Positions 1-64,000 of a stretch of 64,000 bases of DNA are shown here, in pieces; the stretch's first letter is position 1, and each line of letters opens with the position of its first letter. The translations under genes were made by a program, and so were the position numbers. Where the stretch lies: contig CAWCKH010000004.1 in the NCBI GenBank assembly GCA_963796055.1, positions 1,696,001-1,760,000 of the forward strand, read 5' to 3'. The stretch is from an uncultured delta proteobacterium (GTDB lineage Bacteria > Myxococcota > Myxococcia > Myxococcales > Myxococcaceae). Below the pieces are notes generated by a model, which saw only the letters and a list, made by a program, of their open reading frames with translations, made no database searches and was not told where the DNA came from.

Positions 1-2
1 CG

Positions 3-2702
3 CTTCTCCGGCAGATCGCCGCAGCCCTCGACGCCGCGCACGCCGAGGGCGTGGTGCATCGGGACTTCAAGACCAGCAACGTGATCCTGGTGACTCGCGA
101 GGGGACCACCGAGGTTCGCCCGGTGATCACCGACTTCGGAATCGCCCATTCGCCGAGCGCGGAGCTGGGGGACGCAGTGACGGGTTCCAGGGCGGTCGGT
201 ACGCCGGAGTACATGGCTCCAGAGCAGGTAACCGGCGGCACGGTCGGCCCTGCCGCGGACGTGTACGCCCTGGGGATCGTGCTCTACGAAATGCTGACCG
301 GGCACACCCCATTCGAGGGCGGCACACCTTTTCAGGTCGCACTCCGGCGCGTTCGGGAGCGGCCCCGCCCGCCCAGGGAGACGGTTCCAGGCCTGGAGCC
401 TCGCTGGAACGAGGGCGTGCTCCGTTGCCTGGAGACGAATCCGGAAAATCGCTTTGGGCGGGCCCAAGAGCTGGTGCACTTCCTGGAGACGGGCATCGGT
501 CCCCCACGCCGACGGCTTCGCCGCCGCGTCCTGGGTGGAGTGCTGCTCGCGGTGCTTTCGCTGCTGGTCGTGCTCGGTCTGGTGCTCCGGCATCGCGCAC
601 ACCCGCCGAAGGGAGTCTCCATTCGCCCGCGTCCGGTCGCGGCGATCGGGACGCTCGCCGCGGCGGAGGATCTCGGGGAGCAGCGCTGGGTCCCGGCGGC
701 CCTGCGCCAGCTCCTGGAGCTCGAGCTCGGAGCCAAGCCCTCCTCGCTCCGGATGGTCCCGGCGATCTCCGTGGGTTGGGCGCGGAGGGCGCTGGGGCTC
801 GACGCCGACTCGACGGTCGAGGGGACGGGAAGGGAACGACTGGGGACTCTGCTCGGAACCCAGTCGCTGCTGGTGGGGAAGGTACGGCGAGACGCCTCTC
901 CCGGTCAGCTGGCGGTGCTCATCGACCCGGTCGGTGGAATGCCCGCGGTCTCCGAGTCCTTCGCCTCCGACGACGTGCTTGGCGCCGCCTCGCGGCTGGG
1001 TGAGAGGCTCCGGCAGGGGCTCGGGCTGTCACTGAACGACGAGGAGCGCGCGTGGCTCGCCGCCAGGCGCCCCCGTTCGGCCCAGGCGGCCCGCTTCTTC
1101 GCCGAAGGAGTGAGTCGACTGGTGGCCGATGACATCCCCGGAGCCCAGCGGCTCTTTGCCGCCGCGTCGGCCGCCGACGGGTCGTTCCACGCGGCGGTCC
1201 TGGCCGAGGCCGAAAGCTGGCTCGCCATCGGGAACGTCCGGCAGGCGCGCAACGCAGCACAGCGAGCGAAGGATCTCGCCCGGACGCTCTCGCTCCGGGA
1301 ACAGCGGGAGAGCGAGATTGCGCTCGCCCGGGCGTCGGAGGACGAGGGCGCAGCGCGAGCCCAGCAAAAGGCGCTCTACGCCGATTGGCCGGACGACCCG
1401 CGCCTGGCGGAGGCTCTGATGGATGCGGCGTCGACCCTCGAGGAGGGTCAAGCCGTCCTTCAGCGCTGGCGTCAGGCCAGTCCCCCTGGCGCGTTCGACT
1501 TCGCGCTTGGAATCGAGGAGGCGGCGCTCCTCGCTCGTTCCCAGGGTGCTCCGTCCGCGGACGCCGCGTTCGAAAGGCTCGAGGAAAGGGCGCAGGCCCT
1601 GGGTTCGAGCCACACCCTGGGGAGGATCCTGCTCGTCCGGGCATTCACCTTCGCCAGGAGCGATCACTCCAGGAGTCTGACCTACGTCCGTCAGGCGCAG
1701 GAGGCCCTTCAGCGAGGTGGATTCCTGGCTGACCTGGCCCTGGCCAAGGGCGACGAGGTCCTCTACCTCCGGGAGGGGGGTGATCCCCGGCAGGAGGTCC
1801 CGCTCCGGGAAGCTCTGGCGATCTACCGGCGCCTCGGGATGCGACGGGCTGCGGCGAACCTGGTCTTGATGGCGGGCTGGTCGGCCCTCTACCAGGGCGA
1901 TGTCATCCAGTCGCGAGAGCGTCTGCGGGAGATGGATGACGAGTACAGGGCCATCGAAGCGTCTCCAAGCTCCTGGGCACTGGGTCTTCGAGCCTGGGTC
2001 GAGTGGACGGAGGGCAACCTGGCCGAGTCGCGCCGTAGCCTCCAGGAGATGCGCAAGCGCGCAGAAGTCGACGGAAGCGGGAACAACCACGCGGGGATGC
2101 CCAACCTCGAGGGAATGATCCTGACCGAAGAAGATCGGATCCCGGAGGCCATCGCGGTCCTGGAGCAGGGGCGGGAGCAGTTTGCCTCGCTTGGCCTTGC
2201 CGACTACGAATGGAAGTGCGCCCTCATGGCGTGCCGGGCAAGCTGCCGGGGTGGGCGCCCGGCGGAGGGTCTGGCGTGCCTGTCGCATGTGGATGTCGGC
2301 CAGGTGAAGAACTCCCCCTGGTTGCATCCGCAGTTCGAGGCCGAGTGCCTGATCGACGTCGGTGACTCGAGCAAGGCGAAGCTGACCCTGGCCCGCGCCT
2401 CGAGTCTCGGCGAGACCTACGGAGTCAATCACCTTGTCTTCGAGGTGCTTCGCGGTCGGGTGGAGACCCTGGAGGGGCGAGCGCGCCCGGCCGCGGCACG
2501 TCTCCGGCCGGTGGCCGCCGAGGCTCGCCGACGTCACTGGAACGGACTGGCGCTGGAGAGCGAGCTCGCCCTCGGAATGGCCGAGCTCGCCGCAGGGATT
2601 CCGGGTGCCCGAAAGCGACTGCTCGCGGTCCAGGAGGAGGCGAGCAGGCGTGGACTCCTGGTCGTTGGCCGCCGGGCCGGCGCGGCACTCGCCGCCGAGT
2701 GA
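3..2702 (+). CDS. Membrane Ser/Thr protein kinase with large helical/TPR-like C-terminal domain (5' partial)
   Basis: Frame is open from the window edge (LLRQIAAALDAAHAEGVV-HRDFKTSN). DFG and GTPEYMAPE motifs, then a polybasic stretch, one TM helix and Ala/Leu-rich helical repeats. Confidence 0.9.
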   Translation, partial: LLRQIAAALDAAHAEGVVHRDFKTSNVILVTREGTTEVRPVITDFGIAHSPSAELGDAVTGSRAVGTPEYMAPEQVTGGTVGPAADVYALGIVLYEMLTGHTPFEGGTPFQVALRRVRERPRPPRETVPGLEPRWNEGVLRCLETNPENRFGRAQELVHFLETGIGPPRRRLRRRVLGGVLLAVLSLLVVLGLVLRHRAHPPKGVSIRPRPVAAIGTLAAAEDLGEQRWVPAALRQLLELELGAKPSSLRMVPAISVGWARRALGLDADSTVEGTGRERLGTLLGTQSLLVGKVRRDASPGQLAVLIDPVGGMPAVSESFASDDVLGAASRLGERLRQGLGLSLNDEERAWLAARRPRSAQAARFFAEGVSRLVADDIPGAQRLFAAASAADGSFHAAVLAEAESWLAIGNVRQARNAAQRAKDLARTLSLREQRESEIALARASEDEGAARAQQKALYADWPDDPRLAEALMDAASTLEEGQAVLQRWRQASPPGAFDFALGIEEAALLARSQGAPSADAAFERLEERAQALGSSHTLGRILLVRAFTFARSDHSRSLTYVRQAQEALQRGGFLADLALAKGDEVLYLREGGDPRQEVPLREALAIYRRLGMRRAAANLVLMAGWSALYQGDVIQSRERLREMDDEYRAIEASPSSWALGLRAWVEWTEGNLAESRRSLQEMRKRAEVDGSGNNHAGMPNLEGMILTEEDRIPEAIAVLEQGREQFASLGLADYEWKCALMACRASCRGGRPAEGLACLSHVDVGQVKNSPWLHPQFEAECLIDVGDSSKAKLTLARASSLGETYGVNHLVFEVLRGRVETLEGRARPAAARLRPVAAEARRRHWNGLALESELALGMAELAAGIPGARKRLLAVQEEASRRGLLVVGRRAGAALAAE

Positions 2703-2715
2703 CGCGCGGATCCGG

Positions 2716-4653
2716 CTAGGGATTGAGCTTGGTGAGCCGCGTCGCCCAGTTGCCGAGTGCGGTCCGTGTGCCGCCGCAGGAGCCGATCGCACCGGAGAGC
2801 CACTGGGCCAGCGTGCAGGTCTGGCCAATGTACTCCGACGCGAGCCAGACCGATGTCCCATCGGTGACCGCTGCGCCGTAGTCGCCCCAGCGCGTGCGCG
2901 GCGGATTGCCGACGAACGCCTTGTAGCTGGTGAAGCCGTCGGCGGGACCGAGTCCGGTGGCCGCGAGATGGATGTCCCCGACGTTGCCGCTGGAATCGAT
3001 CGGCGCGTATGCGGCGCTCGGATAGTAGTCGTCACCGAGGACCGAGAACGCGATCGCGCCGCGACCATTCGCGCCGATTGCGATCGCCGGATACGTCAGA
3101 TTGTTCCCCGCGAGCGCCAGGTATCCCTGCTTCTTGACCTGGCCCTCGACCTTGCCCGCACCGTTGATCTTCGGGCGGACCGCGAACCAGGCGATCCCGG
3201 CCTCGAGCCGGCCACCGACCTCCACCCCGGTCGCCGCCGCACCCCACAGCGTCCCGTTCACGTACCAGGTCTGCTGCATGCGGTTGTCGTTCGCGTCGGG
3301 ATGCGATTCGACCTCGTCGTGCGCCGGCTCGTCGAAGAACAGGAGCTGCCAGCAACCGAGGCCGAACAAGGTCGTGTCGTTGACGCACTCGCCGAGCGGG
3401 ATGTCACCCGGCTTCTGGTTGGCCTTCGGCGGGTCGACATACGTCTCGCTGACGATGGTGCGGCTGGTGACCACCAGCGCCGGCGTCGCCGTGCTGAGTG
3501 ATGCGGTGTTGGTGATTGCCCAGAGCCCGATCCGCTTGGCGGTGCAGAAGCGCTCGGGACAGACGTCGGAGATCGTGCTCAGCATGTACTCGGTTCCGTC
3601 TTGCTCGTCGGAGTACTGGCCAGCGGGCGAGGTCGCGGGCCAGGCCGTGAAGCCCGGCAGTCCGTCGATGCCGAGGGGCCCGAGCAGCGTGACTGGCAGC
3701 GAGGCGGGGTGAGCGGCGAGCTGCGCTTTGGAGAATGCGAAGACGTTGACCCCATTGAATCCCGGCCCGAACAGCGAATACTCGTTGGTCGTGACGTAGA
3801 TGCCGTTCCGGTCCCCGCCGATGTGCGGATAATCCTGGAAGCACGGACCGGGTCCGAGGTCCTCGTCCAGGCAACCGTGGTTGGGCGTTCCGTCCGTTCC
3901 GTCGTTCTGTGCCGGCACGCGGTAGATCGTCCATGCGTCGGTGGGGTCACCCGTGTTGCTCACCGCGACGTCGATCGTGTTCTTGCCGTTGAAGGCCGGT
4001 GTCGTGCCAAGGCGATGGAGCGTCGTGATCACGACGACGAAGCGGTTGTTGTCCGGGTCGTAATGGCAGACCGGGTCGATCACGTCCGCGCCGTATTCCA
4101 ACGTGGTCCTGTTGATGGCGGCCGGATAGCCGAAGAACGTGTTCAGGTCGACCGCGCCCGTCAGCTGGGCACCGCTCGTGCTCCAGATGCTCAAGACGCT
4201 GTTGACCGCCTCGACGACGTACCCGTTGCCCACGCACAGCGCCTGGTCCGGCGGCTCGACCGAGAACTGGTTGCCGCCATTCGCCTGGCGCTGGTCGCGA
4301 TGATTCAAACCCTGGAAGCTGAGTTGAAGCGCGGGATTGGAGAGCGACACCGCGCTCGTGGGAACGACGGGCGTCTCCAGATTCTTGTGTGGCAACATTC
4401 CGAGCTTGCGCCCCGGACGGGGCCGGTTGAACGAACCGGCGACGCCGTCCGATGCCTCGGCTTCGGATTCGGGCCTCGTCCCAAGCTCCGGGAACTGGAG
4501 CCCATCGACGCCCATCGTGCTGGCCGGCAACGTCGCCGTCCCTCCTGATGGGATGAGTCTCGTCCCGGCCGCCGCGGGAAACGCGAGCAGCAAACACGCC
4601 ACCGTGCACGGAGCAAGCGATGGCCATGCCCCTCGAGATCTTTCTTCGCTCAC
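2716..4653 (-). CDS. Secreted beta-rich hypothetical protein
   Basis: Signal peptide (LLLAFPAAA); conserved-looking PPDQALCVG, DPVCHYD, DYPHIG and RWGDY motifs; several Cys pairs. No function recognised. Confidence 0.75.
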   Translation of the reverse strand: MSEERSRGAWPSLAPCTVACLLLAFPAAAGTRLIPSGGTATLPASTMGVDGLQFPELGTRPESEAEASDGVAGSFNRPRPGRKLGMLPHKNLETPVVPTSAVSLSNPALQLSFQGLNHRDQRQANGGNQFSVEPPDQALCVGNGYVVEAVNSVLSIWSTSGAQLTGAVDLNTFFGYPAAINRTTLEYGADVIDPVCHYDPDNNRFVVVITTLHRLGTTPAFNGKNTIDVAVSNTGDPTDAWTIYRVPAQNDGTDGTPNHGCLDEDLGPGPCFQDYPHIGGDRNGIYVTTNEYSLFGPGFNGVNVFAFSKAQLAAHPASLPVTLLGPLGIDGLPGFTAWPATSPAGQYSDEQDGTEYMLSTISDVCPERFCTAKRIGLWAITNTASLSTATPALVVTSRTIVSETYVDPPKANQKPGDIPLGECVNDTTLFGLGCWQLLFFDEPAHDEVESHPDANDNRMQQTWYVNGTLWGAAATGVEVGGRLEAGIAWFAVRPKINGAGKVEGQVKKQGYLALAGNNLTYPAIAIGANGRGAIAFSVLGDDYYPSAAYAPIDSSGNVGDIHLAATGLGPADGFTSYKAFVGNPPRTRWGDYGAAVTDGTSVWLASEYIGQTCTLAQWLSGAIGSCGGTRTALGNWATRLTKLNP

Positions 4654-5011
4654 GATGTTCCTCCCCTCTATGAGCTGGAAACGTCATTCCCGGGCCCCTG
4701 GCTTTCCGGGGCTTCCGAGGCGCGCGATGGTGAGGAGAACTGCGCGCGTTGTCCACATCGATCCGCACACGGTCTCGTCGGCATGTCGAGTAACCGGACC
4801 TGCACACGAACGACTCGCCGGGGAGCGCGGGCGGGACCGATGCCGTGCCGATGAGCGGCGCTTGCCAGATTTTCCGGAAACGCCGAACCGACCGGCCGGT
4901 GGGTCTTGAGTATCCTGCCCGGATTCATGGAGATCGGACCGGCGCTCAGCCCCTACGAGATCCGGGGAGGGGGCGGGTCCGGCGTGCCCCAGACGAGGTC
5001 TTCGACTGACG

Positions 5012-5653
5012 ATGGCGAACCCCGCGGCAGCCCTTCCCTCCGACTTTCGGTGGATCCCCGACTGGATCGAACCGGCTGAAGCCGGGCGCCTCTTCGAGGT
5101 GCTCCTCACCGAGACGCCCTGGGAAGACCATGTCCTCACCATCGCCGGGCGGCAGGTCCCCCTGCCTCGCCGGGTGGCCTTCTACGGCCCGTTCCCCTAC
5201 GCCTACTCGGGGATCATCCATCCGGCGCGTTCGCTTCCGCCGGTGATCGAGGCGTTGCGCGGCCGGAGCGAGGAGACGGCCGGCCAGCCGTTCAACACCG
5301 TGCTCATGAATCTCTACCGCTCGGGCAGCGATTCGGTCTCCTGGCACAGCGACGACGACTACCCCCACGGCGGCCACCCGGGGGTGGCCTCACTGAGCCT
5401 CGGGGGAGCGCGTCGCTTCCGCATCGCCCACAAGGGGCGCTCCGGTGAGCGCTACTCGCTCGACCTCACGCCAGGCGGGCTCCTGATCATGGGCGGGACG
5501 AGCCAGCGCGACTACCGCCACGCCTTGCCCAAGAGCGCGGAGGGCCACGGCGCACGCGTCAACCTGACCTTCCGTCACATGTCCGCGCCGAACTTCCAAA
5601 GGCGGACTGAGCGAGCTCCCGGATCGGGCCGGGGCCTTGGACCTATTTCATAG
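5012..5653 (+). CDS. AlkB-family 2OG-Fe(II) dioxygenase (ALKBH2/3-like)
   Basis: NLYRSGSDSVSWHSDD (HxD), RHALPK, RVNLTFR. Confidence 0.9.
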   Translation: MANPAAALPSDFRWIPDWIEPAEAGRLFEVLLTETPWEDHVLTIAGRQVPLPRRVAFYGPFPYAYSGIIHPARSLPPVIEALRGRSEETAGQPFNTVLMNLYRSGSDSVSWHSDDDYPHGGHPGVASLSLGGARRFRIAHKGRSGERYSLDLTPGGLLIMGGTSQRDYRHALPKSAEGHGARVNLTFRHMSAPNFQRRTERAPGSGRGLGPIS

Positions 5654-6478
5654 CGGCTTGCGACAGATCACCTGTACCGGATGGGTGCGGCCTTCCTCGA
5701 TGTTGCGCGCCGCATTGCGCGTCTTTTGCGGCGCGGTCTCGCCCATGAGAATGTGGATACCGAGCGGAGGCAACGCGCCCTGCGCGGCCAGCTCCATCGT
5801 GCGTTTGTAAGCGGCCAGATATTTCTGTCCGGTCTCCTCGATGAGCACATTCTCGAAACCTGCGCGTTCCAGCGCGAGGTGTGTTTGCGACGGCGACATC
5901 AGGTAGGAGCCCTTGCCGTCCATGGACCAGGGCAACGGGTAGTAAGGATTCCCGGTGGGTCCCAGACCGTGTTCGGTCAGCGCAAAGAATGCGCCGGGCT
6001 TCAGCACCCGATGAGCTTCGCCGAAAAAGCGAGCCCGGTCGGCGACGTTCATGGTGACGTGCTGCGTGTAGGCGCCGTCGAAAACGTCGTCTGGGTACGG
6101 CAGGTGCTGGCCGTCTCCTTGCTGAATCGTGACCGCGTCTTGCATCCCCACGAGCGCGGTCAACTTCTTGGCCGCCTCCACGAACGCCGGCGTGATGTCG
6201 ATACCGCTGACCTTGCACCGAAAGCGCTTCGCGAAATAACGCGCGGGCCCGCCGAGGCCGCAACCGATATCGAGTATGTGATTCTCGGGTTTGACGGGCA
6301 GACGGTCGGCGAGATCGAGGGTGGCGGGGAAACCGCGCGCGTGGAAATGATCGAGCGGCGCCAAGTCTTCGACCGTCACCGCATCCGTAGACTTTCCCGC
6401 TTTCGCCAATGCTGCCAGGATCAGCGCGTAGACGTCGCCGCTGCCCCAGTGATTCGCGATTGCGTTTTCTGGTGGCAT
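5648..6478 (-). CDS. Class I SAM-dependent methyltransferase (sarcosine/dimethylglycine or sterol MT-like)
   Basis: ILDIGCGLGG motif I, LPYPDDVFD, RVLKPGA; GAGGA RBS before the ATG at 6478. Confidence 0.88.
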   Translation of the reverse strand: MPPENAIANHWGSGDVYALILAALAKAGKSTDAVTVEDLAPLDHFHARGFPATLDLADRLPVKPENHILDIGCGLGGPARYFAKRFRCKVSGIDITPAFVEAAKKLTALVGMQDAVTIQQGDGQHLPYPDDVFDGAYTQHVTMNVADRARFFGEAHRVLKPGAFFALTEHGLGPTGNPYYPLPWSMDGKGSYLMSPSQTHLALERAGFENVLIEETGQKYLAAYKRTMELAAQGALPPLGIHILMGETAPQKTRNAARNIEEGRTHPVQVICRKPL

Positions 6479-6692
6479 CGTTGCCATCCTCAAATGCCCT
6501 CACTTCCGCGAAGCACTACTCCATTGCGGTGCGCGCTTGAAGCACCGCGACGGAGCTCGGGGCACGAACCGCCGCAGAGCGAGCCGCGGGCCTTCGTCCG
6601 GAGGGCGATGAGCCGGCAATGACCACCCGACCCCCGATGTTCCGGTCGGATCGAGGCCGCGTGCTACGCTTCGCCGCCGAGGTCGGTCGAGC

Positions 6693-7898
6693 GTGGCAAG
6701 TCCCGTGTACAGCTTCGGTCCGTTCCGTCTCGAGACCCACGAACGGAGGCTCCTGCGCGACGGATCCGTCGTGCCCCTCTCCGGCAAGGCGTTCGACACC
6801 CTGGTCCTCCTCGTCGAGGGAGCAGGGACGCTGCAGCGCCAGCAGGACCTCATCGACCGGCTCTGGCCAGACACCTTTGTCGAGCCCAACAACCTCCAGG
6901 TCAACGTCTCGCTGGTCCGGCGGGTACTTGAAGGGGTGACGGGCGTGGAGCTGCAGACGGTGCGGGGGCAGGGGTACCGGCTCATGGCAGACGTCACCCG
7001 GCCGGAGGGCGTCGACGTCACGGCCCCGGCGCCGGCCACGAGCGCGAGCGCCGCGCAACGGACCTACGTTTGCAGGGCGGCGGACGGCGCACGGCTCGCC
7101 TATGCCCGGCTCGGGGAAGGGCCGCCGGTCGTCAAGGCGGCCAACTGGCTCAGCCACCTGGAGCTCGACTGGAAGGGCGAGCTCAACCGGCGCTGGCTCG
7201 AGCTGCTCAGCCGGGGGCGGTGCCTGGTCCGCTACGACGCGCGCGGGAATGGACTGTCCGACTGGAGCCCGCCGAGCCTCACCTTCGAGAGCTTCGTCTC
7301 CGACCTCGCCACCGTGTTCGACGCCGCGGGGATCGAGCGGGCGCCGGTGGTCGGCCTGTCGCAGGGCGCCGCGGTGGCCGCCGCGTACGCTGCCCGCCAT
7401 CCGGAACGGGTCTCGAGGCTGATCCTCATCGGCGGGTGCGCGCGAGGCTGGCGGGTCAAGGGACACGCCCGGCTCACCGAGCAGGTCGAGGCGATGATGG
7501 TGCTGATGCGCACCGGCTGGGGCGGCCGGAACGCCGCCTTCCGCCAGATGTTCACCTCGCGCTTCTTCCCGGACGCGAGCCCGGAGCTGGCCGAGTGGTG
7601 GAACGAGCTGCAGCGCGAGACCACCACCCCGGAGAACGCGGCCAATCTCCTCTCGGCGCTCGGCGACCTCGACGTCCGCGACGAGCTGCCCCGGGTGAGA
7701 GCGCCCGCGCTGGTGCTGCACGCCAGGAAGGATGCCGTGGTCCCGATGAAGGACGGCCTGGAGCTCGCCAGCGGCATCGCCGGCGCCCGCTTCGTCCCAC
7801 TGGAGAGCGGCAACCACGTGCTCGTCCCCGGCGAGCCGGCGTGGCAGCGCTTCGTCGCCGAGGTCGAGGCGTTCCTCGCTCAGGACAGCCTCAGCTAG
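6693..7898 (+). CDS. OmpR/CadC-type winged-helix regulator fused to an alpha/beta-hydrolase domain
   Basis: N-terminal FGPFRLE...LWPDTFVEPNNLQVNVSLVRR...TVRGQGYR; C-terminal RYDARGNGLS, GLSQG nucleophile elbow, and NH catalytic His. Confidence 0.88.
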   Translation: MASPVYSFGPFRLETHERRLLRDGSVVPLSGKAFDTLVLLVEGAGTLQRQQDLIDRLWPDTFVEPNNLQVNVSLVRRVLEGVTGVELQTVRGQGYRLMADVTRPEGVDVTAPAPATSASAAQRTYVCRAADGARLAYARLGEGPPVVKAANWLSHLELDWKGELNRRWLELLSRGRCLVRYDARGNGLSDWSPPSLTFESFVSDLATVFDAAGIERAPVVGLSQGAAVAAAYAARHPERVSRLILIGGCARGWRVKGHARLTEQVEAMMVLMRTGWGGRNAAFRQMFTSRFFPDASPELAEWWNELQRETTTPENAANLLSALGDLDVRDELPRVRAPALVLHARKDAVVPMKDGLELASGIAGARFVPLESGNHVLVPGEPAWQRFVAEVEAFLAQDSLS

Positions 7899-7920
7899 GC
7901 CAAGCTTCGACAGCCCTGGG

Positions 7921-8118
7921 TCAGCCGCCACGCATCTCGCGCGCGAACTCGGCGAAGGCCTGTTCCAGGGCGCGGTCGAACGCCTCGTCGTGGCTCTCCA
8001 GGACTGCGGCGCGCGGTCCCAGCAAGTACGCGTGGACTCGCTCCAGCAGGGAGGGTTGCGCCCTGTGCCGTCCCGCCACGGTCTTCGGCGGGTGTGCTTC
8101 GTTTGTGAGGGTGGTCAT
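7921..8118 (-). CDS. Small hypothetical protein (65 aa)
   Basis: ATG with GGGAGAAG RBS, downstream of and co-oriented with mddA; helical C-terminus. Confidence 0.5.
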   Translation of the reverse strand: MTTLTNEAHPPKTVAGRHRAQPSLLERVHAYLLGPRAAVLESHDEAFDRALEQAFAEFAREMRGG

Positions 8119-8158
8119 GCGCTTCTCCCAGTGAGGGTGTCGGGTGGGGATGGCGGCA

Positions 8159-8926
8159 CTACTCCGCCTCCAGGGTGTCCACGCGGTCGGTGGGCGCGCG
8201 TCTGGGAATCGGGACGAGCCCTCGGACCTGCTCGCGGTAGGCGAGATACCGCGCCCCGTACTCCCGCACCAGGTCGCGCTCCTCGAGCTGGATGCCGACG
8301 AGGATGTACCCGAGCGTGGCGAGCGCAAAGACCAGGTGCCCGACCGTCATCGTCGGCGCCGCCCAGAACGCCACGATGAAGCCCAGGTACATGGGGTGGC
8401 GTACCAGCTTGTGGAGCACCGGGGTCCCGAAGCGCGGAGCCGGGAGCTCCTTTCGTCGGGCCGCGAGGTAGACCTGCCGGAGACCGAAGAGCTCGAAGTG
8501 ATTGATGAGGAACGTGCTGAAGAAGACGAGTACCCATCCGAGCAGCGACGCCGCGGTGAGGGCGGCACGAAGGCCGAGGCCGTCGATCGACCAGACCACC
8601 GCGGGGATCGGCCGCCAGAAGTAGAAGAGGGCGATCAGGCAGCCACTGCTGGCGAGCACGTAGGTGCTCCGCTCCACGGCAGCGGGGACCAGGTGCGTCC
8701 ACACCGCCTTGAATCCCCGCCTGGCCATCCCGCTGTGCTGCACCGCGAACAGGGTGAGCAGCACGGCGTCGACCAGGAGCGCCGTGGCCACCGGCACCAC
8801 CGGTCTGCCTCGGTCGACGCTGCGCGGAACGAGCACGTTCCCGACGAACCCGATCGCGTAGGAGCTCGTCCCGAGGGACACGACGTAGCTGAGAGTTCCG
8901 TACACGAGGTAAAGCGTTCGCTTCAC
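8159..8926 (-). CDS. mddA: Methanethiol S-methyltransferase (ICMT/PEMT-like membrane methyltransferase)
   Basis: LFAVQHSGMARRGFK, VERSTYVLASS, INHFELFGLRQV, VRHPMYLG, QLEERDL; GTG start with GAAGGAGA RBS. Confidence 0.85.
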   Translation of the reverse strand: MKRTLYLVYGTLSYVVSLGTSSYAIGFVGNVLVPRSVDRGRPVVPVATALLVDAVLLTLFAVQHSGMARRGFKAVWTHLVPAAVERSTYVLASSGCLIALFYFWRPIPAVVWSIDGLGLRAALTAASLLGWVLVFFSTFLINHFELFGLRQVYLAARRKELPAPRFGTPVLHKLVRHPMYLGFIVAFWAAPTMTVGHLVFALATLGYILVGIQLEERDLVREYGARYLAYREQVRGLVPIPRRAPTDRVDTLEAE

Positions 8927-9135
8927 GAGTCGTCTCCTTCGAGCGCCCGCGGGCACGCCCGTTCCTCGGTGAACCCTGCGATGGCCTTCCAGGTCCGGCG
9001 GGTCTCGGCGGCCCAGGGCAAGGTCAGCGGCCAGTCGTGGCGGGTCACCGCCCCGTCGACCCGGAGCGACAGCCCGCGGGTGATTCTCTCGGCGGTCCTC
9101 GAACCAGTGACCGCTCCACGTTCGCTGTGGTGCAT
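8923..9135 (-). pseudogene. Probable remnant of an alpha/beta-hydrolase (C-terminal fragment)
   Basis: HDWPLTLPWAAETRRTWKAIAGF resembles the His-containing C-terminus of HSL-family esterases; its stop overlaps the mddA start (GTGA). Confidence 0.4.
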
Positions 9136-9180
9136 GTCGACACCCTACGGAGCGCAGCACGGTCAAAGCTTTTGGGAATC

Positions 9181-9208
9181 CTGAGGCCTAGCTGAGGCTT
9201 TCCTGAGC
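9181..9208. promoter_or_regulatory. Three direct repeats CTGAG(G/C) with 11-bp period; candidate winged-helix regulator site
   Basis: CTGAGG at 9181, CTGAGG at 9192, CTGAGC at 9203, upstream of the mddA unit. Confidence 0.5.
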
Positions 9209-9432
9209 GAGGAACGCGCTCGACCTCGGCGACGAAGCGCTGCCACGGCCGCAGTGACCCAACCCCGCTTTACAGGCAGAGCGGAGTGGCCAAGGCGGAG
9301 CTGGCGCTTCCGCCCGAGACGCTGTCCGGCACCCGGTGGGAGGGGAGGTCATCTGGCGGGTCGAGGCGATCTCCCCGGACGGGCCGCCACACTTCCTCGG
9401 AGGCGTTCGTCAGCCACGTACAGTAGCGCCCC

Positions 9433-9813
9433 ATGGGGCGCTTCCCGGAGCTCGTGGTGCTCTCCTGCCTGGCAGTCGCCGAGGCCGGGGCGGCTCCGCG
9501 CTCGGCAGCGGACTGCGACGCGCTGGTCCGCGCAGAGCCTCGCGCTCTCGCCTCCTACCGCTGCTACTGGGACCTGGCGCGCACCGGCCGGCGGATGGAG
9601 GCCGAGCGTGCCCTGGAGGCCATTCTCCGCCGTGAGCCGGAGAATCCCGACGCCCTCCACGGCAAACCGGGAGTGACCGCGCCCATCGTCGGGGCGACCC
9701 AGCTTCGCCACCTGGAGGACGCCGTCGCCGCCACGGGAGTGAGGTTGACGGGGGATGAGGTCCGCGCGCTCGAAGCCCCTTACCGTCCGCATCCTGTCCT
9801 GGGGCACAGCTGA
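9433..9813 (+). pseudogene. Chimeric ORF: secreted TPR-like N-terminus fused to an aldo/keto reductase C-terminus
   Basis: Signal peptide and helical repeat up to ...EPENPDALH, then KPGVTAPIVGATQLRHLEDAVAA...LEAPYRPHPVLGH, a typical AKR tail. Confidence 0.65.
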
Positions 9814-9882
9814 CGGAGATGCTCGTCCTGCTCGCCTGCCGTCTTCGCCGGGCGCAGCGTCAGTTGCGCCGGTGAGGCCCGC

Positions 9883-10281
9883 TCAGGCCAGCGGAGCCTT
9901 GCGCTGGCGCCACATCATGTCCTCTGCGGGCGTGAACCTCAGGCTCTCGTACAAGGTGGAGGCCGCCTTCCTGGTGTGGAGCACCCAGCGGATGGTGGGC
10001 TTGTCGCGCATGATCTGCTCGAGCATCGTCCGGGCAATCCCCCGCCGACGGTACGCGGGGTCGACCATCACCGAGCTGATGTAGCCGTTGGTCGCCCCGT
10101 CGGAGATGGCGCGGGCGAATCCCACCAGGCGGTCGCCGTCGTGCGCGGAGGCGACGTCGCGGGCGCCGTCGACTTGCTGGGCGAGAAGGGCGGGCGAGAC
10201 GGCGGCAAACTCACACCTCGCGCGGAGCCGGGCCAGCGCCGCGAGATCGATCTGCTTGTTGTCGCGGTAGGTGATGAGCAT
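9883..10281 (-). CDS. GNAT family N-acetyltransferase
   Basis: LVGFARAISDG, VMVDPAYRRRGIA acetyl-CoA motif A, LYESLRF. Confidence 0.88.
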   Translation of the reverse strand: MLITYRDNKQIDLAALARLRARCEFAAVSPALLAQQVDGARDVASAHDGDRLVGFARAISDGATNGYISSVMVDPAYRRRGIARTMLEQIMRDKPTIRWVLHTRKAASTLYESLRFTPAEDMMWRQRKAPLA

Positions 10282-10463
10282 CGGCGCGCCTGTACCACAG
10301 CCGCGCCGGGAGCGGGGGCAAGCGAGAGAGCGAGCAGGATGGGCAGGATCATCGCTCAGCCGACCTCAGTCGTCGTCCGGCTCCCCGAGCACGTGGAGCA
10401 GGAAGGTCGCGCTGGTCGGGTGTCCGCCTGGGTTGGTGTACGTCGTGGGTTAGCGCCCGGCCC

Positions 10464-11387
10464 TCAGCCGATGCCGAGGCCCGTGACCTTCTCGCTGAGC
10501 GCCCACAGACGCTCGGCCAGCGCCGGGTCCATCGCCCACGGCCGCACCCCGCGCGTCTCCGGCGAGTCGGCGGGCACGGGCTCGGCGACGTTGCAGTCCT
10601 CGCAGTAGACGCCACCGAGGGCATCGAGCTGCCGGTTGACCGCGCACCACACCGTCGTCGCCGCCCCTTGCTCGACCGTCTTCACGGTCTGCACCCGCTT
10701 TTCGAAGGCGGAGATGTCCTCGGGCGTCATGTATCTTGCCAGGCCGGTCCAGATGGCGCCCGGATGCACCGAGAACGCCTTCACGCCACGCGCGTTTGCC
10801 CCGATCGCGAACAGCGCGTTCGCCGACTTCGACTGACCGTAGGCGGCCCAGCGGTCGTAGGGCTTGCGCTCGAAGTTCCAGTCGTCGAAGTCGACCGGCG
10901 CCCGGCGATGGCCGAGCGACGACAGCGACACGATGCGCGGCGCCTGAGCCTTTCGCAGCGCCGGCCACAGCCGCACCGCCAGCTCGAAATGGCCGACGTG
11001 GTTCGTCGCGAACTGCGATTCGATGTTGCGAGCCACCCGGGTCAGTGGGTTTGCCATGATGCCGGCGTTGTTGACCAGCAAGTCGAGCGGTTCGCCCCTC
11101 TTCAGGAAACGTTCAGCGAAGGCGGCGATCGAGGGAGGGTCCGTCAGCTCCATGGCCTCGACGGTCGCGAGCTTCCCGACGGCGGCGCGTGCCTTCTCGA
11201 CGTCGCGGGCGGGGACGATGACGCGGGCTCCGGCCGAGGAGAGGGCACGCGTCGTCTCCAGCCCGATGCCGGCCGAGCCACCCGTGACGACGGCCGTCTT
11301 GCCGCGCAGGTCGTGGCCGCGAATGACGTGAGCGGCGGTCGAGGATTGGTCGAAGTCGGACGCGAGGGGAGCTTGAGGACTGGGCAT
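10464..11387 (-). CDS. Short-chain dehydrogenase/reductase (retinol dehydrogenase-like)
   Basis: TGGSAGIG, NNAG, YGQSK catalytic motif, VHPG. Confidence 0.92.
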   Translation of the reverse strand: MPSPQAPLASDFDQSSTAAHVIRGHDLRGKTAVVTGGSAGIGLETTRALSSAGARVIVPARDVEKARAAVGKLATVEAMELTDPPSIAAFAERFLKRGEPLDLLVNNAGIMANPLTRVARNIESQFATNHVGHFELAVRLWPALRKAQAPRIVSLSSLGHRRAPVDFDDWNFERKPYDRWAAYGQSKSANALFAIGANARGVKAFSVHPGAIWTGLARYMTPEDISAFEKRVQTVKTVEQGAATTVWCAVNRQLDALGGVYCEDCNVAEPVPADSPETRGVRPWAMDPALAERLWALSEKVTGLGIG

Positions 11388-11556
11388 GCGCGCATGCATA
11401 ACGCGGTCGCTGCGGACGCGGCGTGGCGGGTTCTGAGCGAAACGCCAAGGGCTCTTCTCCGGCGAAGCGTCACTTCGAGTTCACACGACGGCTCCGGTTT
11501 CGCCGCCTGCGGCCGCGAGGAAGGCGGCTCCCTCCACGTCCTACTCGGGAGACCGC

Positions 11557-13521
11557 ATGAAGACCCGCCTCGCCGCAGCAACCATGATCGCGGCGCTCGC
11601 AGCCGGATGCAGCGACGAAACGCAGCCGACCGCGGAGAAGAACGTCGTCATCTTCGTCTGGGACGGCCTGCGTCCCGACAGCCCGAACGCGACGGACACG
11701 CCGAACCTCCTGGCTCTCCGAGGAGGTGGAGTGGACTTCCAGGACAACCACTCGACCTATCCCACGTTCACGATGATGAACTCCGCGTCGTTCGCCACCG
11801 GTGGCTTTCCGGGCACGACTGGCTTCTACGGGAACACGCTCTGGGCGAACGGACCGGCCACCGGCGGCAAGAGCTCCTCCGGAGGCAACGTCGATCTCCA
11901 CCAGCCGATCTTCACCGAGGACTGGGGGGTGCTCGACTCGCTCCGAAGCTTCTATTCGGGGAACCTGCTCCTGGTGAAGACGCTGTTCGAGGCGGCCCAC
12001 GACAAGGGGCTCAAGACCGCCGCGGTGGGCAAGTCCGGCGCGGCCTACCTCCAGGACTACAAGCGCGGCGGAGACATCGTCGACGAGAACTTCATCTGGC
12101 CCGAGTCGCTCGCCCGGGAGGTGGCGGCGAGCTCGCCCCTCCCCCGCAACACCCAGTTCGCGTACGACGCGGGGACGTTCAGCACCGTCACCCTCCCCGA
12201 CGGCGGCCCGGGCCCGAACCCCACCGCGGCGGGCGCGGTCGTCCGCCTCGCGGACAAGGTGACCGCCGATCCCACCGCCGATGCCGGCTCGCCCAACAAC
12301 AACCAGAACAAGTACATGATGGACGTCTTCACCCAGGTGGTCCTGCCCAAGGACAAGCCTCGGCTGACGCTGGTCTGGTTCCGGAGCCCGGACTCGACCG
12401 AGCACCCGTACGGCCCGGGGACTGCCCAGTACCGCGATTCGCTCCGGTCCCAGGACGCGCTGCTCGGGGAGTTGATGGACGGCCTGCGCGCGAGCGGGAT
12501 GGATCAGTCCACCGACATCATCGTGGTCTCGGACCACGGCCACACGTCGGTCAGCGGTCCGCTGGCCACCTTCCCGCTCCGGAGCATCGCCGGCGGCGCT
12601 GCGGACGCGATCGACCCGAACGGGTTCAGCGTGTCCGGCGACGTCCGCACCGCTGACCTCATCGCCCGGGTCAACCTGGGCTTCGCCGCCTGGGACGGGA
12701 ACAACTGCACCGACAGCCCCACCCTCTCCGGCATCAAGGCCGACGGAAGCGAGGTTTACACGAGCGTGGTGGCCTCCGGACCCTGCATGGGCCTGACCAC
12801 CGGTGACTTCCGGCTTCCCGCGACCCTCGGGGCCAGCGACGTGGTGATCGCCGCCAATGGGGGGAGCGAGTACTTCTACGTCCCGAGCGGCGATGCCACC
12901 CAGGTCGGCACGCTGGTCGCCTTCCTCCAGTCACGCGAGGAGTTCGGGGCGATCTTCGTGGCCAGCAAGTACGGAAACGTGCCCGGGACGCTCCCGCTCA
13001 CCCGCATCAGGGTCGAGAGCAACGCCCAGCGGACTCCGGACGTGGTCGCCAGCTTCAGCTGGGACGACCAGGCGGTGGTCCAGGGCCTGAAGGGCATCGA
13101 GTTCGAGAGCATGCAGCGGAATCGAGGCATGCACGGAACCTTCGGGACCGTGGACGTCCACAACTCGCTCTTCGCACGGGGACCGGACTTCAAGAGCGGC
13201 TTCGCCGACACGCTGCCCTCCGGCAACATCGACGTGGCACCGACCGCGGCGCGCATCCTGGCTCTGGATCTGCCGGGCACCGACGGACGCGTGCTGGAGG
13301 AGGCACTGGCCGGCGGCCCGGCGGCGAACGCGTACAGCGTCGTTTCCGACGTCGTCACCTCGAGCCCCAGCGTGTCGATGGTGATGAAGCTCCCGACCAG
13401 CCCCGATGGGACGGACACCGACGGGAACAAGACCTACACGGTCGAGCTGCACGTCAAGAACCTGACTCGCGGCTCGGAGAGCAAGACCTACTTCGACTAC
13501 GCCCGGGCCATCCGGCAGTGA
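11557..13521 (+). CDS. Alkaline phosphatase superfamily (nucleotide pyrophosphatase/phosphodiesterase-like) lipoprotein
   Basis: Lipobox LAAGC; VWDGLRPD, PTFT nucleophile, PDSTEH, SDHGH and GMHG metal ligands. Confidence 0.88.
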   Translation: MKTRLAAATMIAALAAGCSDETQPTAEKNVVIFVWDGLRPDSPNATDTPNLLALRGGGVDFQDNHSTYPTFTMMNSASFATGGFPGTTGFYGNTLWANGPATGGKSSSGGNVDLHQPIFTEDWGVLDSLRSFYSGNLLLVKTLFEAAHDKGLKTAAVGKSGAAYLQDYKRGGDIVDENFIWPESLAREVAASSPLPRNTQFAYDAGTFSTVTLPDGGPGPNPTAAGAVVRLADKVTADPTADAGSPNNNQNKYMMDVFTQVVLPKDKPRLTLVWFRSPDSTEHPYGPGTAQYRDSLRSQDALLGELMDGLRASGMDQSTDIIVVSDHGHTSVSGPLATFPLRSIAGGAADAIDPNGFSVSGDVRTADLIARVNLGFAAWDGNNCTDSPTLSGIKADGSEVYTSVVASGPCMGLTTGDFRLPATLGASDVVIAANGGSEYFYVPSGDATQVGTLVAFLQSREEFGAIFVASKYGNVPGTLPLTRIRVESNAQRTPDVVASFSWDDQAVVQGLKGIEFESMQRNRGMHGTFGTVDVHNSLFARGPDFKSGFADTLPSGNIDVAPTAARILALDLPGTDGRVLEEALAGGPAANAYSVVSDVVTSSPSVSMVMKLPTSPDGTDTDGNKTYTVELHVKNLTRGSESKTYFDYARAIRQ

Positions 13522-14138
13522 TTCACGCCGCTCTGCTTCTGCTGCTCGCCGCAGCCCCGCGCTGGGAGGACGCGTTCCCTGCGCGGGGAGCACCACCGCC
13601 GGTGCACGCCACCGTGCGGCTGGTGGACGCCGGGGGGAAGGAGCATCGGCTGGAGCTGTGGCGGCGCAGGGACCAGGTGCGCCGGGACACGGATGGCGCG
13701 CGAAGCATCTACGCCACCCGCGTCGGCCAGGAGGTCCGGATGGTGGTCGTGGACCTCGCGGCCCGCACGAGCTTCTCCGTCACCCGGACCAACCTGGCAC
13801 GCATCGGGACGCTCACCGACTTCGACGGTCTGGCGCGGCTCATCTCTCCGCCGGCGGGGAAGAGCACCCTCGCCGTCAACCGCAGTGATCGGCGCTTCCT
13901 CGGCATCCGCTGCCGGATGGTGGCGCTCGAGCGGCAGGACGGGCTCAAGGAAGAGATCTGCTGGTCCGCGGCCCTGGCCCTCCCGCTCTGGGTGGACGCG
14001 CTGCGGGACGGCCGCCGCACCCGGGTGCTGGAGGTGCTGTCCCAGGAGCCGCTCCGTCCGGAGGCCGCGTCGTCGCTCACGCCGCCCAACGTCGGCCTGG
14101 TCCAGCTGGACGCCGATCGAGAGATCTCCCCGGACTGA
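13518..14138 (+). CDS. Secreted hypothetical protein coupled to the phosphatase
   Basis: GTGA overlap with the upstream gene; hydrophobic N-terminus; beta-rich with two Cys. Confidence 0.7.
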   Translation: MIHAALLLLLAAAPRWEDAFPARGAPPPVHATVRLVDAGGKEHRLELWRRRDQVRRDTDGARSIYATRVGQEVRMVVVDLAARTSFSVTRTNLARIGTLTDFDGLARLISPPAGKSTLAVNRSDRRFLGIRCRMVALERQDGLKEEICWSAALALPLWVDALRDGRRTRVLEVLSQEPLRPEAASSLTPPNVGLVQLDADREISPD

Positions 14139-14327
14139 GCTCCATTCGTAGCGGAGCGCGTCGATCGGATCGAGCTGGCTGGGTCAGGTTCGGCGCGAAT
14201 TCTGCGCCCATCTACCGATTTCCCGCAAAGCATGCGTGAGAACCCGGTGCACTGCGTAACGCTCCTCTGAGCCTCCAAGGAGCGAAAATTGCACCGCTTT
14301 CACCGGCGCACGTCGAGGAGGTTCTCC

Positions 14328-15113
14328 ATGCGAGCGCTGCGCGAAGCCCTTCTCTTCAGCCTATTCACTCTGTCGATCGTGCTGACGGGCTGTTCGAAAC
14401 CCGAAGAGCCGGCGGTACTCCACCGAGCTCTAGGCAACGAGTACGCAAGGAAGGCCGACTGGGCAGCGGCCGCAAGCGAGTATGGCCTTTCGGTGCAAGC
14501 GAATCCACACGACCGCAAGGTGTGGGAGCTGAAAGCCAACGCGCACCTCAGGCTTGGCCAACTGCGCCAAGCCGCAGAGAGCCTGGGGAAGCCGGCGGAG
14601 TACACGTCGGATCCAATCGCCAAGGCGGAGGCCTATCGACTTGTTGCAAGCTTGTACGTCGAGCATAGAGAATTCGGTGAAGCAGAGAAGGCCTTCGCCG
14701 AGGCATTTAAATTCGACCCGCGTGATGAGCTTTCCTTGTCGTGGCTGGGAGAATTCGCATCCACCCGCGGCGGCGCTCGATCGCCGAAAGATCCACCGGA
14801 TCCGGCCTGGTTGAAGAAGGCGATCGCATACTACGATCAAGCAATCTTATTGAATCCAGATAATCTCTTCGCGTATGTCAACAAACGCGTCGCCATCAAC
14901 AAGTACATTGTGTTTGAACAACAGGAGAAAGCTCTGGCGGATCGGCTCATTCAACTCGAGCGTAGGGACGCAGCCAAGGTGGCCGCAGCGCGGACACACT
15001 TGACTGAATCCACCGCGCGAATTGAAGGTTTCGAAAAAGAAATTGAGGAGCTGAGCAAGAAGATCACCGAGCTGGTGGCAGCCCAGAAGGCCAAGAAGCC
15101 CGGTACGAGCTAA
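14328..15113 (+). CDS. TPR-repeat lipoprotein with coiled-coil tail
   Basis: GAGGAGG RBS; lipobox LTGC; TPR-like repeats (AEKAFAEAFKFDP, YYDQAILLNPDN). Confidence 0.8.
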   Translation: MRALREALLFSLFTLSIVLTGCSKPEEPAVLHRALGNEYARKADWAAAASEYGLSVQANPHDRKVWELKANAHLRLGQLRQAAESLGKPAEYTSDPIAKAEAYRLVASLYVEHREFGEAEKAFAEAFKFDPRDELSLSWLGEFASTRGGARSPKDPPDPAWLKKAIAYYDQAILLNPDNLFAYVNKRVAINKYIVFEQQEKALADRLIQLERRDAAKVAAARTHLTESTARIEGFEKEIEELSKKITELVAAQKAKKPGTS

Positions 15114-15325
15114 CAACGCTCGGCACTTGGGGCTCCGTTGGGCGAACCGTTCACCGGTGATCACCGCTGCGCGGGCGGACTGTTCCTGGGGTGGTTGCTG
15201 CTCGGCCTGCTCCTTGGGCTGCTTGGACTGGCGCTTCGAGTTTGACTACGAGGACTCGACCACCCTCTCGCGCCGCCCGCGCGCGTCGGCGGCCCGCGCT
15301 CGAAGGTGCCTTGGAGGAGACCGAC

Positions 15326-16999
15326 ATGAACGACCCATTCACAGGCCACGCGCTCGCCGGGGCGCCGGCGTGGCTGCCGCACGGCGTGTCTCTGCTGCGC
15401 GAGCCGACGCTCAACAAGGGCATGGCATTCACGGAGGCCGAACGTGATGCGCTGGACCTGCGCGGTCTCCTCCCTCCGAGCGTGCTGTCGCAGGAGCAAC
15501 AGGAGGCGCGGGTCCTCGAGAACTTCCGCCGCAAGGCGTCGGACCTCGAGAAGTACATCGACCTGAACGCCCTCCACGATCGCAACGAGGCGCTCTTCTT
15601 TCGCACCCTCGTCGACCACCCGGACGAGATGCTGCCGATCATCTACACGCCGACGGTCGGCCTGGCCTGCCAGCAGTTTGGCCACATCTTCCAGCGGCCC
15701 AGGGGGCTCTTCGTCGGCGCCAACGATCGCGGGCGCATCGCCAAGGTGCTGGGCAACTGGCCCTATCACGGTGTGCGGATCATCGTCGTCACCGACGGTG
15801 AGCGGATCCTCGGCCTGGGCGACCTCGGCGCCAATGGCATGGGGATTCCCGTCGGCAAGCTCGCGCTCTACACGGCCGCGGCCGGCATCCATCCAACGCA
15901 TTGCCTCCCGGTGATGCTCGACGTCGGCACCAACAACGAGGCGCTGCGCAGCGATCCGTTCTACGTCGGGCTGCAGCAGCCGCGGCTGACCGGGGCACCT
16001 TACGACGAGCTGGTCGAGGAATTCATCGCTGCCACGCAGGAGGTCTTCCCGGGCGTCCTGGTCCAGTTCGAGGACTTCGCCAACCACAGCGCGTTCCGCT
16101 TGCTCGCGAAGTACTCCGACCGCATCTGCACCTTCAACGACGACATCCAGGGCACGGCCGCCGTCGCGCTCGCCGGCATCCTCTCGGCGTTGCGGGTCAC
16201 CGAGGGCACGCTTGCGGCCCAGAGGCTCCTCTTCTGCGGCGCGGGCGAAGCCGCGACCGGCATTGCCGACCTGGTCGTCGACGCCATGGCCGCCTCCGGT
16301 GTGCCGAGGCCCACCGCGCGCGGCTGTTGCTGGCTCACCGACACACAGGGGCTCGTGGTGAAGGGCCGCGCCAACCTCGCGGAGCACAAGCGTCCATACG
16401 CCCACGAGCACGCGCCGATCCGCGATTTCCTCGGGGCGGTCAGAGCGCTGGAGCCCACGGTCATCATCGGCGTCGCCGCCACCTGCGGAACGTTCGCCCG
16501 CGAGGTCGTCGCGGAGATGGGGCGGCTGAACAAGCGACCCATCATCTTCGCGCTTTCGAATCCCACGTCGAAATCCGAATGCACGGCAGAGCAGGCCTAT
16601 CAATGGAGCGACGGGCGGGTGCTGTTCGCCTCCGGCAGCCCGTTCGACCCCGTGACCCATGGCGGCAAGACGTTCGTCCCGCGACAGGGCAACAACGCGT
16701 ACATCTTCCCGGGAGTGGGCCTGGGCGCCATCGCCAGCCGCGCGCGGCGGATCACCGAGTCGATGTTTCTCGCCGCCGCGAAGACGCTCGCCGCTCAGGT
16801 CGGCGAAGCCGATCTCGCGCAGGGCAGCCTCTATCCGCCACTGGCAAACATCCGCGAGGTGTCTGCGCGGATCGCCGCCGCCGTCGCCGATGTCGCGTTC
16901 CGGAGCGATCTCGCCGGAATCGACCGGCCGGCCGATCTGCTCGCGTACGTCCGCGGGCAGATGTACGACCCCCATTACCACACGTACGTATCGGGGTAG
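15326..16999 (+). CDS. maeA: NAD-dependent malic enzyme (large-subunit type)
   Basis: NKGMAFT, PIIYTPTVG, VTDGERILGLGD, QFEDF, FNDDIQGT, GAGEA, LSNPT, QGNNAYIFPG; GGAGGAG RBS. Confidence 0.95.
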   Translation: MNDPFTGHALAGAPAWLPHGVSLLREPTLNKGMAFTEAERDALDLRGLLPPSVLSQEQQEARVLENFRRKASDLEKYIDLNALHDRNEALFFRTLVDHPDEMLPIIYTPTVGLACQQFGHIFQRPRGLFVGANDRGRIAKVLGNWPYHGVRIIVVTDGERILGLGDLGANGMGIPVGKLALYTAAAGIHPTHCLPVMLDVGTNNEALRSDPFYVGLQQPRLTGAPYDELVEEFIAATQEVFPGVLVQFEDFANHSAFRLLAKYSDRICTFNDDIQGTAAVALAGILSALRVTEGTLAAQRLLFCGAGEAATGIADLVVDAMAASGVPRPTARGCCWLTDTQGLVVKGRANLAEHKRPYAHEHAPIRDFLGAVRALEPTVIIGVAATCGTFAREVVAEMGRLNKRPIIFALSNPTSKSECTAEQAYQWSDGRVLFASGSPFDPVTHGGKTFVPRQGNNAYIFPGVGLGAIASRARRITESMFLAAAKTLAAQVGEADLAQGSLYPPLANIREVSARIAAAVADVAFRSDLAGIDRPADLLAYVRGQMYDPHYHTYVSG

Positions 17000-17027
17000 A
17001 GCGACGACCTGAGTGCGCCCCTGGTAC

Positions 17028-17858
17028 TCAGAGGTCAGCCGCTCCCAGCCGGCGCATCGCCACCAGGACCGGGAGCACGAGCCAGAGGACGAGGCTCCCA
17101 CCCAGGGCGAGCGTTGCCCCCAGCGGTCCGTGGGTGAAGCGCAGCAGCGCCAGTGACGCTGCCCCGAATGCCGCGGTTCCCTCGAGGAGCAGCAGCTCGG
17201 CTGTGCGCAGCGCCGATGCCGGATTCACCAGGACGGAGACGATGAGCACCCGCGAGCCGAGCCCCGACGGCAGGAGGGTGCAGAGACCGAGGGCGATCAG
17301 GTCGAGAAAGATGACCGCCCCGAACCACACCACCAGTGCCACAGCGATCGCCCGGGTGCGCTTCTGGCCCGGCGCACCGGAGGCGATTGCGCCCGCCAGG
17401 CCGAGGAAGATTCCGGTGAGCACCGCCGCCCCGGCCACCAGGAGCAGATAGCTCCCCAGCCCGAGCTGGTCGGTCTTCCAGTAGATGAGCGCCCCCGCGG
17501 CCCCGAAACCGATTGCCTCGGCGCCGACCAGTGCCGCGCCCAGGCCGAGGAGCTTTCCGAGCAGGATGTCGCGGCGGGCGAGCGGCTGAGCGAAGAGCAG
17601 CTCCATGGAGCCCCGCTCCCCGGAGAGGGCCACCACCCCCAGGAGCAGGGCCATCAAGGGCACCACCAGCAGAACCAGCTGCAGCAGCGAGGCGGCGGTG
17701 CGGGCGAAGTCCTGGACCCCCACGCCTCCGGTGAGCACGTAGCCCGAGCCCGCCACGGCCAGCGCCAGCAGAGCGAAGACCGCCGCGAAGATCTGGATCG
17801 AACGCGCGCGGGCCGAGAGCAGCAGCTCCTGCCGGGCGACGAGAAGGAGCGCGTTCAT
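17028..17858 (-). CDS. nosY: NosY, ABC permease for CuZ maturation
   Basis: Six TM helices, ERGSMELLFAQPLARRDILLGK motif; last gene of the nos operon. Confidence 0.9.
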   Translation of the reverse strand: MNALLLVARQELLLSARARSIQIFAAVFALLALAVAGSGYVLTGGVGVQDFARTAASLLQLVLLVVPLMALLLGVVALSGERGSMELLFAQPLARRDILLGKLLGLGAALVGAEAIGFGAAGALIYWKTDQLGLGSYLLLVAGAAVLTGIFLGLAGAIASGAPGQKRTRAIAVALVVWFGAVIFLDLIALGLCTLLPSGLGSRVLIVSVLVNPASALRTAELLLLEGTAAFGAASLALLRFTHGPLGATLALGGSLVLWLVLPVLVAMRRLGAADL

Positions 17859-18298
17859 CGTGCCGCCTCCCGTGGAGCCTCGCCGAACACCTCCCGGAAC
17901 TCCAACGGACGGCCGCCCGTCGCGGCGGGATCGGAATCCCGGGAACCTTGGTCCTGGTAGGCGAGGACGTGCGAGCCCATGGGCGTGGAGGCGGCCGGCT
18001 GGAGCACGTAGGAGGCCTCCCGGGCCGGCACCCAGGCTCCGCTGCGGCGATCGGCGACGTAGGCCACTGCCCCCCCGCGCGGCGGATGTTCGCGGAGGTA
18101 GCGGGCCAGACAGCCCACGTCATCGAAGAACAGCGGCTCCTCTCCGGCAGCGACCAGCTGCGCAGCAGTCCGCGGATCGGAGACCAGCATCCGGCAGCTG
18201 GCACAGGCATCGTTCCGGGTGTCGAGGGCAGCGGGAGGCGGCGGGCCTCGGGAGCAGGCCAGAGCGCCGACGACCACGAGGAGCGCCATCCTGCTCAC
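17855..18298 (-). CDS. nosL: NosL copper chaperone lipoprotein
   Basis: Lipobox ALAC; CASCRM, FDDVGC and TPMG motifs; GTGA/ATGA coupling to both neighbours. Confidence 0.9.
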   Translation of the reverse strand: MSRMALLVVVGALACSRGPPPPAALDTRNDACASCRMLVSDPRTAAQLVAAGEEPLFFDDVGCLARYLREHPPRGGAVAYVADRRSGAWVPAREASYVLQPAASTPMGSHVLAYQDQGSRDSDPAATGGRPLEFREVFGEAPREAAR

Positions 18299-19191
18299 GA
18301 CGCGACCCCCAGCTCGCGGTAGAGGTCCTCGAGCCCACCCTCGGTCGACGAGAGCGCCCGCAGCGCGATACCCGCCCCGCGCACCGCCTCCACCACGTGG
18401 GCCCGCTCCTCCGGCGACCCTCGCACCGCGAGGAACCGGCCATCCCACTCCGGCGCGCCGGCGAGCGTGCTCACGCCGGCGAGGAGCTCGGGCGGGCAGC
18501 GGTCCAGCTCCAGCCGCAGCGTTCCGCCGAGGGCCAGGCGCCTCTCCAGCTCGGGGCGGCTGAGCTCGGCCGCGAGCCGTCCCTCCACCAGGATCACCAC
18601 CCGGTCGGCGAGCTGCTGCACATCCTCCAGCTGGTGCGAGGTGAAGAGCACCGCGCTCCCTCGCTCTCTGGCGGCGCCGATCAGCCGCCGCATCGCCTGC
18701 ATCCCCGGAGCATCGAGCGAGGCGGTGGGCTCGTCGAGTAGCAGCACCTCGGCCTCGGGCAGCGCCGCCACCGCCAGCCCGAGCCGCTGGAGCATCCCGC
18801 CGGAGTAGGTGCTCACCATCCGGCCCGAGGCGCCGTTGAGGGCGGCCAGCGTCAGCGCCTGCTGCCCCTTTCCTGGCGGCGCCGAGCGCAACTGCCCGTA
18901 GAAGTCCACCACCTCGGCGCCGGTGAGCGCGCCGGGGAAAGTCACCCGCTGCGGAAGGAAGGAGATGGTCCGGCGGGAGCCGGGGAGGTGCGCGGGCAGT
19001 CGGTCCTTTCCCAGCAGGACCTCGCCCGAGGTGGGATGGAGCAACCCGGCGGCAGCCTTGAGCGAGGTGGTCTTCCCCGAGCCGTTGGGCCCCACCACTG
19101 CCACCACCTCGCCGCGTTTCACCGAGAAGCTCAGGCCGCGCAGCGCGGCCTGCCTCCCGTACCACTTCGAGACTTCGCGGAAGATGATCAC
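18295..19191 (-). CDS. nosF: NosF ABC ATPase
   Basis: GPNGSGKT, YSGGM signature, LLLDEP, SH switch. Confidence 0.92.
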   Translation of the reverse strand: MIIFREVSKWYGRQAALRGLSFSVKRGEVVAVVGPNGSGKTTSLKAAAGLLHPTSGEVLLGKDRLPAHLPGSRRTISFLPQRVTFPGALTGAEVVDFYGQLRSAPPGKGQQALTLAALNGASGRMVSTYSGGMLQRLGLAVAALPEAEVLLLDEPTASLDAPGMQAMRRLIGAARERGSAVLFTSHQLEDVQQLADRVVILVEGRLAAELSRPELERRLALGGTLRLELDRCPPELLAGVSTLAGAPEWDGRFLAVRGSPEERAHVVEAVRGAGIALRALSSTEGGLEDLYRELGVAS

Positions 19192-20543
19192 CGCCGCCTC
19201 CCCCGCGAGAGCAGCACAGCACCGGCGGCCAGGAGTCCGAGGCTGGCCGTCATCCCGAGCAGGCCTCGCCGGTTCGCCTTGCCCCGGACCACCGGGAGGC
19301 GCGAGAGGTCCGGTAGACGGCCGAGGGGCCGGTGATCGACGGCCTTCACCGCCTCGAGGACCGGGAAGGTCCGTTCCGCCGCCGCGAGGGCCAGCGCCGA
19401 GGGGCTCCGCACCAGGAGGTCGGCGGCGAGGAGGTTTCCCCGGAGATGGTCGAAGAGGCTGGAGAGGACGTACTCCCCATCGCTCCGCCCGTCGCCGTCG
19501 AGGTCCGGCCAGTCGTTGTCCGACCAGAAGTTCCCATCGAAGGAAGTGTCGGTTCGCCGGCCCACCAGGGTGAGCGGGCTCAGATTGCCGAGGAAGGCGT
19601 TGTCCTCGAAGCTGTTGGCGGCGCAGGAGTCGAAGAGGACGATCGCCGCGTCCGAGTCGGCGATCAGGTTCCGGCGGAAGACGTTGCGCCGCGAGCCCTC
19701 CAGGAAGAGGCCGCGGGCGTTGTCCAGGAGCACGTTGTCCTCGGCGACGGAGTCCTCGCAGGACTGGCAGAGCACGCCCACCGAGGCGAAGCCGCGGTTG
19801 TGGAGGAACTGATTGCGCCGGAGGATGAGCCTCCGCGAATACATCAGCACTCCGCCGGCCGCGCTGTTCTCGAAGACATTCTCCTCGAACGCGTTGTCGT
19901 CCGAGTACATGAAGTGCAGCCCGTAACGGACGTTCCGGACCACGTTGCCTCGCATCCTTCCGCCCGAGGAGGACTGGATGTAGAGCCCGTCGCGCGACAA
20001 ATCGATGCTGTTCCCGGTGAGCTCGAAGCCCCGGGTGTTCCAGATGTGGATCCCCGAGCCTTTCTCGCCATCCTCCTTGCCCGGGATTCCGTGGATCTCG
20101 CAACGATCAATCCGCGCTCCGTCGGCGGCTCGGAGATAGATGCCGAACAGCGCGCCGCTGATCCGGCAGTCGCGGGCGGTGAAGCCGGACGCTGCGACGT
20201 GGATTCCCGAAGAGTCCCGGTCGATGGAGCCGCCCCCGCGCCCGTCGATGTCGAACCCCTCGACGGTCACTCCCGGGGCGCGCACCCGGACCACGCTGCC
20301 CTTCCCCGACCCCACCAGCCGCGGCCGCCCATGGCCGACCAGGGTCACGGGGCGGTCGAGCACCAGATCTCCGGGGTATTCGCCCGGGTCGACGTCGATG
20401 CGTTCACCTGGAGCCGCGGCATCCACGCGAGGCTGGAGAACGGAGGCTTCCCCGGGCGGAGGCCTCTCCTCGAGCGCCCCCGGCTCGATGGCCGACATCT
20501 CGGGGCCACCGGCAGCGAGCGCCATGAGGAGGAGCTGGATCAC
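19188..20543 (-). CDS. nosD: NosD beta-helix maturation protein with C-terminal membrane anchor
   Basis: RDGLYI, VRYGLHFMYS, GNFWSD and DLDGDGRSD motifs; hydrophobic tail ending RGRRR. Confidence 0.92.
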   Translation of the reverse strand: MIQLLLMALAAGGPEMSAIEPGALEERPPPGEASVLQPRVDAAAPGERIDVDPGEYPGDLVLDRPVTLVGHGRPRLVGSGKGSVVRVRAPGVTVEGFDIDGRGGGSIDRDSSGIHVAASGFTARDCRISGALFGIYLRAADGARIDRCEIHGIPGKEDGEKGSGIHIWNTRGFELTGNSIDLSRDGLYIQSSSGGRMRGNVVRNVRYGLHFMYSDDNAFEENVFENSAAGGVLMYSRRLILRRNQFLHNRGFASVGVLCQSCEDSVAEDNVLLDNARGLFLEGSRRNVFRRNLIADSDAAIVLFDSCAANSFEDNAFLGNLSPLTLVGRRTDTSFDGNFWSDNDWPDLDGDGRSDGEYVLSSLFDHLRGNLLAADLLVRSPSALALAAAERTFPVLEAVKAVDHRPLGRLPDLSRLPVVRGKANRRGLLGMTASLGLLAAGAVLLSRGRRR

Positions 20544-21193
20544 CGTGCAGGCTCGCCAGCCGGGACGCTCGCCTGCACTCGCCTGCGGCGAAGGGCGAAC
20601 AGCATCGCCGCGGCCAGCAGCAAGACCACGAGAAGCATGGCGTAGGTCCCGAGCTTGGGAAACGAGTAGACGTCGAAGTTGGCCAGCTTCGCGTGGCCGA
20701 AGAGCGGGGGCATGAACGGGGCCACGTGCACCGCGGCCTGAGGCGACAGGTCGTGCCCGTACCGGTACAGGGTGTAGCCGAACGACCAGAGCGAGAAGAG
20801 ACCGAAGTAGGTGAAGAGGACGCTCACGTCGAGCAGCTGCGCCACCCGGCCGTGCACCGCGGCCCGCAGAAAGAGCAGCGCCAGTACCCCCAGGGCGAAG
20901 GGCAGCCAGCGGAACTGCGTGAAGTCCTCCTCCGTCAGGTCCTTCATCCCGATGTAATGGTTCAGGACGTTGATCTCCCGGACATCCTGACCCCGGTTCC
21001 CGCCCTGGAGCTTGAAGCTATAGATGTCCAGCCGCAGCCCGTCGGGGTACTGCGGCGCAAACATCGTCAGGTTCCAGAGGGGAAGGAAGTTGGCCAGCAC
21101 CGCCACCAGCGCGGCAAGGGCGAGGAGTGCCCGTGGATTCCAGCCCAGCGGCCGGTCGAGCAGCTGCTGCTCCTTCTCCAGCACCGAAGCCAT
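20540..21193 (-). CDS. nosB: NosB, clade II nos membrane protein
   Basis: PLWNLTMFAPQYPDGL, INVLNHYIGM, YGHDL, PPLFG...NF; four TM helices; directly after nosZ. Confidence 0.85.
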   Translation of the reverse strand: MASVLEKEQQLLDRPLGWNPRALLALAALVAVLANFLPLWNLTMFAPQYPDGLRLDIYSFKLQGGNRGQDVREINVLNHYIGMKDLTEEDFTQFRWLPFALGVLALLFLRAAVHGRVAQLLDVSVLFTYFGLFSLWSFGYTLYRYGHDLSPQAAVHVAPFMPPLFGHAKLANFDVYSFPKLGTYAMLLVVLLLAAAMLFALRRRRVQASVPAGEPAR

Positions 21194-21221
21194 GGAACAC
21201 CCCTCGCCGGCGGCGCGGCTG

Positions 21222-23084
21222 TCAGTTCACCGTCGGGCTCACGACCAGGTATCCTTGCATCTCCTGGTGCAGCGCCGAGCAGAAGTTGGTGCAGTAGTAA
21301 GGGAAGACGCCCTGCTTGTCGGCCTTGAAGGTGACCGTCTTGGTCTCCCCCGGATCGACCACCACGTTGATGTTGTAGTCGAGCAAGGCAAAGCCATGGA
21401 GCTCGTCGGTGGTCTGCTCGATGTTGGTGAGCGCCACGGTGACGAGGTCGCCCGGCTTCACGGTGAAGTTGGTGGGAGTGATGGTGGAGCGGGTGAGGAT
21501 CGCCTTCACCGTCACCTTGTTTCCTTGCCGGGTGACGCCGGTGTCCTTCAGGTCCCAGACCGCCAGCGGGTGCTTGTTCTCCTCCTTGGGGTAGACCTCG
21601 ATGGGGTGGAGCTTGCTGGCGCGGATGATCTGCGCGTAGTGCGGCTCGGGCTCGGTGAAGGCGTCGTAGAGCAGCTTCATCTTCTCGCCCGAGATGTCCA
21701 CCAGCTGCGAGGACTCGGGCTGGGAGGGACCGACCGAGAGGTGCCGCCCGTGGGAGAGCTTGTTCAGCCCCACCAGGAACCGGCCCTGTGGCTCGACCGT
21801 GTCGCCCTCGGCCGCGGCGAGGTGGCCGATGGAATAGGACATGGGCGTCTTGTCCACCACCTCCCAGGTGCCGAGCTTCCACTTGGCGATCGCGCTGTCG
21901 ATGAAGAGCGACGTGTAGGCGTACCCGTCGGGACCGAACTGGGTGTGGAGCGGTCCGAGGCCCACCGGCACCTCGGCATCCTTGATGCTCTCGTACTTGA
22001 GCACCGGGATTCCGTCCTCGTCACCGGTGAAGTCCTTGTTGCGGATGGCGGTCTGGATCTTCTCGAAGTTGAAGGCGGTGGTGATGCCGGCCAGCTTCCC
22101 CGAGCCGACGATGTACTTGCCGTCCGGAGAGACGTCGACCCCATGCGGCGACTTCCCGCAAGGCATGAAGAACACCAGGCCCGGAACCTCTCGCGGATCG
22201 AGGACCTTCACCCCGCCGATCATCTTCCCCTTTCCCTCGGCAGAGGCCTTCTCCGCCACCCGCCAGTCCACCGCGGCGATGTAGTCCCGATCCTTCTGCG
22301 AGGCGGTCACCTCCAGCTTCCCGGTGGCCCGCTCGGTGTTGTAGCTGGTGAAGAACATCCACCCGTTGGAGACCTTCTTCCCCGCGTCGCCCAGGTCGTA
22401 GTCGAAGGGCGGCATCACGATCTCCCAGCCCAGCGACATCTCACCGGTCTTGGGATCGATCTTGATGCCCGCCAGCACGCCCTTGTAATCGGTGGCGTAC
22501 TTCTCCACCGGGAGCGCCGTTCCCTTGGGGATGGGGATGGAGAAGCGGGTCCCCATCATCGCGTACTCGGTGTTGGGAGTGACGAAGCTGGAGGAGTGGT
22601 TCCCCGAGACGTTGGGAATGGGCCCCAGGATCTGCTTGGTCTTGAAGTCCCGGAGGTCGATGCGGGCGATCCGCCCGTTCATGTCGTTGATGAACAGCCA
22701 GCGGCCGTCGTAGGCGCCGTTGGTCTCCGAGAGCGCGGGGTGGTGCGCGTCGCCCCAGGTGAGGTTTCCCAGCATCTTCTTGGTGTCGTCGTCGAAGCCG
22801 TAGCCGGTCGCCGGATAGGGGGTGAACACCGGGATGGTGGAGAGGTGGCGCATCGAGGGGATGCCGTAGACGTAGACTTGGCCCGAGTGCCCGCCCGAGG
22901 CGAACATGTAGAACTCGTCCAGGTCTCCGGGCGGCACGTAGGTCTTCTGGGCAGCCACCGCGATGTCCGAGGTCACCGCCCCGCCCGGCCTCGCCGCCTG
23001 CTTCGGCGGGGTGGGCGCGCAGGTCACGACGAAGGCCGCCACCGCCAGCCCCGCGCCCAACAGAATCTTGGTCCTGGTCTTCAT
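21222..23084 (-). CDS. nosZ: Clade II (Sec-dependent) nitrous-oxide reductase
   Basis: SGGHSGQ; CuZ His motifs GDAHH, GNH, SPHG, GPLH, IGH, EPH; CuA site HGF...CTNFCSALHQEM; no twin-arginine motif; GGGAG RBS. Confidence 0.97.
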   Translation of the reverse strand: MKTRTKILLGAGLAVAAFVVTCAPTPPKQAARPGGAVTSDIAVAAQKTYVPPGDLDEFYMFASGGHSGQVYVYGIPSMRHLSTIPVFTPYPATGYGFDDDTKKMLGNLTWGDAHHPALSETNGAYDGRWLFINDMNGRIARIDLRDFKTKQILGPIPNVSGNHSSSFVTPNTEYAMMGTRFSIPIPKGTALPVEKYATDYKGVLAGIKIDPKTGEMSLGWEIVMPPFDYDLGDAGKKVSNGWMFFTSYNTERATGKLEVTASQKDRDYIAAVDWRVAEKASAEGKGKMIGGVKVLDPREVPGLVFFMPCGKSPHGVDVSPDGKYIVGSGKLAGITTAFNFEKIQTAIRNKDFTGDEDGIPVLKYESIKDAEVPVGLGPLHTQFGPDGYAYTSLFIDSAIAKWKLGTWEVVDKTPMSYSIGHLAAAEGDTVEPQGRFLVGLNKLSHGRHLSVGPSQPESSQLVDISGEKMKLLYDAFTEPEPHYAQIIRASKLHPIEVYPKEENKHPLAVWDLKDTGVTRQGNKVTVKAILTRSTITPTNFTVKPGDLVTVALTNIEQTTDELHGFALLDYNINVVVDPGETKTVTFKADKQGVFPYYCTNFCSALHQEMQGYLVVSPTVN

Positions 23085-23097
23085 GCTGCGCTCCCTT

Positions 23098-24327
23098 CTA
23101 GTGGCCCCCAGTGGAGGGGCCGTTCGCCGCACCCTTCTGCCGAAGGTGCTCGGCAAAGGCTTCGCGGAGCTTCTGGATCGCGACCTGCTTCTCGTCGGGG
23201 GTGAGGACGATCTGCCGCGAGAGCACCACCGACATGGTCCCGGTGGGCGCAGCGATGAAGTCGTCGATGGTGCGCCCGAAGCGGGCCTGCACGTCCTCGA
23301 CCGCGACCGACAGGTCGGGGCCGATCTGTGCCGGGCTCTTCACCCCGTAGACCGAGATCGAATGACAAACGAAGCACCCGGTCTTCACGAACCACGCGCC
23401 TGGGCCGGTGCGCATCCGGGCCTCGGCCTCGCGCTCTTCCTTGGTCTGCGGCTCGCTGTGCGGAGCACCGGAGAGGAACGAGGCAGGGAGCGACTCCCTC
23501 CGCCAGGAGAGCACGAGCATCGCCAGGGCCTGCGCCTCCTTGGTGGAGAAGTGGAAATTGGGCATCACCGTGTCCTGCACCAGCGTCCGCGGGTCCTTGA
23601 GGTGGGCCACGTGCCAGGCGAAGGCGGTCTGCTGCCCGGAGAGATGGCTGTAGTCGTACTGCTCTGCAGGCTTGTCCCCCACGTAGGTGAGCTCCGGCCC
23701 GATGGTGCCACCGCGCCCGTTGATCACGTGGCAGGCGCGGCAGCCCTTCTCGTTCACCAGGGCCTTGGCCAGGTTGATCGCCTCGGCGCCTTTCGTCTCG
23801 CGGTCGTAGCGGTGGCAGACGTTGCACTGCATCTGCATCAGCGAGGAGGACGGCAGGGCCAGGGAGTACGACTCACCGAGGGCCTTCCCCAGCACCGGCT
23901 CCTCCCAGTGCTCGACCGGTCCGTGCGCTTCCTGCGGGTCGACCGCGTACCCCTGTCCTCCGTGGCAGGAGGTACAGCCGAACCGGGAGGTGGGGTGGCT
24001 CCGGAGAATCTCCCGGGGGTGGCTCTTGAACGGTTCCTCGGCAGTCTCGAACCCCGACCAGCTCACCGCCTGATGGCAGGTGATGCAGCGGTCGGCCCGC
24101 TGCAGCTCGGGAACCCAGATCTGCTGCGTCCCGGACGGAATCGCCGCAGCCTTCGGGGCCCCGAACTTCTCGGTGACCCGGCGCCGGAACTCGCCCTGGT
24201 ACCAGCGCCAGTCGTGCCGGCGGTCGCTCCAGGCGAAGAGGAGGGTGGAGACGATCAGCAGCACCCCCACCCCGGCGAGCACGGTGCGGTCCCGCTTGGC
24301 GAAGGACGCGGTGCGGAGCGGTTCCAT
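23098..24327 (-). CDS. Membrane-anchored pentaheme c-type cytochrome
   Basis: N-terminal TM helix; CITCH, CTSCH, CNVCH, CRACH, CFVCH. Confidence 0.92.
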   Translation of the reverse strand: MEPLRTASFAKRDRTVLAGVGVLLIVSTLLFAWSDRRHDWRWYQGEFRRRVTEKFGAPKAAAIPSGTQQIWVPELQRADRCITCHQAVSWSGFETAEEPFKSHPREILRSHPTSRFGCTSCHGGQGYAVDPQEAHGPVEHWEEPVLGKALGESYSLALPSSSLMQMQCNVCHRYDRETKGAEAINLAKALVNEKGCRACHVINGRGGTIGPELTYVGDKPAEQYDYSHLSGQQTAFAWHVAHLKDPRTLVQDTVMPNFHFSTKEAQALAMLVLSWRRESLPASFLSGAPHSEPQTKEEREAEARMRTGPGAWFVKTGCFVCHSISVYGVKSPAQIGPDLSVAVEDVQARFGRTIDDFIAAPTGTMSVVLSRQIVLTPDEKQVAIQKLREAFAEHLRQKGAANGPSTGGH

Positions 24328-24329
24328 CG

Positions 24330-25658
24330 TCAGATCCTCGAGGGCACCTGGGGCCAGCTCTCCCAGGGCCAGTAGTAGTGCCAGTAGGGGCCGCGGCAGA
24401 ACGTGCCGACCAGCGTCAGGAGCAGCACCCCGAGCACGAAGAGCAGGAACACCGCGTTCTGCAGGCGGCGGTTCCGCGGGAACCACTGCCCGGCTTCGTT
24501 GGCGGGGCTCCGGTCCAGCCACGGCCAGAGCGTGAGCAGCACCAGGAGCGCGCCGGGAAGCAGCACCCCGCCGAGGAAGGCCCCGTTCACGGTGAAGCTG
24601 CCAATGTGGAAGGTGGTGTCGGTGACGATTTCTTGTAACCAGAGGAAGTACCAGGGGGCCTTGGCCGGATTGGGCGTGACCAGCGGGTTGGCCGGCTCCT
24701 CCAGCGGGGAGCGGACGAAGACCGCGAGCATGCTCAGCGCGGCGATGGTCCCCAGCACCACGATGCTGATCCGCCGCACCACATCTGGCACCGAGTTGAC
24801 CAGCTCATCCGGCGCCTGCAGCGTGGTCGCCCGGACCGTGGGGCCCGTCCCGCGGGCGATGCCCAGGAGCGAGTAGGTCTTGGTCGGCGACGGGGGCTGC
24901 TCCACCTTGGTCGCCGCCAGCCCCAGCTGGTCGGCGCGGGCCAGCCCTCCGTCCTTGCGCACCCGCCACATGTGGTAGGCGAACAGCACGCCCAGCAGCC
25001 CCGGCAGGAAGACGATGTGCAGCACGTAGAAGCGCAGCAGCGTCGGCTGATCGATGTTCCGCCCGCCGATGAGCAGCTCGCGCACCGTGGGGCCGATGGC
25101 CGGGATGGAGGCGGCGATGTTGGTCCCCACCGTCACCGCCCAGAAGGCCAGCTGATCCCAGGGCAGGAGGTAGCCGGTGAAGGAGAGGAAGAGGGTGACC
25201 ACCAGCATCGCCACCCCGAGCACCCAGTTCCACTCGCGGCGCTGCGCCCGGCCGTGCGCGTTCTTGTACGCCCCGGTGAGGAACACCCGGACCAGGTGGA
25301 GGAACACCACCGCCACCATGAGGTGGGCGGAGAGCCGGTGCACTGCGCGGATCCAGCTCCCGAAGGTCACCACGTACTCGATGTCCTTCACCGAGAGGTA
25401 GGCCCGCTCCACCGAGGGGATGTGGAGGAACATCAGCGGGAGGCCGGAGAGGATCAGGAGGAGGAACAGCGCCGCCGACACCGTGCCCAGCCAGAAGGAG
25501 TAGCTCCAGGCCAGCGAGCGCCGGTAGCTCCGGGCCGGGAACCAGTGCAGGGCGAAGTTGGAGGCCACTGCATCGCCGGCCTCCCGGTCCGAGCGTGGGC
25601 GAACGCTCCAGAGCCTTCGGGGTCGGACGCCGGGAGCGCTGTCGAGGGGCTTGGTCAT
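24330..25658 (-). CDS. Cytochrome b of a Rieske/cytochrome b complex (unsplit)
   Basis: Heme His pairs in VHRLSAHLM..FLHL and VLHIVFLP..AYHM; TGYLLPWDQ; Qo-region NPAKAPWYF. Confidence 0.93.
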   Translation of the reverse strand: MTKPLDSAPGVRPRRLWSVRPRSDREAGDAVASNFALHWFPARSYRRSLAWSYSFWLGTVSAALFLLLILSGLPLMFLHIPSVERAYLSVKDIEYVVTFGSWIRAVHRLSAHLMVAVVFLHLVRVFLTGAYKNAHGRAQRREWNWVLGVAMLVVTLFLSFTGYLLPWDQLAFWAVTVGTNIAASIPAIGPTVRELLIGGRNIDQPTLLRFYVLHIVFLPGLLGVLFAYHMWRVRKDGGLARADQLGLAATKVEQPPSPTKTYSLLGIARGTGPTVRATTLQAPDELVNSVPDVVRRISIVVLGTIAALSMLAVFVRSPLEEPANPLVTPNPAKAPWYFLWLQEIVTDTTFHIGSFTVNGAFLGGVLLPGALLVLLTLWPWLDRSPANEAGQWFPRNRRLQNAVFLLFVLGVLLLTLVGTFCRGPYWHYYWPWESWPQVPSRI

Positions 25659-25666
25659 GACGGGTC

Positions 25667-26179
25667 TCAGGCGACGGTGAGCCGGAAGTCGCGCTCCACC
25701 GGTTGGGCGAGGTCCACCACCAGCTGCCCGTCGTCGGAGGCGACCGAGAGCTCGTACCAGGCCAGCGGCCGGGGGGCGGGTCCGGCGACGTTGGTCCCGT
25801 CCCCGGCGTACTTCGAGCCGTGGCAGGGGCACAGGAAGCGGTGGGTGAGACGGGTCGACTTTCCGCCCACCTCCTTCGTCTCGGGATTGGAGAGTGCCTC
25901 GGCCCTCACCGTGCAGCCGAGATGGGTGCAGACCGCGGATATGGCGTGAAAGATGTGCCCCTCGCGAAAGACGAAGAGGCGCTCGTCCGGGAGGTACTTC
26001 AGCCCTTCGGGGTACTCGGAGGGCAGCCCGAGCTTCACCGTGGTGGGCGAGTCGTAGGACACGTTGGGGACCAGCGAGCGGAGCGCCGCTCCGGCCTGTG
26101 CCCCCAGCGCCACCAGTCCGGTGCCAATTCCCACCGTCTTGAGGAGCTCGCGCCGGTTGGGCTGCTTCTTCTCGCTCAT
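25667..26179 (-). CDS. Tat-exported Rieske [2Fe-2S] protein
   Basis: NRRELLK Tat motif; CTHLGC and CPCHGSKY; GPAPRPL; GGAGG RBS. Confidence 0.95.
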   Translation of the reverse strand: MSEKKQPNRRELLKTVGIGTGLVALGAQAGAALRSLVPNVSYDSPTTVKLGLPSEYPEGLKYLPDERLFVFREGHIFHAISAVCTHLGCTVRAEALSNPETKEVGGKSTRLTHRFLCPCHGSKYAGDGTNVAGPAPRPLAWYELSVASDDGQLVVDLAQPVERDFRLTVA

Positions 26180-28101
26180 GACACCTCCTCGAAGCGCTCG
26201 GTGATGGTGAATCGCTCCATGGTCATTGCGTCGGTCGGGCAGCGGATGGCGCACAGTCCGCACCGGATGCAGGCCGTGTCGTCCTTGAGCAGGGCGGTCA
26301 GCGGCAGGTCCGAGTCCTGCGACGCCACCCGCGCCAGCGCGGCCCGCTCGTCCTCGGGGAGGGCGAGCTGCTCGAGGGGGACGAAGGCCAGGCACTTCTC
26401 CGGGCAAACGTCCACGCAGCGGCCGCAGAGGACGCAGGCCTCGGGGTCGTAGATGGTCTGCACGTGACAGACCAGGCAGCGCGCCGCCTGTATCCGGGCC
26501 TCGGCGTCGCCGTAGCCAATCTCCACCTCGGCGATGCCGGTGCGGCGGCCCACGTCGAGCGTCGGGGGAGCCTCACGGTCGAGCAGCTCGAAGCCGGCGA
26601 CCATCCGGTACTGGGCCGTGGGGATCTTCTCCACCTCCATCCAGGCGCGCCGCCGCGCGCGGCCGTGCGCCAGGTATTCGTGGATGGAACGGGCAGCACG
26701 CTTGCCGTTGGCCACCGCCTCGATGAGGTTCCGGGGGCCGAAGGCCACGTCGCCTCCGGCGTAGACGCCCGGGGCGGAGGTGGCGAGGGTCTCGGGGTCC
26801 ACGCGGATCGCTCCCGAGGGAGCGAGCGCCACTCCGTCGCCGGGATGAAGGAAGGAGAGATCCGCCGTCTGCCCCACCGCGAGCACGCAGGCGTCCGCGG
26901 CGAGCGACTCGACGTCGGCGTCGTCGTAGGTAGGGGCGAAGCGGCCGCTCGCGTCGAAGACGGCCAGCACGCGACGGAGCTCCACCGACTGGAGCCGTTT
27001 CTCGCCGAGGAAGCGGAGCGGGCCGCGCCGGGTGACGAAGCGGATGCCCTCGCGCTTGGCCTCCTCGAACTCCTCCTTGCCCTGGGTGGTCCGGAGGACC
27101 GGCATCTCCTCGAAGTTCTCCAGGGAGACGACGGTCACCTCCATCGAGCCGCTCCGGAGCGCGGCTCGCGCCACGTCCAGCGATTCCTGGAGCCGCGCCT
27201 CGCCGGTCTCGGTCTCGGGCTGCGGTGCCTCCTGTCCGGCGCGCAGCGCGGTCCGGGCAGCGTCGAAGGCGACGAACCCTCCGCCGACGACCACCACCCG
27301 CTGGCCAAGGTTCATCCGGTAGCCGCGGTTGACGTTGAGCAGGTAGTCGACTGCCTTCACCACCCCGTCCAGCTCCACCCCGGGGACGTTCAGGTCCCGC
27401 CCGCGCGAGACGCCCACCGAGACGAAGACCGCCTGGAAGTCATCGGCCTTGAGCTGGGACAGCCCGAAGGACGGAGTCAGGGCGGTGTTGAGCCGCAGCT
27501 CCACCCCGAGCTCGAGGATCTTGTTGATCTCCGACTGGATCAACGCCCGGGGCAGCCGGTACTCGGGAATGCCGAAGCGCATCATCCCCCCGGCCTCGGC
27601 CGCGGCGTCGAACACGGTGACGCGGTAGCCCAGGAGGGCCAGGTCGTGTGCCGCCGACAGCCCCGCCGGGCCTGCACCGACCACCGCAATCTTTGCGCCG
27701 CGGACCGGCGCAGGCCCGGGGACCACCGGGAGGTGGAAGGCGAAGCGGTTCCCTTCCGAGACGAGGGTCTGCCGCAGGGAGTCCTGGGTGTCGGGCCGGC
27801 TCGACTCCACGCCGTAACGCTCGGTGAGATGCCGCTTCAGCGCGCGGATGGCGATCGGCGCATCGATGGCTCCGCGGCGGCAGGCGTCCTCGCACGGAGC
27901 GGCGCAGACCCGCCCGCACACCGAGGCGAACGGGTTGGGAGCCCGCGCGACGAGGAAGGCCTCCCGGTCGCGGCCCTCGCCGATGAGCTGCACGTACCGG
28001 CCGGCGTCGGTCGCAACCGGACAGCCGGCCTGACACTTCACCTGTGCCTTCCAGTCCTCCAGGTTGGGAAGGCGCGCGGCGATCGGCAGCGCGGAGCTCA
28101 T
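26176..28101 (-). CDS. NAD(P)/FAD-dependent oxidoreductase with N- and C-terminal FeS domains (GltD/NfnB/DsrL-like architecture)
   Basis: CQAGCP, CGRVCAAPCEDAC, GAGPAG, GIPEYRLP, GGGFVAFD, RCLVC, CVLCGRCVDVCP, CIRCGLCAIRCP; no signal peptide. Confidence 0.9.
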   Translation of the reverse strand: MSSALPIAARLPNLEDWKAQVKCQAGCPVATDAGRYVQLIGEGRDREAFLVARAPNPFASVCGRVCAAPCEDACRRGAIDAPIAIRALKRHLTERYGVESSRPDTQDSLRQTLVSEGNRFAFHLPVVPGPAPVRGAKIAVVGAGPAGLSAAHDLALLGYRVTVFDAAAEAGGMMRFGIPEYRLPRALIQSEINKILELGVELRLNTALTPSFGLSQLKADDFQAVFVSVGVSRGRDLNVPGVELDGVVKAVDYLLNVNRGYRMNLGQRVVVVGGGFVAFDAARTALRAGQEAPQPETETGEARLQESLDVARAALRSGSMEVTVVSLENFEEMPVLRTTQGKEEFEEAKREGIRFVTRRGPLRFLGEKRLQSVELRRVLAVFDASGRFAPTYDDADVESLAADACVLAVGQTADLSFLHPGDGVALAPSGAIRVDPETLATSAPGVYAGGDVAFGPRNLIEAVANGKRAARSIHEYLAHGRARRRAWMEVEKIPTAQYRMVAGFELLDREAPPTLDVGRRTGIAEVEIGYGDAEARIQAARCLVCHVQTIYDPEACVLCGRCVDVCPEKCLAFVPLEQLALPEDERAALARVASQDSDLPLTALLKDDTACIRCGLCAIRCPTDAMTMERFTITERFEEVS

Positions 28102-28814
28102 CGGACACTACCCCTGTGCACTCCGGATGCCACCGGACCGACTCGCTCGAATCGCGCGGCGAGCACGTTGTTCTCGAGATGGACGTGCTCGAGCGTGTCC
28201 CGGTCCATCGCCTCGAGCTCGGACATGAGCGCCCGGTAGGTAGCGCAGGCCCAAAGCGGCGGGATGAAGCGATCACTGAGTGTGCGGAGCGTTCGCAGGG
28301 CCTCGCCCACCTGGAGGTGCTCGGCCCGCATCCGGTCGAGCTCGGCGCGGATGCGTTGGCGGGACCGGGCTCTGCCGATCAGAAGGGGAAAGAGCACCGC
28401 CTCCTCGTGTTGCAGATGGGGCTCGAGGAGCCCCCGCAGGACGCGGAGGACGGACTGGATCTCCTCCAGCGACGGCTGGCGCTCGGCGTGCGCCTCGACC
28501 ACCCTCCCGGCCAGGAGCTCGACGAGGGGAAGGGTCTTGCGCAGGTAGACGTGGTGCTGATCGACGATGCGGGCGACGAGCTGGAGCGTGGTGAGCGACC
28601 GCGGGTCGAGCCCGGGCCTTCCGGGAGGCTCTCCGGCGACCGCCGCCTCCAGCTCGGCCACCAGCGCCGCCACGTCGATGCCCCGCTCGGCGCAGGCCTC
28701 GGCGAGGGGCACCGGGCCCCGGCAGCAGAAGTCGATGTCCCGCTCGACGAGAATGCCCGCGCAGCGGGGATGCTCCAGGACGATGTGTGCGACAGGCTGG
28801 TCCGGGGCGATCAC
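28098..28814 (-). CDS. ric: Ric/YtfE/ScdA-family hemerythrin-like di-iron protein (start approximate)
   Basis: IDFCCRG, HHVYLR, HLQHEEAVLFP, EH, HVHLENNVL. Confidence 0.88.
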   Translation of the reverse strand: MIAPDQPVAHIVLEHPRCAGILVERDIDFCCRGPVPLAEACAERGIDVAALVAELEAAVAGEPPGRPGLDPRSLTTLQLVARIVDQHHVYLRKTLPLVELLAGRVVEAHAERQPSLEEIQSVLRVLRGLLEPHLQHEEAVLFPLLIGRARSRQRIRAELDRMRAEHLQVGEALRTLRTLSDRFIPPLWACATYRALMSELEAMDRDTLEHVHLENNVLAARFERVGPVASGVHRGSVR

Positions 28815-28829
28815 GTGGACTTCGCGTGA

Positions 28830-28846
28830 AGCATCCGGCGTGCCCA
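28830..28846 (-). promoter_or_regulatory. Putative sigma-54 (-24/-12) promoter of the ric...nos operon
   Basis: Minus strand reads TGGGCACGCCGGATGCT, i.e. GG-CACG-N4-AT-GC with exact GG-N10-GC spacing, just upstream of ric; a sigma-54 activator gene is nearby. Confidence 0.7.
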
Positions 28847-28864
28847 AACGCCGTGGCACGATCG

Positions 28865-29683
28865 ATGAAACCGGAACGACCGATGGATGTCCCCGTTCAG
28901 GCGCTCTCGCCTCCAGCGCGCTCGCTCGCCCCGCGCGAGCACGGCGCCTACGGCCAGCTCGCGCTGCCGATGGCGGCAGCCCTCGCCAGCGGGCGGCCGG
29001 GCCCGGTCGCGCTCCTGCTCGCGGCGAGCGCCTGGGCGTTCTTCCTTGCCCACGAGCCTGCGCTGGTGCTCCTCGGCCGGCGCGGTGAGCGGGCGCGGAC
29101 CGAGCAGCGCCGCCGTGCGGTGAGCCGGCTTCTCGCCCTCGGGCTCGCCGGGGTCGCGCTCGGCGGCGCCGGGTTGATGCTCGTCTCCCCGTCGGTGCGC
29201 TGGGCGGCCCTGGCCAGTGCCGTCCTCGCCCTCGGCTTCGGCGCAGTGGTGGCGCTCGGAGGCGAGCGCTCGGCACCGGGTGAGATGCTGGCTTCCATCG
29301 CGCTCGCCGGGGCCGCCTTCCCGGTCGCCCTCGCCGCGGGCCTGCCCGAGGACGACGCCGCAAGGGCCTGGCTGGTCTGGTCGATCGGGCTTGCCGCCCT
29401 CGTTCTCCCGGTGCGGAGCATCGGCGCGCGCCGGCGAGGAAGCGCATCCCTCGTGTCGCGGCTGCTGCCGGCAGCAGTGGCGCTGTGCCTCGGCTTCGCA
29501 CTCCGGGGACGCCCGCTCACCCGGATGGACCTCGCCGCGCTCGCGGCGCTCGTCGTGACCAGCGCCTGGCTCGGGCTGACCCGGCCCGACCCGCGACACC
29601 TTCGCCGCGTCGGCTGGAGCATCGTGGGAGCCACGCTGGTGGCCGGGGTCGTGCTGGTCCTCGCCGTCCGGGTCGGCGCATGA
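28865..29683 (+). CDS. YwiC-like membrane protein
   Basis: PREHGAY N-terminal motif, multiple TM helices, C-terminal LRRVGW. Confidence 0.75.
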
Positions 29684-29748
29684 GGCGGACCTACTTCCTC
29701 GGGTGGGGCCCGCCCACTGCTGGCATTCGTTCCACGACTAGTTCCATA

Positions 29749-30825
<1,077 letters not shown>

Positions 30826-30960
30826 CTGGCACGCGTGGCTGGTCCAGGGCTCGTCGCGCGGCGTCGGCGCGATGCCCAGCTGGAGCCGATCCACCTCGCG
30901 GAGCCAACGAACGCGGCATTCAACCAGGGGGGTGAACTCGGCCAGGGGATCCGGCCTGCC

Positions 30961-33900
30961 TCATGTTTCGGACGAGGGGAGCACCGGAGCGAGCATCCGG
31001 GCCATCCGCGCCGGATGCCTGATTTCCTCTCCCTCCATCCATCGGTCCGCTTCCCCGACCAGCGCCCTCCCGCGCTCGCCCCCGACCAGCTCACCCAGAA
31101 TCCTGCGAGCGGCGGTCTCGTAGAGGCGCATGTCAGCGCGCTGGAAGCCAGCGATGGACTGCTCGAGCAGCACCGCGACCCGTGGTAGCTCGCCTCGACG
31201 GGCCCCGATCCCGGCACGCAACAACATCGCGAGCGGATCTCCGTAGGGCATGCCCTCCCGCTCGATGGCTTCGGCCGCACGTTCGACGACCCGCACAAGC
31301 GCTGGCTCCGCACGTGCAGCAACCCCGAGCGCAGCCCGAGCTCGGAGATAGTGTGCCTCGATTCGCAAGAGCTGGATGCGCAGGAGCATCGAACGCTTCA
31401 ACTCCGGCCAGGCCGCATCAATCCGCTCAAGCGCCGTGGCCGCTTTGCCCTCGTAGAGCTCGATCTGAACCCGAGCAAGCAAGGAATTGAAGTGCTGCCG
31501 GAAGAACTGCCGCTTCGACCACTCCATTCTCGCTGCGTCGAGCTCACGCCGTGCTCCCGCTGGGTCGTCGGCGGCGAGCCAGACGATGTTGTTTCGGGTG
31601 CGGATGTCGTTTGCCGCATACAAGTTGCCGCGCTCGAGCGCTCCGGCCATCAGTTCGGAAGCGCGGCGTCGGAGCTCGCGCATCTGGCCAAGGTACATGA
31701 TCGCTCCGAGCGTAAAGACGTGGCCGGTGGACAATTCCCAGGCGACACCCGTGCAGCGCTCCTTGAGCAAGGCCTCGGCTTCCTCGCAGAGCGCCAGGCT
31801 CCTCCGCCACTCCCCGATGAGCAATGCACAGGCGCCGCCCATCAGGGCCGTCAGGCTCGAGGCATGTGGATTGTTCACCCGGGCGGCGGTTTTCCGCGCC
31901 CCTTCGAGGAGCGTCTCCACTCTCTTCAGGGCTGGGCGCCCTCGCGTCGCGACGAGGGCCGCTTCGAGCGCGAGTCCCCGCGCCACGCGGTAAGGCTCTC
32001 CAGAGGCGAGGGCCATCAACAGATGGCGGGTCTGAAAGTCGGCAGCGCGGATCGTGTCCACCATTGCGAGCCCGCGCGCAACAGCCCAGCAGAGATCGAT
32101 GCGGAAAAGCTCTGACTCTTCGACGTCCTTCACGTCGACCTCGCGAAAATGAAGACCGCGAAGGCGCAGCAGCGCCCGCTTCCGGAGCATCGACAACAGC
32201 GCTCGCCACGGGCTGGGTGCCATGGACATGCCCACCAGCTCGAGGAGCTCCCCCGTTACCCGGAGTCCGGAGTCGATGTGACCACTGACCAGGAACTGCT
32301 CGGCCGCGCGGCGCTTGAACTCCGAGCGCTGCCCGGGGTCCTGCGCAGCAGCTCGCATATACGCCTCGGCTGCCTCGGCGCACCGCCCTGCGTTCGCGAG
32401 CGCATCTCCCAGTCTTCCAGAGAGGGATGAGACCGTGCCCGTGGAGGCGCCGAGGCGTATCGCGCGCTGATAGAACTTTGCCGCACTTTCGAAGGCGAGA
32501 GTCCGCTCCGCGGATTCGGCCGCCTGCAGGGCCAGCCGCGATGCTTCTTCCAACTCACCCGCAGCCTCCAGATGCTCCACCAAGCGTTCCGGGTCGATGT
32601 TGCCAGCAGCGCGCAGGGCCTCGGCAACCGCGCGATGGCGGCTCCGCAGCAGCGCGGGCGACAGGCGCCTCACGGCTACCTCGCGGATTCGGTCGTGAAA
32701 GGTCTCGAGCAGATCTTCCGCGGTTCCCAACACGCGCAACAGGTTCTCCGAGCGCAGGAGGGTGAGCAGAGTGTGATCCTCCACCGCCACCCCGGCGGCT
32801 TGCCTGGCCAGCGCCGTGGGAAGCGGCCGGCCCGCCACAGCCACCACCTCGAGAAGTTCGAGGGCGCCCGGAGGAAGCTCCTCCAGACGCCGACTCAGGA
32901 CTTCATCGAGTGAACCTCGGGCGCGGGACCCGGCCAGCACGTCCCGATGCCGGGCCAGCTCATAAATGAAGAACGGATTTCCGCCCGACTCGCGGGCGAT
33001 GAGCTGCGCCACCTCCTGCTGGTGGGGAGGTACCAGTGCCCGGGCGAGCGTGGTCGCTTCTTCCAGGGGCAGGGGGGTGACCTCGACGATGCCGACCGGC
33101 CCTCCGTCCGCGGGCTCGGGGAGCAAGCCCCGGTAGCCCTCCAGGCGCTTTCCATCGCTTCGGAACGTGATGACCAACAGCAGGGCTGGTGAATCCGGCG
33201 GCCGCGCGATCTCGCCGATCAGCGCGGCGCTGTCACGGTCCCCCCACTGAAAGTCGTCGATGTGGAGGACCAGCGGATGTCGGTCCGCCAGCCTCCCCAA
33301 GAGCTCCCGCAAGGCGGCGAAGCCCCGCCGCCGCAACTCCTGGACGTCAGGAACCTCGGCAGTACGGTGGGGAGCCCGAGCGATCCCCCTGACCCTCTCC
33401 AACACTGGAAAGACCCGGACCAAGGCAGCGTGGTGACGCGGCAGGAGGGCCTCGACCTCCTCGTCGCCGAGGGTGGCGAGATAGCGGCTCAACGCATCGA
33501 CGAGGTCATCGAGCCCTTTGTACGGGACTGACTCACGCTCGTAACAATGGCCTTCCAGCACCACACCACCGGCCTCCTCGACCTGGTCGAGAAAATGGCG
33601 AACCAGCGCCGACTTCCCCATTCCCGAGGCGCCCTGGACGTAAAGGGTGTTTGTCCGTCCTGCGGTCGCGGCGGCAAGCGCGTCTCGGAGAAGGCCGAGT
33701 TGCTCAGCCCGGCCGACGAGAAGCGGTCGGCTGGAGCGCGGTGACCCGGTTGGTGCGGCACGGCTGCCGAGGCAGCTCAGCACCATCGGGCCGGAGGGAC
33801 GCTGCTCCGGCCGGGGTTGGAGGAGCGCCACCGCCAGCGCGGAAAGTTCAGGCAGAGAGCGTCGCAGTTCCGCCGGGACCTGAACGGGAACGGTAAGCCG

Positions 33901-34779
33901 TGCCTTGATGAGTCCGGGCAGGTCGGAGCGGTCTGTGCGATGCGGAAATTGGCCGGTCAGTGCCTGGTAGAGCAGTACTCCGACGCTGTACCAGTCGCTC
34001 GCTTCGGAGAGACGGCCACCCTGAAGGTGCTCTGGGGACATGTACTCCGGCGTGCCGACGAGTTCCAATCCGCCCACGTCGCGGGGCCGGGGCGTCAGGC
34101 TGGTCACCAGGTCGAAGTCAAGCAGCACCACCCGGCCACCCTGGTCGACGAGCACGTTGGAACTCTTGATGTCACGGTGGAGCTTACCGAAGCCGTGCAG
34201 GGCGCTCAGAGCCTCGGCCAGCTGGCGGAGGGCATCATGCAGCCGCACGGCGTCGGGAGGGGAGGGTGCGACCGCCGGGGCGCCGCTGTCATCAAGCGGT
34301 GACGACACCGCGTGGCTTGGTCCGGCGAGGTCATGATCTGCGGGCAACGGCCCAACGACGCTCTCCAGCGCGGCTGTTTCGAGCTCGGGTAGATGGTAGC
34401 TCAACGTCGACGGCTCGCCGGTGCTGACCGTGCGCGGCGGAACCGTGCCGGTCAGCCTGCCCCGCGGGCGGACCCACTCGACGAAGTCGACGCCCGGAAC
34501 GTACTCCATGGTGAAGAACCACTGAGAACCCTCGGACAGCAGCTCGTGCAGGCTGACGACATTTGGATGGGCGAAGTTGGTCAACGACCGGAACTCTTGC
34601 TTCAAGCGGTACAGCGCGCCTGCGCCGAGCTCACGCATCGTCTTGAGGGCCACCACCTCGCGACGCTGCGCATCGAAGACCTCGTAGACCACACCGGTCC
34701 CCCCCTCGCCGATGCGACGCAGCACGCGGAAGCGGTCGCCACCCGGTACATTGAGCGGGCCCTGCTCAGATGGTTCCAC
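30961..34779 (-). CDS. Cytoplasmic Ser/Thr kinase + P-loop (STAND-like) ATPase + TPR-like domain (start approximate)
   Basis: IGEGGTGVV, VALK, HRDIKSSN, DFD, GTPEYMSPE; Walker A GASGMGKS, Walker B LHIDD, GGNPFFI; helical C-terminus. Confidence 0.9.
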   Translation of the reverse strand: MEPSEQGPLNVPGGDRFRVLRRIGEGGTGVVYEVFDAQRREVVALKTMRELGAGALYRLKQEFRSLTNFAHPNVVSLHELLSEGSQWFFTMEYVPGVDFVEWVRPRGRLTGTVPPRTVSTGEPSTLSYHLPELETAALESVVGPLPADHDLAGPSHAVSSPLDDSGAPAVAPSPPDAVRLHDALRQLAEALSALHGFGKLHRDIKSSNVLVDQGGRVVLLDFDLVTSLTPRPRDVGGLELVGTPEYMSPEHLQGGRLSEASDWYSVGVLLYQALTGQFPHRTDRSDLPGLIKARLTVPVQVPAELRRSLPELSALAVALLQPRPEQRPSGPMVLSCLGSRAAPTGSPRSSRPLLVGRAEQLGLLRDALAAATAGRTNTLYVQGASGMGKSALVRHFLDQVEEAGGVVLEGHCYERESVPYKGLDDLVDALSRYLATLGDEEVEALLPRHHAALVRVFPVLERVRGIARAPHRTAEVPDVQELRRRGFAALRELLGRLADRHPLVLHIDDFQWGDRDSAALIGEIARPPDSPALLLVITFRSDGKRLEGYRGLLPEPADGGPVGIVEVTPLPLEEATTLARALVPPHQQEVAQLIARESGGNPFFIYELARHRDVLAGSRARGSLDEVLSRRLEELPPGALELLEVVAVAGRPLPTALARQAAGVAVEDHTLLTLLRSENLLRVLGTAEDLLETFHDRIREVAVRRLSPALLRSRHRAVAEALRAAGNIDPERLVEHLEAAGELEEASRLALQAAESAERTLAFESAAKFYQRAIRLGASTGTVSSLSGRLGDALANAGRCAEAAEAYMRAAAQDPGQRSEFKRRAAEQFLVSGHIDSGLRVTGELLELVGMSMAPSPWRALLSMLRKRALLRLRGLHFREVDVKDVEESELFRIDLCWAVARGLAMVDTIRAADFQTRHLLMALASGEPYRVARGLALEAALVATRGRPALKRVETLLEGARKTAARVNNPHASSLTALMGGACALLIGEWRRSLALCEEAEALLKERCTGVAWELSTGHVFTLGAIMYLGQMRELRRRASELMAGALERGNLYAANDIRTRNNIVWLAADDPAGARRELDAARMEWSKRQFFRQHFNSLLARVQIELYEGKAATALERIDAAWPELKRSMLLRIQLLRIEAHYLRARAALGVAARAEPALVRVVERAAEAIEREGMPYGDPLAMLLRAGIGARRGELPRVAVLLEQSIAGFQRADMRLYETAARRILGELVGGERGRALVGEADRWMEGEEIRHPARMARMLAPVLPSSET

Positions 34780-35125
34780 CGGGGCCGTCCCCCATTCGAT
34801 TCGACCGAGCTGCTTTCGGCGCCTTGGGGCGCTCGAGCTTATTGCCTCCACTCGCCGATAGCCAATTGAGCGTGCCCGTTCCGGGTAGCTCGAGCGCGGA
34901 GTGCTGCCAGATTCAGGAGAACGACGTCCTGGGCCTCGAGCGGATCTTCCACGCAAGTGGCTGGAGAGCCGATTCGATTCCCGGGAGGTGCCCACGCCGC
35001 GGCGTGTGCGCCCTTTCTCGGTGGGTGACCGCCAGTCCCAGGTTCGCGACGAGAGCCGGCTGTTCTCGCCCCCGGAGTCGCTAGCTGTATCGAGACTTCG
35101 CCAAACGACGATGTATCTTGGGTGC

Positions 35126-36064
35126 ATGAGCTTCGACTCCCGGCCGCGGATTGTCGCCACCGAGGCGGCCATCCGGCCTCAGATCCGGCGCACCCCGGTG
35201 GTGGAGATCTCCGGCGGGGAGCTCGGAGTGGACGGCCAGATGGTCACCCTCAAGCTGGAGCTGCTCCAGCATTCTGGCTCCTTCAAGGCCCGGGGCGCCT
35301 TTGCCAACCTCGCCCTGCGCAAGGTCCCTCCGGTGGGAGTGGTGGCTGCCTCGGGCGGCAACCACGGGGTGGCGGTGGCCTTCGCCGCGAGGAGCCGAGG
35401 GGTGCCGGCGAAGATCTTTGTCCCCGCCATCTGCTCCCCGGCGAAGATCGACCGCATCCGCGCCTACGGCGCCGAGCTGGTGGTCGGCGGCGAGTCGTAC
35501 GCCGAGGCGCTGGCCGCGAGCGAGGCCTGGGTGGAGAGGAGCGAGGCGATGCCGATCCACGCCTTCGACCAGGAAGAGACCATCCTCGGACAGGGCACCC
35601 TCGGCCTCGAGCTCGAGGCCCAGGCGCCCGGACTGGACACCGTGCTGGTGGGAGTCGGCGGAGGCGGTCTCCTCTCCGGGGTCGCATCCTGGTACGGACG
35701 GCGCGTCCGGCTGATCGGAGTCGAGCCCGAGGGCGCCCCCACGCTCACCCGCGCACTGGAGGCGGGCCGGCCGGTGGATGCCCCGGTGGGGAGCATCGCC
35801 GTCGACTCCCTCGCCCCGCGCCGCGTCGGCGAGCGGAACCTCCCGATCCTCCGTGACACCGTGACCGAGGTGGTGCTGGTGAGCGACGCGGAGATCCGCG
35901 CGGCGCAGCGGAAGCTCTGGGAGCTGCTCCGCATCGTCGCCGAGCCGGGCGGCGCGGCGGCCTTCTCCGCGCTCCTCTCGGGCAAGGTGCGGGCCCGACC
36001 CGGCGAGCGGATCGGCGTCGTGGTCAGCGGCGGGAACACCACCGCGGTCGATTTCGAACGGTGA
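35126..36064 (+). CDS. PLP-dependent serine/threonine dehydratase family protein
   Basis: LKLELLQHSGSFKARG (PLP Lys), ASGGNHG, VGGGGL, VSGGN. Confidence 0.92.
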   Translation: MSFDSRPRIVATEAAIRPQIRRTPVVEISGGELGVDGQMVTLKLELLQHSGSFKARGAFANLALRKVPPVGVVAASGGNHGVAVAFAARSRGVPAKIFVPAICSPAKIDRIRAYGAELVVGGESYAEALAASEAWVERSEAMPIHAFDQEETILGQGTLGLELEAQAPGLDTVLVGVGGGGLLSGVASWYGRRVRLIGVEPEGAPTLTRALEAGRPVDAPVGSIAVDSLAPRRVGERNLPILRDTVTEVVLVSDAEIRAAQRKLWELLRIVAEPGGAAAFSALLSGKVRARPGERIGVVVSGGNTTAVDFER

Positions 36065-36080
36065 GCGAGGAGACTCGACG

Positions 36081-36461
36081 ATGCGAGAGGCGATTCACGC
36101 GGACCGGCCCACGGGCCTGCCGTTCTCCGCAGGGGTGCGCGGCCCAGGAGTCCTCTATCTCAGCGGCCAGGTGGGGCTGGATCCGGCCACCGGTCGCCTC
36201 ATCTCGGGGGACGTGGCTGCGCAGACCGCCAGGACGCTGGACAACATCCGTGCCCTCCTCGAATCCGTCGGCTCCTCGCTCGACGAGGTGCTCCGCGTCG
36301 GCGTGTACCTCACCAGCATGGAGTCGTTCGCGGCGATGAACGAGGTCTACGCCCGGTACTTCCGGCAGCCCTTCCCGGCACGCACCACCGTCGCCGTCCG
36401 CGAGCTGCCCATGGGCGCGGCGGTGGAGATCGAGATGACGGTGGCGGATCGCCGGGCGTGA
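36081..36461 (+). CDS. RidA family enamine/imine deaminase
   Basis: LYLSGQVG, MNEVYARYF..PFPARTTV (catalytic Arg), VEIE. Confidence 0.92.
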   Translation: MREAIHADRPTGLPFSAGVRGPGVLYLSGQVGLDPATGRLISGDVAAQTARTLDNIRALLESVGSSLDEVLRVGVYLTSMESFAAMNEVYARYFRQPFPARTTVAVRELPMGAAVEIEMTVADRRA

Positions 36462-36808
36462 GGGTGCCGGCGCGGCGAAGGGTGGCGAAGACGGTCGAGG
36501 ACCTCGGTTCCGGGCTTCTCGATGCCCTCCGGGCACTGGACAACGATCGCCGCCTGCAGATCCTCCGCTGGCTCCGGGAACCGACGCGGCACTTCCGGCC
36601 ACAGGTTGACGGCGACCTGGAGGAGGACGGCGTCTGCGGCCTCCTCATCGCGGAGAAGCTGGGCCTGGGTCAGCCGACCGTCAGCGAGCACATGCGCCTG
36701 CTGGTCCGAGCCGGGCTGGTCCGGGCGAAGCGGATCAAGCAATGGACCTTCTATCGCCGGGACGACCGGCGACTGGAGGAGGTCCTGCGCGCACTGCGCG
36801 CGCTGTGA
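36458..36808 (+). CDS. ArsR/SmtB family transcriptional regulator
   Basis: RRLQILRWL, GVC, LGLGQPTVSEHMRLL..AGLV, QWTFY. Confidence 0.88.
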   Translation: MRVPARRRVAKTVEDLGSGLLDALRALDNDRRLQILRWLREPTRHFRPQVDGDLEEDGVCGLLIAEKLGLGQPTVSEHMRLLVRAGLVRAKRIKQWTFYRRDDRRLEEVLRALRAL

Positions 36809-36858
36809 GGCGCTGAAGTCATCGCAACGTCTCGAGTTTCCCGCGCCGGCCCCGGGGG

Positions 36859-36885
36859 TGTCCGGAACAGGCGCGCCCGGACGTC
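36859..36885 (+). promoter_or_regulatory. Candidate ECF42-type promoter
   Basis: TGTCCG-N17-CGTC upstream of SRPBCC-YciI-ECF, close to the TGTCGA/CGTC motif described for ECF42. Confidence 0.45.
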
Positions 36886-36985
36886 TCTCCGGGCACCATG
36901 AGAGCCGAGGTGCAAGCAGCCCGACCAGGCGCCCGGCCGACCGCGCTTCCGGCGCGGACACCACTCGTGGCAAGGAGCCAGAGAG

Positions 36986-37507
36986 ATGCGACAGCTTGCT
37001 GACCCACTGCCCGCCGCCCCACGCGCGACCATCGACTCGGCGACCGGCACCGTGACCGCCACCGTGGAGGTCGCCTGCCCGCCGGAGCGGGTGTACCGGA
37101 TGCTGGTCACCGCCGAGGCCGAACGCTGGTGGGGCGCGCCCGAGGTCTACCGGATGGAGGAGTGGAGCGCGGATCTCCGCGTCGGCGGCACCTGGCGGGT
37201 GATGGTCTGCATGGCCGGGGGCCCACGGTTTCCCGCCAGCGGGGAGTTCCTCGAGTTCGACCCGCCCGGACGCATCGTCCAGACCCGGCGGTACCACTCT
37301 GACCATCCCACGCTGGGGCGCCGGGACACGGTCGTCACCTACGCGCTCGCCCCACGAGGGACCGGAACGCACCTGACGGTCGTGCACCAGGGTTTCCGCA
37401 GGCTGGACCAGGCTGCGTCCGAGCACGCCGCCGGCTGGGAGCGGATGCTCGGCTGGCTCCAGGCGTACAGCCAGCTGGTCCGCGACGAGGAGGGGGGCTG
37501 GCGATGA
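36986..37507 (+). CDS. SRPBCC/AHSA1-like protein
   Basis: ACPPERVY, DLRVGGTWR, GEFLEFDPPGRIV, HAAGW; AAGGAG RBS. Confidence 0.88.
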   Translation: MRQLADPLPAAPRATIDSATGTVTATVEVACPPERVYRMLVTAEAERWWGAPEVYRMEEWSADLRVGGTWRVMVCMAGGPRFPASGEFLEFDPPGRIVQTRRYHSDHPTLGRRDTVVTYALAPRGTGTHLTVVHQGFRRLDQAASEHAAGWERMLGWLQAYSQLVRDEEGGWR

Positions 37508-37851
37508 GCGACTTTCTCTTGCTGTACCGCCTGCCTTCCGATTCGCCGGACATGCCCGGCTCGCCCCAGCGGATGCAGGAGCGCATGGAGCGGTGGAGAG
37601 CCTGGTTCGGCGAGCTCGAGGCGAAGGGGCAACTCAAGACCCTGGGTCACCCCCTGGAGATGGGCGGCGCGGTGGTGAAGGACGGCGGCGGCACGGTGTA
37701 CGACGGCCCGTACGCGGAGTCGAAGGACATCCTGGTCGGCTACAGCGTCGTGCAGACCTTGGATCTGGCCGAGGCGCGCGCCGTCGCCTCCAGGTGTCCG
37801 GTCCTCGCCTATGGAGGGATGGTCGAGGTACGGCCCATCCGGCAGATGTGA
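37504..37851 (+). CDS. YciI/DGPF-domain protein
   Basis: DGPYAESKDILVGY, VEVRP. Confidence 0.9.
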   Translation: MSDFLLLYRLPSDSPDMPGSPQRMQERMERWRAWFGELEAKGQLKTLGHPLEMGGAVVKDGGGTVYDGPYAESKDILVGYSVVQTLDLAEARAVASRCPVLAYGGMVEVRPIRQM

Positions 37852-39179
37852 GCGCCGCGCCGCCCGACGAGCATTTCTTCCGCCGCGAGTCGGGCCGGCT
37901 CGTGGCGACGCTGACCCGCGTGGTCGGCGTCCAGCACCTCGCCCTGGTCGAGGACGCGGTGCAGGAGACGCTCGCCTCGGCGGTGGAGGTCTGGGCCTTC
38001 CGGGGCCTGCCGGACAACGCCTCCGCCTGGCTGATGACCGCGGCCCGGAACCGCGCGATCAGCCTGCTCCGCCGGGAGCGCACCGCACGGCGGTTCGCCC
38101 CGGAGATTGGCCGTCTCGCGGACGAGGAGGTGTCCTCTCCCGAGCCGCAGGGACGTCTTCCCGCGGCGCTGGCCGACGACGAGCTGCGGATGATGTTTTC
38201 ATGCTGTCACCCCGACATCTCCGAGGACGCGCAGATCGCGCTGGTGCTCTCGCTGCTCTGCGGCTTCTCGGCGGGGGAGGTCGCCGGGGCGTTCCTGGTC
38301 TCGCGGGCCGCGATGGAGAAGCGGCTGACCCGGGCGAAGAAGGTGCTGGCGGGCTCCTCGGGCCTCTTCGAGCTCGGGGCGCGCGACTTCGATGCGCGGC
38401 TCGCCGCCGTTCTCCGGGCGCTCTATCTGCTGTTCAGCGAGGGCTACCACGGTGCCTGTCCGGACGCGGTGGTGCGTCTCGACCTCTGCCGGGAGGCGAT
38501 GCGGCTCGTCGCCCTGCTGGTGGACCATACCCCCGCGGCGACGCCGGCGACGCATGCGCTCGCGGCGCTGATGTGCCTGCACGCGGCGCGGCTCCCCGCC
38601 CGGGTGGACGACGCCGGCCTCCTCACCGAGCTCGCCCGGCAGGACCGGAGCCGGTGGGATGCACGTCTGATCGCCCGTGGCCTCGAGCTGCTCGAGGACT
38701 CCGCGCGAGGAGAGGTGGTCTCCGAGTACCACCTGGAGGCGGCCATCGCCGCGACCCACGCCCTGGCCCCCAGCGCAGAGAAGACGGCGTGGAAGGACAT
38801 CGTCGACCTCTACGACGCGCTGTTGCGGATCCGGCCCTCTCCGGTGGTCGCGCTCAACCGGGCGGTGGCGCTTGCCGAGGCCGAGGGTCCGGAGCGGGGC
38901 CTGGAGGCCTTGCGGGCGATCCAGGGAGTGGAGCGACTGGCGGAGTACCCGTTCTATCCCGCCGCGCTCGGCACGCTCGAGCTCCGCCGTGGAGACTCCG
39001 CTGCTGCCATCCGGCACTTCCGCGCGGCACTGCGCAGCGCCCGGAACGAGGGTGAGCGGAGGTTCCTCGAGCGGCGTCTGCGGGACTGTGGCGCGGAGGC
39101 TAGCCCTCGGACGGCAGAGGCGGCTTCCGGGCGTTCGCCGCGCCGGCGCGGGGTCCGCCGCCCCACCGCTGCGAAGTGA
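37848..39179 (+). CDS. ECF42-type sigma factor with C-terminal TPR-like extension
   Basis: EDAVQE..WLMTAARNRAIS, LRMMFSCCHP, LYLLFSEGY, QDRSRWD, SPVVALNRAVA; coupled to a DGPF gene. Confidence 0.9.
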   Translation: MSAAPPDEHFFRRESGRLVATLTRVVGVQHLALVEDAVQETLASAVEVWAFRGLPDNASAWLMTAARNRAISLLRRERTARRFAPEIGRLADEEVSSPEPQGRLPAALADDELRMMFSCCHPDISEDAQIALVLSLLCGFSAGEVAGAFLVSRAAMEKRLTRAKKVLAGSSGLFELGARDFDARLAAVLRALYLLFSEGYHGACPDAVVRLDLCREAMRLVALLVDHTPAATPATHALAALMCLHAARLPARVDDAGLLTELARQDRSRWDARLIARGLELLEDSARGEVVSEYHLEAAIAATHALAPSAEKTAWKDIVDLYDALLRIRPSPVVALNRAVALAEAEGPERGLEALRAIQGVERLAEYPFYPAALGTLELRRGDSAAAIRHFRAALRSARNEGERRFLERRLRDCGAEASPRTAEAASGRSPRRRGVRRPTAAK

Positions 39180-39906
39180 GTAGCACGCAGGCCACCATGA
39201 AGGCGGCCAGGACCGCCGAGGAGGAGAAGCGCCCCAGCCCCAGCCCTCCCGTCGACGGGGGCTTGGTGAGGAAGTCCCCCAGCGTCGCGCCCAGGGGCCG
39301 GGTGAGGACGAAGGCCGCCCAGAAGAGGAGGCTGCGCGAGACGGTGGTGAACCGGTACAGGAGCGCCACCACCACCAGAGCAGCGGCGAAGACCAGCGCC
39401 CCTCCGCGATAGCCGAGGCCGGAGCTGTCGGCGAGGAAGTCTCCCAGCGCGGTGCCCAGCGTGTTCGAGACCAGGATGGTGGCCCAGTAGAAGATCTCGA
39501 CCCTTGGGCTCTGGATGGAGTCGACCGACACGTCGCCCTCGGTGCGCCACCAGGCCAGCAGCACCAGGACCACCAGGGCGAAGAGCAACAGTGACCCTCC
39601 CACGTAGCCGATGCCCAGCGAGCGGTCGGCGAAGTCGGCCATCGTCGTCCCCGCGGTGGTGGTGGCGACGATCACTGTCCAGTAGAGGAAGGGGTGGAAG
39701 CGGCGGGCGCGGACCTGCGCCCAGACCGCGACCGCGAAGAGCCCGAGGAAGAGCGCGGTACTGACCGCGTACCCGAGGCGCAAGGTCATCGACAGCGCAT
39801 CGCCGGCGGTCTCGCCGAGCGTCGTCGCGGCGATCTTCACCACCCAGAAGCTGAGGGTGACGTGGGGGACCTTGCTTCCGTGCGCCGGTCCACGTTCGGA
39901 GCGCAT
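39100..39906 (-). CDS. COG4705/DUF347-type membrane protein
   Basis: SKVPHVTLSFWVVKIAATTLGETAGD, SNTLGTALGD, TRPLGATLGD internal repeats. Confidence 0.85.
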   Translation of the reverse strand: MRSERGPAHGSKVPHVTLSFWVVKIAATTLGETAGDALSMTLRLGYAVSTALFLGLFAVAVWAQVRARRFHPFLYWTVIVATTTAGTTMADFADRSLGIGYVGGSLLLFALVVLVLLAWWRTEGDVSVDSIQSPRVEIFYWATILVSNTLGTALGDFLADSSGLGYRGGALVFAAALVVVALLYRFTTVSRSLLFWAAFVLTRPLGATLGDFLTKPPSTGGLGLGRFSSSAVLAAFMVACVLLTSQRWGGGPRAGAANARKPPLPSEG

Positions 39907-40150
39907 CCGGGCCAGTTAGCGCGAAGAAGGCCACCGTTCCGGCCCGGTCACTGCCCGCCGGGAAGCTCTGTTGAGGGATCAACGACCGGGCGGCCATCCG
40001 CCGAGCGCATGTCACGCGACCTTCTTCGTCTCCGCACTCGCCGCTGCGGACGACCAGCCGGCTCGCGGCCTTCGGTGCCACCGGGCTTGGTGCGCCTCGC
40101 ACAGGCCTCTCCGCGTCGGCCGCCGCCCGTGCTACACCGCCTCGGGCGCC

Positions 40151-41104
40151 ATGGCCGCCGTCGTCCACGACCCCGCGGTCGCCGAGCGGGAGAAGAACCT
40201 GGTCGCGCTCAGCTCGGTCGGCGCGGCGGTGCTCCTCACCACCATGAAGATCGTGGTGGGCCTGGCCACCGGCTCCATCGGCATCCTCTCCGAGGCGGCG
40301 CACTCGGGCATCGACCTGGTCGCCGCGCTGATGACCTTCTGGGCGGTGCGAGCCTCCTCCAAGCCGCCCGACAGCGACCACCTCTACGGCCACGGAAAGA
40401 TCGAGAACTTCTCCGCGCTCTTCGAGACCGGCCTCCTGCTGGCCACCTGCGTGTGGATCTCCTACGAGGCCGGCAAGCGCCTCGTCTTCGGTGGGGGCCA
40501 TGTCGAGGCCACGGTGTGGTCCTTCGTCATCATGGGGGTGTCGATCCTCATCGACGTGTCGCGCTCCCGCGCGCTTGCCGCCACGGCGAAGAAGCATCGC
40601 AGCCAGGCGCTGGAAGCGGACGCGCTGCACTTCTCGACCGACGTCTGGTCCTCGGCGGTGGTGATCGTCGGCCTCGCCGGGGTGTGGCTCTCACACCGGA
40701 GTGGCCTCGAGTGGCTGGCCAAGGCCGACTCGTTCGCCGCCCTCGGGGTCGCCTTCATCGCCGCCCTGGTCAGTGTCCGGCTGGGCCGGAAGTCGGTGGA
40801 CGATCTGCTCGACGCGGCGCCCACCGGGCTGCTGGAGCAGATCGCTCGGGCCGCCGCTGGCGTGGACGAGGTGATGGCCGTCACGCAGGTACGGGTCCGC
40901 CGCTCAGGCCCCAGGACCTTCGCCGACGTCATCCTCCAGGTGGCCCGTGGCCTACCGGTCGAGCGGGCCCACGAGATCGCCCATGCCGCCGAGGACGCCA
41001 TCTGCGGCGCGGTGGCCGACGTGGACGTGATGGTCCACACCGAGCCTGCCGACGGCGACATCTCCGCCGCGGGTGGAGGGAGGCCGGCCCCTGCCCGGGC
41101 GTGA
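40151..41104 (+). CDS. Cation diffusion facilitator (FieF-like)
   Basis: SEAAHSGID, HLYGHGKIE, ADALHFSTD, C-terminal HTEP. Confidence 0.92.
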   Translation: MAAVVHDPAVAEREKNLVALSSVGAAVLLTTMKIVVGLATGSIGILSEAAHSGIDLVAALMTFWAVRASSKPPDSDHLYGHGKIENFSALFETGLLLATCVWISYEAGKRLVFGGGHVEATVWSFVIMGVSILIDVSRSRALAATAKKHRSQALEADALHFSTDVWSSAVVIVGLAGVWLSHRSGLEWLAKADSFAALGVAFIAALVSVRLGRKSVDDLLDAAPTGLLEQIARAAAGVDEVMAVTQVRVRRSGPRTFADVILQVARGLPVERAHEIAHAAEDAICGAVADVDVMVHTEPADGDISAAGGGRPAPARA

Positions 41105-41121
41105 CCCGACGCGCTCGGCTA

Positions 41122-42015
41122 TCAGGTGCTGGGGTTCAGCACCGAGGTGAGACTCAGGTCCAGCTTCGGTCCGAGCTGCTCCAGCAGGCTGTCCAGCTCG
41201 GGGGCTGGGAGATCGAGCGCCCGCGCCAGCTGCCCCCGGGTGCGCTCGAGCAGCATCTCCCGAGCCTTCGCCATTCGCCGGCTGATGGTGGACTTGTTCA
41301 CTCCGTACATCGCGGCGATCTGATTGAGGCTCATGGCCTCCAGGAAGTGCATCCGGAGCACGTTCCGCTCGCCCGCCTCGAGCGAGCCGAACGCCTCGCG
41401 GAGCGCCCGCCCGAACTCGGCGGCGTACTTGCCCCGGAGGAGCTCCAGGGTGCGCTCGGCGGTGGGCGCGGCGGGCTCCCAGAGCGATGCCTCGGGCAGA
41501 GGCTCTGGCCCGCGCCTCGCGTCGCGCCGCGCATTGAGCGCCAGACGGAGCGCCCCCGCCCGGAGCCAGTTCTCCAGCGAGCCACGCCCGGCGTAGTCGA
41601 GGATGCGCGCCGGCCGTCCTTCCTCGGGGACCAGCACCCGTGTTCGGAGCCGCTGGAGGATCTCGTCGACGAACGCAGGCGCGCCGTCGACGCTCCGCAC
41701 CGCTCCGGCCACCGAGGAGAGCAGCGTCCCGAACGCCCGCAGCGCGCCGGGGGCTCCCTCGGCGCAGGCGAAGGCGAGGTAGAGGTCCGAGAGATGGAGC
41801 TGGTCGATGGCGGTCCCCACGTCGCCGGACCGGCCGAGCTGTGCGGCCCAGTGCGCTACGAACCGCCGGCGATCCACCGAGACGCCCGGCCAGCGCTCCT
41901 GGGCGGTGGCGAGCTGCCCGGCGAGGCGCGTCTCCAGCTGGTCACGGTTTGCCGCACCGCGGTGGGCCCCCGGCAGGACATCCCAGAACACGTCGGCGTG
42001 GGAGAAGGCAGTCAC
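41122..42015 (-). CDS. Myxococcal-type sigma-70/ECF-like factor coupled to the kinase
   Basis: DLYLAFAC..G...AL, YAGRGSLENWLR, region 4 HTH SLNQIAAMYGVNKSTISR; GTGA overlap with the kinase. Confidence 0.82.
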   Translation of the reverse strand: MTAFSHADVFWDVLPGAHRGAANRDQLETRLAGQLATAQERWPGVSVDRRRFVAHWAAQLGRSGDVGTAIDQLHLSDLYLAFACAEGAPGALRAFGTLLSSVAGAVRSVDGAPAFVDEILQRLRTRVLVPEEGRPARILDYAGRGSLENWLRAGALRLALNARRDARRGPEPLPEASLWEPAAPTAERTLELLRGKYAAEFGRALREAFGSLEAGERNVLRMHFLEAMSLNQIAAMYGVNKSTISRRMAKAREMLLERTRGQLARALDLPAPELDSLLEQLGPKLDLSLTSVLNPST

Positions 42016-43955
42016 GAGGTGGAACCTCTGGTCGGAGCGCGAAGGAACCAGCCCGAGCTGCGGATGAGCCACCCCAGCCAGGCCAGAACCGCCAGGGAGG
42101 TAACCAGGAGCGCCCACCGTAGCCACCCGGACCCGAGGCCTCCGATCTCACTGGGAGTGAGCACCCGGACGACATAGGCCTCCCCTGCGGGAACGCGCGT
42201 CCCCGCGCCTCCGAGCCGGAGGCCCAGGACGCGAATCGTCGTTCCGCCGACCTGAAATTGCACCACCCGCCCAAGTGGGGGCTTCAACGGCCACCGGGCC
42301 CCGGCCCAGCCGCCATCCGGTGCATGGAGGACGACCCCGGCGCCCGCGGCCCGGCCGACCTCCTCGAGCAGGCTCCCGTCGACCCAGCGCCCGGTCAGCA
42401 CCAGGCCGACGATGGACCGTCCCCGGACCACCGGCCGTCCCGAGACCAGCAACAGATCTTCCTGCCGCGGCTCGGTGACCAGCGGAAGGCCGAGCCTGTC
42501 CAGCGTGGCCGACGACCAGAGCGCTTCGGTGTGCGCGCCCTCCATGGTCTCCATCAGCATCGGCACCGCAGGCGCCGGCGCGCCGAACGAGTCCGGAGCG
42601 GCGAGGTTCAGCACCACCCTGCCCCAGGCGTTGGCCACCAGGAGCGCGTCCCGGGTCTTCAGGCCGGGGAGATCCGCGGAGCGGAGGATCTCGTGCGCCT
42701 CGGCGAGCTGGTGCTCGCGGCTCTCGTCCTCCGCCAGGCCCAGCGCCGCGTCCATGTTGCTCGCCTGCCCCAGGGCCCCCAGCACTCCCTCGGCGCGGAG
42801 CCCGGCCTGCACCAGAAGGTCGATGCGCTCGCTCTGGGCCCGCAGCAGTTCGGGGAGGCGCGCCGTGGCGGCGAAGAGCTCGTGGTCCACCCGCCGCTCC
42901 CAGACCGCGTGCTGCACCCACGCCGACGCCGTGGCGAGCAGCAGGACCCCGGCCAGCAGCGCCGTGCTGCGGCGGAAGGGGAGCCGCGCCTCGCGGAGCG
43001 CGGCCAGCAGCACGTCCATCGACGGCCAGCGCTGGGCAGGGTCGGTGGACAGCCCGCGGGCCAGCACCCGCGACAGCCGGGCCGGCAGCGTCCGGCGGCG
43101 CAGCGACACCGGCTCGGGAGGCTGCGAAGGCGACGCTTCCTCCACCTCCTCGGGCCGCTTTCCCTCCACCGCCTCGAGCAGGGCGAGGCAGAAGCTGTAC
43201 TGGTCGCTCCGCACGTCAGACGGGACACCGCGCCAGTGCTCGGGCGCCATGTACGCCGGGGTGCCGGCGAAGCGGGGCGCGTGCTCGTGGACCGCACGGG
43301 CCAGCCCGAAGTCGGTCACCCGGACCCGGCCGTCCTCGCCCACCAGCACGTTCTCGGGCTTGAAGTCGCCGTGCACGATGCCCGCCCGGTGGGCGGCGGC
43401 GAGCCCCTCGCCCGCGGCGGCGTAGAGCAGCAGGGTGTGCCGCAGTCCGACCAGCCCGGGCTGCTGGGCCCGGCGGAGCGTCTCGCCCTTCACGTACTCC
43501 ATGGCGAAGAACACCTCGCCGTCGAAGGTGCCCACGTCGTGCACGGTGACGATGTTGGGGTGCGAGAGCCGGGCGATGGCCTGCGCCTCGGCGAGCAGCT
43601 GGGGCTTGGCCGCGGCGGGGTTCGCCCCGCGGCCCGGGCGGAGGAACTTGATCGCCACCTTGCGGTCCAGCTCGGGGTCGAAGGCGCTGTACACCACGCC
43701 CATCCCGCCCCGCCCCACCGGGTCCAGCAGCACGTAGCGGCCGAGGTTCGTGCCGCGGGCCAGCAGCCGCCACGAGGGTCGGTCCTCCTCCGGCGTGACC
43801 AGCGTGCGCACCATCGCCGTGACCAGCTCGCGGCAGTGGTCGCAGGCGTCGATGTGCTCCGCCACCCGGGCCCGCTCCGCCTCGGTGCCCTCGCCCCCGA
43901 CGTGCCGCGCGAGCGCGTTCTCGTCGAGGTGGCCATCCTCGACCGAGACGGTCAT
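42012..43955 (-). CDS. Ser/Thr kinase with N-terminal anti-sigma-type zinc finger and TM-periplasmic domain-TM
   Basis: HIDACDHC; GRGGMGVV, VAIK, HGDFKPEN, DFG, GTPAYMAPE; two hydrophobic helices flanking a putative sensor domain. Confidence 0.9.
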   Translation of the reverse strand: MTVSVEDGHLDENALARHVGGEGTEAERARVAEHIDACDHCRELVTAMVRTLVTPEEDRPSWRLLARGTNLGRYVLLDPVGRGGMGVVYSAFDPELDRKVAIKFLRPGRGANPAAAKPQLLAEAQAIARLSHPNIVTVHDVGTFDGEVFFAMEYVKGETLRRAQQPGLVGLRHTLLLYAAAGEGLAAAHRAGIVHGDFKPENVLVGEDGRVRVTDFGLARAVHEHAPRFAGTPAYMAPEHWRGVPSDVRSDQYSFCLALLEAVEGKRPEEVEEASPSQPPEPVSLRRRTLPARLSRVLARGLSTDPAQRWPSMDVLLAALREARLPFRRSTALLAGVLLLATASAWVQHAVWERRVDHELFAATARLPELLRAQSERIDLLVQAGLRAEGVLGALGQASNMDAALGLAEDESREHQLAEAHEILRSADLPGLKTRDALLVANAWGRVVLNLAAPDSFGAPAPAVPMLMETMEGAHTEALWSSATLDRLGLPLVTEPRQEDLLLVSGRPVVRGRSIVGLVLTGRWVDGSLLEEVGRAAGAGVVLHAPDGGWAGARWPLKPPLGRVVQFQVGGTTIRVLGLRLGGAGTRVPAGEAYVVRVLTPSEIGGLGSGWLRWALLVTSLAVLAWLGWLIRSSGWFLRAPTRGSTS

Positions 43956-44590
43956 GGCGCGTAACCGGGCCGCTTCTTGTAGGCCCGTCCGAACTTGTCG
44001 AGGTGCGCAGGGTTGAAGAGCCGTGGCCGGAGGACCAGCGCGACCTGGGTGGGCTGGCCCTCGGCCACCACCACCTCCATCTCGAACGGCTCGATCTGCC
44101 GACCCCAGGCGTGGAGCGGGTGACGCCCGGGAGGGACGTCCTTGATGATGAAGCTGCCGTCCGGTGCGACGCGGGTGAAGGCCCGGTTCGGCAGCACCAG
44201 CAGGCTGGCGTACATCTGCTCGTGGATGTTGCAGAACACGTCGACCAGCCCCGGGGTGGGGAAGCTCACCGTGCGCGTCTCGTGGGGCCCGGGCTGGCCG
44301 AGGTCGAAGGGCCGGGCGGCCGAGGTGGAGAAGACGTTGTGCACCCACGGATCGTCGTTGGTGAACTGGACCGACTGCCCGGCCACGATCACCCGGATGT
44401 CGGGGACGAAGGTCTTGTCCTTCTGGCTGATGACCGGCTCGTCGCCGAGCGGCGGCTGCCGGAAGCCGGTGAGGTAGATGACGATGGGCTGGGCGAGGCT
44501 GGCCTCGACACCGCCGTCGGGCGCGGAGAGGGTCACCGTGCCGCGGATCTCGCCCCCGGCGGCCGTGGCCGCGAGGAGCAGCACCACCAT
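43952..44590 (-). CDS. Secreted cupredoxin (type-1 Cu) with flanking beta-sandwich domain
   Basis: HNVFS ... FCNIHEQM (H/C/H/M ligands); DGSFIIKDVPPG. Confidence 0.85.
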   Translation of the reverse strand: MVVLLLAATAAGGEIRGTVTLSAPDGGVEASLAQPIVIYLTGFRQPPLGDEPVISQKDKTFVPDIRVIVAGQSVQFTNDDPWVHNVFSTSAARPFDLGQPGPHETRTVSFPTPGLVDVFCNIHEQMYASLLVLPNRAFTRVAPDGSFIIKDVPPGRHPLHAWGRQIEPFEMEVVVAEGQPTQVALVLRPRLFNPAHLDKFGRAYKKRPGYAP

Positions 44591-44595
44591 CCTGG

Positions 44596-45354
44596 TCAGA
44601 GCGCGATGCCCCACAGCACCCGCGGATAGTACCGGGAGGAATCGTTGGTGAGGCCGAACAGCGACCCGAAGGTGATCCAGAACGGACCGCGGGTCCAGGC
44701 GACCGAGGGGCCGAGGTACATTTGCCCCTTGCTCGGCCGGGTCTCGCCGTGGATGGGGAGCTGGCCGAAGAACTCGGCGCCGAATCGCCACTCCTTGCCC
44801 AGCGGGAAGGAGACGCCCACGCCCCCCCGGCCCAGCACCGAGAAGTTTCCGGGGGTCGTTTCCTGGAGGAAGGGGAGCCCCAGCAGCACCCCGGCGTTGA
44901 GGGTGGTGCGGATCCCCTGGAGGCTGCCGATGGTGAGGACGAAGCCGATCTCGGCAGAGGGCGGGCCGGCGGCCGGGTCCAGCGGGTGGTAGTAGCCGAC
45001 GCGGATCAGCGGTTGCCATCCGTCGTCCTGCTCCCGGGGGAAGATGCGGTAGCGGGCGACGAGGCCCAGCGAGTGCAGGTAGGTGTCGTCGGGAACGGCG
45101 ACGATCTGCAGTGGCAGCTCGAACTCGAGGTGGTTCGAGACCGAGATCGCCGGGCCCCACCAGAGCCAGATCGACGCTGGCCGGTCGATGCGGTTTGGGA
45201 TGCGTCCGTAGGCCCAGACCCACTGCTCGAGCTCGATGCCGCCTTCGGGCACGAGCTGAGACTCGTCGAGGAACAGATGGTTCGTCCTGGCGGCGCGCGC
45301 CGGCGACGCCAGGAGGAGGACGAGGGGAGCCAACCACCGTGCCAGCCGTGCCAT
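44596..45354 (-). CDS. Probable outer-membrane beta-barrel protein
   Basis: Signal peptide ending ARA; alternating aromatic/Gly beta-strands. Confidence 0.65.
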   Translation of the reverse strand: MARLARWLAPLVLLLASPARAARTNHLFLDESQLVPEGGIELEQWVWAYGRIPNRIDRPASIWLWWGPAISVSNHLEFELPLQIVAVPDDTYLHSLGLVARYRIFPREQDDGWQPLIRVGYYHPLDPAAGPPSAEIGFVLTIGSLQGIRTTLNAGVLLGLPFLQETTPGNFSVLGRGGVGVSFPLGKEWRFGAEFFGQLPIHGETRPSKGQMYLGPSVAWTRGPFWITFGSLFGLTNDSSRYYPRVLWGIAL

Positions 45355-45434
45355 GCCGACCACGGCGGGCAGTGTACCGGAACCGGGTCGCCCGGCACCT
45401 CCCCGGACCAGGGCTCCAGGACCGTCCGCGTGCC

Positions 45435-46655
45435 TCACATGGAGAAATGCAGTTGCCCGAGCACGCTGAAGCTGGGCTCGTGGCCACCGCCGGGGAGCCC
45501 GAACTCGGTGAAGGTCGTGTCTATCCGAGCCTCGCAGTAGGTGAAGAAGAACCAGGAGACGCTGAACCAGCCTCCGTAGCTGTTGACCGCGTTCTGACGC
45601 AGCCCCTCTCCGGTGAAGATGAGGTGCAGGCCCTGCAGCAGCTCGTAGTCGGCCTGGAGGAACGCTGCCCCGCCCCAGTCCTGGGGAAGGCCCGAGGCAC
45701 TCTGCACCAGGAGGTCCGCCTCGGCGAGGAGCACCCAGGGGCCGCCCACGTGCCAGCGCGAGAAGAGCCCGTGCGACTGCCGCCACACGTCCTGCGCATT
45801 GAAGAACGGGTCGCGCAGGTAGGGGTTGGCGATGGAGCTGAGCCCGCGGTCGGCGTGGGTGACCAGGCTGCTCAGACCGAGGGTGAAGGCATTGCTGAAC
45901 GCGCCCTCGACGTACCCGCTGTAGCCCTGCTCGCGGTAGGCGGCATCGTCGATCAGGAAGTTCCCGGCGATGCCCATCACCGCCGCCCGGATGCCCGGAG
46001 CGTCCCAGACGACCTGCCCCCCATATTGCTGGGCGGAGTCGGTGTCGGTGCGCGTCGCGCTGCGCACGAAGGCGGTGTGCTCCACGTTGCGCAGCCCGAA
46101 GGGCAGGTTCATCCGCCCGCCGAGGAGGTAGAGCTTCTGGTCGGCGAGCCGGAGGCCCAGCCAGTGCTCGCGGGAGACGAGGTTGTCCCGCTGCGAATTG
46201 GTCAGCGCCGCCAGGGTCGCGCCGGTGGGCACGTAGCCGATGCTCGCCGAGGCGAGAAACGGCCCGGCGGTCACGCCGGCCCGGAGGTCGGCGATCATCA
46301 GGATGTCGCGCCACTTCGTCTCGACCGAGTTGGTGGTGCTGAGGACCGCGCCCCGCAGCGAGAGGCCCACGTTCAGCCAGCTGGGAAGCGGCACGGCGCC
46401 GTAGACGATGCCGGTCGTCGGCTCGACATCCTCCGGGGACTTTCCCCACAGCGTGGGAAGGACGATCTGCGCCTGCGCGCGTCCGTACTCGGTCAGCAGC
46501 CCGAACCCGGACGGGTCCACGTGGCAGGCGCTGCAGTTGGTGTACCCGTGGCGGATCATCCACGGGTAGGCGTGGGCCGGGGCCGCGGGTAGCGCGAGCA
46601 CGAGCAGCAGCGCAAGCCGCAGGAGACTGGTCCAGCGACGCCCGTCCAGGCTCAA
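45435..46655 (-). CDS. Monoheme c domain fused to a probable outer-membrane beta-barrel
   Basis: Signal ending AHA; YPWMIRHGYTNCSACH...GLLTEYGR; remainder is amphipathic beta-strands ending LGQLHFSM. Confidence 0.7.
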   Translation of the reverse strand: MSLDGRRWTSLLRLALLLVLALPAAPAHAYPWMIRHGYTNCSACHVDPSGFGLLTEYGRAQAQIVLPTLWGKSPEDVEPTTGIVYGAVPLPSWLNVGLSLRGAVLSTTNSVETKWRDILMIADLRAGVTAGPFLASASIGYVPTGATLAALTNSQRDNLVSREHWLGLRLADQKLYLLGGRMNLPFGLRNVEHTAFVRSATRTDTDSAQQYGGQVVWDAPGIRAAVMGIAGNFLIDDAAYREQGYSGYVEGAFSNAFTLGLSSLVTHADRGLSSIANPYLRDPFFNAQDVWRQSHGLFSRWHVGGPWVLLAEADLLVQSASGLPQDWGGAAFLQADYELLQGLHLIFTGEGLRQNAVNSYGGWFSVSWFFFTYCEARIDTTFTEFGLPGGGHEPSFSVLGQLHFSM

Positions 46656-47188
46656 GCCCGCTCCGCGGTGAAGGAGGCCCTGGCCTCCACGTCCGGCTGC
46701 ACGGTGACCCCGAAGTAGCTCGGAACGTCGATGCCGTAATCCGTGATGTTGAGCGGCACGGTCCCGGTCACCTGGTAGCGGTTCCCGCTCCGGGTAGCGC
46801 GGTACTTCACCTGAACGTCATGGCTCTTCCCGTGGAGAGTCATCTTTCCCGGGGCCGTGGCGTCGATCGTCCCTCCGTCCTCCGGGAGCTTCACCGCGGA
46901 CCAAGGGAGCTCGAGCACCGCGTCCGGGTACTGCTCCACCTGGAGGTACTTCTCACGCATGTGCCGGTCGCGGAGCGAGATGCCGGTCTGGAGCCCGGCC
47001 AGCGGGACGACGATCTTGAGGGTCGTCCCGTCGTCCTCGATCCGGAGCTGGTGTGTCTTGCCCTCCAGGCTGAACCCGCCCGGGCCCCGGCCCTGGAACG
47101 CCGCGGTGGGCTCGCCGGTGACGCGCGTGGTGGCGGCGAGCAGCGGCAGCGCGAGCAGCACCGTGAGGAGGGAAGCGCGTCGAGGCAT
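46652..47188 (-). CDS. YceI family periplasmic lipid/polyisoprenoid-binding protein
   Basis: Signal peptide; TGISLRDRHM, GKMTLHG, DYGI. Confidence 0.88.
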   Translation of the reverse strand: MPRRASLLTVLLALPLLAATTRVTGEPTAAFQGRGPGGFSLEGKTHQLRIEDDGTTLKIVVPLAGLQTGISLRDRHMREKYLQVEQYPDAVLELPWSAVKLPEDGGTIDATAPGKMTLHGKSHDVQVKYRATRSGNRYQVTGTVPLNITDYGIDVPSYFGVTVQPDVEARASFTAERA

Positions 47189-47204
47189 GGGTCCCTCCCG
47201 GCTG

Positions 47205-47933
47205 CTAGGCCCCGAGGGCCGCGGGCTCGAGCAGCGTGCGCTGCCGGTCGACCCAGAGGCGGAGCGGGCCGGTGTCCACGCCGTGCTCCTCCATTCCGGG
47301 GACCACCACCGAGTCGAGCGTCTCGAGGTAGATGCGCTGCCGCTCCGAGTGCGGCACCACGCCCCAGTGGAGCAGCGCGGGCTCGTCGGTGCCCGGCGGG
47401 GCAGACCGGAAGAGGTCAGCACCCGCGCTGCCGGCGGCCATGCCGGGCAGGAGCGGGGCGAGAAAGGCGAGGTCCATCCGTGGACGCGCCCAGGCGAGGT
47501 AGCCCCACCCCAGGCGAGCGTGCTGCACCTCGTCCCGCGCGAGCTCGTGGATGATGGCCTTCAGCGTCTCGTCCCGCGCGGCGTCCAGCAGCGTGACCAG
47601 GGTGGCCATGCTCTCGGTCTCGGAGACACAGGACTGGGCCACCACCTCGTACGTCAGGCGCTGCTCGGGGGTGAGCTCCCGCGGGGCGTACTCCAGCAGC
47701 CGGGTCTCCGGAGGAGGCACCGGCGCCCGCCGCATGCGGAGGACGTCCTCACAGCGGCTGGCGTGGCGCGTCTCATCCCGGGACGCCCGCGCCGCCAGCT
47801 CGACCAGGGCCTCGGGCGCACCCGCCTCCCACATCCGGCGGGAAAGCGACCCGAAGCGGAGCGCTGCGCCGGTCTCGACCCCGTGCCGCGCTGCCCAGAC
47901 CCGGTCGGCGTGCTGGCGGGCGGGGTCTACCAA
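47205..47933 (-). CDS. Ferritin-like di-iron protein
   Basis: E...DETRH...SETES...DEVQH four-helix carboxylate/His pattern; no signal peptide; start overlaps the stop of the peptide gene. Confidence 0.8.
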   Translation of the reverse strand: MVDPARQHADRVWAARHGVETGAALRFGSLSRRMWEAGAPEALVELAARASRDETRHASRCEDVLRMRRAPVPPPETRLLEYAPRELTPEQRLTYEVVAQSCVSETESMATLVTLLDAARDETLKAIIHELARDEVQHARLGWGYLAWARPRMDLAFLAPLLPGMAAGSAGADLFRSAPPGTDEPALLHWGVVPHSERQRIYLETLDSVVVPGMEEHGVDTGPLRLWVDRQRTLLEPAALGA

Positions 47934-48097
47934 CCCGGGGGCCCTCCGCCGCCGCCGCCACCGCCGGTTCCGCCGTCGGGCAGGGTCTGCTGCTGACCGC
48001 CGTTGTTGTTTCCGCTGTCACCGCCACACGCGGCAATTCCCAGCCCGAGCGTGGTTCCGCCGAGCACCAGTACCTGGAATAACTTCTTGATCTTCAT
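47927..48097 (-). CDS. 56-aa Gly-rich lipopeptide ending PPGW (candidate precursor peptide)
   Basis: GGAG RBS and ATG; basic N-region, hydrophobic stretch, lipobox IAAC (Cys24); 33-aa mature part. Confidence 0.75.
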   Translation of the reverse strand: MKIKKLFQVLVLGGTTLGLGIAACGGDSGNNNGGQQQTLPDGGTGGGGGGGGPPGW

Positions 48098-48215
48098 TGG
48101 ATCTCCATTTGGCGCGCCGGAGAGTGGCGGCCCGTGCCCGGAAGACACGGACGTTGCTGGGCCGTTGCGGGGAGAGGTCGATGCGGGTTGTCACAAACCC
48201 GGCTTGGTACTCCTT

Positions 48216-49757
48216 TCAGTGGCTTCGACTGCTGGGCATGACGAACTCGGCCCCTCCGGGAGCCTCCGGCCACCGGGAGGTCACCGTCTTCAGCCGGGTA
48301 TAGAAGCGCACGCCTTCCGGGCCGTGCACCGCGTGGTCTCCGAAGAGCGACCGCTTCCAGCCGCCGAAGCTGTGGAAGGCCATCGGCACGGGAATGGGGA
48401 CGTTGACCCCCACCATGCCGCACTGGACGCGGGTGGCGAACTCGCGTGCGGCCGCACCCGAGCGGGTGAAGATGGCGGTCCCGTTCCCGTAGGGGTGGGT
48501 GTCCACCAGGGCCAGGGCCTCGTCGAGCGTCCGGACCCGGACCACCGCGAGCACCGGGCCGAAGATCTCCTCCCGGTAGATGCGCATCTCGGGGCGGACG
48601 GCGTCGAAGAGGCAGCCGCCGAGGAAGAAGCCATCTCCCCGGCCGGACGGCCGGAGGCTGCGGCCGTCCACCACCAGGGAGGCGCCCTCGCCGACCCCCA
48701 CGTCGAGGTAGGAGCGCACGCGGTCGAGGTGCTCCCGGGTGACGAGCGGGCCCATCTCCACCGAGGCGTCAGTCCCCGGCCCGATGCGCAGCGCGCGGAC
48801 CCTGGGCGCCAGGCGCTCGACCAGCGGATCCGCCACCTCGCCCACCGCCACTGCCACCGAGATGGCCATGCACCGCTCGCCGGCCGAGCCGTAGGCCGAG
48901 CCGATCAGCGCCTCGGTGGCCAGCTCGAGATCGGCGTCGGGCATCACCACCAGGTGGTTCTTCGCACCGCCCAGCGCCTGAACCCGCTTTCCGGTCGCGG
49001 TGGCGGTCCGGTGGACCGACTCGGCCACGGGCGTCGAGCCGACGAAGCTCACCGCCGAGACCTCCGGGTGACGGAGCAGCGCGTCCACCGCCTCCCGGTC
49101 GCCATTCACCACGTTGAACACCCCGTCCGGGCAGCCCGCCTCTGCGAGGAGCCGCGCCACCTCCAGGCTGGGCGACGGGTCCCGCTCCGACGGCTTGAGG
49201 ACGAAGGTGTTTCCGCAGGCGATCGCCACCGGCCACATCCACATCGGCACCATCACCGGGAAGTTGAACGGCGTGATGCCGGCCACGACGCCGAGCGGCT
49301 GCCGGACCGACCAGGCGTCGATGCCGCGCCCCACCTGCTCGGTCATCTCGCCCTTGAGCAGCTGGGGGATGCCGCAGGCGAACTCCACCACCTCCATGCC
49401 CCGGGCCAGCTCGCCCCGGGCATCGGAGAGAATCTTCCCGTGCTCGGAGGTGACGAGGCGGACCAGCGCGTCGGCGCGGGCCTCGGCCAGCTCCCGGAAA
49501 CGGAACAGCACCCGGGCGCGCACCACCGCCGGGGTGCGGGACCAGGCGGGGAACGCCGCGGCCGCGGCACGGACGGCCGCGTCCACCTCGGCCGCCGTCC
49601 CCAGGGGGACCTGCCGGGTGCAGGCGCCGGTGGAGGGGTCGAACACCTCGCCGAGCCGGTTGCCCTCGCCGGGGACCGCACGTCCACCGATCCAGTGCCA
49701 GAGCCGCGCGGGCGCATCGCCGGGGCGAACGGGGACGACCGAGGGCTCAGCGCGCAT
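48216..49757 (-). CDS. mmsA: CoA-acylating (methyl)malonate-semialdehyde dehydrogenase
   Basis: [52 protein letters not shown]. Confidence 0.95.
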
Positions 49758-49968
49758 GGCCCGGTTCCCCCCTGGATGTCGGGGTCCAGTCCGGGAGCGG
49801 TTTGCCGGCCTTCAGGTGGTGGTAGCCCGGCGTCTCGCGGATGAGGACGTAGATGTATTCGATGGGGGCGTCGATGGTCTCGTGCACCACGCGGGTGATG
49901 GCCTCGGCCAGGGCCCGCTTCTGCTCGGGCGTGCGTCCCTCGCGGATGTCGCACTGGATGATGGGCAT
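49747..49968 (-). CDS. 4-oxalocrotonate tautomerase family protein, CaaD alpha-subunit-like
   Basis: Pro1, Arg8, Arg11 ([19 protein letters not shown]); GAGAGGAGG RBS; overlaps the mmsA start. Confidence 0.88.
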
Positions 49969-50063
49969 CGGGAATGCCTCCTCTCGTTGGCTCGGGCAGC
50001 GTACCGGGGCGCCACGGCCGGCTCCAGGGTGCCGCGTCCCGCCTCGACGCGGCGCGCCGCCGC

Positions 50064-50456
50064 TCAGTCGGCCGCGCGGCTACAGACCTCGACCCAGCGG
50101 AGGAGCTCCTCGAGCTCGAAGGGCTTGGGGAGCACCGCGACCACGTGAGGAAAGTCGAGCTCGCCCGGCTGCACGTTGGCGCTCATCACCACCACCGGGG
50201 TCCGACCCGTCCGTCCACGCCGCGACAGCTCGGAGAGCACCTCGAGCCCGTTCATCCGGGGCATGGCCAGGTCGAGCAGCACCACGCAGCGATCCGCGAG
50301 ACGGTCGAGGTGCCGCAGGGCCTCCTGTCCGTCGCCGGCCTCGATGACCCGGTACCCCTCGGAGGAAAGGGCCTCGTTGAGGCTCTCGCGGATGCCAGGG
50401 TCGTCGTCGACGACCAGGACCATCCGTGAGGCCGGGGTGGGGGCGGAGCGATCCAT
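50064..50456 (-). CDS. Single-domain response regulator
   Basis: VLVVDDD, LLDLAMP, MSA, KPF. Confidence 0.9.
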   Translation of the reverse strand: MDRSAPTPASRMVLVVDDDPGIRESLNEALSSEGYRVIEAGDGQEALRHLDRLADRCVVLLDLAMPRMNGLEVLSELSRRGRTGRTPVVVMSANVQPGELDFPHVVAVLPKPFELEELLRWVEVCSRAAD

Positions 50457-50551
50457 CGACGAGCCCGGACCATACGCCCAGCGAGCCACGGACGAGGGGT
50501 CGCGGGGGGCCCTGGCGATGGCAGGGCACGTAGGCGGCCGGTGGGCAAGCG

Positions 50552-51667
50552 TTACTCGGGCGCAGGGCGCGTCCGCTTCTCGACAGCCGGGAGGGACGGA
50601 GGTGTGTCGCGGAGCGGCGACCCGCGCGGCGGTATGCGCGCCCGGAGCACGCCGTACGGGGGCCGGCTCTCTTCCTCGCCGCGGTTCAGCGCGGGGTGGA
50701 GGTTGAGCTGGTTCACCGTCACGTAGATCCAGTCCTCCGGCCCCCGTGCCAGCCCGTCCGGCCACTGGAGCCGTGGGTCCTGGACGAGGAGCGCCTGTCC
50801 CGACGGCCCGGTGACCCGAAGGCCGTGGCCCTCCACGTCGGTGACCACCACCCGGCCGTCGTCCCCGGCGACCAGAGCGGTGCCGGGTGGGCGCTCGGCG
50901 TGGGACGCGACGCGGGTCGCGAGCTCCTCGGGCTCGAGCCCGGTGTCCAGGAGGTCGGCGGTGCGCACCCGCCACACCGTTCCGCCGTTCAGCGCCGCGA
51001 GGTAGAGCCAGGTGCCGCTGGGGTCGAGCGAGAGCTGGCTCACCCCGAGCCGCAGCCGCTCCACCGTCCCATCGAGCTCGCGGTGGGCGACGGGGCGCCG
51101 ATCCACGGTGATCGGCACCGCGTCCGGCTCGAGCGCCGGATGGTCCTCGAGGAGGCGCCGCGTCTCGCCCCCCTGCAGCGAGACGACCAGCAGCGCCGGG
51201 TGCGAATCCCCCGTCCAGTCGGCGCGGGACCGATCGGCGATGTAAGCGTGGGTGCGATCCACCGCCAGCGCACAGAGCCAGGAGTTGGTCCTCACCGCGG
51301 TGGCCGGGATGCGGAGCGCGCGGAGTCGGCGCTCGTCGGTGGTGTTCCACCCGGTGAGGCGCGGAGGCTTCCCCTCGCCACCGGCATCGAGGATCCACAG
51401 CCCGCCCGCACCATCCTCGGCCAGCGCGGTGACCGCGGTGAAGCCCCGGCTCAGCACCCCGCTGGGGTAGGGCTGCCGGCGGCCTCCCGGGAACACCTCG
51501 AGCAGCTTCGCCACGGGGTTGCCCAGCGGATGCAGGGCCACGAAGAGGCGAGGCCCGACGACGGCGATCGCTCCCGGACGCTCGGGCAGCTCGGCCACGC
51601 TCTCCAGCGGGGAAGCGGGTGGGGACGCGGCCAGCAGGGACAGCAGTGCGAAGATCGTCAGCGACAC
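50552..51667 (-). CDS. Yellow/major-royal-jelly-like beta-propeller protein
   Basis: Signal peptide; LWILDAG, AYIAD, DPRLQWPDGL, YVTVNQL. Confidence 0.8.
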   Translation of the reverse strand: MSLTIFALLSLLAASPPASPLESVAELPERPGAIAVVGPRLFVALHPLGNPVAKLLEVFPGGRRQPYPSGVLSRGFTAVTALAEDGAGGLWILDAGGEGKPPRLTGWNTTDERRLRALRIPATAVRTNSWLCALAVDRTHAYIADRSRADWTGDSHPALLVVSLQGGETRRLLEDHPALEPDAVPITVDRRPVAHRELDGTVERLRLGVSQLSLDPSGTWLYLAALNGGTVWRVRTADLLDTGLEPEELATRVASHAERPPGTALVAGDDGRVVVTDVEGHGLRVTGPSGQALLVQDPRLQWPDGLARGPEDWIYVTVNQLNLHPALNRGEEESRPPYGVLRARIPPRGSPLRDTPPSLPAVEKRTRPAPE

Positions 51668-51714
51668 GCGTCCGGGAAGCTCCGGTCTCTACCTCGGCCG
51701 GGCTGGTAGGCGCC

Positions 51715-51910
51715 ACCGGAGGCAGCCATCTTTCCTTCCATGCCGCGACGGTGCAGCTCGGCGGCGACGGCCGTTCACGCTGTCCGGCTTCCTCCACCGA
51801 TCAGGACGCGGCCACGCTCGCCCGCTGGTTCGGGGTGGCGCCAGGGGACCTCGCCTCCGTCCTGCCGAATGTCGGGCGTTTCGCTTCCGACGACCTCGGC
51901 CTTCCTCGGC
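51715..51910 (+). pseudogene. Degraded C-terminal remnant of a DUF1501-like gene
   Basis: STDQDAATLARWFGV..DLASVLPNVGRFASDDLG matches the C-terminus I recognise from DUF1501 proteins; no start codon or N-terminal part. Confidence 0.55.
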
Positions 51911-51986
51911 TGAGCGGCCTGGCCCCCCGGGGTGCGCTTGCGATGCATGCAACGAGCGCGCATCCTGTGTGTCAGGAGTGGCGGGT

Positions 51987-52202
51987 ATGCGGTGGAGCGA
52001 GCTCGGAGGGATGCAGTACCTGGGGCGGACCGAGCTGTGCGGACAGCCGGTGGAGACGTTCCGCGCGCCCGACGGGACGGTGTACCAGGTGCGCCCAGAC
52101 GTGGGCGTCTTCCGCGAGATTCGCGCCGGCGAGCGACTGGGTGACTTCGAGCGCTGGGACCTGCTGATGCCGGACCCCTTCGGCGCCAGCACCGCCAGCT
52201 GA
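51987..52202 (+). CDS. Small hypothetical protein (71 aa)
   Basis: AGGAG RBS, ATG, high-GC3 codon pattern. Confidence 0.65.
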   Translation: MRWSELGGMQYLGRTELCGQPVETFRAPDGTVYQVRPDVGVFREIRAGERLGDFERWDLLMPDPFGASTAS

Positions 52203-52208
52203 CCGCGC

Positions 52209-53474
52209 TCAGCTCCGCGGCACGAGGTCCCGGTACCAGCCCGTCCGATCGATCATCGGCGGCTCGGCGGAGTCCCGCTTGCGGAGGAGCACCTGGGCCA
52301 CGGTGACGCGCCCGGCGCGGAAGGTGACCACGGAGGAAGCGAGGTAGAGCCGCCAGGCCCGCGCCCTGCGCTTTCCGGCGAGCTGCACCGCCTCCGGAAA
52401 CCGTCGCTCCAGCCGCCCGAGCCATTCCAGCAGCGTGCGCGCGTAGTGCGGGCGGAACGTCTCCACGTCGAGCACCTCGAAGCCGGCCCGCTGCGCGGCG
52501 GCGAGCACCAGCTCCAGCGGCGGCAGGTCACTGTCGGGGAAGATCTCCTGCTGGATGAAGCCGCCGTGGGTGCGCTGCAGCCAGGGGATGGTGCGCCGCC
52601 CGTCCCCGTTGTCGGCGATGGCGTGGTTCAGGAGCAGCCCGCCCGGCACCAGGTGGTGCGCGAGCGCGCCGAAGTAGCGGTCCAGTTTGTCCCGCCCGAC
52701 GTGCTCCATCATCCCCACCGAGGCCACCGCGTCCCACCGCTCGTCGGGAGGAAGCTGCCGATAGTCCTGGTGCCGCACGTCGGGGATGGCCTCCGGCGGG
52801 AGCACCGACCGCATCCGCTCGCGCGCGATCCCCAGCTGTGCGTCGCTGAGGCTGATGCCGGTGGCGCGCACCCCGTGGCCGCCGGCCGCGTGGGCGATGA
52901 GCGCGCCCCAGCCGCAGCCGACGTCCAGAAAGCGCTGCCCCGGGTTCAGCCCCAGCTTGCGGCAGATGAGCTCGAGCTTGGCCACCTGCGCCAGCTCCAG
53001 CCGGTCGGCGCCCGCCGTCCAGTAGGCACAGGAGTAGACCAGCTGCTCGTCGAGGAAGAGCCGGTAGAAGTCGTTCCCCACGTCGTAGTGGTGCTTGATG
53101 GCCCCTTCGTCGCGCGAGAGGGTGTGCCGGGCGGCGGAGCGAAGGAGCTCACCCGCGCGCGCGCCGACCTCGGCGACCAGCCCCGCGGCGAGCGCCGTCG
53201 CCGGGAGTGCCTCCGGGCCGGACCAGGTGGAGGCCCGCTGGAGGAAGTCGACCAGGTCCCCCTCCACCTCGAGGTCACCGGCGAGGAAGGCCTCGGCGAG
53301 TCGCTCCTCGGTCGGGGGAATGCCGAAGGCGCCGGCGCCGCGCTCGTGGCACACCACCAGCACTGGCGTGCCGGCGGCGGGCTGGGGCGGGACGAGCGAG
53401 CCGTCCCAGAGCCGGACCCCGAACGGCCGGTCCTTGCCGGACATGACGGCTTCCACCAGCGCGCGGGCATCCAT
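52209..53474 (-). CDS. cfa: Cyclopropane-fatty-acyl-phospholipid synthase family methyltransferase
   Basis: HHYDVGNDFY, YSCAYW, LDVGCGWG, SVGMMEHVG, HYARTL, WRLYL. Confidence 0.9.
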   Translation of the reverse strand: MDARALVEAVMSGKDRPFGVRLWDGSLVPPQPAAGTPVLVVCHERGAGAFGIPPTEERLAEAFLAGDLEVEGDLVDFLQRASTWSGPEALPATALAAGLVAEVGARAGELLRSAARHTLSRDEGAIKHHYDVGNDFYRLFLDEQLVYSCAYWTAGADRLELAQVAKLELICRKLGLNPGQRFLDVGCGWGALIAHAAGGHGVRATGISLSDAQLGIARERMRSVLPPEAIPDVRHQDYRQLPPDERWDAVASVGMMEHVGRDKLDRYFGALAHHLVPGGLLLNHAIADNGDGRRTIPWLQRTHGGFIQQEIFPDSDLPPLELVLAAAQRAGFEVLDVETFRPHYARTLLEWLGRLERRFPEAVQLAGKRRARAWRLYLASSVVTFRAGRVTVAQVLLRKRDSAEPPMIDRTGWYRDLVPRS

Positions 53475-53603
53475 GCCTGGCCCTCCGGGGAGAATGGCTT
53501 GCAGTGTGCCCCGGCGTCCGTCAAGTGCAAGTGGAGCGTATCCGGTGCCCCCGCCTTCTGGAGGATGAATCGGCACCGGGGGACGTCCGTCGGGATGCAT
53601 GCC

Positions 53604-54014
53604 ATGCGCGTCGTCCCGCTCTGCTTCTCGGTCTTGCTCTTCTCATCCGGCTGCGTGGTTCATGAAACGCGGCCCCTGCCTCCGCCCATGTCCGAGGCCG
53701 AGGCGGTGCAGCGCGGCGAGTCGTGGTGCTCGTCCCACGGATACGAGTGCCGGACGCGCCGGGTGGCTCGACGCGCCGACGTGGTGGAGGTGGTCTTCGA
53801 CGCCGAGGGCCACGGCGCGCAGGGCCCGCTCCGGCTGGAATTCGGAAGCTGGGACCGGCGCCTGTTGCGGGTCGAGGTGCCCGCGGCTCTCCCCCACGGG
53901 CCGCGCCCGGCAGCGGAGAGCGAGGTGGTGGGCGGGCTGCGTGGCGAGGTCGGCCTGCCGTACGAGGCGTTCAGCCGCGTCCTGCCCGGCCTCCGGGAGA
54001 ACGTGCAGGGCTGA
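53604..54014 (+). CDS. Small hypothetical lipoprotein
   Basis: Signal with SSGC; PepSY-like MSEAEAVQRG helix and a Cys pair. Confidence 0.6.
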   Translation: MRVVPLCFSVLLFSSGCVVHETRPLPPPMSEAEAVQRGESWCSSHGYECRTRRVARRADVVEVVFDAEGHGAQGPLRLEFGSWDRRLLRVEVPAALPHGPRPAAESEVVGGLRGEVGLPYEAFSRVLPGLRENVQG

Positions 54015-54075
54015 TTTCGTTGCGCCGGTCCTCGCCGGGCCGCTACGCAGGCCGGGCCGGGGAGGGACGCGCGCC

Positions 54076-54771
54076 GTGATCGAGCTCTACTACTGGACGA
54101 CTCCGAACGGGCACAAGATCACCATCGCCCTCGAGGAGCTCGGCCTGCCGTACCGGATCTACCCGGTGAACATCAACAAGGGCGAGCAGTTCGATCCGGC
54201 GTTCCTCCGCATCTCGCCCAACAACCGCATCCCGGCGATCGTGGACGACGCGCCGGCGGACCGGGCCGGGCCGCTCTCCATCTTCGAGTCGGGGGCGATC
54301 CTCACTTACCTCGCCGAGAAGACCGGACGGCTCCTTCCCCCGGACCCGCGGGGGAAGGCCGAGGTGATGCAGTGGCTCTTCTGGCAGGTGGGTGGCCTGG
54401 GGCCGATGGCCGGACAGAACCACCACTTCGTCCAGTACGCGCCGGAGAAGATTCCCTACGCGATCGAGCGCTACGTGAAGGAGACGGCGAGGCTGTACCG
54501 GGTGATGAACACCCGGCTCGCCGATCGCCCGTACCTGGCGGGTGACTACTCGATCGCCGACATCGCCGCCTACCCCTGGGTGGTGCCCCACGAGAAGCAG
54601 CAGATGAACCTCGACGACTTCCCCAATCTCAAGCGGTGGTTCGCCACCATCGCCCAGCGCCCGGCGGTGGAGCGGGCCTATGCCGTCGCAAAGCAGGTGC
54701 AGAGCCACCCGATGGACGACGCGGCGAAGAAGATCCTCTTCGGCCACGGCGGCGACGCTCAGAAGCGGTAG
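54076..54771 (+). CDS. Nu-class glutathione transferase (YfcG/YghU-like)
   Basis: TPNGHK, PNNRIPAI, FESGAIL, GPMAGQ, SIADIA. Confidence 0.92.
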   Translation: MIELYYWTTPNGHKITIALEELGLPYRIYPVNINKGEQFDPAFLRISPNNRIPAIVDDAPADRAGPLSIFESGAILTYLAEKTGRLLPPDPRGKAEVMQWLFWQVGGLGPMAGQNHHFVQYAPEKIPYAIERYVKETARLYRVMNTRLADRPYLAGDYSIADIAAYPWVVPHEKQQMNLDDFPNLKRWFATIAQRPAVERAYAVAKQVQSHPMDDAAKKILFGHGGDAQKR

Positions 54772-55397
54772 GCGAACCCGAGCAGGAAGTAGAGGGTGAA
54801 GAAGGAGCTCCGGGTGCGGTTCCCCGTTGCGATGGTGGGACCCATCTTGATCCGGGCGGTGAGCGCCAGGTCCCGCTCCAGCAGGTACTCCACCCCGCCG
54901 CCGAAGAGGATGGGGATGAAGCCCTCGACCGGTGAAGGATTGAAGGTCACCCAGAACGGCAGGTCGAAGCTGCCGTTGGCGCGCAGCACCGGGGTGATGG
55001 GGAAGCCGAACTCCAGGCCCACCGGGAAGGTCATCCCCACCACGGTGGTATTGCTCGGGAAGTAGAGCAGCAGGCCGGGGTCGAACCTCAGCGCGAGGTC
55101 GAACTTCGGTTTGCGGACCAGCTGCGCCCGGAGCGTGAACTGGAACTTCAGGCCCAGCACGCCGGTGTCGGTGATGCCCTCCTCGCCATAGTTGAAGGTG
55201 AAGCGTCCGCCCAGGTCGAGGGTCGGGCTCGTCCCATAGGCGAGGTCGGCCGAGATGCCCGGCCAACCGAACTGGCCCCAGATCATCGCCGCGCCGTTGC
55301 CCAGCGTCTGTCCCGACATCGCGGACCAGCCCTGCGCCTGCGCTTCGCCCGCGACCAGCCCCACGACCAGCGCCATCCCGACGACGAATCTCCGCAC
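54759..55397 (-). CDS. Outer-membrane beta-barrel protein
   Basis: GAGGAGG RBS; signal ending AQA; terminal beta-signal LGFAYRF. Confidence 0.8.
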   Translation of the reverse strand: MRRFVVGMALVVGLVAGEAQAQGWSAMSGQTLGNGAAMIWGQFGWPGISADLAYGTSPTLDLGGRFTFNYGEEGITDTGVLGLKFQFTLRAQLVRKPKFDLALRFDPGLLLYFPSNTTVVGMTFPVGLEFGFPITPVLRANGSFDLPFWVTFNPSPVEGFIPILFGGGVEYLLERDLALTARIKMGPTIATGNRTRSSFFTLYFLLGFAYRF

Positions 55398-55590
55398 GCC
55401 TGCCTCCTCGGATGCTTTCGGCCTCCCCTCCTTTCCCGCGCCGGGCGATGTGGGTTCCAGAGGAAACGGGTGGGCACGACGCGCCACGACAGAGGTCACG
55501 GAATGTTCCAGCGGTTCAGGTGGCGCCCGGGGTGGACGCTCTGTACAGTCCATCACACACCCTCCAGGACTCCGGTCGGGAGCCGCCCAG

Positions 55591-56436
55591 ATGACTGTCT
55601 CGCCTCGCGCCGTGCTGGCTTGCTTCCTCTTCCTCGCGGCTCCCGGGCGGGCGGCTGACGCTCCCCTGAGGGTGAGCATGATCCCCACCACGGACCCGTC
55701 GAGGATGCTCCGGGACGCGGGGCCGCTGGTGGCCCGCCTGGAGAAGGCGACCGGGCGGAAGGTCATCCTCACCATCCCCCAGAACTACGCGGCGGTGGTG
55801 GAGGCGATGGTGCAGGGGCAGCTGGACCTGGCGCACTTCGGTGGCTTCACCTTCGTGCAGGCGAACCGGCGCGCCGGGGCCATCCCCCTGGTGCAGCGCG
55901 AGCGCGACCGCGAGTTCCACTCCAAGTTCATCACCGCGCGCGACGACGTGCGTGGCCTGGCGGACCTCCGTGGGAAGCGCTTCGCCTTCGGCGACGTGAA
56001 CTCGACCTCCGGGCACCTGATGCCCGCCTACTTCATGAGGAAGGAGGGCGTGGACCCGGCGGTGATCGACCAGGCCATCTACACCGGCGGGCACGACGCG
56101 ACGGCACTGGCGGTGGCCGAGCGCCGCGTCGACGCCGGCGCGCTGGACGAGGCGGTCTGGGAGCAGCTGACCCAGCAGGGGAAGATCGACCCCACGAAGG
56201 TCCGCGTCTTCTGGACCACGCCGCCGTTCCTCGATTACGTCTGGGCTGTCCGCAAGGATCTGGACCCGTCGGTGGCACGGAAGATCGCCCAGGCCTTCCT
56301 GGCGCTTGACCCCGCGAGGCCGGAGGACCGGCCCATCCTCGAACTCCTCTCGGCGAAGGGTCGCTACGTGGCCGTGGACGCCGCAGCGTACGCGCCGCTC
56401 CGGGACGCCGCGCTGCGCGAGGGCCTGCTGAGGTGA
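55591..56436 (+). CDS. PhnD-like ABC substrate-binding protein, putative selenate-transporter subfamily
   Basis: LRVSMIP, YAAVVEA, FGGFTFVQA, STSGHLMP, GHDAT, FWTTPPFLDYVWAVR. Confidence 0.8.
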   Translation: MTVSPRAVLACFLFLAAPGRAADAPLRVSMIPTTDPSRMLRDAGPLVARLEKATGRKVILTIPQNYAAVVEAMVQGQLDLAHFGGFTFVQANRRAGAIPLVQRERDREFHSKFITARDDVRGLADLRGKRFAFGDVNSTSGHLMPAYFMRKEGVDPAVIDQAIYTGGHDATALAVAERRVDAGALDEAVWEQLTQQGKIDPTKVRVFWTTPPFLDYVWAVRKDLDPSVARKIAQAFLALDPARPEDRPILELLSAKGRYVAVDAAAYAPLRDAALREGLLR

Positions 56437-57248
56437 CGTTCGCGCTCCATGGCGTCGTTCGTCGGTTCGATGGTCGGGCAGGCCGGGTGACAGCGCTGGA
56501 CGGCGTGTCCCTGGAGGTGGCGCCGGGCGAACGGCTGGTGGTGCTTGGTCCGTCGGGCGCAGGGAAGACCACCCTCTTCGGGGTGCTCAACACCACGCTC
56601 CGGCCCACCGAGGGTTCGGTCCGCTTCGAGGGGCAGGAGGTGCTGGGGCTGTCGCTCGGCGCGCTGCGCGCGGTGCGCCGCCGCATCGGGACGGTGTTCC
56701 AGCAGCCTCGACTCGTGCCGTCGTTGACGGTGCGCCAGAACGCGTTGCTCGGGCGGGTGGGCCACTGGTCCCTCGCCGACGCGGTGCGCTCCTGGGTGCG
56801 GCCCTCGCGAAGAGATCTGGAGCTCGCGGACGCGGCCCTCGGGGCGGTGGGGTTGGAGCATCGGGCCGCGGCGCGCGGCGACGAGGTGTCGGGTGGAGAG
56901 CAGCAACGGGTGGCGATCGCCCGGGTGCTGGTCCAGGAGCCGACGGCGGTGCTCGCCGACGAGCCGTTCTCCTCGCTCGATCCGGCCCTTCGGGAGAGCA
57001 TGGGCGAGCTGCTCCTGGACGTCGCGGCGCGCGGCCGGACGCTGGTGGCGGTGATGCACGACGTGGACTTCGCGCTCCGGCACTTCCCGCGGGTGGTCGG
57101 GCTCGGGGCGGGTCGGGTGCTGTTCGATCTCCCGGCGGCGCGGGTCACGCCCTCGCTGCTGGAGCAGCTCTACCCCCGAACGGTGGCGGAGCCCAGCGTC
57201 GTCGTCCCGAGAAGGGAGCCGGGCGATGTCGTCGCCTGCGCGCGCTGA
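56433..57248 (+). CDS. PhnC-like ABC ATPase
   Basis: GPSGAGKT, VSGGEQQRVAIAR, LADEP. Confidence 0.92.
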   Translation: MTFALHGVVRRFDGRAGRVTALDGVSLEVAPGERLVVLGPSGAGKTTLFGVLNTTLRPTEGSVRFEGQEVLGLSLGALRAVRRRIGTVFQQPRLVPSLTVRQNALLGRVGHWSLADAVRSWVRPSRRDLELADAALGAVGLEHRAAARGDEVSGGEQQRVAIARVLVQEPTAVLADEPFSSLDPALRESMGELLLDVAARGRTLVAVMHDVDFALRHFPRVVGLGAGRVLFDLPAARVTPSLLEQLYPRTVAEPSVVVPRREPGDVVACAR

Positions 57249-59004
57249 CTCCCGACGGGTGCAGCTGCTGCTGGTCGCGGCGTTCGGGGTGTGGAGCGTG
57301 GTGGAGGCGCAGGTCTCGCCGGGCGCGCTGGTGTCGGCCACGGCGCTGGAAGGCCTGGGCCGGCTGCTCCGGGGGCTGTTCCCGCCGGACCTCTCGCCCG
57401 GCTTCCTGGGCGTGGTCGCGATGGCGGTGGCCCGGACGCTGGCCATCGGCATCGTGGGCACGATGCTGGCCCTCGTCCTTGCGGTCCCGCTGGGTCTCCT
57501 CGCCACCCCCACGCTGTTCCGGGCCGGCGCCCTGGCCGCGGGCGACGGGCCGTGGGCCGGGACGCTGCTCGTCCTGCACCTCGCCGCGCGTGCCACCCTG
57601 CGCGTCTTCCGGGCGGTGCCGGAGCTGCTCTGGGCGCTGCTCTTCGTGGTGGCGGTGGGCCTCGGGCCACGGGCCGGTGCACTCGCGCTCGGGGTCTCGT
57701 ACGCGGGCGTGCTGGGGCGGGTGTACGCCGATCTCCTCGAGGACGTGGACCCCTCACCGGGGGAGGTGCTCGTGGCATCGGGGGGGCGCCGCACGTCGCT
57801 GGTCCTCTTCGCGCTCGTTCCGCAGGCGTTGCCGGGGCTGGTGAGCTACAGCCTGTACTCGCTGGAGTGCGCCATCCGCTCGGCGTCGGTGCTGGGCTTC
57901 GTGGGCGCCGGGGGGATCGGCCAGGAGATCCAGCTCTCGATGCGGCTGTTCGAGTACCGCCAGGTCTCGACCTTGCTGCTGGCACTGCTCGGGCTGATGC
58001 TGGTGGGCGAGGCGGCGAGCCGGCTGCTGCGAAGGGGGTTTCGCAGCGCTCGGGTGGCCGGACGAAAGCCGCTCACCGGTCGACGCCGCACGCTCCTGGG
58101 GCTCGGGATGCTCGCCGCCGTGGGCCTCTCGCTCCATGGCTCGGAGCTCCTCGGTGCTGCGGATGACGGGCTGTTCGGCCGCATGGGACGGTTCGCTGCC
58201 CAGCTGTTCCCGCCCGAGACCTCGCTCGCCTTCCTGTCCTCGCTGCGCGCTCCGTTGCTCCAGACGCTTGCCGTGGCAGGGGCAGGAACGCTCCTCGGGG
58301 TGACGGTGGCAGCCTTGCTCGCTCCACTCGCGAGCACGGGACTGATGCTCCGCGTTCCCGGCGCCCCCGGTCGCCCGGGCCCCTGGGGTCTGCTCGCCCC
58401 GGCGGTGCACGTGCTCGTGCGCTGGGTGCTGGCAGTGCTCCGGGGCATTCCCGAGCTGCTCTGGGTGCTCCTCTGCATCGTCGCCGTGGGCTTCGGACCC
58501 TTCGCGGGGGTGCTTGCGCTCGGGCTGCACACCGGCGGCGTGCTGGGAAAGCTCTGGGCCGAGGCGCTGGACGAGGTGCCGCCCGGGCCGCTCGAGGTGC
58601 TCGAGGCCACGGGAGCGACCGGCGCGGTCCGGACGCTCTGGGGCGCGTGGCCGCAGGCCCGGGCGCTGGTGGCGAGCTACGGGCTGCTGCGCTGGGAGTT
58701 CAACCTTCGTGCCTCGGCGCTGGTGGGCTTCCTCGGGGGCGGCGGTCTCGGGCTGAAGCTCTACAACGCCATCCAGCTGGGCTTTTACGAGCAGGTCAGC
58801 ACGATGGTCTTGCTGATCTTCGGGCTGGTGGTGCTGAGCGATGCACTGTCCGACCGGCTCCGGCGGATCTGGCTGGCCCCGGCGGCGCTCCGGCGCGAGT
58901 CGGGAGGCCCGGTGGAAGCACGGGGTGCCAGACAGCTCGTGACCGGGGGCGCGCGATTGACACCGAGCCCCGGGCTCGTTGCGCGAAGCCCCGGAATGGA
59001 TTGA
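57226..59004 (+). CDS. PhnE-like permease with two fused permease domains
   Basis: Duplicated R.(V/I)PELLW..L and G(F/L)(V/L)G(A/G)GG(I/L)G motifs. Confidence 0.9.
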   Translation: MSSPARADSRRVQLLLVAAFGVWSVVEAQVSPGALVSATALEGLGRLLRGLFPPDLSPGFLGVVAMAVARTLAIGIVGTMLALVLAVPLGLLATPTLFRAGALAAGDGPWAGTLLVLHLAARATLRVFRAVPELLWALLFVVAVGLGPRAGALALGVSYAGVLGRVYADLLEDVDPSPGEVLVASGGRRTSLVLFALVPQALPGLVSYSLYSLECAIRSASVLGFVGAGGIGQEIQLSMRLFEYRQVSTLLLALLGLMLVGEAASRLLRRGFRSARVAGRKPLTGRRRTLLGLGMLAAVGLSLHGSELLGAADDGLFGRMGRFAAQLFPPETSLAFLSSLRAPLLQTLAVAGAGTLLGVTVAALLAPLASTGLMLRVPGAPGRPGPWGLLAPAVHVLVRWVLAVLRGIPELLWVLLCIVAVGFGPFAGVLALGLHTGGVLGKLWAEALDEVPPGPLEVLEATGATGAVRTLWGAWPQARALVASYGLLRWEFNLRASALVGFLGGGGLGLKLYNAIQLGFYEQVSTMVLLIFGLVVLSDALSDRLRRIWLAPAALRRESGGPVEARGARQLVTGGARLTPSPGLVARSPGMD

Positions 59005-59120
59005 CGCGACGCGTGGGCACATGATGATGCCGTGCGTTAGCGCGCGGTCGTTCTTGACACTCGACTGCGCGGCGTTCAGGTTCGCCTTGGTCGCGGGTTC
59101 AATTTTGCGGGAGGGGTTCC

Positions 59121-62100
59121 ATGCACGTGGACCGCCGCACGTTTCTCAAGGGGACTGCCGCCGTCGGTGGAGCGGTGGGGCTGGGGTTCTTCGATCTGTC
59201 CGAAGCCCGCGCCGAGATGCGGGAGCTGAAGATCTCCCGCACCACCGAGACCCGGAGCACCTGTCCCTACTGCTCCGTGTCATGCGGGGTGATCATCCAC
59301 ACCCTCGGGGACAAGGCGAAGAACGTCTCCGGCTCGGTGGTGTACGTCGAGGGAGACCCTGACCATCCGATCAACCGCGGGACGCTCTGCCCCAAGGGCG
59401 CCACCCTCAAGAACGACATTCACCACCCCGGCCGGCTGACCGTCCCCAAGGTGCGGCGCCCCGGTTCCGACCGGTGGGAAGAGATCTCTTGGGACGCGGC
59501 CATCGCCGGCATCGCCAAGCACATCAAGGACACCCGGGACCGGACCTTCGTCGCCAAGAACGCTGCCGGGGCGGTGGTGAACCGCACCCCGGGCATCGGG
59601 CTCATCGGCGGCTGCACCGACACCAACGAGTTCAATCTCTTGCAGTGGAAGTTCGGCGCCGGCCTCGGCATCACGTACCGAGACACACAAGCTCGAGTAT
59701 GACACGGTCCAACGGTGGCCAGTTTGGCCGCCACGTTCGGTCGCGGTGCGATGACCAACGGCTGGGTGGACATCAAGAACGCGGACGTCGTGTTCGTGAT
59801 GGGCGGTAACCCGGCCGAGAACCATCCCTGCGGATTCAAGTGGGCGATCGAGGCGAAGAAGACGCGCGGGGCGAAGATCGTCTCCGTGGATCCGCGGTTC
59901 CAGCGGACCGCGGCGGTGGCCGATCTCTACGCCCCACTTCGCGCAGGGACGGACATCGCCTTCCTCCACGGCATCATCCGCTACGCCCTGGAGACGAAGC
60001 GCTACCACGCCGACTACGTGAAGCTGCACACCAACGCCTCGTACATCGTCGGTGAGAAGTACGGCTTCCAGGACGGCCTGTTCAGCGGCTTCGACGAGAA
60101 GAAGGGCGAGTACGACAAGACAGCCTGGGGTTACGAGCCGGACGCACAGAGCAAGGCCTACGGCGTCGACCGGACGCTGGAAAACCCCCGCTGCGTCCTC
60201 CAGCTCTTGAAGAAGCACGTGGACCGCTACACGCCGGAGATGGTGGAGAAGATCTGCGGCACGCCCAAGGCGCAGTTCCTGAAGGTCGCCGAGATGGTGA
60301 CCTCCACCGGGAACGCGGAGAAGGTTGGCACCATCCTGTACGCGCTGGGCTGGACCCAGCACTCGGTGGGAGTTCAGATCATTCGCACCGCGGCGATGCT
60401 CCAGCTGCTCCTGGGCAACGTCGGCCGGCCGGGCGGCGGGGTCAACGCGCTCCGTGGGCACTCGAACATCCAGGGCGCCACCGACATGGGCGGGACGTTC
60501 GACATCCTCCCCGGCTACCTCAAGACGCCGAGCTCGAACCTGCCCGACCTCGCCACCTATCTGGAGAAGAGCACGCCCTGGACGCTGAACAAGATGGCCT
60601 GGGCGTCCATGAACTACTGGACCAACTACCCCAAGTTCATGGTCTCGCTGCTCAAGACGCTCTGGGGCAAGGCGGCCACCAAGGAGAACGACTTCGGCTA
60701 CGCCTGGCTACCGAAGGTCGACGGGAACTACTCCTGGGTCTACATGTTCGACGACATGTACCGCGGCAGCAGCAAGCGCGCGGGCGGCGACGAACCCGGA
60801 CCCGAGGGCCTGATCTCCTTCGGCATGAACCCGGTAGGGACCGGTCCCAACTCGCCGAAGATGGTCGCGGCGCTCTCCAAGCTGAAGTGGCTGGTGATGG
60901 TGGAGAACCAGGAGAACGAGACCGCGGCGTTCTGGAAAGCGCCGAAGGATCTCGGGACACCGGACGCCGCGCAGATCAAGACCGAAGTCTACCTGCTCCC
61001 CGCCACCAATTTCGCGGAGAAGGACGGCACATTCACCAACTCCGGTCGCTGGGCGCAGTGGAAGTGGAAGGCGGTGGACGGCCCGGGCCAGTCCAAGAGC
61101 GACCAGGAGATCATCAGCCGCATGCTCCTCGCGCTGAAGGACCTGTACAAGAAGGAGCCGGGCGCGCTGCCCGAAGCGGTGTTCAACATCTCCTGGCCGT
61201 ACACCAACCCGGCCAACCCCGACCTGTCCGAGGTGCTGAAGGAAATCAACGGCAAGGCGATCACCGACCTGGTCGAGCCGCCGAAGGATCCGAAGTCCAA
61301 GGAGCCGCCGAAGGTTCTCAAGACCGCCGGGCAGCAGCTGGACGGCTTCGCCCAGCTCCGGGACGACGGCAGCACCTCCTGCGGCAACTGGCTCTACGGC
61401 GGCGTGTTCACCGAGGCCGGGAACATGTCGCAGCGGCGGAACAATGCCGACCCCCTGGGACTCGGAATGTTCCACCAGTGGGCCTTCAGCTGGCCCGCCA
61501 ACCGGCGCGTCATGTACAACCGCGCCTCGGCCGACGCGGAGGGAAAGCCGTGGGATCCGAAGCGCGCCGGCATCCAGTGGAACGGCACGAAGTGGGTGGG
61601 TGACGTCCCGGACATGAAACCGGACGCGCCGCCCGGGCAATTCGGCGCGTTCATCATGCTCCCCGAGGGCGTGGGCCGGCTCTTCTCGCCGGTGCTGAAC
61701 GACGGGCCCTTCCCCGAGCACTACGAGGCGGTGGAAGCACCGGTGGACAACCCGCTCCACCCCAAGGTGTCGGCCAGCCCGGTGCTGAAGCGCTTCAACA
61801 GCGACAAGGACAAGTGGGGCAAGGCGGACGAGTTCCCGATCGTCTGCACCACCTACCGCCTCACCGAGCACTTCCACTACTGGACCAAGCACCAGGCCGG
61901 CGGACGGCTCAACGAGGTGCAACCCGGCATCTTCTTCGAGATCCCCGAGGAGCTGGCGAAGGAGAAGGGCATCCAGAACGGAGAGATGGTGAGGGTCTCC
62001 TCGGCGAGGGGATCGATCGAGGGCCCGGCGATGGTCACCAAGCGGATGCCGGGCTTCATGATCAACGGCAAGCGCGTCTGGCAGATCGGCTTCCCCATTC

Positions 62101-62237
62101 ACTGGGGATATAGCGGTGACCCCAAGCACCCCGGCCCGCTGGCGAACCTCCTGACCAGCTCGGCCATCGACCCGAACACCTGGACGCCGGAGTTCAAGAC
62201 CTTCCTGGTGAAGCTCGAGAAGGTGGGGAGGGCCTGA
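59121..62237 (+). CDS. fdnG: Formate dehydrogenase-N type alpha subunit, selenocysteine at codon 194
   Basis: Tat motif DRRTFLK; CPYCSVSC...LCPKG; QARV-UGA-HGPTV in frame across the two ORF-track fragments; ALRGHSNIQG; YRLTEH. Confidence 0.96.
59700..59732 (+). promoter_or_regulatory. Sec UGA codon and bacterial SECIS hairpin
   Basis: TGA at 59700-59702, 11-nt spacer, then stem-loop GGTGGCCA-GTT-TGGCCGCC. Confidence 0.88.
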
Positions 62238-62239
62238 CC

Positions 62240-63121
62240 ATGGCGATTCCCGGTCTCGAGGTCATCCAGTCGTCCGCGTCGCTCCGGGGCACCGGCTCCG
62301 GGCTGCGGACCATGCCCAACGTCGCCAAGCTCATCGACACCTCGACCTGCATCGGCTGCAAGGCCTGCGAGGTGGCCTGCCAGGAGTGGAACGACCTGCC
62401 GAACGCGAAGACGGTGCAGGACGGCAGCTACCAGACCCTCCCCGGCCTGCAGGCCGACTTCTGGAACCTCATCAAGTTCCACGAGGTGGAGGTGGACGGC
62501 AGCTTCGCCTGGCTGATGCGCAAGGATCAGTGCATGCACTGCGGGGATCCGGGCTGCCTCAAGGCGTGCCCCGCGCCGGGTGCCATCGTCCAGTACTCCA
62601 ACGGCATCGTCGACGTGAACCCCGATCAGTGCATCGGGTGCCGCCTCTGCGAGACCGGCTGTCCGTTCGACGTCCCGCGCTTCTCGGAGAAGACCGGGAA
62701 GATGTCCAAGTGCACGCTCTGCGTGGACCGGACCACGGTCGGCCTCGAGCCGGCCTGCGTGAAGGCCTGCCCCACGGGGTGCCTGCACTTCGGAACGAAG
62801 GCGGACATGCTCTCGCTGGGCAACGAGCGGGTGAAGCAGCTCAAGACCGACGGCTACGCCAGCGCCGGGCTGTACGATCCCCCCGGGGTCGGTGGGACCG
62901 GAGTCCTCACCGTGCTGAAGCACGCCGACAAGCCCGAGATCTACGGGCTGCCGCGCGACCCGACCGTGCCCAAGTCGGTCCGGTTCGTGAAGAGCTACCT
63001 GCGGCCGCTCGGACTGCTGGGCCTCGGTGCGGTGGTGGTGGGCCTCGTCGGTCACTACCTCAAGTTCGGACCCCGGGAGCCACCCAAGGGCCCGCCGTCA
63101 ACCCCTCCCCCCACGGCCTGA
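62240..63121 (+). CDS. fdnH: Formate dehydrogenase beta (FeS) subunit
   Basis: CIGCKACEVAC, CMHC..PGCLKACP, CIGCRLCETGCP, KCTLC...PACVKACP; C-terminal TM helix. Confidence 0.96.
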   Translation: MAIPGLEVIQSSASLRGTGSGLRTMPNVAKLIDTSTCIGCKACEVACQEWNDLPNAKTVQDGSYQTLPGLQADFWNLIKFHEVEVDGSFAWLMRKDQCMHCGDPGCLKACPAPGAIVQYSNGIVDVNPDQCIGCRLCETGCPFDVPRFSEKTGKMSKCTLCVDRTTVGLEPACVKACPTGCLHFGTKADMLSLGNERVKQLKTDGYASAGLYDPPGVGGTGVLTVLKHADKPEIYGLPRDPTVPKSVRFVKSYLRPLGLLGLGAVVVGLVGHYLKFGPREPPKGPPSTPPPTA

Positions 63122-63140
63122 AAGAGCGAGGAGACACGTC

Positions 63141-63839
63141 ATGTCCGAGCCTCTCCGCGCCGTCCCTGCCCGCTCCAGCGCCGATCCAGGCATCCTCCTC
63201 GCCCAGGCCCAGGAGGACCTGGTCGTCGGCGACGAGCTGGTCCGCTTCCGCTACTACACCCGGGCCGTGCACTGGGGCGTGGCGCTGACCTTCTTCGTCT
63301 GCCTCTTCACCGGGCTGCCCATCTGGACGCCAATCTTCGGCTGGCTCGCGCCGCTGTTCGGCGGGCTGCAAGTCTGCCGCTGGCTGCACCCCTGGACCGG
63401 CATCGCCTTCGCCGTCTTCGCCCTGCTCCAGTTCGTCCACTGGGCGGGTGCGATGCGGATGACCCCCGCCGACAAGCGTTTCACCTCGAACATCCTTGCC
63501 TACCTGCGCTGGGAAACGCACGATGAGGAGACCGGCAAGTTCAACGGCGGGCAGAAGCTGCTGTTCTGGCTGAGCAGCCTGGCCGCGCTCGCGCTCCTCG
63601 CCACCGGGGTGGTGCTCTGGTGGCCGGAGTACTTCGGCAGCACGATGCGCGAGGCATCGTGGGTGCTGCACGACGTGACCTTCATTGCCTTCACGCTCTT
63701 GATCATCGGCCACATCTACCTGGCCATCGCCGAGCCGGGGACCTTCTCCGCCATGGTGAAGGGGACGGTGACCAAGGCCTGGGCACGCCTGCACCACCCG
63801 GCGTGGTACCGCGAAGTGACCGGTGACAAGCGGCGCTGA
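63141..63839 (+). CDS. fdnI: Formate dehydrogenase gamma (cytochrome b) subunit
   Basis: RAVHW, WLHP, GKFNGGQK, VLHD, GHIY, WARLHHPAW. Confidence 0.95.
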   Translation: MSEPLRAVPARSSADPGILLAQAQEDLVVGDELVRFRYYTRAVHWGVALTFFVCLFTGLPIWTPIFGWLAPLFGGLQVCRWLHPWTGIAFAVFALLQFVHWAGAMRMTPADKRFTSNILAYLRWETHDEETGKFNGGQKLLFWLSSLAALALLATGVVLWWPEYFGSTMREASWVLHDVTFIAFTLLIIGHIYLAIAEPGTFSAMVKGTVTKAWARLHHPAWYREVTGDKRR

Positions 63840-64000
63840 GCGGTTGACTGCGCGGTTCGAGCAGCGGGCCGGGCGCGCCGAGGCGCTGGCGGAGGCGCCG
63901 TCGTCCGGGCGCGAGCCGCTGCGCTTCGCCGCCGGGTTGTTCCGGGCGCAGGGACGGGCCGCGGCAGGGGTCCTCGAGGTGCACGCTCGCACGCCGCTGA
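63823..64000 (+). CDS. fdhE: FdhE-like accessory protein (3' partial)
   Basis: Frame open to the window end (FEQRAGRAEALA...EPLRFAAGLFRAQ); position after fdnI. The diagnostic Cys motifs lie outside the window. Confidence 0.65.
   Translation, partial: MTSGAERLTARFEQRAGRAEALAEAPSSGREPLRFAAGLFRAQGRAAAGVLEVHARTPL

Follow-up and report, generated by a model that had tools for sequence, protein, structure and literature searches.

Among described systems, the complexes Kuste4569-4574 and Kustd1480-1485 of the anammox bacterium Kuenenia (PMC12954380; PMC5600118) have the gene of an NAD(P) oxidoreductase inside a bc operon. Their Rieske proteins with S-Y and S-F signatures were measured at +303 and +335 mV, the heme at the dimer interface is an AF3 proposal, and the authors regard the surviving quinone-reduction site as a far larger problem for an NAD(P)+-reducing bc complex (PMC12954380). 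The APWY clade of cytochrome b was described by Kao and Hunte (PMC4122944), who tied this motif, devoid of the Glu of PEWY, to reverse operation; its split proteins carry CxGG, mostly WCMGG, and the word 'nitrous' is absent from the main text of that 2014 paper. Acidobacteriota and Myxococcota carry a clade II NosZ that ranks with the most abundant ones in soils, and the legend of a 2026 figure of clade II clusters lists the labels cyt-b, cyt-c, Fe-S and Rieske (PMC13122619). The electron supply of clade II enzymes has been dissected mainly in Wolinella, with parts different from those found here, and we found no discussion of the flavoprotein of Anaeromyxobacter-type nos clusters in the accessible literature. 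The layout of such clusters was reportedly drawn by Sanford et al. in 2012.

The gene layout is already known; what is added here is that the His, Arg and Lys proposed to bind the interface heme are kept in 75 of 75 sequences while both known Qi signatures are missing.

Layout and regulation of the nos operon

Eleven minus-strand genes fill positions 17028-28814 of the window, a 64,000-nucleotide stretch of a Myxococcaceae genome (Table 1). Their order is RIC/YtfE-like hemerythrin, FAD/Fe-S oxidoreductase, Rieske, cytochrome b, pentaheme cytochrome c, nosZ, nosB-like, nosD, nosF, nosL and nosY. Neighbours overlap by 4 nt at six of the ten junctions and lie 2-28 nt apart at the other four (13 nt between the cytochrome c gene and nosZ), as expected from the earlier note on this DNA, which had seen eleven co-oriented and mostly overlapping genes. 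It had also described a NosZ without a C-terminal cytochrome c and an operon without nosR, nosX, nosG and nosH, and both observations hold: NosZ has no CxxCH, neither a NosR FMN domain nor ApbE/NosX was found in the genome, and NosG and NosH queries match the genome at 26-30% only, on another contig and beside a molybdoenzyme. The Sec-type NosZ, which keeps the His and Cys motifs of CuZ and CuA, the adjacent nosB and nosDFLY, and the absence of nosR and nosX make this a clade II nos cluster. The NosB-like protein has no Pfam or NCBIfam match and is named by position and hydrophobicity; its gene stays right behind nosZ across related loci. The GC content of the operon (69.4%, compared with about 70.7% for the contig) gives no composition signal of a recent transfer.

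Table 1. Operon genes, diagnostic residues and neighbouring features in the window
Feature	Position	Strand	Remarks
Sigma-54 activator, short N-terminal CxxC, candidate regulator	29749..30825	+	
Divergent YwiC-like gene, ahead of the sigma-54 activator	about 28886-29683		
Sigma-54-like -24/-12 element ahead of the RIC gene; candidate promoter of the operon	28831..28845	-	2 mismatches to consensus
RIC/YtfE-like di-iron hemerythrin protein, 238 aa	28098..28814	-	TIGR03652 199.6 bits (just below cut-off, 204.7); ScdA_N + Hemerythrin
GltD/NfnB/StnC-like FAD flavoprotein, cytoplasmic, 641 aa	26176..28101	-	Fer4_20, Pyr_redox_2, Fer4
Rieske protein, 170 aa, twin-Arg N-terminus	25667..26179	-	PF00355; CTHLGC / CPCHGSKY
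Cytochrome b, 442 aa	24330..25658	-	b6-like four-helix part fused to subunit-IV-like part
Cytochrome b His38	25545..25547	-	equivalent of the His proposed as dimer-interface b heme ligand (anammox complexes)
Cytochrome b Trp56	25491..25493	-	heme-ci Cys position; aligned to b6 Cys35
Cytochrome b Arg234-Lys235	24954..24959	-	Arg at bc1 Qi-His position; proposed interface-heme propionate partners
Cytochrome b Ile297	24768..24770	-	position of bc1 Qi Asp, subunit IV Phe40, Glu of heme-ci-bearing relatives
Cytochrome b Qo motif APWY, residues 334-337	24648..24659	-	
Pentaheme cytochrome c, membrane-anchored, 409 aa	23098..24327	-	
Clade II (Sec-type) NosZ, 620 aa, without cytochrome c domain	21222..23084	-	TIGR04246 915 bits (cut-off 625); TAT model 437
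NosB-like membrane protein, 217 aa	20540..21193	-	position after nosZ + hydrophobicity
NosD	19188..20543	-	TIGR04247 366 bits (cut-off 300)
NosF ABC ATPase	18295..19191	-	PF00005 + position
NosL copper chaperone	17855..18298	-	PF05573
NosY permease	17028..17858	-	PF12679 + position

The RIC gene lies directly upstream of the flavoprotein gene in the window and in two related loci (L021 and L170), elsewhere its presence is occasional and weak, and it is a local addition outside the conserved module. The core of the sigma-54-like element ahead of it is identical in the same two loci, with different flanks, while consensus matches across the window show no excess (55 vs 55.5 expected by chance). 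General sigma-54 control of the module was rejected, as an element with at most one mismatch precedes just 4 of 83 flavoprotein genes vs 0 of 83 internal controls; sigma-54 activator matches occur in 18 of 44 nos loci without the module vs 3 of 17 with it. No sigma-70 site was found, terminators showed no excess, and none of seven two-mismatch FNR-like boxes falls in the upstream intergenic region.

Linkage of the module and its host genome

In 76 of 77 related loci that could be assessed, the flavoprotein gene immediately precedes the Rieske gene; it does so as well in 9 of 10 loci lacking nosZ. The bc genes are followed by nosZ in 56 of 66. An order flavoprotein-Rieske-cytochrome b-cytochrome c-nosZ recurs in several phyla, so it is not due to chance; it occurs in cultured Anaeromyxobacter, and the earlier remark that bc-type genes with clade II clusters are not unprecedented is borne out. 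Flavoprotein, Rieske, cytochrome b, cytochrome c, NosZ and NosB show correlated pairwise identities (Spearman 0.81-0.88 across 42 loci, which are kin and not independent). One protein search, 7877 of whose 8000 candidates reached E<=1e-30, gave close relatives only. Among 61 nosZ loci the module occurs in 17, nosGH in 11, both in none and neither in 33; weak NapH-like matches in three module loci (29-31%, Fe-S half, NosG partner absent) were excluded from the nosH count. Module-linked NosZ proteins form one branch (67 rows, support 98; FastTree, with a long-branch warning), so the exclusion between module and nosGH counts as one evolutionary event rather than 28 independent cases. The module marks one NosZ subclade, which recruited a unit of flavoprotein, Rieske, cytochrome b and multiheme c.

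It is very unlikely, in our view, that the linkage is only regulatory, with the module as a redox-balancing or reverse-running complex co-induced under anaerobic conditions and giving NosZ no electrons. Such a complex would agree with the presence of the module in 9 of 10 genomes that yielded no clade II nosZ, with APWY as a suggested mark of reverse operation and with the 33 loci having neither set, which imply that NosZ can be fed by unlinked complexes, but not easily with the fixed order and 13 nt spacing held across phyla or with the single NosZ branch. The dedicated quinol:NosZ chain proposed earlier is supported by the tracking of one NosZ subclade without nosGH alongside, although not as an exclusive one, given the module without nosZ and the other complexes of this genome. 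Nor is it a plain quinol:cytochrome c chain, as the flavoprotein, underplayed in that proposal, is linked more tightly to the bc genes than nosZ is.

The host genome (98.5% complete) has the menaquinone genes menB and menA, an alternative-complex-III-like locus, a second, PEWY-type Rieske/cytochrome b, two NuoD-type genes and two Fdh-N-type formate dehydrogenases, which would supply menaquinol without NADH. No nirS, nirK or nor was found in it, in line with the N2O sink suggested before, a plausible role for this soil-type bacterium. A third heme-copper oxidase was discarded as a NO reductase by its WFFGHPxVY motif, the motif of a ba3-type oxidase. A small share of two soil sequencing runs, probably of DNA, gave short contigs of relatives only.

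Quinone sites and a proposed route of the second electron

The Rieske boxes, the four heme-b His (H107/H121/H214/H229) and the Qo-region motifs place these proteins with the Rieske/cytochrome b complexes. The Rieske protein keeps the Ser and Tyr reported earlier; the S-Y signature occurs in 60 of 86 rows (S-F in 25, A-Y in one), box II is identical to that of L260, L262 and L263, three loci with the Kuste4569-4574 gene order, and a high potential is predicted from it, which by the symmetry rule would entail a very low bL (PMC12954380). The two cytochrome b traits singled out by the earlier note, APWY and the missing heme-ci Cys, proved general: KAPWYF is present in 75 of 75 rows, aligned on the PEWY of Aquifex, chicken and subunit IV chains, and the ci position is occupied by W (67), Y (5) or G (3), never C. 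APWY is not peculiar to the NosZ-linked form, as anammox-order loci carry it too; these retain the ci Cys and the Glu. Arg234 stands where two rhizobial bc1 cytochromes b have the His of 'HIWALH', and the Ile297 position is acidic in only 3 of 75 rows and in none of 50 nosZ-linked ones, while the PEWY-type cytochrome b of the same genome has Asp there (the bovine Qi residues are His201 and Asp228; PMC7908018). APWY, Arg234 and Ile297 set this protein apart from bc1-type Q-cycle enzymes, and the fused chain, Trp56 and Ile297 from b6f and Firmicute b6c types, although the His214-His229 spacing is b6-like. To judge from these residues, both known Qi signatures are absent and the usual second quinone site appears to be lost. 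The possibly proton-motive character claimed before is doubtful as regards a textbook Q-cycle, since the Qi residues are missing, but charge separation could occur by another route.

His38, Arg234 and Lys235 are each kept in 75 of 75 rows and match the AF3-proposed interface-heme ligands of the anammox complexes. His38 aligns with His44 of L260, L262 and L263, 204 residues ahead of Arg248, the spacing of His43/Arg247 in PMC12954380; the mapping thus runs through loci sharing gene order and spacing, not the Kuenenia sequences themselves. As a marker of flavoprotein-bearing complexes His38 failed, being also present in Brevibacillus QcrB and six split APWY cytochromes b, at whose loci no flavoprotein was seen.

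The flavoprotein has four predicted [4Fe-4S] clusters, FAD and a C-terminal ferredoxin domain, with NfnA (9n5u, 9bov) and StnC (8oh5) as closest PDB matches. Lys89 at the proximal cluster is of the StnC type (LKR in 68 of 68 rows), and StnC does not bifurcate (PMC10482914); the place of YRR, an NADP site motif (PMC7596348), is taken by SLE in 64 and CLE in 2 of 68 rows. With Lys instead of Glu and no NfnA-like gene in the operon it departs from flavin-bifurcating NfnB; it is of NAD type and probably non-bifurcating. A predicted complex with cytochrome b scored 0.45 (best control 0.00; contact agreement of at least 88% between runs, partner pLDDT at least 73), which is weak support. Of 157 solved pairs 116 attained the mark, as did 2 of 215 mismatched ones, but those attaining it at 0.60 or less were only 18 of the 157 solved pairs and both mismatches.

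We tentatively favour, at somewhat under an even chance, a four-gene complex that bifurcates menaquinol electrons, one to NosZ and one to NAD+. The products of the four genes would assemble into a single membrane dimer, a member of the anammox flavoprotein-Rieske/cytochrome b family, oxidising menaquinol at the outer Qo site (APWY). The first electron would enter a high-potential Rieske cluster and travel via the pentaheme cytochrome to CuA of NosZ and on to N2O. The second would cross the membrane by hemes bL and bH and, finding no functional Qi site, exit through a third b heme to which each monomer contributes its His38; the ferredoxin domain, Fe-S wire and FAD of the flavoprotein would then conduct it to NAD+. 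In this way N2O reduction would pay for the reverse transfer of electrons to NAD+ from menaquinol, with one charge moved per quinol. The full version, lacking any Qi site and with a dimer-bridging third heme, is held with rather more reserve. The energetics of bifurcation are marginal: once one charge has moved, -22 to +110 mV remain per quinol under the potentials assumed (inputs from PMC12954380 and background values). Further points against bifurcation are that other residues could make up a Qi site, that little extra NADH is needed for biosynthesis in a heterotroph having two NuoD-type genes, that His38 is unspecific, and that APWY, without the PEWY Glu, has been tied to reverse operation by Kao and Hunte.

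If other residues do form a Qi site, a modified Q-cycle could reduce menaquinone there while the flavoprotein feeds NADH electrons from the cytoplasmic side, giving an NADH/menaquinol:NosZ oxidoreductase. Electron flow from NADH to menaquinone is downhill, the flavoprotein type suits it, FNR/ferredoxin probably feed b6f likewise, FNR co-purifies with b6f (PMC5600118), and the cytochrome b fold resembles bc1 (AlphaFold pLDDT 76, pTM 0.78; best Foldseek matches bc1 cytochrome b, TM about 0.63). The loss of both Qi signatures, and the waste of energy in non-pumping NADH oxidation where complex I exists (an argument also made in PMC12954380), render it unlikely.

The pentaheme cytochrome probably comprises three bis-His hemes followed by two His/Met class I domains, judging by conserved ligands (five CxxCH in 60 of 64 rows; H103, H111, H135, H242 and M255 in all 64, M365 in 58); its model (pLDDT 66) gave no Foldseek match at E<=0.001. 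A protein with three hemes of probable bis-His ligation makes a poor match to a simple +300 mV chain, a further point against bifurcation. Lying near the membrane, these hemes could instead belong to a wire carrying NADH electrons outward by flavoprotein and b hemes for activation or maintenance of NosZ, a role discussed for NosR and NosGH, with bulk electrons coming from alternative complex III or the second bc complex. The other quinol-oxidising complexes and the 0 of 61 loci joining module and nosGH agree with such a wire. We consider it less likely still: a wire needs neither the strictly conserved Qo region nor a Rieske protein, would dissipate membrane potential, leaves the module without nosZ unexplained, faces 26-28 A from heme bP to c in anammox models, and gains from the nosGH exclusion only one tree event.

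Comparison with known systems

Were the full version of bifurcation true of this widespread complex, N2O reduction would drive a quinone-based reverse electron transfer that, in combination with complex I, could increase the energy gained per N2O, and it would be the first working example, in a pure-culture bacterium, of the mechanism proposed for anammox complexes. The NosZ-linked form lacks Qi residues and occurs in a cultured Anaeromyxobacter isolate, so bc-driven NAD(P)+ reduction can be put to a direct test, whose outcome matters for the report, cited in PMC5902568, of a higher N2O growth yield in A. dehalogenans.

The window shares APWY and a Mid+/high-potential Rieske with the clade of Kao and Hunte, although its fused subgroup has no CxGG. 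With the Wolinella system it shares clade II NosZ, NosB, menaquinone and the need for a Rieske/cytochrome b complex. NosG, NosH and NosC of that system are missing from the window operon, which has its bc genes inside, plus the flavoprotein, and a NosZ without the cytochrome c domain fused to that of Wolinella. Anaeromyxobacter sp. PSR-1 (an isolate, L072) has the same ten genes in the same order (64-78% identity, nosF 54%) and the same diagnostic residues; the window adds RIC, the YwiC-like gene and the sigma-54 activator, of a type found at other Myxococcota nos clusters.

By sequence relationship the module is akin to the Kuenenia complexes, with a high-potential-type Rieske, a b6/subunit-IV-type cytochrome b, a multiheme c, an NfnA/StnC-like flavoprotein that is encoded in the bc operon and has Lys at its proximal cluster, and the interface His, Arg and Lys. 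L260, L262 and L263 carry APWY, CPCHGSKY, LKR and CLE and are 31-42% identical to the window in Rieske, flavoprotein (37% for L260), cytochrome b and subunit IV. Pfam HZS_alpha proved unspecific as an anammox marker, matching 11 of 15 genomes. In the anammox complexes cytochrome b and subunit IV are split, the heme cN Cys and Glu ligand are kept, the cytochromes are hexa- or octaheme and the terminal enzyme is an HAO-like octaheme protein, whereas in the window type cytochrome b is fused, the Cys and Glu are lost, and a pentaheme cytochrome is followed by NosZ, in hosts that include cultured bacteria.

The nos operon and its genomic setting

Open reading frames, start codons and family scans delimit eleven minus-strand genes, encoding in order a RIC-like protein, a FAD/Fe-S oxidoreductase of 641 aa, a Rieske protein, a cytochrome b, a pentaheme cytochrome c, clade II NosZ, a NosB-like protein, NosD, NosF, NosL and NosY. 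Six of the ten junctions overlap, in agreement with the earlier note, which had described eleven co-oriented and mostly overlapping genes. Its motif readings also stand: the APWY of the cytochrome b aligns on PEWY, Trp56 aligns on b6 Cys35, the heme ci Cys that the note had reported as lacking, and box II of the Rieske protein, said to keep Ser and Tyr, is CPCHGSKY.

The source genome, G000 (5.53 Mb, 98.5% completeness), has the gene profile of an N2O reducer that uses menaquinone and does not denitrify. Searches of it found no nirS and no nirK (sole matches, the CuA domain of NosZ), and no NO reductase among its three PF00115 proteins (two A-type oxidases, one apparently ba3-type), as expected from the potential N2O sink proposed earlier. 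Nor were the NosR FMN domain, ApbE or MqnA/D found in this genome; menB scored above the cut-off, with a UbiA-family gene adjoining. NarG or NapA gave the best score at none of its six molybdoenzyme places, one of which is without a family match and adjoins a NuoD gene, two NuoD-type genes being present. The inventory further comprises nrfAH, with nrfA frameshifted near its 3' end, two Fdh-N-type enzymes, an NrfD/pentaheme/aa3 locus resembling alternative complex III, and a second, PEWY-type Rieske/cytochrome b pair among multiheme genes, a block that possibly serves extracellular electron transfer.

Upstream of the operon, 70 nt separate the RIC gene from the YwiC-like gene and hold two of three sigma-54-like elements in divergent orientation; the third lies at the end of the RIC gene. 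Both minus-strand elements recur at two other loci (L021 and L170) and are only about 17 nt upstream of the start codons. The nearby sigma-54 activator, a candidate nos regulator, has relatives of 53-62% identity beside nosZ in many Myxococcota clusters that have nosGH, or neither nosGH nor the module. The activator resembles those of Myxococcota clusters lacking the module, and the other NosZ type is carried by two congeneric genomes, which suggests that the module was imported and now lies behind regulatory genes native to the lineage.

Features located in the window and in the genomes compared
Feature	Position	Strand	Remarks
nos operon, eleven genes	window 28814 to 17028	-	RIC-like gene to nosY
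sigma-54-like element	window 28118-28132	-	
sigma-54-like element	window 28831-28845	-	
sigma-54-like element	window 28854-28868	+	
sigma-54 activator	window 29749-30825	+	almost no sensor domain; N-terminal CEICG
Fdh-N-type formate dehydrogenase alpha gene	window 59433-61121	+	flanks nos region; in-frame TGA, probable selenocysteine
Fdh-N-type formate dehydrogenase alpha gene	G000:C4:1690860-1692551	+	flanks nos region; in-frame TGA, probable selenocysteine
nrfHA (L120)	G000:C4:980907-983151	-	nrfA frameshift in G run; assembly error or pseudogene
PEWY cytochrome b and G-F low-potential Rieske (L126)	G000:C1:305518-325982		within block of seven multiheme cytochromes, 5-13 CxxCH
b6-like domain fused to HdrA-like Fe-S part, same-order genome	L193:1010-3172	+	about 9 kb upstream of clade II nosZ
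Brevibacillus QcrB	L225:2306-2974		His at interface-heme position (DHEVP)

Distribution of the module

The flavoprotein-Rieske-cytochrome b-cytochrome c module with nosZ is real and widespread. A cytochrome b scan of species genomes gave at least 593 relatives; among the best 80 loci retained from these, the flavoprotein gene precedes the Rieske gene at 76 of the 77 long enough to judge, nosZ follows the module at 56 of 66, and the 64 judged on both sides divide into 54 with flavoprotein and nosZ, nine with the flavoprotein only and one with neither. Among the hosts are members of Acidobacteriota, Myxococcota, Bacteroidota, Ignavibacteriota, Kryptoniota and KSB1, as well as an isolate on record, Anaeromyxobacter sp. 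PSR-1 (locus L072). Whole-genome searches of the drafts behind the ten module loci without nosZ found clade II nosZ elsewhere in one. At L068, L074, L079, L080 and L107, from Binatia-type, deltaproteobacterial and Planctomycetota records, the module lacks nosZ and its cytochrome c is a shorter, tetraheme form.

A nosZ search across 301 genomes of the window's phylum, not selected by the module, returned 67 matches; setting aside G000, another genome included in the search (G205) and four fragments left 61 loci. The module stands at 17, nosC/G/H at 11 (NosG/H confirmed by NCBIfam at 4/11 and by tblastn at 11/11), both at none and neither at 33, a class that includes five loci with less than 5 kb of upstream sequence. 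In a FastTree phylogeny of NosZ (111 rows, 107 different), all 67 module-linked rows lie together to the same side of one branch (support 98), and the 11 rows with nosGH are placed on another, so that the mutual exclusion counts as one or two events. The nos clusters of same-order genomes group in this tree with named records of Anaeromyxobacter and Myxococcales, on which basis G000 is probably a member of Myxococcota.

Tandem nosZ-like genes, one copy with two CxxCH motifs and the other a weaker TIGR04246 match, occur in four genomes belonging to a single family (L221, L222, L223, L224). Clade II nosZ was also seen in two tiny genome entries of 0.3 and 0.5 Mb, listed as ~90% complete (G134, G098); the NosZ of the former (L191) is a long branch.

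Quinone sites and the proposed interface heme

Against the cytochrome b of a rhizobial bc1, whose positions we take to be the counterparts of bovine His201, Lys227 and Asp228, Arg234 takes the position of the Qi His, and Ile297 that of the Asp in 'KD'. Those bovine residues are given as Qi residues in the available text of PMC7908018. The Ile297 position is Phe40 in subunit IV, unlike Brevibacillus QcrC, the split APWY relatives and the anammox-order loci, which have Glu; it is acidic in 3/75 rows overall and in 0/50 nosZ-linked rows. By these alignments, together with that of Trp56, both the bc1 Qi pair and heme ci with its Glu are absent; conservation is strict, by contrast, across the Qo region (GYLLPW, ef loop, WY). 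Since several further Planctomycetota-phylum loci have lost the Cys and retained the Glu, the NosZ-linked group is the most reduced form among the loci compared.

In planctomycetes, cytochrome b genes accompanied by NAD(P)-binding oxidoreductases have been noted (Dibrova 2017, excerpt of PMC5600118). For Kuenenia, the accessible part of Hauser 2025 (PMC12954380) gives measured potentials of +303 and +335 mV for the two Rieske proteins and models a new b heme at the cytochrome b dimer interface, next to the flavoprotein, with His43 and Arg247, or His62 and Arg266/Lys267. A flavoprotein profile search in 401 genomes of another phylum yielded 29 matches, from which 20 regions of 15 genomes were fetched; three have the Kuste4569-4574 gene order and, judged by that order, are probably anammox-type. 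They carry APWY, WCMGG, CPCHGSKY, and His44 and Arg248-Lys, which align with His38 and Arg234-Lys235 of the operon's cytochrome b, invariant in 75/75 rows. Equivalents of His38 are also present at loci without a neighbouring flavoprotein gene; the one in Brevibacillus QcrB hints that the proposed third heme might predate the flavoprotein-bearing complexes and extend beyond them.

A possible exit for the low-potential electron

With no evident Qi site, an intact Qo site and a Rieske protein that NosZ would keep oxidised, the low-potential electron would need a different exit. We tentatively favour menaquinol bifurcation, in which menaquinol would be oxidised at Qo, one electron passing by the high-potential Rieske protein to NosZ and the other through the flavoprotein, the sole cytoplasmic redox partner encoded in the operon, to NAD+. 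The His38 equivalents lacking an adjacent flavoprotein count against this, as does the calculated energetics, which is marginal (symmetric bL at about -450 mV, net drive per quinol of -22 to +110 mV once one charge has been moved). APWY has moreover been linked to reverse operation (PMC4122944, in part); NADH input to a Qi site that escaped recognition is the next reading, which we consider unlikely.

The closest solved relatives of the flavoprotein are NfnA of NfnABC, 9bov and StnC. Its cluster cysteines are all invariant, and Lys occupies the proximal-cluster position in 68/68 rows; StnC has the same residue there, and its FAD is non-bifurcating (available text of PMC10482914). In 64/68 rows SLE takes the place of YRR at the phosphate site, and substitutions of this sort characterise NAD(H)-preferring DsrL (excerpt of PMC7596348). 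A predicted complex of cytochrome b 14-404 with flavoprotein 19-627 scored 0.45 against 0.00 for the control (contact agreement at least 88%, partner pLDDT at least 73), weak support, as the mark was reached by 116/157 solved and 2/215 mismatched pairs, at 0.60 or under by 18/157 and both mismatches, and passes at such scores are wrong more often than right for pairs that were not already likely. Slightly less probable still than NADH input, in our view, is a low-potential wire that would run outward and activate NosZ.

The flavoprotein of nos clusters is not discussed in the accessible portions of PMC11102522, PMC11409646, PMC13685413, PMC5902568, PMC9697520, PMC2825233 and bioRxiv 10.1101/2024.05.17.594689, nor in what literature searches returned; the main reviews and the Kao and Hunte supplements may mention it. 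The occurrence of the module in a cultured organism makes the bioenergetic proposal testable. The gene layout itself is already known and was reportedly shown in Sanford 2012. Matching labels (cyt-b, cyt-c, Fe-S and Rieske) are listed in a clade II figure legend (PMC13122619, legend text).
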